64,000 nucleotides of DNA, from NCBI GenBank assembly GCA_964016885.1, contig OZ024740.1, positions 304,916,001 through 304,980,000 of the forward strand, written 5' to 3'. The stretch's first letter is position 1, and every line of letters starts with the position of its first letter. The stretch comes from Eledone cirrhosa (taxonomy: Eukaryota). The notes below the pieces were generated by a model that was not told the origin of the DNA, ran no database searches, and saw only the letters and a list, made by a program, of their open reading frames with translations. The translations under genes were made by a program, and so were the position numbers. This document shows, piece after piece, positions 1-64,000 of this stretch.

Positions 1-13775: not shown

Positions 13776-15004
13776 TACTCTTTTACTCTTTTACCTGTTT
13801 CAGCCATCCGGCTGAGGCCATGCTGGGGCACCGCCCTTGCTGCTACACACTTTATCTCCAGCCTGTATAGGTTGGCCACTGGTGTAGGAGGGAGTTTGTT
13901 GCTGCTGCCCTTAGGTTTCCCTCGTGTCTTGCTGTGGGCTCATCCGGGATCCTGGATAACAAGGTGTCGAGATGTTTCTTAAAGACATCCACCTCCACGT
14001 CATGCAAGTCTCGCAGATGCCTCGGCAGCCTGTTGAAGAGTTGAGGGCCCTTGAATCCTAGGCTATTGCAATACCTGCTCCTTATTCTAGATGTGGAAGA
14101 CGGGACCTTTGGCACCACACAGTGACGTCCTGTTCGACGGTTGGTCCAGCTCCCAATGCCAAAGTTTGGTGCTAGTCCCTCCAGGATTTTCCACATGTAG
14201 ATCACTGCGTATCTCTCCCGTCTTCGCTCCAAGGAGTAGAGGTTCAGTTCCTTCAGCCTCTCCCAGTAGCTTGTCTCCCTCATCTTGGCAATCCTCTTGG
14301 TGTAGCTTCGCTGGATTGCCTCAAGCTCTGTGGTTAGTTTGACACTATGGGGTGACCACAGCTGGGAGCAGTAGTCCAGGCGGCTTAGGACAAAAGTCCT
14401 CCACAGTGTCAACATGGTGTCTCGATCTCTTGTAAGGAAAGTCCTCAAGATCCAGCCAGCGAATCGTCTACATGCTGTCGCCACCTTCATGATGTGTGAA
14501 GAAAAAGATGCATCATCGCTCATGTCTATGCCCAGGTCTCGTATCGATTTTGACACGGGGATATCGGTCCCTCCTGGTCCTGTGTAGCTGTGTTCCGCTA
14601 TATTTGTGTTTGTGTTTGCAGGTTTGTATTGTAGGGCTTGGAATTTGCCAGCATTAAACTGCATGTTGTTTTCTTCCGCCCATCTGTATATGGCATCCAG
14701 ATCCTGCTGTAAGAGGGCAGTGTCAGCCGGGTTTTTGATTGCCTGTGCTACCTTAGTGTCATCAGCATAGCTAGTGAGGGATGTTGTTGCATGCACCACA
14801 GAGGGCATGTCCGAGAGAGCCACCAAAAACAGTAGTGGTCCCAGGACTGTCCCCTGAGGCACCCCACTTGTTATCGGTGTTTCCCTCGAGAGAGCCCCAT
14901 TTGCTGCGACTGCCTGGCTTCTGTCCCTCAGGAAGCCATGCAGCCACTCACCTACTTTTCCAGTTATGCCGAGTCCGTGTAGTTTGTGACATATCATTTG
15001 TGAC
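13776..15004 (-). mobile_element. 5'-truncated CR1/Jockey-group LINE
   Basis: Uninterrupted RT C-terminal frame, a short 3' UTR (gcggtgccccagcatggcc...gctgaaac) and a (TAAAAGAG)n tail. Confidence 0.9.
13852..15004 (-). CDS. LINE ORF2 reverse transcriptase, C-terminal about 380 aa (partial)
   Basis: [37 protein letters not shown] and [17 protein letters not shown] motifs with no stops. The upstream IY part of the listed ORF is microsatellite. Confidence 0.88.
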
Positions 15005-16755
<1,751 letters not shown>

Positions 16756-16757
<2 letters not shown>

Positions 16758-18223
16758 GCGCAGAGGGTTCTATAGAAATAGTGGACAGCTTCCGTTACCT
16801 GGGTGACAAAATCAGCAGTGGGGGAGGGTGCTCTGAAAGTACAGTAGCTAGAGTCAGAACTGGATGGAAAAAGTTCAGAGAGCTTATACCACTATTAGCC
16901 GCTAAAGGGTTCTCCCTAAAAATGAAAGGCAGGTTGTATGATGCCTGCATACGAACAGCAATGTTGCACTCAATTTTGTGTCAGAAATGCAAAGTATGGG
17001 TGCATAAAAGATGTAGTGGGATCACAGGTAAGCTAACTAAGAACATAGATTTCACATGTGGCCGGTGCTCTGGTGCAATAAGTAGCAGCAAGTGCCCACA
17101 AAATACTAACTCTTTCAACTGCGCAGAGGGCTCTATAGAAATAGTGGACAGCTTCCGTTACCTGGGTGACAAAATCAGTAGTGGGGGAGGGTGCTCTGAA
17201 AGTACAGTAGCTAGAGTCAGAACTGGATTGAAAAAGTTCAGAGATTTTATACCACTATTAGCCGCTAAAGGGTTCTCCCTAAAAATGAAAGGCAGGTTGT
17301 ATGATGCCTGCATACGAACAGCAATGTTGCATGGCAGTGAGACCTGGGCATTGTGTGCAGAGGATATACGCAGACTAGAGAGGAACGAAGCTTGCATGCT
17401 CCGCTGGATGTGTAATAGTAATATACGTGAACGGCAAAGCATAAACGAACTAAGGAAAAAATTAGAAATAAGAGGGATCAGATGTTGTTTACTCGAGAGA
17501 AGGCTACGTTGGTATGGACACGTGATGCGCATGAAAGACGACAGCTGTATAACAAAGTGCAGGGCAATAAAGATAGATGGTAGCCACGGAGTAGGCAGAC
17601 CCAGGAAAACCTGGGACGAGCTGATAAATTCCGACCTCACACACTTACACCTCTCCAAGACAATGTCACTGGACCGAGACCTTTGGCGGTACTCAGTAAC
17701 AGAGAAGACCCGCCTCACCTAAATACAAAGTAAAACCTACTAGTCAGTAGGCATCTCTAACAAAATACACCTCCGTCCCACCCCATCCACACCGCCCCCT
17801 TCAATGCAAAGTTATGTTGGTGCCACAACATCCAGGCCGAAACAAACGAGATCGTGTAGGTGTCACGACAAAAAAACACACAGTCCACGCTGTAATGTGA
17901 CTGTATAGGCAACACGGTAAAAACCTCCCAGTCCCACACTGTAAATGTGGTTGGTGTTAGGAAGGGCATCCAGCTGTAGAAAACACGCCAGACAGTCCAC
18001 TCTGTAATGTGGCCGTGTAGGCAACACGGTAAAAACCTCCCAGCCCCACACTGTAAATGTGGTTGGTGTTAGGAAGGGCATCCAGCTGTAGAAAACCCGC
18101 CAGACAGTCCTATGCGAGCAAGACAACCACTCTTGCCTCAAGTGGGAAAAGCCCCGTCCAAACCCATGCAAGCGTGGAACAGGGACGTTAAACAATGATG
18201 ATGATGATGATGATGATGATGAT
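16756..18223 (+). mobile_element. 5'-truncated RTE-clade LINE (PHD-containing family) with 3' UTR and (GAT)n tail
   Basis: FRYLGD, MLHGSETW, RRLRWYGHVMR and GRPRKTW motifs; stop at 17722. The 3' UTR has tandem cccacactgtaaatgtgg units. Confidence 0.92.
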
Positions 18224-18225
18224 AA

Positions 18226-18263
<38 letters not shown>

Positions 18264-19832
18264 TTTTTTCAAATTAAAAGATATATGTATAAATATATAT
18301 ATATTCATTTAATTTATTAATTTATTGATATTTTATTTGAGTGACCCGAATCTTCCTGGTCGTTCTTTTTCGGCTGCACGGGTGATTTTAAGCATGCTCT
18401 CCTTGTGTTGGTATTTTAACGATAGTTATAGCTCTGATTTATCCAAATTATTGAGCCCTCTGCCACGCATGTCGAATTTGTTTATCGTGATTTCGTGGGC
18501 TGATATTCCGATTCTCGATTATTCTACTATAAATATATATATATACAGACAACATTTTCCCTCACCCCGGAAAAAAACCCCAGTTGATTGATGTGAATCC
18601 GAAATATATAGGGACTATTAAATCTCTCCCAAGGTAACTCTCTCTTGTGTTGTTATTTTTATTTTATCCTTTATACTCTTCCCTTCATTCTACACATCTC
18701 ACACATCTTATACGCACCACGCATCTCAACGTACACCCACTTACATCTCTCTCTCCACCACCGGACCTTGTTACCCGGAGATTTACCCATTTGCATTGTC
18801 GAGGCTTCCAAACGACTTAAAGATATTTACTTATTGTTCCACAATGCTTCAAGCAAACTTCAATACTCTCATATATATATATTTTTTTTTTTCAAATTAA
18901 AAGATATATGTGTATATATATATATATATATTTTCAAATTAAAAGATATATGTGTATATATATATATTTTCAAATTAAAAGATATATATATATATATATA
19001 TAGAAATAAAGAGCCATATATCATTAGAGAAACATAGTATTTTGTACATATATAAAGTATATAATATTTAGGAAAAGGTACATTCTTTAAAGTGGAAAAA
19101 TTATTTTACATATGGTACCATTTCATAGTTCAGAAACTAAAGCAAAAATTGATCTAAGTAATCGATTATCGATTACCAACTATCAATTTTGGTAAAGCTA
19201 CTGAGAAACATAATCATCATACATATCATATATGCTATGATACCTTAAAATAATATTTAACATTTATCTGCTCCAAATTCTTAATTCGTTGAGCTGCTTA
19301 TATTGTGACTAGTACTTCGAACCTCTGTCTAGTGGATCTACATCCAATCCTATTTGTATCTGCGACCACAGTTAAAACATTCTCACACCATGCAGTCTGT
19401 AGCTGTCTATTGGCTGACTCTTGGATCCCAACAGATATAAAGGCATTTTGTACTTTATTGGAACTTATCTAAAGACGATTCCCCTGTGTGTGTATATATA
19501 TATATAGAAGGAACAAGGGGCTGTGTGGTTACTTGATAAAGTGTATTTAGAAATAAAAGGAAAGCACGAACAAGGGAGAGGTCCCTTCTTCAGTTGTCTG
19601 CTGGGGGTCTGACATTTCAATGCATTAAAGACAATATGTCTATCCCCGGTGTGTCAATAGCTTTTGTAAGTTATTGGGGAAGGAAAAAAGGAGAGAGTAA
19701 AAAATAACAGAAGGGGAAAAAGAGAGAAAAACGCAGGAAACATACCGGTAAGGGGGGGTGGGGGGTGGAAACATGTATGTAAGTAACCGGGAGAGAGAGA
19801 GAGAAGTCAAACCGGCCGCTGAACATATGTGT

Positions 19833-20591
19833 GTGGACATGTAAAAAGACACGACAAAATGTACCCAGCCACACTACAAAGTGGACATGTAAAAGACACG
19901 ACAAAATGTACCCAGCCACACTACAAAGTGGACATGTAAAAGACACGACAAAATGTACCCAGCCACACTACAAAGTGGATATGTAAAAGACACGACAAAA
20001 AGCACCCAGCCCACACTGTAAAGTGGATATGTAAAAGACACGACAAAATGTACCCAGCCACACTACAAAGTGGATATGTAAAAGACACGACAAAATGTAC
20101 CCAGCCACACTACAAAGTGGACATGTAAAAGACACGACAAAATGTACCCAGCCACACTACAAAGTGGATATGTAAAAGACACGACAAAAAGCACCCAGCC
20201 CACACTGTAAAGTGGATATGTAAAAGACACGACAAAATGTACCCAGCCACACTACAAAGTGGATATGTAAAAGACACGACAAAATGTACCCAGCCACACT
20301 ACAAAGTGGATATGTAAAAGACACGACAAAAAGCACCCAGCCCACACTGTAAAGTGGATATGTAAAAGACACGACAAAATGTACCCAGCCACACTACAAA
20401 GTGGATATGTAAAAGACACGACAAAATGTACCCAGCCACACTACAAAGTGGATATGTAAAAGACACGACAAAAAGCACCCAGCCCACACTGTAAAGTGGA
20501 CGTGTAAAAGACACGACAAAAAGCACCCAGCCCACACTGTAAAGTGGACGTGTAAAAGACATGGCAAAAAGCACTCAGCCCACACTGTAAA
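19833..20591 (+). repeat. minisatellite of 16 units of 47/48 bp derived from the RTE/SINE 3' UTR
   Basis: Unit A gtggayatgtaaaagacacgacaaaatgtacccagccacactacaaa and unit B ...aaagcacccagcccacactgtaaa. The array runs directly into the RTE tail, which ends at about 20750. Confidence 0.92.
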
Positions 20592-20919
20592 TGTGGTTGG
20601 CGTTAGGAAAGGCATCCAGCCATACAAAACCAGCCAGTTTTTGAGCGAGACACGATCACCTGACACAACTTGCTTCAAAAATAGGACCCGTCTAACCCAT
20701 GCTAGCGTGGAAGATGAACGTTAATCGATGATGATGATGATGATGATGATAGATATATATGTATATACACATATATATATGTGTGTATATGTTTATAAAT
20801 CTGTGTATGTATACATGTACATAAATTTGAGTATGTGTTGGTTGCTTACCAACACTTCAGTATGCAGGTTAGAGCACTCAACAAAGTGCGCAGGTGGGTT
20901 TATTTACTCTGGAGTAATT

Positions 20920-21575
20920 TAAAAACAAAATCTTTAATAGAGACACGGTGAAGCTCTCATACTCCACCACGCGCAACGTAGCCCAACACATAGCTAGTAT
21001 AAATAGAAATAGACTTAGGACATTTAGACAGACAACAGCTAATCCTATAGACACCCAGCAGAGCCATGACAGGGTAAATAGTGGACCCGAGTCTGACCCA
21101 AGGACCATATGCAAGTCACAGGGATGGACCACCTCAACCTACCCAATGGGCACTCCACAGTAAGCATGCAGGGGTTGACCACTTCATGCAACTGCAGAAA
21201 CCCTGTCTTATGCCCCTTTATGGTGAAGAACCTGGTGTTACAACCCCGAACTCAGAGTACATTTACATAGGAGCAACGTCAATGAGCTTCAAGGACAGAT
21301 GGTATAATTACCACCATTCTTTTAATAGGATCGACAAAAGGAAAAGTACGCCCTTTCCAAACTGATTTGGAAGCTCAAGCTGGACAAGACCCCGTACTCT
21401 TAGGTATGGTTCAAAGTGAGGGAGGTACATCCAGATGGAGGCGGATCTGGCATTTGCAGCCTCTATCTAAGTGAGACACTTGAGATACTCAGTGGTGGAA
21501 TAAATTTAATCAACCACAGGGCAAATTTCTTTGGTACATGTAGACACCTAAGGATGGGAACTTTCCTCAAGCTAT
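20920..21575 (+). pseudogene. PLE C-terminal GIY-YIG remnant (Naiad/Penelope-type)
   Basis: TVKLSYSTTRN, CNCR..LCP, YIYIGATSMSFKDRWYN.HHSF, LIWKLK, ICSL.LSE and LINHR..FFGTCRH motifs, with frameshifts. Confidence 0.75.
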
Positions 21576-22711
21576 ATGGATAGAAACCCCACCACACTGA
21601 GTCCCAGAGACACCAATCTCGCCCACTGTACTTACATCTCTCCTTTCCTCTTTTCTTGTCTCAACTAGCATTTAAAACACCACAGAGCCACACTTACTTA
21701 GCAGTTAGACCCTTCTTTCTCACTTCCTTAGTTCTAACCCAAGTAAACAGCCATTAGTTAATTAGTGAGAAAATATACGTTGACAGAGTCCTACCCTGGA
21801 TATCTCCATGCACCCCACATTTCCGATCACCAGGCTTCATCATCCACCCCTGGTATGTGATCCAGTTTTCCGAAGAACAAGCTACCTCCAACCTAATCCC
21901 TTTCGCACATAAAAGGCAGAACTGATAGTGATTAAATAAGACATACCAATTATTTCTTTTTCCACCCCTCTAAAGGGTACATATGTGTCTGTGTATGTGT
22001 ACGTATACGCGTATGTGTGTGTGTATGTGCTTGTGTGTGTACATAGATATGTTTATGTATGGATGTACATGCATGTATAGATATATGTGTGCATGTATAT
22101 ATAAATTTGTGTGTACGTGTGGAGGTACATCGATATATGTTTGCGGGTGTGTACTAAATGGTTACAATATGGATTATAATGTTTAACACTTGTAAATTTT
22201 AACACTTATAAGTTTTAACACCTACAGTTATGATTCTAACATTCTCTTACTATCAGGAATCTTGATATAGATAAGCATTCATGCTCTCAGATGAACCCAT
22301 ATAAGGTTACATACATGAATTCTTCACTAGCAACTACAATACTACAGCAAAATGAGTGGTAGTGGTTGACCTGTTTACACCACTGCCACTAAGGCTAATT
22401 AGTCACCTAGACCAGAACAACCCTATTTTGTAGGTATATACAATTACCATAGCTGGTTGTTAAAAATAACCCTAGCAGACTGACCTGTTTCAAGGACAAC
22501 TGACCAAAGAAATTCAATAGACTTGGTACTGGAATGTTAAGATAGTATCTGACCAATGAGGGGAAGGTATATTCTTTGGATGCTTGAATTTGTTCATTCT
22601 AATTCATATGCCATCAGTTCTTTAAGAATACCATACCACACTTCGGAACTGGGCATATCAACGAAATAACAAGGTAAACTTTGTTCCACCATTATGTTTT
22701 CCTGTTTTTTT

Positions 22712-22922
22712 CTGATTCGATCTGGTCAGATCCAATCCAGTTTAATCCAATCTGGTCTGATCCTATTTGGTTTGATCCAATCTGGTCCGGTCTGATCCAT
22801 TCTTATCCGATCCGGTTTGATTTAATTCAGTTTGATTCAAACCGGTCTGATTCAGTCCGGTTTGATCCAATCCAGTCTGATCCAATTCAATTTGATCCAA
22901 TCTAGTCTGATCTGATCCAGTT
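22712..22922. repeat. degenerate pentamer satellite (tgatc/ccaat/ccggt)
   Basis: 5-bp periodicity seen directly. Confidence 0.8.
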
Positions 22923-23306
22923 TGGCTTCCACTGATAAGACAATATTGGCAATTCCTATACACCCACCTGAACATTCATTATGTACCTCCCACTGACCAG
23001 TGAAAATTCTATGGCTATGTCCATTATTATCATCCTTTCCATACAACCCTATCCTCCCTCACTGCCACCTCCACCCTGTTTACACTATTGTAATTACCCC
23101 TTCTCAGTTAAATCCCCCTCCCCCACCTCAAGTCTTCCTTTGTTCATACTGTGTTTGCTATTGAAACATTAGTTCTTGTTTAAATACCCTGTGATAAACA
23201 GGAAAAATCCAGAGTAACAAGACTCACTATTTAGCCTTAATAAAACAAATATATAAATGTGTGTGTGTGTGTGTATACACACACACACACACACATACAT
23301 ATATAT

Positions 23307-23650
23307 AAGACCCGACTTCCCACAGGTACAAGCCGAAGCTGAAGCATATAGACAATATGCCACCACCACCCTCCCACTGCAAAGTGGTCGTGGAGGTGCC
23401 ACGGTTAAAAAGCACCCAGCCCACACTGTAAAGTGGTCGTGTAGGTGCCACAGAAAAAAAAAAGCAAGCAGCACTCACTGTAAATCAGGTTGGTGTTAGG
23501 ATGGGCATCCAGCTGTAGAAATCAAGCCAGAATCAGTTCCCGTATGAGCAAGAACAAGGTCAGCTGACCGGACACTGCCCACAACAGGACAACCCATCTA
23601 ACCCATGCTAGCGTGGAAGAATGGACTTAAAACGGTGATGATGAATGATG
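23307..23650 (+). mobile_element. RTE 3'-end fragment
   Basis: aagacccgacttccc...aaaagcacccagcccacactgtaaagtgg...ctaacccatgctagcgtgg...gatg; same subfamily as 45740-46310. Confidence 0.75.
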
Positions 23651-24185
23651 ACACATATACATATAAATATACATATATCCTTCAATTGTGTGCACACACA
23701 ACACATTTAAATATTTTGTGATTTAGAAAGCCATGGCAATGCAGTTGGAGACAGATGAAATATAAATTTAAAAAAAGATTACACATTTACCTTAAAACAT
23801 TTAGTAATCCAATATTTCAGGCAAAAAGATTGAGAGAAAACCCGCTAGGTTCTTTGCAGTTTCAAGTCTATATGATGGAGTAAACTCGTGGTTTTGTTGA
23901 ACTATGAAGAAAGTGGAGTTGGATATTGTGTGGTTTGCATAAGGTATTTCTAACGAGTTCTTTTATAGGTAGGTGAGAGTTTGATATATTATCAGTTAAA
24001 ATATGTCAGTTTAGCACTTAGATTTCCTGAGCGACAGGGCTTTATGGCTTATAACTGGCCTTTACAAGCTATCAGAGTAGGTGTGATATGTCAATGATAA
24101 GGAAGGGTGAGTGACAAAGAGTTTGAATAAACTACATGACAATTGTGACAGATGATATGAAGTAGTGTCAATGATTGTAACTTAA

Positions 24186-25282
24186 CCTTTTAGTGTTCAA
24201 ACCGCCCCAAACCGACTGCAATTATTTCCCCTTCGTTTGTTCAAACCGCTCGAAACCGACCGATAACACCCACACTCAAATATCGTTGTAAAAATAAACA
24301 ATACCGTCAACAAAATCTCATCAATTTGAGATTATTGCGAGATTAGGCGCTTACCGCGAAAATTAACACTTAATATAGTGAAACAACTTAAAACAACATG
24401 TGTTTTTTAAACGTTGAAAGTAGAACAAATTTTTTGTGTATCAACATGGCTTGTGAAAGTAGCAATACCGACTTTGAAGGTTTTACACATGACGACATTC
24501 AGAATGAACAAGAAACAAAAAGATAATATTAGTGATTTATCTTCAAATGAATCAGATGTTTACATTTCTGAAATTTCATCCGATGATGATTGTTGTTTTG
24601 AAAGTGAAAACGAAGGAGATCTCCAGCACGCCATTGAAAATATTACAGCAACGTGGTTGAAAAAATACCACACCAATATATGTTCCCGATTTTATTCAAA
24701 ATACTGGTCCACAACACACATTAGCTCCCGATACTAAAGCACTGGATTATTTCTTTTTGTCTTTACTACAAACTTTCTTCGAAGTTGTGACAGAAGAGAT
24801 TAATCGATATACCCAACAACAGATTTCAAATCGAGGAAAACCCGATCTGTTTGGCGACCGACAGATGCTGCGGAAATGCAAGCATTTTTTACCGTAAATA
24901 TTATGTTCAGTATAAAACAATTTCCAAGACTGGAATTACTGGAACACTGATATAAGGTTTAGTCATCCTTATTTATCAAATATTATGCCGAAAATGTATT
25001 TAAAATTAAACCAGTATTTGCACCTGGTTGATACTTCAAATTCCCCTATTAATTAATTTTACCTGCCCATAAAAGTCAAATTTAACCAAAAAAAAATCGG
25101 GTAATATTATATAATTGTAAATTATTGATATTTAAACATCTACTGACAAAATTTCAAGTCTGCACATAGAACATTAAGAAAATTACAAACATAAAATTGA
25201 TAACCCTCTTGAGTACGATTAACTGAAAATAATGTGAACAGATAAACATGACATTTGACAAATTAATGTGAATGCTAAAAGG
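24186..25282 (+). mobile_element. internally deleted piggyBac-like DNA transposon
   Basis: TTAA|CCTTTTAG...CTAAAAGG|TTAA ends. Acidic N-terminus (SSDDD..ESENE), then ALDYFFL, EEINRY and RPTDAAEMQAFF, typical of piggyBac transposase N-terminal regions; frameshifted. Confidence 0.85.
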
Positions 25283-28200
25283 TTAATTACACACAGTATA
25301 AATTATCCCCACCACTCCCATCCACTTCCTTATTCTCATCATTTATAACATAGCAGACATGCCAGTTAGTGACAAGGCATACATCAGAATGAAAGATAAA
25401 CCAAGAGAGAGGTTAATAACATCTAGTATGATAGAGAGAGACAATATACTGCCCTGATGAGTGGTAAGCCAGAGTTACCTTTGTTATGGCTGTCCAATTT
25501 GAATCCAAGGTAAAAGAACCATAACTGAAGCTGAGAACAAGTTTGAAGCATGTAATTGAAATCTTGTTTAAATTATGTTAATATTCCATTAGGCTTTTAT
25601 CACTAAGGTTGAAGAGAAGAAATTGAAGTGTAGAGCATGAAATGTCAGACTAGATACTTGACATAACAACTGTGTAGTCCATAGCCATTAGCACAGATTC
25701 TGACCAGGAGATGACTGACCACTAGAAATATTCCAAGACATCTCATTAACATCCAACCAAACAAGCAACAGAAAATTAAGAGACTTAGTAATCAATCAAT
25801 CTTCCATTTAGAGAAAGATGGTTAATTCTCTATTTACATTTGGATCTGTTGATTCATTTAGTACTTACCATATAGCAGGTAATTATAGGAATCTACATCA
25901 ACCATAAACAATAATAATATTACAAGTGTAATGCTAACTGGCCATTAACTTACAAACTTGCTGTGTTTAATATCAAAGAGATTTTTAAATTGACATCCTA
26001 TTCTGAGCATTCATATTAATGACAACATTATGGCAACAATTAGTAAATTACAACAGGCAGTTATCTTCCCAAAGAAACAACAGTAAATAAAATTAGGGTT
26101 TAGGTAATTAATATATGATTGCTATTGATATGGGGTGGAAAAAGACACTTGACGCCAATTCATGAAAAATATATAACTACTAGTAGCTTCAAGTGAACCA
26201 AGTTTCTAACCTGATTTTGATTCCCAATTAAAGTTATTTACTTTACTTCGTAAATAACCTTGAACATCTCATTACATCTCTGCTGAAGTAAAAGGTAAAC
26301 AATAGTCAGAAAAACTATAATGTTTGTCATGATAATTACTGGTTTGTTAAGAAAAACAGGAGGGAACAGAAGATAAAAGTCATCTGAGAATAAATAACAG
26401 ATAGGCATCAGCAAGTTTACGAGTCATCACACAAAACTGACCAGTTAGACCTGGATTTAACAAGAGCAATTAGCAATCATGTAGAAGTGTCGACAACAGA
26501 AAAGTAACTATCAAGCTATTTAATCAAATCTTACTCAGCAAGTAGTAGAAGTTGCTTCTTTCTTTAAAACAACAAAGTGAAACAGAAATTAGTTTATTAT
26601 TTGTCAATGTTACTATTATTAATTTAGCTAAATAAAAAACACTACTGATTATAAGCACGTTTATCAAATAATATTTGGAAAAGATTAGTAAACGTTCAAC
26701 ATTTTGTGAAAGAAACAAGTCTTTATTTGATTTTCATACAGGTTCTAAGAAAACTGAATCAAAACACAAAATTTCTACAACTTGATTCAGTAACAAAAAA
26801 AAAAGCAGACATCCTAATGGTTTATATTCAATTCTTTTCTCAAACAGACATTTCTTAAATCTATATTTTTATAACTATTTGTCTGTGGTGTTTAATGAAG
26901 CTTCTCTTACAATATTTTGACTAAACCTTTAGAAAAAATACTGAAAGAATCCACACTGCTACATGAGGCCAGTCTAATGTAATGGAAACAACAGAATTTT
27001 AGATGAAAATACTTAATGAAAGCTAAAGGATTTTAAGAGATTAAGCTAGCGGTCTGTATCCTATAACTAAAGAATAAAAATCAAATATGGAAGAAATCAT
27101 TGTATTTAGACAACTAAGAATATTCCTCCCAACAACAAACACAATATGTACACCCTGCCTTAGCATAGTGCTGGTTTCAGTACCCACCTCAGTAAACCAC
27201 ACGAGTCCCAGGTTCAATTGAGGGTAACCACATTAAGCAAGTACTTAATACATCAGTAGAGTGTATATAACAAAATCTAATATAGAAATAGCTTCTAGAA
27301 GCCATTTCTATATTAAATTTTGTTATATATATATATATATATAAACACAAGGCTAATTAAAGTTACCAAGATAAACAACAGCCAAATATATGTTAATCTG
27401 TGTGTTAATGTTTGTCTTAATTTGGCTGTTATCATATCTTGTTAACTTTAATTATCCATGTGTATATATGTGCATGTTATTTATTCCTCAAAATATATAT
27501 TGTATTGTGTGTATGTGTGTGTATGTCTTAATATAATTAGTTCTTACATACTTGTTATGTTGTTTCATTATATATATTATAATTTTTATTTATATATCAA
27601 AGGTAAAATTATATATACAAAACTGAAATGTATGTAGTGAATTATATATGATAGTATATAATTGCCAAGTAGTTTCAGAATTAGCTCAATGTGTTTATAT
27701 ATTGGTCTGAAGAAAAGGTTGGAAAAGCAGACATAAACAGAGCAAATATAATAAAATATATAGATGGAAAAATTAGCTTTTAAATCATTTAAAATGATTT
27801 AAAAGCTAACTTTTCCATCCATATATTTGATTATATATTTATATATATATATATTATATTATTTATTATTATTATATGAGTGTGTATATACATTTTTATA
27901 GATGGGCTTAAAATTTTACTTCTTACCAAACATGTTTTAAGTAAAATAAATTATATATTTCTTGGCTGTGTCTTTTATTTATTTGACTTACTTTTCATTA
28001 TATTCTTCATTGAATCTAAATATAATAGATTATTATAGCCTTCAGAATCAGTCATTTCCATAAAAATTTATTTTTGGTAACCTTTTGTGAATTAATACTA
28101 GCCATTGGTTATCTATACTTTTGCTCAACTATCTTAATTTATTCATATAAATGAAAATTATAGTTATCTATATATATATCATCATCATCATCTTCGTTTA

Positions 28201-28309
28201 ACGTCCATTTTCCACGCTAATATATATATATATATTTTTATTTTACTATACATATATTTGTATGTGTACATGGATGTATGCATGTGTGAGTGTGCATATA
28301 TATATATAT

Positions 28310-29868
28310 CATCATCATCTTCGTTTAACAACCATCTTCCATGCTAGCATGGGTTAGATGGGAGTTGTCCCACTTGAGGCAAGGTTGGTCGGGTGACCGT
28401 GTCTCGTTCATATACGACTATCTGGCAGGTTTTCTACAGCTGGATGCCCTTCCTAACACCAACCACATTTACAGTGTGGAACTGGGAACTTTTTACCGTG
28501 TTACCTACACAACCACATTACAGCGTGGACTGTGTTTTTTTTGTCGTGACACCTACACGATCTTGATCTCGATCTCATTATCTCATTTATTTGGACTGGA
28601 TATTGTGGTACCAACTTTACAGAGAGAGGGTGGTGTTAGTGGGAGTGGGAGGATAGGGTAGGGGTAGTGGATTGGGGTGTATATTTGGTTAAGAGGTACC
28701 TACTGACTAGGTTTCGCTTTGTACGTAGGCAAGGCGGGTCTTCTGTATTACTGCGTAGTGCCAAAGATCTCGGTCCAGTGACATTGTCTTGGAGAGGTGT
28801 AAGGTCAGAATTTATCAAATCGTCCCAGGTTTTTCTGGGTCTACCTACTCTGTAACTACCAACAATTTTGATCGCCCTGCACTTTTTTATACAGCTATCG
28901 TCTTTCATGCTCATCACGTGACCATACCAGTGGTCTTCTCTCAAGTAAACAGCATCTGATCCCTCTTATTCCTAATTTCTCACTTAGTTTATTTATGCTT
29001 TGCCATTCACGTATATTACTATTACACATCCAACGGAGCATGCAAGCTTCGTTCCTCTCCAGTCTGTGCAGCTCCTCTGCACACAATGCCCATGTCTCAC
29101 TGCCATGTAGTATTGCTGTTCGTATACAAGCATCATACAATCTGCCTTTCATTTTTAGAGAGAAACCTTTTGTGGCCAACAGCGGTATAAGCTCTCTGAA
29201 CTTTTTCCATCCCGTTCTGACTCTGGCTACTGTACTTTCAGAGCACCCTCCACCACTGCTGATTTTGTCACCCAAGTAACGGAAAGTGTCTACTATTTCT
29301 ATAGAACCATCTGGGCTATAGAAGGAGCTAGTATCCTGTGGGCACTTGCTACTTATTGCACCTGAGCATCGGCCACATATAAAATCTACATTCTTAGATA
29401 GTTTACCTGTGATCCCACTACATCTTTTATGTACCCATAGTTTGCATTTTGGACATAAAATGGAGTTTCTGCCTACTCCTTTCCTACACACTGAGCATGG
29501 CCATTTCCCTGAGGGCACCTGTACCCTATTTTTCTTTCTACAAACTAGAACTTTAGTCTTAGACAAGTTAACTTTAAGGCCTTTTGATTCTAGGCCATGC
29601 TTCCATGTTTGGAATTTCTTCTCTAGTTCAGCCATAGATTCAGCTATGAGAGTTAGATCATCTGCGTATATATAGTTCCCATGAGCAGCCGGTCTTAAAC
29701 TCCTCTGTTATAACCTGAAGGGCAATAATAAATAGGAGGGGGCTAAGGACAGAGCCTTGATGAACACCAACTTTTACACTAAATTCTTCACAATATCCAT
29801 TGTTAATTCTAACCTTACTGACTGTTTCTTTATACATAGCTTGTATTGCTCTCACAAGCCATTCATCT
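28310..29868 (-). mobile_element. 5'-truncated RTE LINE with RT motifs and PHD-like finger
   Basis: VGVHQGSVLSPLLF, YADDL (frameshifted), CSVC...CPKC..WVHKRC...CGRC, FRYLGD and HGSETW motifs, plus the 3' UTR and tail. Confidence 0.92.
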
Positions 29869-30356
29869 ATATATATATATATATATAGGTTGAAAGCAGA
29901 AACTGTTTGCTTAAACTTTTAATCTGTGCTAGTAACATACACATACATTAAAAACAGCAGACAGCTGGACTGGAAACTTTATTAAAATTTTAATTCCACA
30001 AAAATACTATACATATTTCAATGGCCCAGTTTCATCATCTGATCATGATGCACGACTTAAGTGATTTCATCAGCTGCTGATTGCATAATAAGTTATATAA
30101 GATAACAGGATTACAGTGAAGACAAACAGAAAGTTTCCTGTCCAGCCTTCTGTTATTTTTAATGAAGATTTAACTCCGTTCCTGTACCAAACATAAGATA
30201 CCACGTTCACAATGAATGATTTACATAACGTTGAATGTTTTAATTTACTGTATCATCATTTACTAACCAGAATCACTAGTTCTACCCATTGGTAAACAAT
30301 ATAACATATATATATATATGTTATATTGTTTACCAATATATATATATGTTATATTG

Positions 30357-31136
30357 TTTACCGTGTTACAGCGTGGACTTTGTGTTTTTTTTGTCATGAC
30401 ACCTACACAACCTCATTTGTTTCGGCCTGGATGTTGTGGCACCAACATAACTTTACATTGAAAGGGGCGGTGTGGATTGGGTGGGGGTGGTGTGACGGGG
30501 GTGTATTTTGTTAGAGGTGCCTACTGACTGTAGTAGGTTTTATATATATAATATTATATTAGGTATGAATCAAAGTTGTAACTGCCATATAGCAGGTACC
30601 ACTTGAGTCTTTTAAGGAAATCACAAAGCACTCAATAGATCAGTTATGTTAATACATTACTGTCCAGAGTAAACACAGCAGTTAAAAAGTGTGACACCAA
30701 GAAAAACGACCGAAGGTGGTGACCATACATATACCACAACAACGATAAATACAAAGGTTGAAATCTATAGCTATATATATATATCAACATCATCATTTAA
30801 TGTCCATCTTCCACTCTAGCATGGGTTAGACGGTTTTGTTCCACTTGATGTGGAAATGGTCGGGAGACCGTGTCTCACTCATACGGAAGTGTATCTGGCA
30901 GGTTTTTTACAGCTGGATGCCCTTCCTAACACCAACCACATTTACAGTGTGGACTGGGAACCTTTTTACCGTGTCTCCTACATGGCCACCTTACAGTGTA
31001 GACGGTTGTGCCATCGACACAGTGGACGGAACGGGGGAGGGAGAATGGAGTAGGGTGTGCATTGGGTTAAGAGGTGCCTACTGACTGTAGGTTTGTATGC
31101 AATAGCAGTTGTGTCTTCTGTATAACTGTATGGCAC
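30357..31136 (-). mobile_element. two RTE 3' UTR fragments (30357-30540, 30787-31136)
   Basis: Match to the 3' UTR of the 16756-18223 element. Confidence 0.7.
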
Positions 31137-31137
31137 C

Positions 31138-31172
<35 letters not shown>

Positions 31173-31451
31173 TAGATATGCATATGACCGGCTGTATTTA
31201 GTGTTTGTTTGTTTGTTTTTTATTTTTTTTTTTTTTTATTGTGAAGTAATGTTTAACTAAAGTCTTAATATCAAACACCTTATTTACTAATAATAAATAT
31301 ATAGAGACTATTTATCTCCCTTTTCTTTCTAAAGATAATAACCTTCTTAATAATTAATATGTCTTATACCGTCTGGACCATGTTTAAATAGAATTACTTC
31401 TCATAACACAATTTTTATTTTCTACTCTCAGGGATATGTTTTACTCATTTA

Positions 31452-31540
31452 TTATTCCTGATGAGATTCATGAAAATTAATTAATTAATTAATCAAAATT
31501 ATCGATTAAACTTTTTTCATTAATGAAACACATAGAATAA
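31452..31540 (+). ncRNA. decayed type I hammerhead ribozyme
   Basis: ttattc-CTGATGA-gattcatgaaaa...ttttcattaat-GAAA-CACATA-gaataa, with a perfect 6-bp stem I and a long stem II. CACATA looks like CpG-decayed CGCGTA. Confidence 0.6.
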
Positions 31541-31756
31541 AACTGTTCATATTTCTGCCAACTGTTTGGTTATCCTTTCAATACATATTTATGTTCTGTA
31601 ATGGTGCTTATTTCTCTATCTTCCAGGTCTTACCATCTAGATTTGACCATAGAATTATTTGATCTGCATAATTAATAATCCTAACATCCTAACAACACAA
31701 GCTTTCAATCATTTTGTCTTGACAAATCTAAATGGATATCTCCATTTATAAATTTT

Positions 31757-31796
<40 letters not shown>

Positions 31797-32014
31797 TGAG
31801 TTGTTGGTGACTAAACCGGCAACCCCACACAACCCCACCACTTGTTTGGTGGGGTGGGTGATTTTGGACACCCTGTGGGATGAAAAATAAAATCTGAAAA
31901 AGCGCAGAACTCATGAGAGTCAATGATCATCCAATAGTGTGTACGTATGTATACATTGTGTAAATATATGACATGTGTACATATGTGTAACTCTCTCTCT
32001 CTTTGTATATATAT

Positions 32015-32620
32015 CATCATCATCTAACGTGTATCTTCCACGCTAGCATGCATTTAGACGGGAATTGTCCTACTTGAGGCAAGATTGGTCGGGTGACCAT
32101 GTCTCGCTCGTATAGGACTGTCTGGCAGGTTTTCTACAGTTGGATGCCCTTCCTAACACCAACCGCATTTACAGTGTGGACTGGGAGGTTTTACCGTGTT
32201 ACCTACATGGCCACATTACAGTGTGGACTGTGTGTTTTTTTGTCGTGACACCTACACAACATTTATTTTGGACTGGATGTTGGGGTACCAACATAACTTT
32301 ACAGAGAAAGGGGTGGTGGGATGGGGTGTATATTTGGTTAAGAGGTGCCTACTGACTGTAGGTTTCGCTTTGTACATAGGCAAGGCGGGTCTTCTGTATT
32401 ACTACATAGCGCCAAAGAACTCGGTCCAGTGACATTGTCTTAGAGAGGTGTAAGGTCGGAATTTATCAAATCGTCCCAGGTTTTTCTAGGTCTACCTACT
32501 CCGTAACTTCGATCAATCTGCCTTTCATTTTTAGAGAGAAACCTTTTGTGGCCAACAGCAGTATAAGCTCTCTGAACTTATACAGCTGTCGTCTTTCATG
32601 CTCATCACGTGACCATACCA
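32015..32620 (-). mobile_element. rearranged, truncated RTE copy
   Basis: 3' UTR plus ORF pieces out of order relative to the 28310-29868 copy. Confidence 0.8.
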
Positions 32621-33131
32621 TAGAATTATTTGATCTGCATAATTAATAATCCTAACAACACAAGCTTTCAACCATTTTGTCTTGACAAATCTAAATGGAT
32701 ATCTCCATTTATAAATCTTTGTGTGTGTGTATATATATATATATGTTTGAGTCATTGGTGACTAAACCGACATTTGAAAATGTCAACACTTTCGGTTATA
32801 CAACATTCCTAACATCTTCACGAACCAAAGTATCATCTTCCTGTTTTCTTTCGGTTGCAACATTTTTCGAATTATTTACTTCTGCATTCACAGATTGATT
32901 TTTTTAGTTTCAGAAGATCCCGTTAGGGGTGAAAGCAGTGATTCTTTGCTTAAACTTTTCGTGTACAGATATTTTTGCATACACAAAAACAAAATATAAA
33001 CAAACGTATTTATTTCATGAAAGCACAGATGGTTTATCATCATTGTTACTGCCGATATGCCACCCAAAAAGTCCTAGCCTGGCAGCATGATCAGATTTTC
33101 CAGAAGAAAAAATGTTACTAGAGCAACAGAG

Positions 33132-33883
33132 AGACTAAGCTTCGCGATTACCATCAACAAAGCTCAGGGTCAAACTCTAAAAGTGGCTGGCCTTCATCTG
33201 GGAAAACCATGGTTAATTGTATGTAGGATGCTCTAGGGTGAGCTTGCCAAACAAACTCTTCATCTTTGCTCCCGAGGGCCGAACAAAAAATATTGTATAC
33301 TCTGAGGCTCTAACAATGTAATTTATGGATTTTCAGTTACTTGGAATTTCCATTATGGTTGTACCAATTATTGTAAAGTTTGTTAAAAAATGTGTTCTCT
33401 GTTCAACCTTTTTTGTTGTAACTATCAATTTTATTTAATGTACTAGCTGCTGAACTGGGGAATCCTAAAAACTATTCAAACCTAACATCAGAGCACGTTG
33501 GGATAAGAGTATATCCAGGAAAGTTTATTGATACTAATTTTATAACACCAAAGAAGAAGAAAGATATACCACGTATGCTAACCAACCTGACTGCTGAAAG
33601 GGATTCTCTCTGCGAGTTCGTTGTCAGTGATGATCGTGTTTCGCGGCCTAGGTCTCCGACTCCAACGGTTTACACACACACGAACACTCAGACAGGCACA
33701 CACACACATATATATATATATGCACACACACATACACACGAACACTCACACACACACACATATATATACACAAACATACACACACACACACTGTAAACAA
33801 TACAATGCATTCAATATAGACGTTTTCTCTTCTGCCGGTCTTCTCTTATAATTTGTTAACCTTGGCGAAGCCGGGTTCAGCTA

Positions 33884-33884
<1 letters not shown>
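33132..33884 (+). mobile_element. Helitron 3' portion with Pif1-like helicase C-terminus
   Basis: 33132-33321 encodes RLSFAITINKAQGQTL..LYVGCSRV..TKNIVYSEAL. Terminal hairpin cttggcgaagccggg, then CTAG|T. Confidence 0.85.
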
Positions 33885-33924
<40 letters not shown>

Positions 33925-33926
<2 letters not shown>

Positions 33927-34253
33927 TGACAAAAAGCACTTAGCCCACACAGTAAAGTGGTCGTGTAGGCGACAAGACAAATAGCATCAAGTCCACACTG
34001 TAAAGTGATTGTGTTGGTGACACAACAAAAAGCACTCAGTAAAGTGGTCATGTAGGCCTCATGACAAAAAGCACCCAGTCCACACTGTAAATGTGGCTGA
34101 CTTTAGGAAGGGCATCCAGCTGTAGAAACCAAACCAGAAACAGTTCTGTATGAGCAAGATACATTCATCTGATCTAACTTGTCTCACAACAGGACAGCTC
34201 GTCTAATCCATGCTAGCATGGAAAAATGTCCATTAAACAGTGATGATGATGAG
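33925..34253 (+). mobile_element. RTE-tail / SINE-like repeat
   Basis: Tandem cacactgtaaagtg units, ggaagggcatccagctgtag and a (GAT)n tail. Confidence 0.7.
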
Positions 34254-34673
34254 ATACATATATAGTGTATCCTAATTTCATAATAAATATCCATCCAAAG
34301 TTAGTCAAGGCATAAGTTGTGGTATACAGTTTGCCGGAGACATTTGTCATTGTTATTAAATCATTTGTCCCGCAAACTACATATGGTACTGTAATAAATA
34401 ACTATGTGTGTGTGTTTATATATATATCTTCTGTTTTACTATTTCTCTCCTTTCTATATATATTTTTTCTCCTTTGGCACACTCTATGTGTAATTTGCCT
34501 AAAGGCATAACTTGTCTCTATCTGGTTAGTTATGTACCAATGTGCACTGGAATGAATGGTATCAATCTTAATGCACTGAAACCACCGTCATTTTTAGAGG
34601 TTGACTGAGGAGATGGGACTGTCTTTGTATTGTTTTTTTTCCATTGTCTTTGTCCTGTGCAGTCCCTATTTTG

Positions 34674-34722
<49 letters not shown>

Positions 34723-34927
34723 GGTGTAATTTGAATTACATGAGACAAGTAGAGAGAACCTGATAAAAAGTAGTGTTAATTACATTATCTAATAAAGTCT
34801 CCTGTGCTGTAGTATCATTCATGCCTATTCTAGAGACTTTTGAATAATATGTATGAGTATATTAAATGAAATTTAGGTTGTGATTTGCCCCTCTTTATGC
34901 CAAGGAAAACTTAACTATTCAGTAAAC

Positions 34928-35050
34928 AGAGATCGATAAAATAAGTACCGTACTAAGTACTAGGGTTGACATAATTAACTAAAACCTTTTCAGGCAATGC
35001 ACTAACATGGCCGTAGTTAAAAAATTGAGAACAATAAAAGAATAAAAGAA
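34928..35050 (+). mobile_element. SINE 3' remnant with CR1-like tail
   Basis: tcgataaaataagtacc (end of Meta domain), then catggccgtag...taaaagaataaaagaa, resembling the tail of the LINE at 13776. Confidence 0.5.
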
Positions 35051-35103
35051 CAACAAAAACTAAACAAGCAAAACACGAATAATAAAACAATGAGCAGTCT
35101 TAC

Positions 35104-35246
35104 TTCTTGCTTTTGTCATCAGCAAATGCCGAGTCAGGGGTAGAATCCATAATTTGACTAGCTTAACTGCTATGTATTAAGGCATCTTAGAGCAATTGTC
35201 AGAAAGTAAACAGGTCTAACAGCAAGGCAAGCTTTAATAACCTGAT
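35104..35246 (-). CDS. candidate host exon (5' UTR plus ATG at 35150, MDSTPDSAFADDKSK...); product unknown
   Basis: Minus strand has acceptor tttaatttacaattttcag| and donor |gtaaga around non-repetitive sequence. 47 coding nt, phase 2. No partner exon identified. Confidence 0.4.
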
Positions 35247-37325
35247 CTGAAAATTGTAAATTAAATAAATTCAACATCAGAATACAATAGAGTAGAGCAT
35301 CTTTGAAATAGCAAGACAGTTTACGATAAGAAGAGTTATATAACATTCCAAAGATTTGTTGATTGTATGAGAGTTTAGGAAAATGTTATGAAATCATGTT
35401 GTGCAAGTCATTCTGAAGGAGGATATTATTGGGTCTTTTCATTGTAGCCAATGGAAAACAAAACATCTTTTCATTAGCTCAGACAAGAAGATCTTAAAAA
35501 GTATTTGAGACAGATTATTAAGATTATTAAAACCAACACATCTTCAAATATGTCTATGTAATTAACCTAACTTACTTTAAGCATGTAATATTTTTTGCCA
35601 GTAGCCATGCTAAGCCATATCTTTCATTTATGAAACAAGGACAAAGCATATTTTACAATGATGCTCTCAGGAAGAATATTTAAGAAGGCCTAACTGACTT
35701 TCTTGAATAGAGTGGAACAAAAATATAAACGCTGGCTTTTCTCAATACATGCTTCTTAACAAATTCCTTGAGTACATTGTATTTTGAGGGTATACCTATG
35801 GAGTTCCATTTTTCACGCAGCAGTCTTTGCATTGTTTTGCAAACTTTCGTTATTGGTGTTAAGTAGTAATATATATATTTCAACAATATAGTTTCATAAC
35901 CCCAAGAGGGATATGTGAAATCTAACAACTGAAATGACAGCCTGCAAGCCTTTCTGCCTCTCAAACTACAGCTGATCCTTTGTCTCTTGTTAAAAAGGAT
36001 TTTTAGCAGATTTGCAGAAACCTCCTTCCCTCCACTTCTCAACCACAGTACTCACAGAGAAAACCTCTACATTTGTCTCCCCACACAAACTCTACACATA
36101 AACACTAGGTTAACCTCCTCCCAAACAATCACTTTCCACACAACCAAGCTCACCCCCACATACACATACTAGTCACTTCAAACCCTCAACGTCATTATGT
36201 TGTTTATTGCCCCCAAACAGTACATTCCAGAGTTTGCCTCTATCTTTAGCAAATTCTTTAATCTCTGTCTAACTTTACAGGAATTAACCCTGATTTTTGG
36301 AAAATATGTTACATATGTCTCAAGAAGGCAATCCTGCAGTTCAAAGAACCAACCTTGTCACACACTGTCAATCTGAATCTCCCTGAGAATTATGTTAAAG
36401 GTACACGGCTGTGGAATGCTCAGTCACTTACATGTTAATAAATGTTATAATATAAATAGGATGAGTTGGAGATCTCAATCTCAATATGTAAACTGAACAA
36501 CTAAAAAAAATCAACGGAGACAACCTAGAAAAATTACCAATTTGGTCCCCCACTCTACACCCCCTGTTTATTCCACCACCACCCCTATTATTCAGGACCC
36601 AAGAGTATTTTTGCTATACATTACTCTTTCCATTCCATTACTCTCTATTCTATCACCCTACTCATCTATCTTATTCTCTTCTCCATCATGCTACTCATTC
36701 TATCCATCTTTTCTATCACCTTAACAACAACTGACTTGTAGCTGTCCGTCCACCACACACCTATTTCAATTACTACCTCCTTTACCACTTTGTTCATCAT
36801 AATCACTCTTTTATCTCTCCTTCGCTCTAGCTCTCTCTTAAACAACTTTCTCTTGTATTTGCTCATTCAGTCAGACAAAGTAGAGAGGAGTTTTTAGACA
36901 TGCTGGGACAAAAGAGACCGCTAGTGCTGGTGCCATGATAAAATGTACCCAGTACACTCTGTATGGAACTAGGCCAAAAATAAAACAGAAATAAAACGTT
37001 ATGCCCAAATCAAGCAAGGGTCGAATGAGTCATCACAGTTCAAGATAGTGGTCATTTGGAGTTATTGCTCCACATGACCACTAACTTGAACTATGACAAC
37101 TCATTCAATCCTCACTTGCATGTAAAGAGGACATAAAATAATAACAATGATGATGATAATGAAAACATATATATAATAATGTTGGCATCAGGAAGAGAAT
37201 TCAGCCATAGAATGGTACATATGAACAAGACAGTCATCTGACCTATCTAGCCTCACAATGTGACAACCTATGGAAGCATTGAAAATTGATGTTGAATAGG
37301 GAACATGATGATGACAATGGATGTA

Positions 37326-37362
<37 letters not shown>

Positions 37363-37388
37363 GGAAAGTGGACGTTAAATGGTAATGA

Positions 37389-37424
<36 letters not shown>

Positions 37425-37448
37425 AAAGTGGACGTTAAATGGTAATGA

Positions 37449-37486
<38 letters not shown>

Positions 37487-37510
37487 AAAGTGGACGTTAA
37501 ATGGTAATGA

Positions 37511-37568
<58 letters not shown>

Positions 37569-37651
37569 AAAGTGGACGTTAAATGGTAATGATGATATAT
37601 ATATATATATATATATATATATGGAAAGTGGACGTTAAATGGTAATGATGA
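37363..37651 (+). repeat. five identical 29-bp RTE-terminus units separated by variable (TA)n
   Basis: ggaaagtggacgttaaatggtaatgatga at 37363, 37423, 37485, 37567 and 37623. Confidence 0.9.
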
Positions 37652-37679
37652 TATATATATATATACATATATATATATA

Positions 37680-40347
37680 GTCTGCCTTTCATAGGTTATA
37701 GATTCCATACACTGGTGGTTTTTTCCCTGTTTTATTGATAGCGCACTGTATATCTCTCTCTAGTGTGTTACCTTTTCAACATATTGTATTTTAAAGAGCT
37801 CAGGATTTCTTCTCCTTTGAGCACATTATTTACAGGGAATGGCGAGGGTCTATGGCTCTGTTAATTTATTATGATATATATCATCTTTAAAAGAATAGAG
37901 GTGTAACACACAAGTTATGATATATTGGTAAATGGAAAAGATAATGCTGAGAAATTGTTCACAGTGAAAAATAGTTTAATTAGGAATAAGTGAGAATTAG
38001 TAATAGTATTGGTTAGTGTTCAGTTTTGGTTTTAAGTTTTACCGGTTGCGCATTTCTAATGCTTTTCAAAAATAATTTTGAGATAGAGCGTCCGTGATGT
38101 TTGCTCTAATCTGATTAGTTTTGGAAATTCTACCTGTTTTTATGTGAAAAAAGTGGCTCCAGCGGTATTAAAATAAGTTTCGCGCCAATTCGTGTTGCAA
38201 AAATTCTTGTGGTCAAAACAAAATAAGTCTTTCAAAACAAATATGTGTGTGTGTAGTAGTAGCAGTAAAGAGGTTCGTTGTTGTGATAATGGTCAGCAGG
38301 GATGTATGTGCGAACCGCAGCCTGTTGACAGTTCAAATGCCTATTAAGACAAGTGTGTGTGTGTAGCAGAGTAATTCGTGGTAGAGGGATGGTCAGTAGG
38401 AATGTGTCTGTAAGTGTGTGGGGGATATTTTAACATGTTAAAAGATATTTTTCAGCTCTTGTCTCATACGGAGAAGTGTGTGTGTGTATATGTCTCTTTG
38501 TATGTTAATGTACGCATGTGTGTTTGTATATATGTGTGTGTGTGGGTGGACCAGTATTTATTTTTGTGATACTGGTAAAATGGTGTACATTATTCGATAT
38601 TTTCAGTAAAAACGATTCTCTCAATAGAACATCAAAAACCTTAATAAAAGGTGTGAAATGATATATAGTATTGGCATAATACCAAGGTGTGTGTGAGTGT
38701 GTCCAGATTGTACGTACTGCAAGGGGAATCCATTAGGCCTTGCCGTATTGGAATACTTGTGTACAAATATGTATGTACCCATCAGTGTGCAATGCATGTG
38801 TGCGTTTATGTATGTATGTGTGTGTCGGCACGTTTATATCTATAGACATCAAAAGGTATGCAAATTTGTGTATATTTGTGTTGCACCATAGAACATGTGT
38901 GTTTACGTATGTCATTGTGTTTATATGTGGATAGAGATGTATGCTGATGTAGGTATGTATGCTGACGTGTGTATGTTGTGGGTTCGTCTTAGGGAGAAGT
39001 GTTTAGACGGGGTCCGTATTTGTTAATAAAGTAAGATTCCTTGCTGATGCGCTGGGTGTGGGTGGCATTATCTTTAAATTTGTAGAGGGGAAAGATTCTG
39101 AAGTTGAGATGATTTTGGGCGGCACAGGTATCAATGTGTTCACTCAGTGGTATTTTCTTGTATTCCCGTATTTTAATTTGGGATCTATGGACAGTCATGC
39201 GTTGGCGGAGGCTGTTTTTGGTCTGGCCTATGTATTGTTCTCGACAACCTGAGCAAGTTAATACATATATTAGATTTTCTGATGCGCATGTGAAATTGTG
39301 TTTTACTATAAAACGTTGTCCTTCTTTGAAATAGAATTCCGAACCCTCTATTAGGTTGATGCATATGCCATAGTTGGGTCTATCGCATTTTTTTACTGTG
39401 GGTTTTGTTGTTGTGGTTGGCAATACTTTGGCATGTGTTAGGATGTTTTTCATTGACTTAGATTGTCTTTTGCTCTTTATGATATCGTGTGTTCGTAGGA
39501 TTTGGTTCATTCTATGGTCCTTTTTCAACACAGGGATGTTCTGGAGGATGGTGTCAAAGGCCTCATTGTTGAGGGGGTTGTGTGTGGAGATGTATGGAAG
39601 AGCTTTTAGTTTCGGTTGATTTACTTTAGGCTGTCTAAGGTCCTGGGTACTGAGTTTTAGGGCACGTTGAATTCCATTGTCAATTAGTGATGAAGGGTAG
39701 TCCCTGACTATGAGTGTGTCCTTTAGTTCTTGTAGCCGTAAGTAGCAGGTGTTTTTATTGGAGACTATAGTACAGATTCTCTTGGCTAAGTTGTAGGGAC
39801 TATTAATTTTAACGTGTCTAGGGTGGCAAGAGTTGAAAGGAAGATATTGCTTGGAGTCTGTGGGCTTCGCACACACATCCCTGCTGACCATTATCACAAC
39901 AATGAACCTCTTTACTACTACTACACACACACACACACACATATTTGTTTTGAAAGACTTATTTTTCAGTGACTTCTCAATCAGCCGACACAAACCTACA
40001 TTTGACACAAAATCAATTTTTAACATTCACATGACCTCTACCGACCAATCAAAATTGTTTTGCCCACAAGAATTTTTGCAACACGAATTGGCGCGAAACT
40101 TATTTTAATACCACTGGAGCCACTTTTTTCACATAAAAACAGGTAGAATTTCCAAAACTAATCAGATTAGAGCAAACATCACGGACGCTCTATCTCAAAA
40201 TTATTTTTGAAAAGCATTAGAAATGCGCAACCGGTAAAACTTAAAACCAAAACTGAATACTAACCAATACTATTACTAATTCTCACTTATTCCTAATTAA
40301 ACTATTTTTCACTGTGAACAATTTCTCAGCATTTTCTTTTCCGTTTA

Positions 40348-40355
<8 letters not shown>
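37680..40355 (-). mobile_element. Penelope-like element with inverted terminal duplication
   Basis: GIY-YIG coding segment at 38989-39865. 37921-38314 is inverted at 39866-40355. Flanked by (TA)n. Confidence 0.85.
38989..39865 (-). CDS. PLE RT thumb plus GIY-YIG endonuclease (partial, open frame)
   Basis: KPTDSKQYLPFNSCHP, NLIYVLTCSGCREQYIGQT, RQRMTVHR and KESYFINKY.P.LN motifs. Confidence 0.9.
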
Positions 40356-40408
<53 letters not shown>

Positions 40409-40435
40409 GAAGTAATTCCGTCGGAAAAGTCCAGG

Positions 40436-40466
<31 letters not shown>

Positions 40467-40634
40467 TAGAAAGTGGACGTTAAACGGTAATGATGATGAT
40501 GATAATGATTATATATATATATATATGTATGCGTATACATATATATATATATCAGTGGAGAGATGATGTGCTGAATAAGACCTGTCCCACCCTTGCAAGC
40601 AGGGAAGAGCAGACGTATGATGATGATGATGATA

Positions 40635-41609
40635 TCAGTATATATATAAAATTAAGTGTGTGTGTGTGTGTCTGTGTATTACCTAAGGGGCCTACATCTT
40701 ACGACCAATTTTCATGAAACTTTACAGGCTCATAGATTAGTCATTGGGGAGTGTTTTCTATATATAAGCGTATCGTTTTTTTTTATTCCGGGGTCATTCT
40801 GCAGATAAAAATTGATGGGGGGGGGGGGGGGGTCACCTTTTTTTAGGTATCAAAAAATAGAATTTTTGGCTCTAGCTCCCACATTTTGCCACCGATTTCG
40901 TTCAAATTTTAAAGCAAAATAGAATTTATCATTGCACATCCTATAATGGCTTTATATTTTGCCGCTTAAATATTCAAAAATACCACTTTTAGACTCAAAT
41001 TTCCACTTTTTCGGCTCTAGCTCCCACATTAATCAACCTACTTTATTCAAATTTTACACTACGCTAGATCTGATTATTTCACGGCTTAACGTGGCTTTAC
41101 ATTTTGGATCTTTTATTCAGGAACGCCGTGGCAGCCGCTTAAATATTCGAAAATACCACCTTTTCGCTCAAATTTCCGCCTTTTCGGCTGTAGCTCCCAC
41201 ATTTTTCAACCGATTTCGTTCAAATTCGAAACTTCGGCTCCACCTCACACATAAATCAATTTATTTGGTTCAACTTTTAAACTACGATAGAACCTATCAT
41301 TGCACATCTTATAGATGGTCAAAGGCAAAATGATGACCACTGATGTCGTCTAAGCTTTTAGTTGTGTATTTGAGAATTCATCGGTTTCCAATGGAAATTT
41401 GGCTTAGTGTTAGAGGTCATTACCTCCCTCCCCCAGCATGCCCCTTCGTCAGTCACCTGCGTTTCTCAGTGATAGAGGTCATCACCACCCTCCCCTGCAT
41501 GGCCTGTGTGTGGCCATAGATGAGTCGAGAAACATCGCTAAGATCAACACCTTTTCATCAAAGCATATATTATTTTACCTACCCAGGCAACGTTGGGTAC
41601 TGCTGCTAG
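40635..41609 (+). mobile_element. non-autonomous Helitron
   Basis: Starts a|TCagtatatatataaaa plus (GT)n, has internal ggctctagctcccaca repeats, and ends with hairpin cccaggcaacgttggg followed by CTAG|t. Confidence 0.75.
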
Positions 41610-41635
41610 TATATATATATATATATATATATATA

Positions 41636-41794
41636 TGAGGGTTGGCTGAAAGTTTCATAGGCTGACTCTGAAAAAGTGACGCTAGAGCTGTGAAATCTAG
41701 CATGCATTAATTTTAACTCTTCTTATTAGTAACTGCATTGTTTCATTCCATGAGAATAACTTGGTCAGCCTATGAACTTTTCAGCCAACCCTTG
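41636..41794. mobile_element. mariner-type MITE
   Basis: About 30-bp TIRs (gagggttggctgaaagtttcataggctgac / gtcagcctatgaacttttcagccaaccctt) within TA context. Confidence 0.8.
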
Positions 41795-41802
41795 TGTGTG
41801 TG

Positions 41803-41839
<37 letters not shown>

Positions 41840-42212
41840 TCATATACACACACACACACACAATATATATCATCATAAGCAGCAGTGAACGTAAAATGAT
41901 GATGATATTGATATTCACTAGATTTGATGGTATATAAAAGCTGCTTTTAGTTTAATTAAAAAAATATCCCCCACCCATTTTCTCCTTATATGAAATATAA
42001 AACATTCCTTAAATGAAAAGTTGAGCTACCTGGTAGGTTAATGTTTGTAATGACACTGGAGATTACCAGCATTAGTGAAAATATCTATAAACAGGTTTGT
42101 TAATCCAAATGTTTATAGTATCTTCATTATAGATAATAAAACAGACCATTGTACAAATTTGCAGTAAACTAAAGTAAAAACTTTAATTTTTTATGTGATG
42201 TAGTCAGTGTAA

Positions 42213-42434
42213 CCCTTTAGCATTTAAACAGGCCGCATCTGGCCAGAAGTTTCTCACCTCTTTCTGTTAAAACCAGCTGTGGCTGGCTGCTGATACTGAG
42301 GTTAAGGTATTGTTCTCAAAATAAATATCATCAAAATCTCATAGATTCGATGTTATGTGAGATAATTATGTAAGATAGAGTTTTTACCAAAAAAAATACA
42401 ATAGTATATGTAGAGTAATGTAAATGCTAAAGGG
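42213..42434. mobile_element. piggyBac-type MITE
   Basis: CCCTTTAGCATTTA ... TAAATGCTAAAGGG|TTAA; ends related to the 24186-25282 element. Confidence 0.8.
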
Positions 42435-42594
42435 TTAAAGATGTGGTATGAGACACTAAGTATTAAACATGTGGTATGAGATAGTAAGAATTAAAAGATT
42501 TATTACAAAAAACCATTATCTAAATGGGAGTGTTCTCTTATAACATACATTCTGTTATTGTTAAGCTGATTTTGTTTTCTTTTGTAAAGAGTTA

Positions 42595-42890
42595 CTAACC
42601 ACATTTACAGTGTTGACTGGGAACTTTTTACCGTGTTACCTACACAACCACATTACAACGTGGACTGGGTGTTCTTTTGTCATGACACCTAGATGACCTC
42701 ATTAGTTTGGACTGAATGTTGTGGTACCAACATAACTTTACAGAGAAAGGGGTGGTGTTGGTGGGAGTGGGATGATGGAGTAGGGGTAATGGGTTGGGGT
42801 GTATATTTGGTTTGATGGGTCTACTGACTGTAAGTTAACTTTGCACATGGGAAAGGCGGGTCTTCTGTATTACTGCATAGCACCAGAGAG
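42595..42890 (-). mobile_element. RTE 3' UTR fragment
   Basis: Matches 28460-28775. Confidence 0.7.
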
Positions 42891-43019
42891 GTACATATAT
42901 ATATATATATACACATACATACATATACATATATATAAAAGAAATCCAAAAGAATTATTGCTCCTACACTACAACAAAAGCATACAAAATAAGTGAGACT
43001 GTGATAAGAAAACACCAGG

Positions 43020-43828
43020 AAGATAAGAAAACACCAGGAAGAGACAGGATTGTCGGCTACTGGTACAAAAAACTGATATTCTATCGGAGGTATCTTATCG
43101 ACCTCTACCAACAAGTTCTCAAGGGAGATACACTTATACCAGAATGGTTGACATTAGCACAAACATTACTGGTCCCCAAGAACAAAGACACCCACTTGGC
43201 AAAAAACTACTGACCCGTTGCATGCCAGAACCTGATGTATAAGATGTATACAGCCTGCCTGAACCTATTTCTCCAAGATCACTGTGAAAATAATATCATC
43301 ATGGAAGAACAAGCAACTGGAAATAAAGGTATTTGGGGATGTGCTGAACAACTCCTAATCAACAAAACTGCAATGTCGGAGGTGCGACAACTTAGGGGGA
43401 ATATGGCTAGAGTCTGGCTGGACTACAGAAAAGCATTTGATTCTGTTCCCCACCCTTGGATGATAGAGACCCTCTGACTTGCTAATGTCCCAGACATTAT
43501 TATCAGAGCCATAGGGAAGCTGTCTTCTTCTTCGGCTACTATCCTAAAGTTAAAAACAGAGAAGGAGGACTCTATTTTCACTGATAAAATAGAATATCAC
43601 AGAGGTATATTTCAAGGAGACAGTCTCTCTGTGATACTATTTATCCTGTCATTAAACCTCTTGTCCTTTCTGCTCAAGAAATGTGAAGGATACATCCTTG
43701 GCCCACAGGAGGACAGAAATATGAACTTAACCCATAATTTCTTTATGGAAGATCTGAAACTCTATGCCAACAAGATAGATTAGATGAAGAAAAATCTTGA
43801 CCTGGTTACCACATTCTCAAACGATAGG
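43020..43828 (+). pseudogene. R4/Dong-type non-LTR retrotransposon RT remnant
   Basis: KTPGRD.I.GYWYKKL, PEWL, NY*PVAC.N.MYK, GCAEQLLINK, WLDYRKAFDSVPH, RGIFQGDSLS and FFMEDLKLYA motifs, with stops. Confidence 0.85.
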
Positions 43829-43912
43829 AAGTAATTTCATATTTCCAGCTGAAATGTGTATCTGTGTGTGACTTATATGACATTAAATATGGTGTATATA
43901 TATATACATATA

Positions 43913-44175
43913 GTTTCATCCATTCAAGGTTGATAAAAAAAAGTACCAGTCAAATACTGGGATCAATTCTTCTTCTATATCTCTTTCTCACTTCCATTCT
44001 CTCACTCTCTATCCGTTTCTGGAAGAAATCTGCTGTATTCAGACCTAGAGAGGAGATGGGTTCAGCAAGTTTTTAAAAAATTGCCTAGAACTGCCATATG
44101 TCAATACGGCACCCCTGTAACTCCCTCAGGAGTTACAGGGGTGCCATATTGACATATGGCAGGACCATGCATGCA
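43913..44175 (+). mobile_element. Meta-type SINE 3' half containing a 34-bp hairpin
   Basis: Homologous to 49800-50040. Confidence 0.7.
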
Positions 44176-44386
44176 TGAATATACATATATTTTACACATA
44201 AACACATACATTCATGTCTACAAAAAATACACCAATGGCAATTTACCAACTAACAATTCATCAATAACCAATTATTAATACCATATTTCAGTAAAGGGTT
44301 TTTTTAAATAAATAATAAATATTTATTAGTCACTGATAAAACTTTGACAAGATTTCTAGAATGAGATGTTATGACATACCTTTTAA

Positions 44387-44610
44387 CCCTTTTGATACAA
44401 TACCATCTGAGATTCCTCCCCCCTGGTTCCACAATATATTTATCTAAAAACCTTCCATCATAATTTCATATGTAAGAACCTTTGTTAAGTTTCATTCCAA
44501 ACATCAATTGATAATGGGAAAGTTAGTTTTATTACAAATCATTGATTATTTTCAAAATTATTTCACAATCATAGGCAGTATCTTTAATTAGAAATATGGT
44601 AACAAAAGGG
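44387..44610. mobile_element. piggyBac-type MITE
   Basis: TTAA|CCCTTTTG ... CAAAAGGG|TTAA. Confidence 0.75.
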
Positions 44611-45051
44611 TTAAATATGGAATGATAAGCAATACAAGCTTTTATTCAGTTGTATAAATAACATTATAAATTGTTTATAATTGTTACAGAATGAAAATAT
44701 AAACACAAATATAAACACATAAATACAATTAATTATTGCTAGGAACTTGACAAATATAATGCACACAAATATATGGTCAAAGCAAGAGAGAAAAAAAACA
44801 AACAAAAACAACCATCAATCACCACTAAGTGCGATAATCGGTCACATATCATGAGAGTCAAGGGAAATTTTTGAGGCAAGCCAACACGCTCACAACATCA
44901 CTGCAGGTGTTGGCATGGCCATGATAAGACTTGTTTGGTTTGTAGATTACAGTAAGCCTTTTTATTTTTTGGCTCAGTCATACAGATTTACTGCCATTGA
45001 ATTGGTGGTGAATTATCTGTCACTGGTAAATTATCCACACACACACAAATG

Positions 45052-45439
45052 TACTCCCAGGTCTCAAATAATTATCCCCACCTCTTATCAATTTCTCATA
45101 TTTTCCACCCCCACCCCTTCCAGCCTATTAAATTTTACTAATCTATCTCTGGTGAAATTTTTATTTTAAGTAGCAGCATTCCTGCAACAATTAATTTTCT
45201 ACAAACATTAAAAAAACATTATACATTAAAAAACATTATACATTAAAAATAAAGAACATTACTAGAAATTTCATACATTATAAAATAAATAGGATAGTTT
45301 GGGGTCTCAATATGTAAACTAAATGACTAATTCTATTTTGTTTGTTTTAAATCAAGTGAGACAACCAAGAAAGATTATCGATTTTCCAACCCCCACACTT
45401 ATTCCAACCACCCCCTTATTATTTGGGACTCGAGGGTAT
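45052..45439 (+). mobile_element. TA-flanked MITE (tactcyc.ggtctcaaataa family)
   Basis: Terminal inverted repeats. The body is shared with 58714-60005, 60195-60719 and the partial copy at 36450-36607. Confidence 0.75.
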
Positions 45440-45734
45440 ATGAAAAAAAAACGAAATCTACCGCTCATACCTATGCAAGTTTAGCTGGCTTCCTGCAAGG
45501 TTGTATCCCATAGGAGTTTTCTTGGGTACTTTAATGACAGGAGGCCCCAGTTCTATCATGAAAAGGAATGTGAAATAAAGTGCCTTGTTCAAGAACACAA
45601 CAAAGAAACTGGTCCACAAATTGAATCAGCAACCTTATGATCATAAGTGAAATACCCTAACCACTAATACATGTACCTTCACAAACATAAACATATACAC
45701 ATACATACATATATACATACATACTGTGTGCAGG

Positions 45735-46310
45735 AGAGGAGATAACGTTGATATGTATGAAGGACGACAGTTGTATAAAAAGGTGCAGAGCGCTAAAAGT
45801 CGATGGAAGCCTTGGAGTGGGGAGACACAAGAAGACCTGGGATGAACTGATAAAAGCTGATCTTGCCCAATTGCATAGGCGATTACACAGGACTGAGACC
45901 TCTGCCATTACGCAGTAATACAAAAGACCCGACTTCCCACGGGTACAAGCCAAAGCTGAAGCATATAGACAGTATGCCCCCACCCCCTGCCATTGTAAAG
46001 TGGTCATATAGGTGTCACGACAAAAAGCACCCAGCCCACACTGTAAAGTGGTCATATAGGTGTCACGACAAAAAGCACCCAGTCCACACTGTAAAGTAGT
46101 CATGTAAGCGCCATGATAAAAATAAAAAGCACCCAGTACTCACTGTATATGAGGCTGGTGTTAGGAAGGGCATCCCGCTGTAGAACCCAAGCCATAATCA
46201 GTTCTGTATGAGCAAGACATGGTCACCTGACCTGGCATTGCTCATAACAGGACAACTCATCTAACCCATGCTAGCATGGAAGACTGGACGTAAAACGGTG
46301 ATCATGATGG
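45735..46310 (+). mobile_element. RTE 3' fragment
   Basis: MKDDSCIKRCRALKVDGS...KTWDELI, then the 3' UTR and tail. Confidence 0.8.
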
Positions 46311-46334
46311 TTATATATATATAAATATATATAT

Positions 46335-46672
46335 CCTGCGTCTCCAACAGACCAGTGTCTGTCCTTAGGGCATCAACATACGTTAACCTTGGTCTTCCTT
46401 TTCTAGTGTGTCCATGTAGGGGCTCCCACAGGAGCACTGAGTGCAATGTCAACTCTGGATGTCGGTGAGCATGTCCAGCTAACCTCAGTCTCCTCTGTGT
46501 CACTTTTGGGATGCTCCCATACAGCTCTGAGTTTTTCATCCTCAGTGTATACTGATTAATGTTCAGAGCCATCCTCAGCATTCTCGTGTAGCATCCATCC
46601 ACCATCTGAGTGAGTTTTTTGGTCAGTGTCCAAGTCTCAGACCCGCACAGCAGCACAGACTCCACTGTTGGA
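46335..46672 (-). pseudogene. RTE/RTEX LINE C-terminal fragment
   Basis: TVESVLLCGSETWTLT, DGCYTRMLR, RRLRLAGH and GRPRLTY motifs. Confidence 0.8.
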
Positions 46673-49600
46673 GAAGCAGGACATGGCAGTGATAATGAGG
46701 GACAGAGACCGCTGGAGAGAACTCGTATATGGATCTCGGGAATTTTACCCGCCTTAGATAGAAATATATATATACACTCATAAAGTGAAATACACACTAA
46801 GGAAATGACATTACTGGTACATGTTTAGCACCATCAAAGCCACTGCTTACACTCTTTCACTCACCACCTGCTACTCAGAATGATGAATATTCTCTATTTC
46901 AGACATAAAACTACATTGTTAAAAAGGATTGAAGAACAGCCAGATGTTTTATTTATTTATTTCCAATCTAAAGACACACACACAGCCTACGGACAGGAAA
47001 TTGTTTGTGCAATATTCCCTATATTGTATTAGTGTATAGAAAGAATTACGTCAAAAGCTATATTGTTCAATGCCCTCACTAGATTATGGAATCCTGTTAA
47101 GTGGTTAAAGAGCAATCAATCAGAATCAGGATAACATTTCTTTTACCACTTTGTTAACTCTAGTCTGTGTGTGTGAGCATGTGTGTGCAGAAGAGAAGTA
47201 GAGGAAACAGCTATGATCTCATGTCCTGTCCATAGTACTTTTACTTCAATATCATTTATAAGGATGCATGGGACCAACCAATAGCTTACTTGGTGAGTCA
47301 CTCCCAGATATGTAGTAAAATGATATGGTTGCGGAGGTGATCGCTGATAATAGCAGAAAGAAAACAAACAAAAATATAATAAAATAAAAAACAGTGAAAA
47401 CCATGCAAAAGCAGGGATCTATATAACAATGTATTTCTTGAAATAGAAGAATCACTAAAACAGGCAAGTTTAGAAGATGATTTAAGAATCTTAGAAGAAG
47501 CAATATGTCAATATGACAAAGACTGGAATGTGTCAGGAGGAGGGTATACTAATCACTCATGAATTCAGGCAAATTTTTTAGCCAGCACAACATACTGTCC
47601 CATAATGAGATTGAGATCTTTGCTCCATGTACATCTCCCAGTCAACTGATGAGATGGGACTACTGTCTGTATACGTTCATTTTCCTGTCTTCACCCATAT
47701 CTTTTATTCATTACATGTGTGTGTGTGTCGATAAGAATAATGTTTTTGTTTCACAACTTCATTATGTAATGAGTTTCCATTATGTTAAATATCAACAGGT
47801 TTCTCGAATTTTTGGTTAATTCTGGCCATTCACATGCTAGGAGTACTTTGAAAGCGAAAGAGAACTTTGTATAGGGGTTCATATAGTTGAAGAGGAAGAG
47901 AAACACGGCAAGTGAGAGGGAGGAGAAGCAGGGTGAGAAAAAGAGAGGGCATGAGTAAGAAGGAAGAGAGTGAGAACAATAAAACCAAATCAAAAGATTG
48001 AAAGAAAAATTGTCAGAGAAAAACATGCATGTGCATGGGATTTTGATGTATTAAAAAGTTCAAATTATAAAAAATATGTTTGAAATAATTTCAAGGCATT
48101 AACACCAATGACAATGTAGTAAATGTAGAAAAACAGTGTTTCATTGTGAATTAATCACTCCAGATATTTCAGCAACCTTATCTACATAGAATTTGAAGTT
48201 GATAAAAATCGTCAAAATATTGATCCCGGATATAAGCATTTTTTTTTGGGGGGGGGGGGGGGGGGGGGGCATATTCTTTGGCTTATATTCGAGTACATAC
48301 GTACATACATACATGCATACGTACATACATGTGTGCATACATACAAATAAATATATTTTACAATTTCTGCATTTTTCAAACAAAATTTCATTTAAATTAT
48401 AGAAGAGTATTTTAATTTATTTTACTATACTGTTCAGTAGACTTTGTTGCAGGATTTAAGATATATTCTGGACCTATGACTTATCTGACCAGCTCCCCTC
48501 ATCCATTCAATCAGTGTACCTTTTTATGACACTCACCCATGAACTAAGAATACTTCACTGACTTAGAAAAGTTAAATTGAAATGTAGAATAGTTTTGTCA
48601 CCCAAACTGATGAGTGCTTCAGTCTAGAGCATTGGATTGGCAGAAATATTAGAATGTCTCTAATTACACACCTATTTACATTCTGAGCACAAATCTCACC
48701 ATGGTTTACTTTGACTTTTAGAAACCTTAGAGAGCTAAGGTTTCTAAAAATGTTAAGTAAGTAGTACTAGTTATGGATTTCATTCAACTAACTAAATATT
48801 TCCCCCCAGTCAATTTGAGTCTTGAGCAATAAAGGCTCAACTCATACCCACTTAGGACTCCCCTATACACAAGGGTTTATGATTTTAATAAGCTTAGTAT
48901 CATTAATGAAGGACATGTCATGTTAATATATCAAAAAGTAGTTTGTCTTGCTATGATTATTAATTACAGAGAGCACAGATATAAAATAGCTAAAGCAAGA
49001 GTTTGAGATGTATACAGTTGCTAGGACGAATGAATTGGGAAGAAAAATATGTATATGGTAGGCATGTTAAGGTGGAAAAAGATGAAAAGAGCAACAGTTA
49101 TTATAGTAATGGTAAAAATTAACAGCTGTTTATGATAAAACTTTTACCTATTAGGTAAATATTGTTGCAGAGTGGTTATGTGGATACAGTATGGTTGTAC
49201 TATCTGTTTATAAACTTTGAGTAATGCTTGTACAAGTGGGATGGTTTAGTGGATGAATTATTAAACTACCTGTACACAAGACCTGTGCTCAAAACCAATA
49301 TGAACATTGTGTTGAGTTTCTAAACAAGGGGAATAGGTACCAAATTATATGGAAATTTTACCTGTGTTACACAGGTGTTCTATCCAAGATTAATTTCAAA
49401 TCTGCTTTGTGCTATGAAATTAAAGTTAAGCACCAACTCACTCTTCAAAAATTTACATTAGATTATATGTTATCACTTTGGATATGATCTAATATTTGTC
49501 TAATATAAAAAACAGCCACCACCCCATCTCTTACATACACTAAAAGCAAATAAATGTGTAGTATTAGTACTTCAGGATAACATGATGGTATAATTACAAA

Positions 49601-49704
49601 CATTATGGATTGACTAACTCACTTAAATGAGATGATTTAGTTGATAAATAACAGTCTTGTCATCAACATCAACATTTAACATCTGTTAATAATGTTAGTA
49701 AAAG

Positions 49705-50040
49705 TGCTGAATTGACAGAATCATTAGAAGGTTAGATAGAATGCTTTGCAGTATTTGTTTCGGCTCCTTGAGTTCAAATCCCACTGAGGTCAACTTTGCC
49801 TATCATCCATTCGAGGTTAATAAAAAAAGTACCAGTCTAGTACTGGAGTCAATTCTTCCTCTCTGTCTCTTTCTCAGTTCCATTTGCTCGCTCTCTATCC
49901 TTCTCTGGAAGAAATATGCTGTATTCAGATCTGGAGAGGCAATGAGCTCTGCCAGGTTTTAAAATGCCCTAGAAACGCTAAATGTTAATACGTCACCCCT
50001 ACAAGTCCCTCAGGAGTTACGGGAGGACGCATGCATGGTC
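49705..50040 (+). mobile_element. tRNA-derived Meta-type SINE, long-tail subfamily
   Basis: ttgacagaatcattag A-box-like, gagttcaaatccc B-box, and caactttgcctatcatccattcgaggttaataaaaaaagtacc. Confidence 0.75.
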
Positions 50041-50337
50041 CCGTAAGGGTTTGACATCATTATCATTTAATGCTTAAACTGTAAAATTAGTGTTAACATG
50101 TTTAATGTGGGAATTATTAAAATACAGTTTAAAAAAAGACGATTTTAGTCAATGATTAATAGTGTTTTTATTTTTATCCAGTAAATATGGGAAATAACTC
50201 CAAAAATGGTTTAGTCATTTTGATTTCATGCATTAAGTATATTAACATTAACTTACCTATTGTTTTTCATGCTGGTGGCATTTCTTAATTTTGAAATAAT
50301 CCGATGCATGCACCCAATTTTTATACTAGTTTTATAT

Positions 50338-51445
50338 AAAGTCTATGTTAAGTGTCTGGCAAAGAGATGCAGGGAGATTGTTGAGTCCAAGCTGACTGAC
50401 AAACAGTGCAGTTTTCAACCTGGGTGCAACACTGCCAACCAAATATTCACACTGTAGCAGGTCTTTGAGAAATCGTGGGAGTATTGCCAAGAGATATATT
50501 CTTGTTTTGTAGACTTTGAAAAGGCATTATGACAGCATGCCTCGGGACCTGCTGTGGAAGGTTGTGCAGGAGTATGGGATTGATGGTCAGCTTCTTGCTG
50601 CCCCGATGTCTCTATACTAATGCCCAAGTATTTGTGCTTGAATAAATGGTGTTGAATCAAAACCATTCAATGTAGGTGTCAGACTCCACCATGGGTGCAT
50701 ACAATTACCTCTCCTGTTCACTATTTTCATGAATAGGAGTGACATGTGCAGCCAAGTTGGAAGTGGTATCATGACAGGCAGGTGTAAAAAGTCAGCTGTA
50801 ATTTGCAGAGGACATGCTGTTACTAAACTCGACAGAAGGTGATCTACAACTTGCAGTCAATAGGTTGATGTGCAGTTCACTCTATATGTGAATGGAGTTC
50901 CACTGAAGCAGGTAGAGAAGTTCAAGTATCTTGGGGCCATGTTCACGAGTGATGGAAGGTGGGAGGCTGAATTACATGCAAGAATTACAGGAGTTGGTGC
51001 AGTAATGCGCCAGCTTCAGCATTCAGGCATCAGAAGAAGGGAGGTAGGTGTAAAAGCCAAACTCGCTATCTTCAATTTGATATTCATGCCAACCCTTACC
51101 TATGGTCATGAATCTTGGTTAATGACTGAAAGAATATAATCATGAATACAAGCAGTCGAAATGGGGTTCCTCCAAAAGGGTCTTTGGAGTAACGTTACTC
51201 GATAGCGTGCATAGCTCAGAGATCAGAGAGTCACTCCAAATTGAGAGATCACAGTCCGATACTATGGGCATGTGGTTAAAATGTCTCAGGTGTAGACCCC
51301 GAGCAAGATGGTTGGATAACATCCATGAGCTCGGCTGGTCTGGTTTGAGGATCCAGCTGGATCAGTTGGAGACGGTTGCTTCTGACAGGACCCACTGGAA
51401 TGAGTGTTTGATGACTCTGCCCACATGACCCTCAGGAGGAAGAAT
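50338..51445 (+). pseudogene. degenerate RTE LINE (second family)
   Basis: QCSFQPG...QIFTL, CFVDFEKA, LKQVEKFKYLG, PTLTYGHESW and RPRARWLD motifs, with many stops. Confidence 0.85.
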
Positions 51446-51494
51446 TGGTATGAGGTGTTTATGTTGCATATCGATCATGTGTATGTGCAGACTG

Positions 51495-51622
51495 TTAGGA
51501 AGGAATGAAGAGGGATATCATCTGCATAAGGGTGGATGTTGTTAGAGCTGATGGCACATAGGTTGTTGAATAGGATGAAGAGTTTGGGGACCATAACAAA
51601 ATCTTGTGGTAGACCAAAGCTG
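51495..51622 (-). pseudogene. old Jockey/CR1-group RT remnant
   Basis: Minus strand PQ.FV..PKLFILF...IHPYADD. Confidence 0.5.
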
Positions 51623-53499
51623 AGAGAGGGGGGGGAGGGGGGGTGACAGAGAGAGAGAGGGGGGAAGGAGACAGAGAGAGAGAGAGGGAGAGAGAGACAG
51701 AGAGAGCTCCATCAGCACATACTACAATGGTGTGATTTAACAGGAAGCTTCCTATTCAAAATAAAGGGACAGAAGGAGCAAAAGGTAAGAGGTAGTTATA
51801 GATATAAAAACAAAAAAGGATGAGATTGTTCCAGCTAGAATTACTTTGACTATAGGTTTGCTCAATCAGAACCCAACAGCTAAACAACTTAACGTATTGT
51901 TGGTATTCTTTCAACCTTTGGTCTATTGGTAATATTTACACAATTACCTAGTTATCGAGTGAGTGAAAGTGAGGGAGAAGAGGAAATGTGTGACGTCCAA
52001 ACTAGTATTCTCCACCTCCAACTAACTAACCATCCGTCTCTTAGTCCTGTCTAATAGGATGGAGAATACACAGCCCCAGAGGATGATTCCCAAGGGAAAT
52101 GCACTTGAACAGCCACAAAGGTATCGTTTATTCTGCACTTTATTAAATTTTTATCTGTATAATTGCCTCAACTCCTTCATATCTGACAGTTATAACTAAC
52201 ACACTTTGGCATGTGTGGATGATACTTACGGATACATTTGTATTTGTTTACAACTGTTGTCCACTATAAACCTATCATTTATATACAAGTATTCTTTACA
52301 TAGTTACATTCCTATTTAACTTACTGGCATGCCAACATGACATACCCACGCACACATTCTTCTAAATTCATCTGTCTGCCACTATCACTTTCTGTACTTC
52401 TCCAACCACTAGTAGTTGTTGAAATATCTCTTCCTCTCATGACCTTACTTTCTTCTGACCTTACTTTTCTCTGAAGTTATCAACCTTCATGCACCCCAGT
52501 GCTCTTGGCTTTCACATACCACCACCCAATAAAATGGAAGTTGCTGATACATGAATTAAATCGAGCTATTCTAAATCATCTTTCTTTTAGTATCTTCACA
52601 TACTTATATCCCTGACCAATACACGAATATGCTCAACAAAGTTCCTCTTAAATTCTCTTGCTCCATATCTCACCATTATATAAACACAATCACCATATCT
52701 CACCACCAAATCTATTTTATCATGAATCCTAAAAAAATAAATCATGATTGGAATGCCTTTTATCATGTCTACCTATCAGGATTGACCCCTGAATTAACCA
52801 ACAACTTCTCTTTTCACCTAAAATGATTGATCCTTACTAAAACAGTGTAATTCACAGAGCTACCTCTAATCTTCATTAAGCTCTTCAGGCCTTTTCTCTT
52901 TACAGGCATATTTCCCAATCTAAAGCAGGTGTAATGGCCCCTCTACCCCTGCAAAATATCTTAAACAATTAACTCATTTATCACTGAGAGTCTCTCTCTC
53001 TCCCATTTGCCTTCCTATGCCTGCCTTTAAAAACTTCAACAAAAGCAATGTTATTGCTCTTATCACCAGAAAATACTTTCATAGTATCTGACATGGGAAC
53101 AGATTTGTCTACCTATGAGCTGTATTCCTCTTTAATAATCTTTCCTCCTCTTCCTTGAATCTTACCCAGCAGATTGCAGGCTAAACATTTTGACCTCTAG
53201 AATTTCTTCTTTACCATCATTTTCCACACTGACCTAACCCTGCAGAAGTTCAAACTTAACATCAATCACACTATTTGTGTACTAGAAGCAAAGATTCAGG
53301 CGGTGTTAAGTATGCTACACATAAATATAAAAAATAAGAAATCAACATACATACATACACATGTTCCCAAAGTTTTATATGTATTAACAATAACTTTAAA
53401 TTGATTGTATTACAACCTGCATATTTAGAATAGTAGTACCAACAGCCTATAATAATGGCATAGATCATAATAGTGAAATCATGAGGTAAATACTAATAA

Positions 53500-53678
53500 C
53501 TGTTTCTACTTTTGGTACAAGGCCAGCAATTACCCAGTACATTACTGGTACTCTATTTTATCGACCCCGTAAGGATGAAAGGCAAAGTGAACCTCGGCGG
53601 GATTTGAACTCAGACCGTAAAGGGACATAACTATGCTGGAAAGCATGGCGTCCGACTCTCTACCGATACTGCCAATCC
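53500..53678 (-). mobile_element. tRNA-derived Meta-type SINE
   Basis: Near-identical to 2000-2178. A tail-only copy lies at 54554-54596. Confidence 0.85.
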
Positions 53679-54623
53679 ACCAACAAAGTGGAGATAGTAG
53701 TCCATATATTATAACGATATGAAGTTAAATGTAAGACTGTAGAATTTAACCATTTTTAATTTCAATATTAACTTTTAACATCATTTACTGTATGAAACTG
53801 CATTATCAAGACATTCTTGAAAAGTACAAAACAGCACTATGACAGTAGCACATTAAACACTATAAATAAATGCAGAAATTGTAAAATATATTTATTTGTG
53901 AAACACCTTCAATATATATATATTTGGAAACTCTGCTTTGTAGAATCGAGACATATCCAAGGATCTTGCGATTTCAGAGTCAGGTTTGATCACTGCATCG
54001 ATTGTGCCTCGAGCTGGTGCCAGAGAAACGGTTGTAATATGTCTAATAAATCTTATTCGTCGCACCACTGATTCTCCGTTTCTTATGTGATATATATATA
54101 CATATACAAATATAGAGTTAATAACTCATATTGATACCCTGCAATTAACAAGCTCAAAGTATAAATACTGAGCATTATAATATTAATATGTGTAGAAGGA
54201 AACACAGTAAACCCGTGTCTAAAATTACGAGGGTAGATTACACCACAAATGTTATATATCATTCACCCACAATCATATGGGATTTTACAAGATTTCTTAC
54301 AAGATTTCTCATATTTACCATTTCAATAACCATTTCATCTCCTGGACAGACTAAAGATTTAATCTGTTTCGCCCTGAATGAATCGTGTTTGTGACAAGTA
54401 ATCCGTAGGCATTTTGTCAGCAGGAGATAAGATTAAATGTTACATAACACCCACAACAATAAACTCACTAAAGCTTACACCTCGGGTGTTGAAAGTCATA
54501 TGCGGTGCGAGTGGTTATGCTAAAAATAATAGCCCATTTACACTCATTTTTATAATTGTTTCTACTTTAGGCACAAGGCCAGCAATTACCCAGTGCTAAT
54601 CTCAACAGATAAGGAGCCGAAAT

Positions 54624-54688
<65 letters not shown>

Positions 54689-54859
54689 TTGTTATACTTT
54701 GGGAGGGTCATGTTGCCAATAAGAAACACACGCACCAGTTGCTTTCACTTCAGTTTATTATATATTTATAAATTTACAAATTTATAAATTTATAAATTTC
54801 TGGTTGGTTGGTTGGTTCCACAATCAGATAAAGAATCTTGCTAAACAAATTCAGAAACG

Positions 54860-56145
<1,286 letters not shown>

Positions 56146-56409
56146 TAGAGTATATGTTCCTACACGCACAAGGCGCTTAGGGACACATGTATTGTCCAAC
56201 CATATGCCAATGTGGTTCAAAATTTGGTCGTTCTGACTGCTGCTAGTTATAGCGGAAGCAGACTGACCTCCCTGCCTCTGCCTCTATCTTTACACACGGC
56301 ACTTGAAAGAATTGCTTCCACTTCATTTACTCTCATCTCGGGAACAATTTTGAATAGCGCCAGTTCGTAATTTGAACTCGGGAATTTTATATTCTCCAAG
56401 TGAAAAGAT

Positions 56410-56493
56410 CCTTCTGACGAGAGTTTTTCTTTGCAACGGATGCCGTATGGACTGTCCGTTTATTTTTGAGACTCGAAACCGATTCGGTAAAGG
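56410..56493 (+). ncRNA. intact type I hammerhead ribozyme
   Basis: cctt-CTGACGA-gagtttt..[aacgga/tccgtt]..gagactc-GAAA-ccg-att-cgg-TA-aagg. All core nucleotides and stems I, II and III are present. Predicted cleavage after GUA at 56489. Confidence 0.85.
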
Positions 56494-56589
56494 TAACCAT
56501 AGTAAGTAAAGTTAATTTTTTAAAATTTATTTTGAAACTTTTTCTTATTTGCTAAACCTTGATTATATATAAATATATATATATATAAA

Positions 56590-57162
56590 TATAATAACTA
56601 GAAATTGATTAACATATAAATATACATGAATAATCACAGGAGATAATTTTTACAAGCGTGTAACCACGCATAGCTAGTTTGGGTAATAATTAAATTTATA
56701 CCTTTAAGTATGATTAACCTTCCTTGTATATATCCCATTAAAGAAATATATTTCACCAATTAATCAGATGGTAAGTCACGGAAAGTGGATATTATTGGAT
56801 TGTCAACAAGGAAGAATAATGTCCAGCTATCCATGCTCACACAACGAGTTCAAATCCTCATCTGGCCGCTATCATGTGTTGTGTCTACACATCACAGCAG
56901 CTTCGTTTCAGTTGTTGGCAATCCAATAATATCCAATCTTCCTTGTTGACAATCCAATAATATCCACTTTCCGTGACTTACCATCTGATCAATTGGTGAA
57001 ATATATTTCTTTAATGGGATATATACAAGGAAGGTTAATCATACTTAAAGGTATAAATTTAATTATTACCCAAACTAGCTATGCGTGGTTACACGCTTGT
57101 AAAAATTATCTCCTGTGATTATTCATGTATATTTATATGTTAATCAATTTCTAGTTATTATA
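56590..57162. repeat. long near-perfect inverted repeat (about 225-bp arms, about 120-bp spacer)
   Basis: 56590-56815 is the reverse complement of 56937-57162, with one mismatch seen. Confidence 0.92.
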
Positions 57163-57377
57163 AAATGCTCGGATATATCTTTGAGCTTATTTCCAGGCGA
57201 TATGGCGCATGCCGTTATGGCATGACACCCACAATTTTGATTTATATTAAATTCATTTAATTTATCTTAATTTTGGATATAGATATATATATATAAATAT
57301 ATATATATAAATATATGTATATAAATATATAAATAAATATATATTATATAAATATATATATATTATATAAATATATA

Positions 57378-58481
57378 TCATCATCATCATCATCATCAAC
57401 GTTTAACGTCCGTGTTCCACGCTTGCATGGGTTTGGACGGGGGTAGTCCCACTTGAGGCAAGAGTGATTGTCTTGCTCGCATAGGACTGTCTGGCAGGTT
57501 TTCTACAGTTGGATGCCCTTCCTAACACCAACCACATTTACAGTGTGGGTCTGGGAGGTTTTTACCGTGTTGCCTACACGGCCACATTACAGCGTGGACT
57601 GTGTGTTTTTTTGTCGTGACACCTACACGATCTCGTTTGTTTCGGCCTGGATGGCGCGGCACCAACATAACTTTACATGGAACGGGGTGGTGTGGATGGG
57701 GTGGGGGTGGTGGTGGGACGGGGTGTATTTTGTTAGAGATGCCTACTGGCTGGAGTAGGTTTTACTATATATTTAGGCAAGGCGGGTCTTCTCTGTTACT
57801 GAGTACCGCCAAAGGTCACGGTCCAGTGACATTGTCTTGGAGAGGTGTAAGTGTGTGAGGTCGGAGTTTATCAGCTCATCCATGTTTTTCTAGGTCTGCC
57901 TATTCCATGGCTACCGTCTATCTTTATTGCCCTGCACTTTGTAATACAGCTATCGACTTTCATGCGCATCACGTGTCCATACCAACGCAGCCTTCTCTCG
58001 AGTAAACAACATCTGATCCCTCTTATCTCTAATTTTTTCCTTAGTTCGTTTATGCTTTGCCGTTCACGTATATTACTGTTACACATCCAGCGGAGCATGC
58101 AAGCTTCGTTCCTCTCTAGTCTGCGTATATCCTCTGCACACAATGCCCAGGTCTCACTACCATGCAACATTGCTGTTCGTATGCAGGCATCGTACAACCT
58201 GCCTTTCATTTTTAGGGAGAACCCTTTAGCAGCTAATAGTGGTATAAGCTCTCTGAACTTTTTCCAACCAGTTCTGACTCTAGCTACAGTACTTTCAGAG
58301 CACCCTCCCCCACTGCTGATTTTATCGCCCAGGTAACGGAAGCTGTCCACTATTTCTATAGAACCCTCTGCGCAATTGAAAGAGCTAGTATTTTGTGGGC
58401 ACTTGCTGCTACTTATTGCACCAGAACACCGGCCACATGTAAAGTCTATGTTCTTAGTTAGCTTACCTGTGATCCCACTAC
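57378..58481 (-). mobile_element. RTE LINE copy running into the assembly gap
   Basis: Highly similar to 17015-18200. Confidence 0.9.
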
Positions 58482-58681
58482 NNNNNNNNNNNNNNNNNNN
58501 NNNNNNNNNNNNNNNNNNNNNNNNNNNNNNNNNNNNNNNNNNNNNNNNNNNNNNNNNNNNNNNNNNNNNNNNNNNNNNNNNNNNNNNNNNNNNNNNNNNN
58601 NNNNNNNNNNNNNNNNNNNNNNNNNNNNNNNNNNNNNNNNNNNNNNNNNNNNNNNNNNNNNNNNNNNNNNNNNNNNNNNNN
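58482..58681. other. assembly gap, 200 N
   Basis: Run of N. Confidence 1.
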
Positions 58682-58713
58682 AAAAACAGAAGAGAGGGTG
58701 ATGTTTCTTTAGG

Positions 58714-59111
58714 TACTCTCGGGCCTCAAAATCGCCCCCACTCCCTCTCGCCGCTTGCTTATTCATTTTTCAGGTTTCTCCCACCCCACCGTTCTTATTC
58801 CAACCCCACCGCTTATTAAATTTTGCTAATCTACCACCAGCGAAATTTTATTTTAAGTGGTAGTATTCTGCAACAATTAATTTTCTTTATACATTAGAAA
58901 TATTATACACTAACTGGCCCGTCCGGCTGGCGCTCGGCTAGGTATACCTGCCCCCACCACTCCACTGCAAAGATACCACACACCCTCCCGTCTCACATTG
59001 TCCTTCCGACTTCGTAGCAAAGGGGAGGAACTACCGTAGAAATGAGTTTAAAAAGAAAGAGTTAAGCTGTGTTGTTAATATACATACATACGACCGTCAG
59101 CTTTATAAGTA

Positions 59112-59153
<42 letters not shown>

Positions 59154-59418
59154 TGTTTGTGTATGTATGTGTGTGTCTGTGTGTTTTGTTTTGATGTTAT
59201 CCGGCAATTGGCGAAATCAGGTGTGAAAGTATGTGTATTTGTGTGTGTGTGTGTTACTTATGCGAGCGACGACAGATGAAAGATATACCACGGAAATGAA
59301 CGTTATTTTTCAATCACCGCTACATTTGATCATACACATTGTTTATTTCAAAATTATTTTAATGCCGATACTTGATTTAACGTCATTGAAAAAATCGTTC
59401 ACTTGCTGGTCCCCTCTG

Positions 59419-59451
<33 letters not shown>

Positions 59452-60005
59452 TTGAATAACTAACACTTTAATTGTATCTCTCTCTGTCTAACGGCCTATC
59501 TCTCTCTTTTCCCCTCCTCTGTTTTTCTGTCAGTTTTCTTAATCATTCTCTAAATCTCTCTCTCTATATATATATATATATGTGTGTGTGTGTATATATT
59601 GAAGGGAGATACGGAAACTAAAACAGTGTTGTCATATAGAGAGTGAAGAGCGACAGGAGAGTAAAGCAGTTAAATTATAGAGAGGGGGAATGATCTATTA
59701 TAGAGAGAGGGAAAAGCGACGGAGAGTAAAGCTAAGAAACTATAGGGAGCTGTGTAGGATACATATATACATACATACATAATACACACGATGCTCAGCT
59801 TTATAATATTATAGATGACAAAAATAGTACATTACTAGAAATCACATACATTATAAAATAATAGGATGGGTTGGGGTCTCAATATATAAACTAAATAACT
59901 AATTCTGGTTTTTAAAACATCTATGGAGACAACCCAGAAAAATTACCTATTTTCCACCCCTACCCCCATTTATTCCAACTTCCGGTGATTTGGAACCCGA
60001 GAGTA
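58714..60005 (+). mobile_element. MITE (TACTCTCGGG...CCCGAGAGTA) interrupted by a Helitron
   Basis: TIRs present. The body matches the 45052-45439 family once 58910-59815 is removed. Confidence 0.8.
58910..59815 (-). mobile_element. non-autonomous Helitron
   Basis: Minus strand starts TCTATAATATTATAAAGCTG and ends with a GC-rich subterminal segment plus TTAG. Inserted at A|T with no TSD. Confidence 0.8.
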
Positions 60006-60194
60006 GTTAGAAGTGACAACATGTAAATTTTTTAAACAGAATGAAAGGTGTGAAAGTAAAACCGAACATTAGGGTACCTAGAATATGTATCAGAGAACAG
60101 GGACAATGCCAGAATTTTGTATGAGCATGGGCAAGATTCAGTCAGTAATAATATAAACTTTTGAACACAAGTCATATGACCTGTTTAGCTTCAG

Positions 60195-60719
60195 TATTCT
60201 TGGGTCCTAAATAATAGGGGGGGGGGATTTAGAATAAGGGGGGGGGGGGGGGAATAAGTGGGGTATTGGAATAAGTGGGGGTGTTGGAATAAGTTGGGGT
60301 GGTGGAATAAGTGGGTGTGTTGGAATAAGTGTGGGGTGGAATAAGTGGAGGGTGGATTAAGTGTGGGTGGAATAAGTGGGGTTGTTGGAATAAGAGGGGG
60401 TGTTGGAATAAGTGGGGGGAGGAATAAGTGTGGGGTGGCAGGGGTATAGCCAAATTTTTTTTAGATTGTCTCCGTTTATTTTTTTAAAAACCAGAATTAG
60501 TCTTTTAGTTTACATATTGAGACCCCAACCCATTCTATTTATTTTACAAGGTATGGGATTTCTAGTAATGTTCTTTTTTTGTCATGTATAATGTTTTTTA
60601 AAATATCTAAAGAAAATTAATTGTCGCGGAGATAGATTAGCAAAATTTTATAAGCAGGGAAGTGGGGGGGGGGACCTTAAAAATTAATAAGATGGGGATT
60701 ATTTGAGACCTGAGAGTAC
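60195..60719 (-). mobile_element. MITE copy with internal tggaataagtgggg minisatellite (60229-60440)
   Basis: Inverted relative to the neighbouring copy; about 11 units of about 18 bp. Confidence 0.8.
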
Positions 60720-61089
60720 ATGACAACCCATCTAACCCATGCTAGCATGGAAAATAAACATCAAATGGTGATGATGATAATGATGAAATCTAATTTAAAG
60801 TCACTTCTGAAGGAGACATGAAAATGGCAATGTCCATGTAACTCACCGCAACACAAACTACACAATGGTAATTCTTCTGTTTCAGAGTCTCCAAGATTCA
60901 GGTTTTCAGCATGTCATCTGTTCATGACAATTGTGTTTGAATTGTCCAATCTATTATCTGCCATGAAATCTAAGATAAGACTTGATCATCTTTATCTTAC
61001 AATGGAATCATGACTTTATCTGCCATGGAATCATGGATAAGACTTGATCATCTTCAGCTTACAAAAACAGTGTTCACAATGTCCACTGT

Positions 61090-61645
61090 TTACATGCAGT
61101 GTTACAGCAATTCGAAACAATTTGGCCAGTTCAAAAACACTCCTGTAGGGATGCATGACTTCCACTCAATGTGATGCTTTGGAATTCAGATCATCCACCC
61201 TTAGATCCTCCAAGTTTAGCCAACACATTGCTGCTATGAATTTCAGACCATCAGTGTTGAAAAACTGGTCATTCTTGGGATTAAGGTGGAAATGACTCTT
61301 CATATTAGTTTTCTGCCAAACAGCAGTGGTGGAGCTTTGACCAAATCTGATTAAGAACAAGAGTGGAGGCCTCATGACAAAAATCAGTGAAAGAATGTCC
61401 ACTACTTATCAACCAGCTTCCAGCAACCTTACAATCACCACATCCTCCATATGTTGGGGCAATTTACCTTGCAGTTTTGGTTTCTCTTAAACCAGCTGGT
61501 TGTCCTTAATAAATCTGTGGCTTGTTGCTTCATCATATATCACATACTTCCATCATCCAGCTTCTTCTACTTGACATCAAGATCTTCAATGTAATTGACT
61601 ATTAAATTGTTTGCAACATTCATATCCACTGAAGGGCATCCAGCA
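61090..61645 (-). pseudogene. possible Tc1/mariner transposase remnant
   Basis: Only weak motif traces; heavily decayed. Confidence 0.3.
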
Positions 61646-63086
61646 TTAGGAAGGGTATCCAGCTGTAGAAACCAAACCAGAAATAGTTCTGTATAAACAA
61701 GTCACAGTCACCTGACCTGACTTGCCTCAAATGGGACAACCTGTCTAATCCATGTTAGCATGGAAAATAGACATTAAATAATGATGATGATAATGAAAAT
61801 TGCAGTGTTGTTACCAGAGACTTAATTTGTAACAGAATTTACTTTAAAAAGAGACAAGGACAACTCAAAATTTTGCAGACAAAGTTGACAGAAGTGACTT
61901 CTCTTCAGTTTGTCCCTCCAACGACTTGGTAATTTTTACTGAAATGCGATAGAATGTGTAAAATAAATGGAAGCATACAATGTGCAATGTAACGTGATGT
62001 ATATAGTAATATATCCAATGTGTATTGAACAAGTTTTCCAGCTCTACTGGTTGTCCACCTTTTACTCTCTCTAACTGCTTAAAGTATTGATGCACATGCG
62101 TATGAGCTAGGAATAGAGTTCATAGAATGAATAGGATTATATTAAGATTAAATTTTGCTCGCCCTAGTGTAGCTCAAGCAAGGCTGCTGGGATACTGGGG
62201 TTACCTTGATCTGCTACCACCAGCATCAAAGATTATGTCATTAAGGAACACTGTAATTGTGCATTATTCATACGAAATGACCAATCCTGAGGGGGGAACA
62301 GATGGATTGCTATGAAATAATTATTGTTACTTATACCTCCAGTATATCATGGTGTACTTTGTGTGAAGTGTAGAAGCCACAATCTGCAATAAACTTACAC
62401 TTGTGCCACAAATACTGTAGTTGAATATTTAATCAAAATACAATTGTTAAATTCTCAGCACAATTTATTTAGCTAAATCTTGAAAACAATTATTTTACTA
62501 GTTTAACTAGACAATATTTCCCACAGTAAAAAATAATAGCAATGACAATGGAAAAATTCTTCGGTCAGTGCACTTTCACGGCAATTCATTAGATAGAAGC
62601 AGAGAGTGGACATATTGGAAAAATACTTTCCTAAATTTTTTTGTTGAATTCCCAAACTGAACGGATCAATGAAGACTCACTGTGTTTACTAACTCCAACT
62701 CACCTTCAAACTTTTCTCATATTGGAGATTGCATCAACTACAATAACGCATCTTCATTAAACATTTTTTTTTTTTTTTTTGCAGATTCCAATTGTAACCA
62801 TGAATCTAATATAACAATTGAATCTAATATAACAATTCTATGCAACCTTGCCAAGCATTGTAATTTTCAGGCTGTAACTACTGATGTACATCAAGAGGAA
62901 AGCATAAGAGATTTATTTATTTCCCATAACCCAATAGATTGGGAGTGCGGGAATGTATGTAAGTGAGATGTTGGTGCCTAATCCATCTGAAAAGTCAGTA
63001 GCTCCGTTTGAGGAATGACTCGGTCTGTGACGACTCTTGCTAGCTGGGAAATCTGACATTAAATGATAATGATGAAATATATATAT

Positions 63087-63543
63087 CCACACCACCCCCT
63101 TAAATGTGAAGTTATGTTGGTACCACAACATCCAGTCCGAAACAAATGAGGTCGTGTAGGTGTCACGACAAAAAAAACACACAGTCCACGCTGTAATGTG
63201 GCCGTGTAGGTAACACAGTAAAAACTTCCCAGTCCACACTGTAAACGTGGTTGGTGTTGGGAAGGGCACCCAGCCGTAGAAAACCCGCCAGACGTGTAGG
63301 TGTCACGACAAAAAAACACACAGTCCACGCTGTAATGTGGCCGTGTAGGTAACACGGTAAAAACCTCCCAGTCCACACTGTAAATGTGGTTGGTGTTAGG
63401 AAGAGCATCCAGCTGTAGAAAACCCGCCAGACAGTCCTATACAAGCAGGACACCAAATCTTGCCTCAAGTGGGAAAACTCCCGTCCAAACCCATGCAAGC
63501 GTGGAAGATGGACGTTAAACGATGATGATGATGATGATGATGA
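63087..63543 (+). mobile_element. RTE 3' UTR with internal ~140-bp tandem duplication and (GAT)n tail
   Basis: Matches 17780-18220. Confidence 0.85.
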
Positions 63544-64000
63544 TTGCTGAACACACAAGCCGAAACTGCTTATCGCCACAATCGGGATTTTACCTATCTC
63601 TATATCCACTCTGCATCCCCCCATACATTGAGTACTCTTATAATTAGTGGTCTCCCCAGTCTCAGCATTGCAGACTGTCCCCCCCCCCACCACCTCTCTC
63701 TCTCAATCTTTAAACAGGCAATCATTTAAATTCATTTTCTAGCAGCTGTTCAGAGGTTTACTGATAATCTTTTCTCCTTCTCAATGCCCTATTTTTGCTG
63801 TAGTTCCAAATAGGGCATTGAGGAGAGAAGACCATTAGTAAGCCTTTGCATTTCTCTGAACAGCTGCCAGTTTCAATGATTGCCTATTACAAATTAAATT
63901 AAGAGTTCTCAAGGACTCTTGTTCATGACTTAAAGGAAATGACTTTGTTATATATAAACTCAGAGGATCATTAAATAATCTTACTGTTGCTCAACTTATT

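What the first reader, a model, noticed from the sequence alone, without database searches (positions are those of the whole stretch)
56145..56565. Intact, probably active hammerhead ribozyme in a 420-bp non-coding insert inside (TA)n
Seen: a complete core (CUGACGA, GAAA, GUA), 4-bp stem I, 7-bp stem II with a G-C base and a distal hairpin, and a real 4-bp stem III, so it should fold as a monomer unlike minimal PLE hammerheads. There is no ORF nearby. Together with the motifs at 5.3, 5.5, 9.7, 30.0 and 31.5 kb, this suggests diverse TA-targeting ribozyme-bearing retroelements at roughly one per 10 kb.
Basis: partly seen in the sequence, partly recalled or inferred. Interest (0 to 1): 0.75.

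Follow-up and report, generated by a model that had tools for sequence, protein, structure and literature searches.

The report
Hydra-Penelope-dependent hammerhead retrozyme copy
The hammerhead-ribozyme pattern is real and sits in a cut-short copy of a 483-base non-coding repeat present well over a thousand times in this animal genome, which likely spreads by borrowing the enzymes of Penelope-type jumping genes; whether this copy's RNA cuts itself is untested.

Summary
The type I hammerhead at 56410-56493 is real (0 of 40 shuffles match it; stems covary across subfamilies). The insert is not one element read straight through: it is an inverted 79-bp arm joined to a 343-bp arm of a ~483-bp non-coding unit (1,521 exact hits of its 3' end). 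This is an animal non-LTR retrozyme / non-autonomous Penelope-like element, a known kind. Copies end at two fixed TA-joined sites 113 nt apart; of 85 inverted pairs, 66 use one site each, none use the same site twice, 19 are unclassifiable. A small hairpin just past the first site is shared with this genome's young Hydra-clade Penelope elements, the likely driver. This copy has one ribozyme and lacks the hairpin, so it is probably a dead end. Cleavage, circles and expression are untested. This scan noted the same two-armed pattern and hairpin earlier in other families of this genome.

The parts
54862..56141 (.). (TA)n-type array, left target flank
   Evidence: (period 14/18 AT array)
56142..56220 (-). 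Inverted arm: unit positions 40-118, outer end at site B (tail end) joined to (TA)n; stops inside the tail hairpin, so the hairpin is incomplete
   Evidence: 99% to unit
56219..56220 (.). Inversion junction, 2-nt overlap between the arms
56219..56566 (+). Forward arm: unit positions 143-483 plus ATTAT, outer end at site A joined to (TA)n; 1.3-1.9% from nearest copies, two differences from its subfamily majority
56377..56400 (+). Conserved hairpin just upstream of the ribozyme; this copy has a private G-to-A change at 56398
56410..56493 (+). Type I hammerhead motif; predicted cleavage after 56489; long stem II arm; palindromic stem III 56478-56488
56567..56593 (.). Right (TA)n flank

Best explanation
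This is a truncated, inverted copy of a ~483-base non-coding repeat with a hammerhead motif (a non-LTR retrozyme) that is likely copied into (TA)n repeats by the enzyme of Hydra-clade Penelope-like retrotransposons. Shown: unit length, copy number, two fixed ends (A and B, 113 nt apart, both ATTAT then TA repeat), A/B pairing of inverted arms, arms longer than one unit, covarying ribozyme, hairpin shared with Hydra tails, absence of a joined ORF. Inferred: (1) tandem copies are transcribed and two hammerheads, pairing through the stem III palindrome, cut out a monomer that likely circularises; (2) the Penelope protein binds the tail hairpin, nicks both strands of (TA)n and starts reverse transcription at A on one strand and at B on the other; (3) the two cDNAs join at their far ends, giving inverted two-armed inserts, or only the A-primed cDNA completes, giving a simple truncated copy; (4) running round the circle gives arms of up to about 9 units. 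The window copy is one such A/B product with a single ribozyme and is probably a dead end.
For: Family: 1,521 exact hits of the 3' end 20-mer, 1,095 of a stem III 19-mer, 2,244 of a tail 24-mer, 0 in each reversed control. Ends: 114 of 124 A ends and 52 of 54 B ends are followed by TA repeat against 11% background. Inverted 5'-joined pairs: 42 AB of 48, 9 of 17 in an older subfamily and 15 of 20 in a set picked by the tail; no AA or BB, although 81 of 95 single arms end at A. 155 of 191 arms cross the cleavage site, 30 at least twice; L231 has about 8.8 units with 1 difference among 7 full units plus an inverted B arm. Copies within a locus share subfamily haplotype (median discord 0.04 against 0.38 between loci); tandem turns share private variants at 0.59/kb against 0.025/kb between loci. 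Ribozyme: 6 of 24 pairs change on both sides, 96% of cells paired, 0 of 500 shuffles reach the covariation score; core mismatch 3.9% against 9.8% elsewhere in copies not chosen by the ribozyme; circular monomer folds with z -4.5 and holds the hammerhead junction. Driver: young Hydra family with intact 719-aa frames, RWK, DKT and CxCX5C motifs, its own long-armed hammerhead, A/B ends in 6 of 6 two-orientation loci among 20 fetched, and the motif GYTCTG..CATWGARC 8-10 nt past site A in both; 0 hits in 1.6 Mb reversed control and 0 of 20 loci of a second Penelope family. Literature: two RT start sites define the tail and both strands are cut and extended (PMC11167929, parts 1-2 read).
Against: No RNA data: cleavage, circles and expression unseen. 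A Penelope hammerhead was dispensable for insertion in vitro and uncut RNA was the main template (PMC11167929); 8 of 9 Xenopus retrozyme dimers did not cleave (preprint). Arms of one locus shared 0 private variants in 9.1 kb and 4 of 53 inverted comparisons were discordant, L036 clearly mosaic, so one RNA for both arms is not shown; same-period subfamilies would also give concordance. The shared hairpin motif was defined after seeing these families, is 14 nt, and also turned up in 4 of 40 Neptune-type loci (one is the sister repeat; the other three were not placed) and 1 of 30 GIY-YIG loci. A Neptune/Nematis-type family also ends in ATTAT then TA in 10 of 10 loci. No longer homology between unit and Hydra ends. 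Covariation rows were hand-picked (20 of 187) and related.
Confidence: 0.62

Rival explanations
1. Same non-autonomous Penelope-dependent element, but the template is an uncut linear multimer from tandem source loci; the ribozyme only makes RNA ends or limits read-through, and long arrays grow afterwards by unequal exchange or slippage.
For: Hammerhead mutants did not affect insertion in vitro (PMC11167929); arm ends do not mark the cleavage site (10 of 147 5' ends within 14 nt of it); 15 of 102 loci not picked by best BLAST score have two or more ribozymes in one arm and could serve as sources.
Against: A multimer offers several A sites, yet no AA inversion was seen in 85 pairs; tandem turns share private variants; truncation would shorten linear sources each round, yet young arms reach 8.8 near-identical units.
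Confidence: 0.22
2. The driver is a different Penelope clade (for example the Neptune/Nematis-type family at window 5.4-8.4 kb), the hairpin likeness to Hydra being ancestry or chance.
For: That family is young and abundant (25,604 candidates) and ends in ATTAT then TA exactly as the unit does; the Hydra site A reads differently.
Against: Its tail lacks the hairpin motif and its hammerhead is short-armed; Hydra shares hairpin position, long stem II, CUGACGA core and the A/B rule.
Confidence: 0.1
3. The unit is only the terminal repeat (pLTR) of an autonomous Penelope element and all sampled copies are 5'-truncated ends.
For: Most Penelope copies are short truncated ends; only about 200 of several thousand loci were read.
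Against: Upstream of one unit lies another unit, up to 9 times; none of 95 free 5' ends runs into a Penelope ORF or a shared unique flank; unit ORF at most 83 aa. The protein queries were Neptune-type, so a Hydra ORF could be missed there, though one search found no unit homology beside Hydra ORFs.
Confidence: 0.05
4. One reading: a stand-alone monomeric ribozyme with a role at this locus.
For: Core intact; monomer fold is within 0.1 kcal/mol of the minimum for the 100-nt fragment, so cleavage of a short transcript is quite possible.
Against: It is a recent repeat copy 1-2% from its sisters; only 57 of 83 copies keep the core and 41 keep core plus stems, as expected of neutral decay after insertion; palindrome conserved.
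Confidence: 0.03

Closest known systems
Metazoan non-LTR retrozymes (Cervera and de la Pena 2020, PMC7229834, parts 2-3 of 6 read; Li, Clavereau and Pollet 2026, bioRxiv 10.64898/2026.07.22.740005, parts 1-3 of 5 read)
   Same: Non-coding tandem unit of a few hundred bases, one type I hammerhead per unit, low GC, no LTR features, dispersed monomers to multimers, stable predicted circle, proposed dependence on Penelope-like elements.
   Different: Unit slightly above the 150-450 bp range of the 2020 paper (within the 51-972 bp of the preprint); long stem II arm; strict TA targeting; two fixed ends and inverted arms, which the parts I read do not describe for retrozymes; RNA forms not shown here.
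Hydra-clade EN+ Penelope-like elements, e.g. Hydra-1_Obim (Craig et al. 2021, PMC8557442; passages, section 11 and supplement rows seen)
   Same: (TA)n targeting, sense hammerhead near the 3' end with near-palindromic stem III, partial tandems, inverted 5'-truncated arm, tail at one end; hairpin motif shared with this genome's Hydra family.
   Different: No ORF; tail 113 nt against the 30-40 bp described; no extended sequence homology to the Hydra family fetched.
Penelope tail and two-site initiation (Frangieh et al. 2024, PMC11167929; Arkhipova et al. 2013, PMC3846280, passages)
   Same: Two start sites bound the tail; tail on one of the inverted repeats.
   Different: In the anole element both strands used the same start sites and the sites were not homologous to the target; here the two sites are used one per arm and each carries TA microhomology.
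Minimal dimer-acting PLE hammerheads (Cervera and de la Pena 2014, PMC4209133, passages)
   Same: Palindromic helix III and loop 3; an older subfamily has the 2-bp form.
   Different: The window subfamily has grown the palindrome to 11 nt, allowing a weak 4-bp monomer hairpin as well.

Membership tests
Type I hammerhead ribozyme | Conserved core with three helices, helix I open | tested here: met
Type I hammerhead ribozyme | Compensatory changes in helices | tested here: met
   2 pairs in stem I, 3 in stem II, 1 in the distal helix
Type I hammerhead ribozyme | Mg-dependent self-cleavage | not testable with these tools
   needs in vitro assay
Type I hammerhead ribozyme | Loop 1-loop 2 tertiary contact of canonical forms | not tested
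   stem II carries a large internal loop instead of a short terminal loop; no structure work done
Non-LTR retrozyme | Non-coding tandem unit with a type I hammerhead in each unit | tested here: met
   (family); the window copy itself is 0.87 unit
Non-LTR retrozyme | No LTR/PBS/PPT organisation, no own ORF | tested here: met
   PBS/PPT not scanned separately
Non-LTR retrozyme | Expressed as linear and circular monomer RNA | not testable with these tools
   no RNA holder listed
Non-autonomous Penelope-like element | Partial tandems, inverted 5'-truncated arm, tail at one end | tested here: met
Non-autonomous Penelope-like element | Shared cis sequence with an autonomous partner | tested here: inconclusive
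   14-nt bipartite hairpin motif at the same place as in Hydra tails, but no longer homology
Autonomous EN+ Penelope-like element | RT plus GIY-YIG ORF between the repeats | tested here: not met
Dimer-acting PLE-type hammerhead | Palindromic helix III/loop 3 | tested here: met
   160 of 187 copies; six subfamily variants

The most novel reading that the evidence does not exclude
A retrozyme lineage parasitises Hydra-clade Penelope enzymes through a small portable hairpin, and a two-headed enzyme complex copies one circular RNA from two different fixed start sites, one per target strand, many times round; the genome then records a named retrozyme-driver pair and the rolling-circle step that published work only proposes.
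Probability: 0.4. Interest if true: 0.65.

Novelty: new member of a known kind. Interest (0 to 1): 0.4.

Why it matters
As a single ribozyme it is ordinary: thousands of such motifs sit in Penelope-derived repeats of invertebrate genomes. The family-level pattern is more useful. How animal retrozymes are mobilised and what the Penelope hammerhead is for remain open; here a candidate driver with intact frames, a minimal candidate cis signal, two mapped start sites and a strict one-site-per-arm rule give direct predictions for an existing in vitro Penelope assay. The stem III series (8, 10 and 11 nt, always self-complementary) is good evolutionary evidence that these ribozymes act in pairs.

Tried and rejected
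Rfam scan: no hammerhead model, only microsatellite-driven miRNA hits. Folding of the short fragment: no better than shuffles (z -0.5 to +0.4). Expression: no RNA holder listed; contigs of two runs of one sample only confirm the repeat and its variants. Classical L1 twin priming rejected as the full account: A-arm ends are spread over the unit and arms often overlap by hundreds of bases. Fold-back of one cDNA rejected: the B arm of the window copy is not contained in the A arm. 'Nearest other locus' test is biased (minimum over many) and was replaced by the haplotype test. RNA-editing scar: A>G 4.44 against T>C 4.27 per 1,000, no asymmetry. I first took the Neptune-type element at 5.4-8.4 kb as driver; earlier notes pointed to Hydra and favour that. 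A pattern from the published Hydra-1_Obim hammerhead found 0 hits. GIY-YIG Pfam search gave mostly Neptune/Nematis-type loci with no hammerhead called downstream. One fold (L041) is invalid because its core is mutated and was ignored. Dropped before counts: 8 duplicate loci and arms under 25-30 bp; 3'-joined pairs such as L131 and L136 were not counted as inversions. Paper searches found no description of a cephalopod retrozyme or of the one-site-per-arm count; the preprint's supplements were closed and most subscription papers are not searched.

Full report
Observation. It is the only window hit at 4/4/4 pairs and no shuffle of 40 gave one. Rfam misses it, probably because of the long stem II arm (inference). 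The fragment alone folds no better than shuffles.

The insert is a repeat copy. A DNA search of the 3.0-Gb host genome gave 2,886 candidates and showed that bases 1-75 of the insert match other copies on the opposite strand. Exact patterns give 1,521 (3' end), 1,095 (stem III) and 2,244 (tail) hits with 0 in reversed controls. The unit is 482-487 bp. In unit coordinates from L019 the ribozyme cuts at 411, and copies end at site A (483 plus ATTAT) or site B (118, also ATTAT) before running into TA repeat. The window copy is an inverted arm 118 to 40 (56142-56220) joined over 2 nt to a forward arm 143 to A (56219-56566). It is 1.3-1.9% from its nearest sisters and differs at two places from their majority. 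The host is probably an octopus; this is an inference from the Hydra-1_Obim likeness and earlier notes, not a test.

Architecture. Of 132 loci, 48 5'-joined inverted pairs gave 42 AB, 0 AA, 0 BB and 6 with an end off both sites; 81 of 95 single arms end at A. An older subfamily about 72% alike gave 9 AB of 17, and loci chosen by the tail gave 15 AB of 20, again no AA or BB. A tail on one of the inverted repeats is already described for Penelope elements (PMC3846280, passages; PMC8557442, passages), and two reverse-transcription start sites were shown to bound the tail in vitro (PMC11167929); the count and the 113-nt length are what this family adds. Arms cross the cleavage site in 155 of 191 cases and 58 exceed one unit; L231 holds about 8.8 units, 7 full ones differing at one base. 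So the template was a circle or an uncut multimer. Within-locus copies share subfamily haplotypes (median discord 0.043 for 48 tandem and 0.045 for 53 inverted comparisons, 0.385 for 2,385 between-locus pairs). Tandem turns shared 5 private variants in 8.5 kb, arms 0 in 9.1 kb, and L036 is mosaic, so one template is supported for turns and not shown for arms.

The ribozyme. In copies not chosen by the ribozyme, core positions mismatch at 3.9% against 9.8% outside, and none of 66 subfamily-diagnostic sites falls in the core or stem III. On 20 hand-picked rows of 187, six pairs change on both sides (related rows, so the shuffle counts are not probabilities). Individual copies decay: 57 of 83 keep the core. 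Stem III occurs as ACCGCGGU, ACCGCGCGGU, ACCGUACGGU, ACCGAUCGGU, ACCGAUUCGGU and ACCGAAUCGGU, all self-complementary. That is the feature of dimer-acting hammerheads (PMC4209133). For this copy the hairpin gives -2.0 and the homoduplex -14.3 kcal/mol, and the monomer fold has probability 0.08 (100 nt) or 0.002 (221 nt). Monomer cleavage remains possible; 'unlike PLE hammerheads' is wrong.

The driver. No free 5' end of 95 runs into a Penelope ORF or a shared flank. Three young autonomous families were seen: a Neptune/Nematis-type one in the window at 5.4-8.4 kb, a second at 37.9-40.35 kb, and, after earlier scan notes pointed there, a Hydra-clade family with 719-aa frames and the RWK, DKT and CxCX5C motifs (definition). 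No tree was built. The first family shares the ATTAT-TA end (10 of 10 loci). The Hydra family shares more: a long-armed CUGACGA hammerhead, A/B ends in 6 of 6 two-orientation loci, and GYTCTG..CATWGARC just past site A. The motif is in 143 of 209 unit loci (40 were picked by it, 8 are duplicates), 16 of 20 Hydra loci (some hits from other repeats in the flanks), 4 of 40 Neptune-type loci, 0 of 20 of the second family and 0 in the reversed control. It was defined after the fact. A 659-bp sister retrozyme at window 9452-10259 has the same hairpin and a short segment after site B.

Verdict. A real hammerhead in a probably dead-end copy of a new family of a known kind, the animal non-LTR retrozymes (PMC7229834; preprint). 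The mechanism I favour, dimer cleavage, a circle, and two-site priming by Hydra protein, is inferred at each step; an uncut multimer template is the main rival and has in vitro support. Earlier notes of this scan report the same two-armed pattern and hairpin for other families of this genome; they are leads, and I tested both here. Interest 0.4.

Noticed in passing
window 9452-10259 (-): Copy of a 659-bp sister retrozyme (1.2 units, 93-95%), hammerhead at 9800 with palindromic stem III; shares the tail hairpin and a post-B segment with the 483-bp unit; 1,331 pattern hits genome-wide.
   Followed up: partly
window 5385-8363 (-): 5'-truncated Neptune/Nematis-type Penelope element (RT, CX4CxxC linker, GIY-YIG, 1.6-kb 3' UTR); young family; its 5.5-kb hammerhead-like motif has almost no stem I.
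   Followed up: partly
window 37926-40350 (-): Second Penelope-type element with an inverted arm and a tail of about 50 bp on the other arm; very young family with many intact 784-aa frames; no hammerhead called in it.
   Followed up: partly
window 56591-57161: 571-bp near-palindrome (arms 88% alike) in the adjoining TA run; another high-copy TA-associated family; no hammerhead called.
   Followed up: partly
window 5169-5380 (+): Short end of another repeat family with a hammerhead at 5281 (8-pair stem I counting G-U); the same family's end appears in L174 and L334 flanks.
   Followed up: no
window 31452-31535 (+): Degenerate hammerhead relic with a perfect 6-bp stem I.
   Followed up: no
window 16460-17719 and 28898-29707: Fragments with PHD finger, the second with a reverse-transcriptase C-terminal part; probably one non-LTR family.
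   Followed up: no
L231:2252-6687: Youngest subfamily: about 8.8 near-identical 483-bp units plus a short inverted B arm; best material for cleavage and circle assays.
   Followed up: partly
L036:1492-2028: Mosaic insert whose B arm switches between two subfamily haplotypes, suggesting template switching between RNAs.
   Followed up: partly
L179:2354-2447: More distant long-armed hammerhead with palindromic stem III, found by the covariance model (35.6 bits).
   Followed up: no
L034, L041, L052 distal loop of stem II: Older subfamilies close the distal hairpin with GNRA tetraloops; the window subfamily has GUAU.
   Followed up: no
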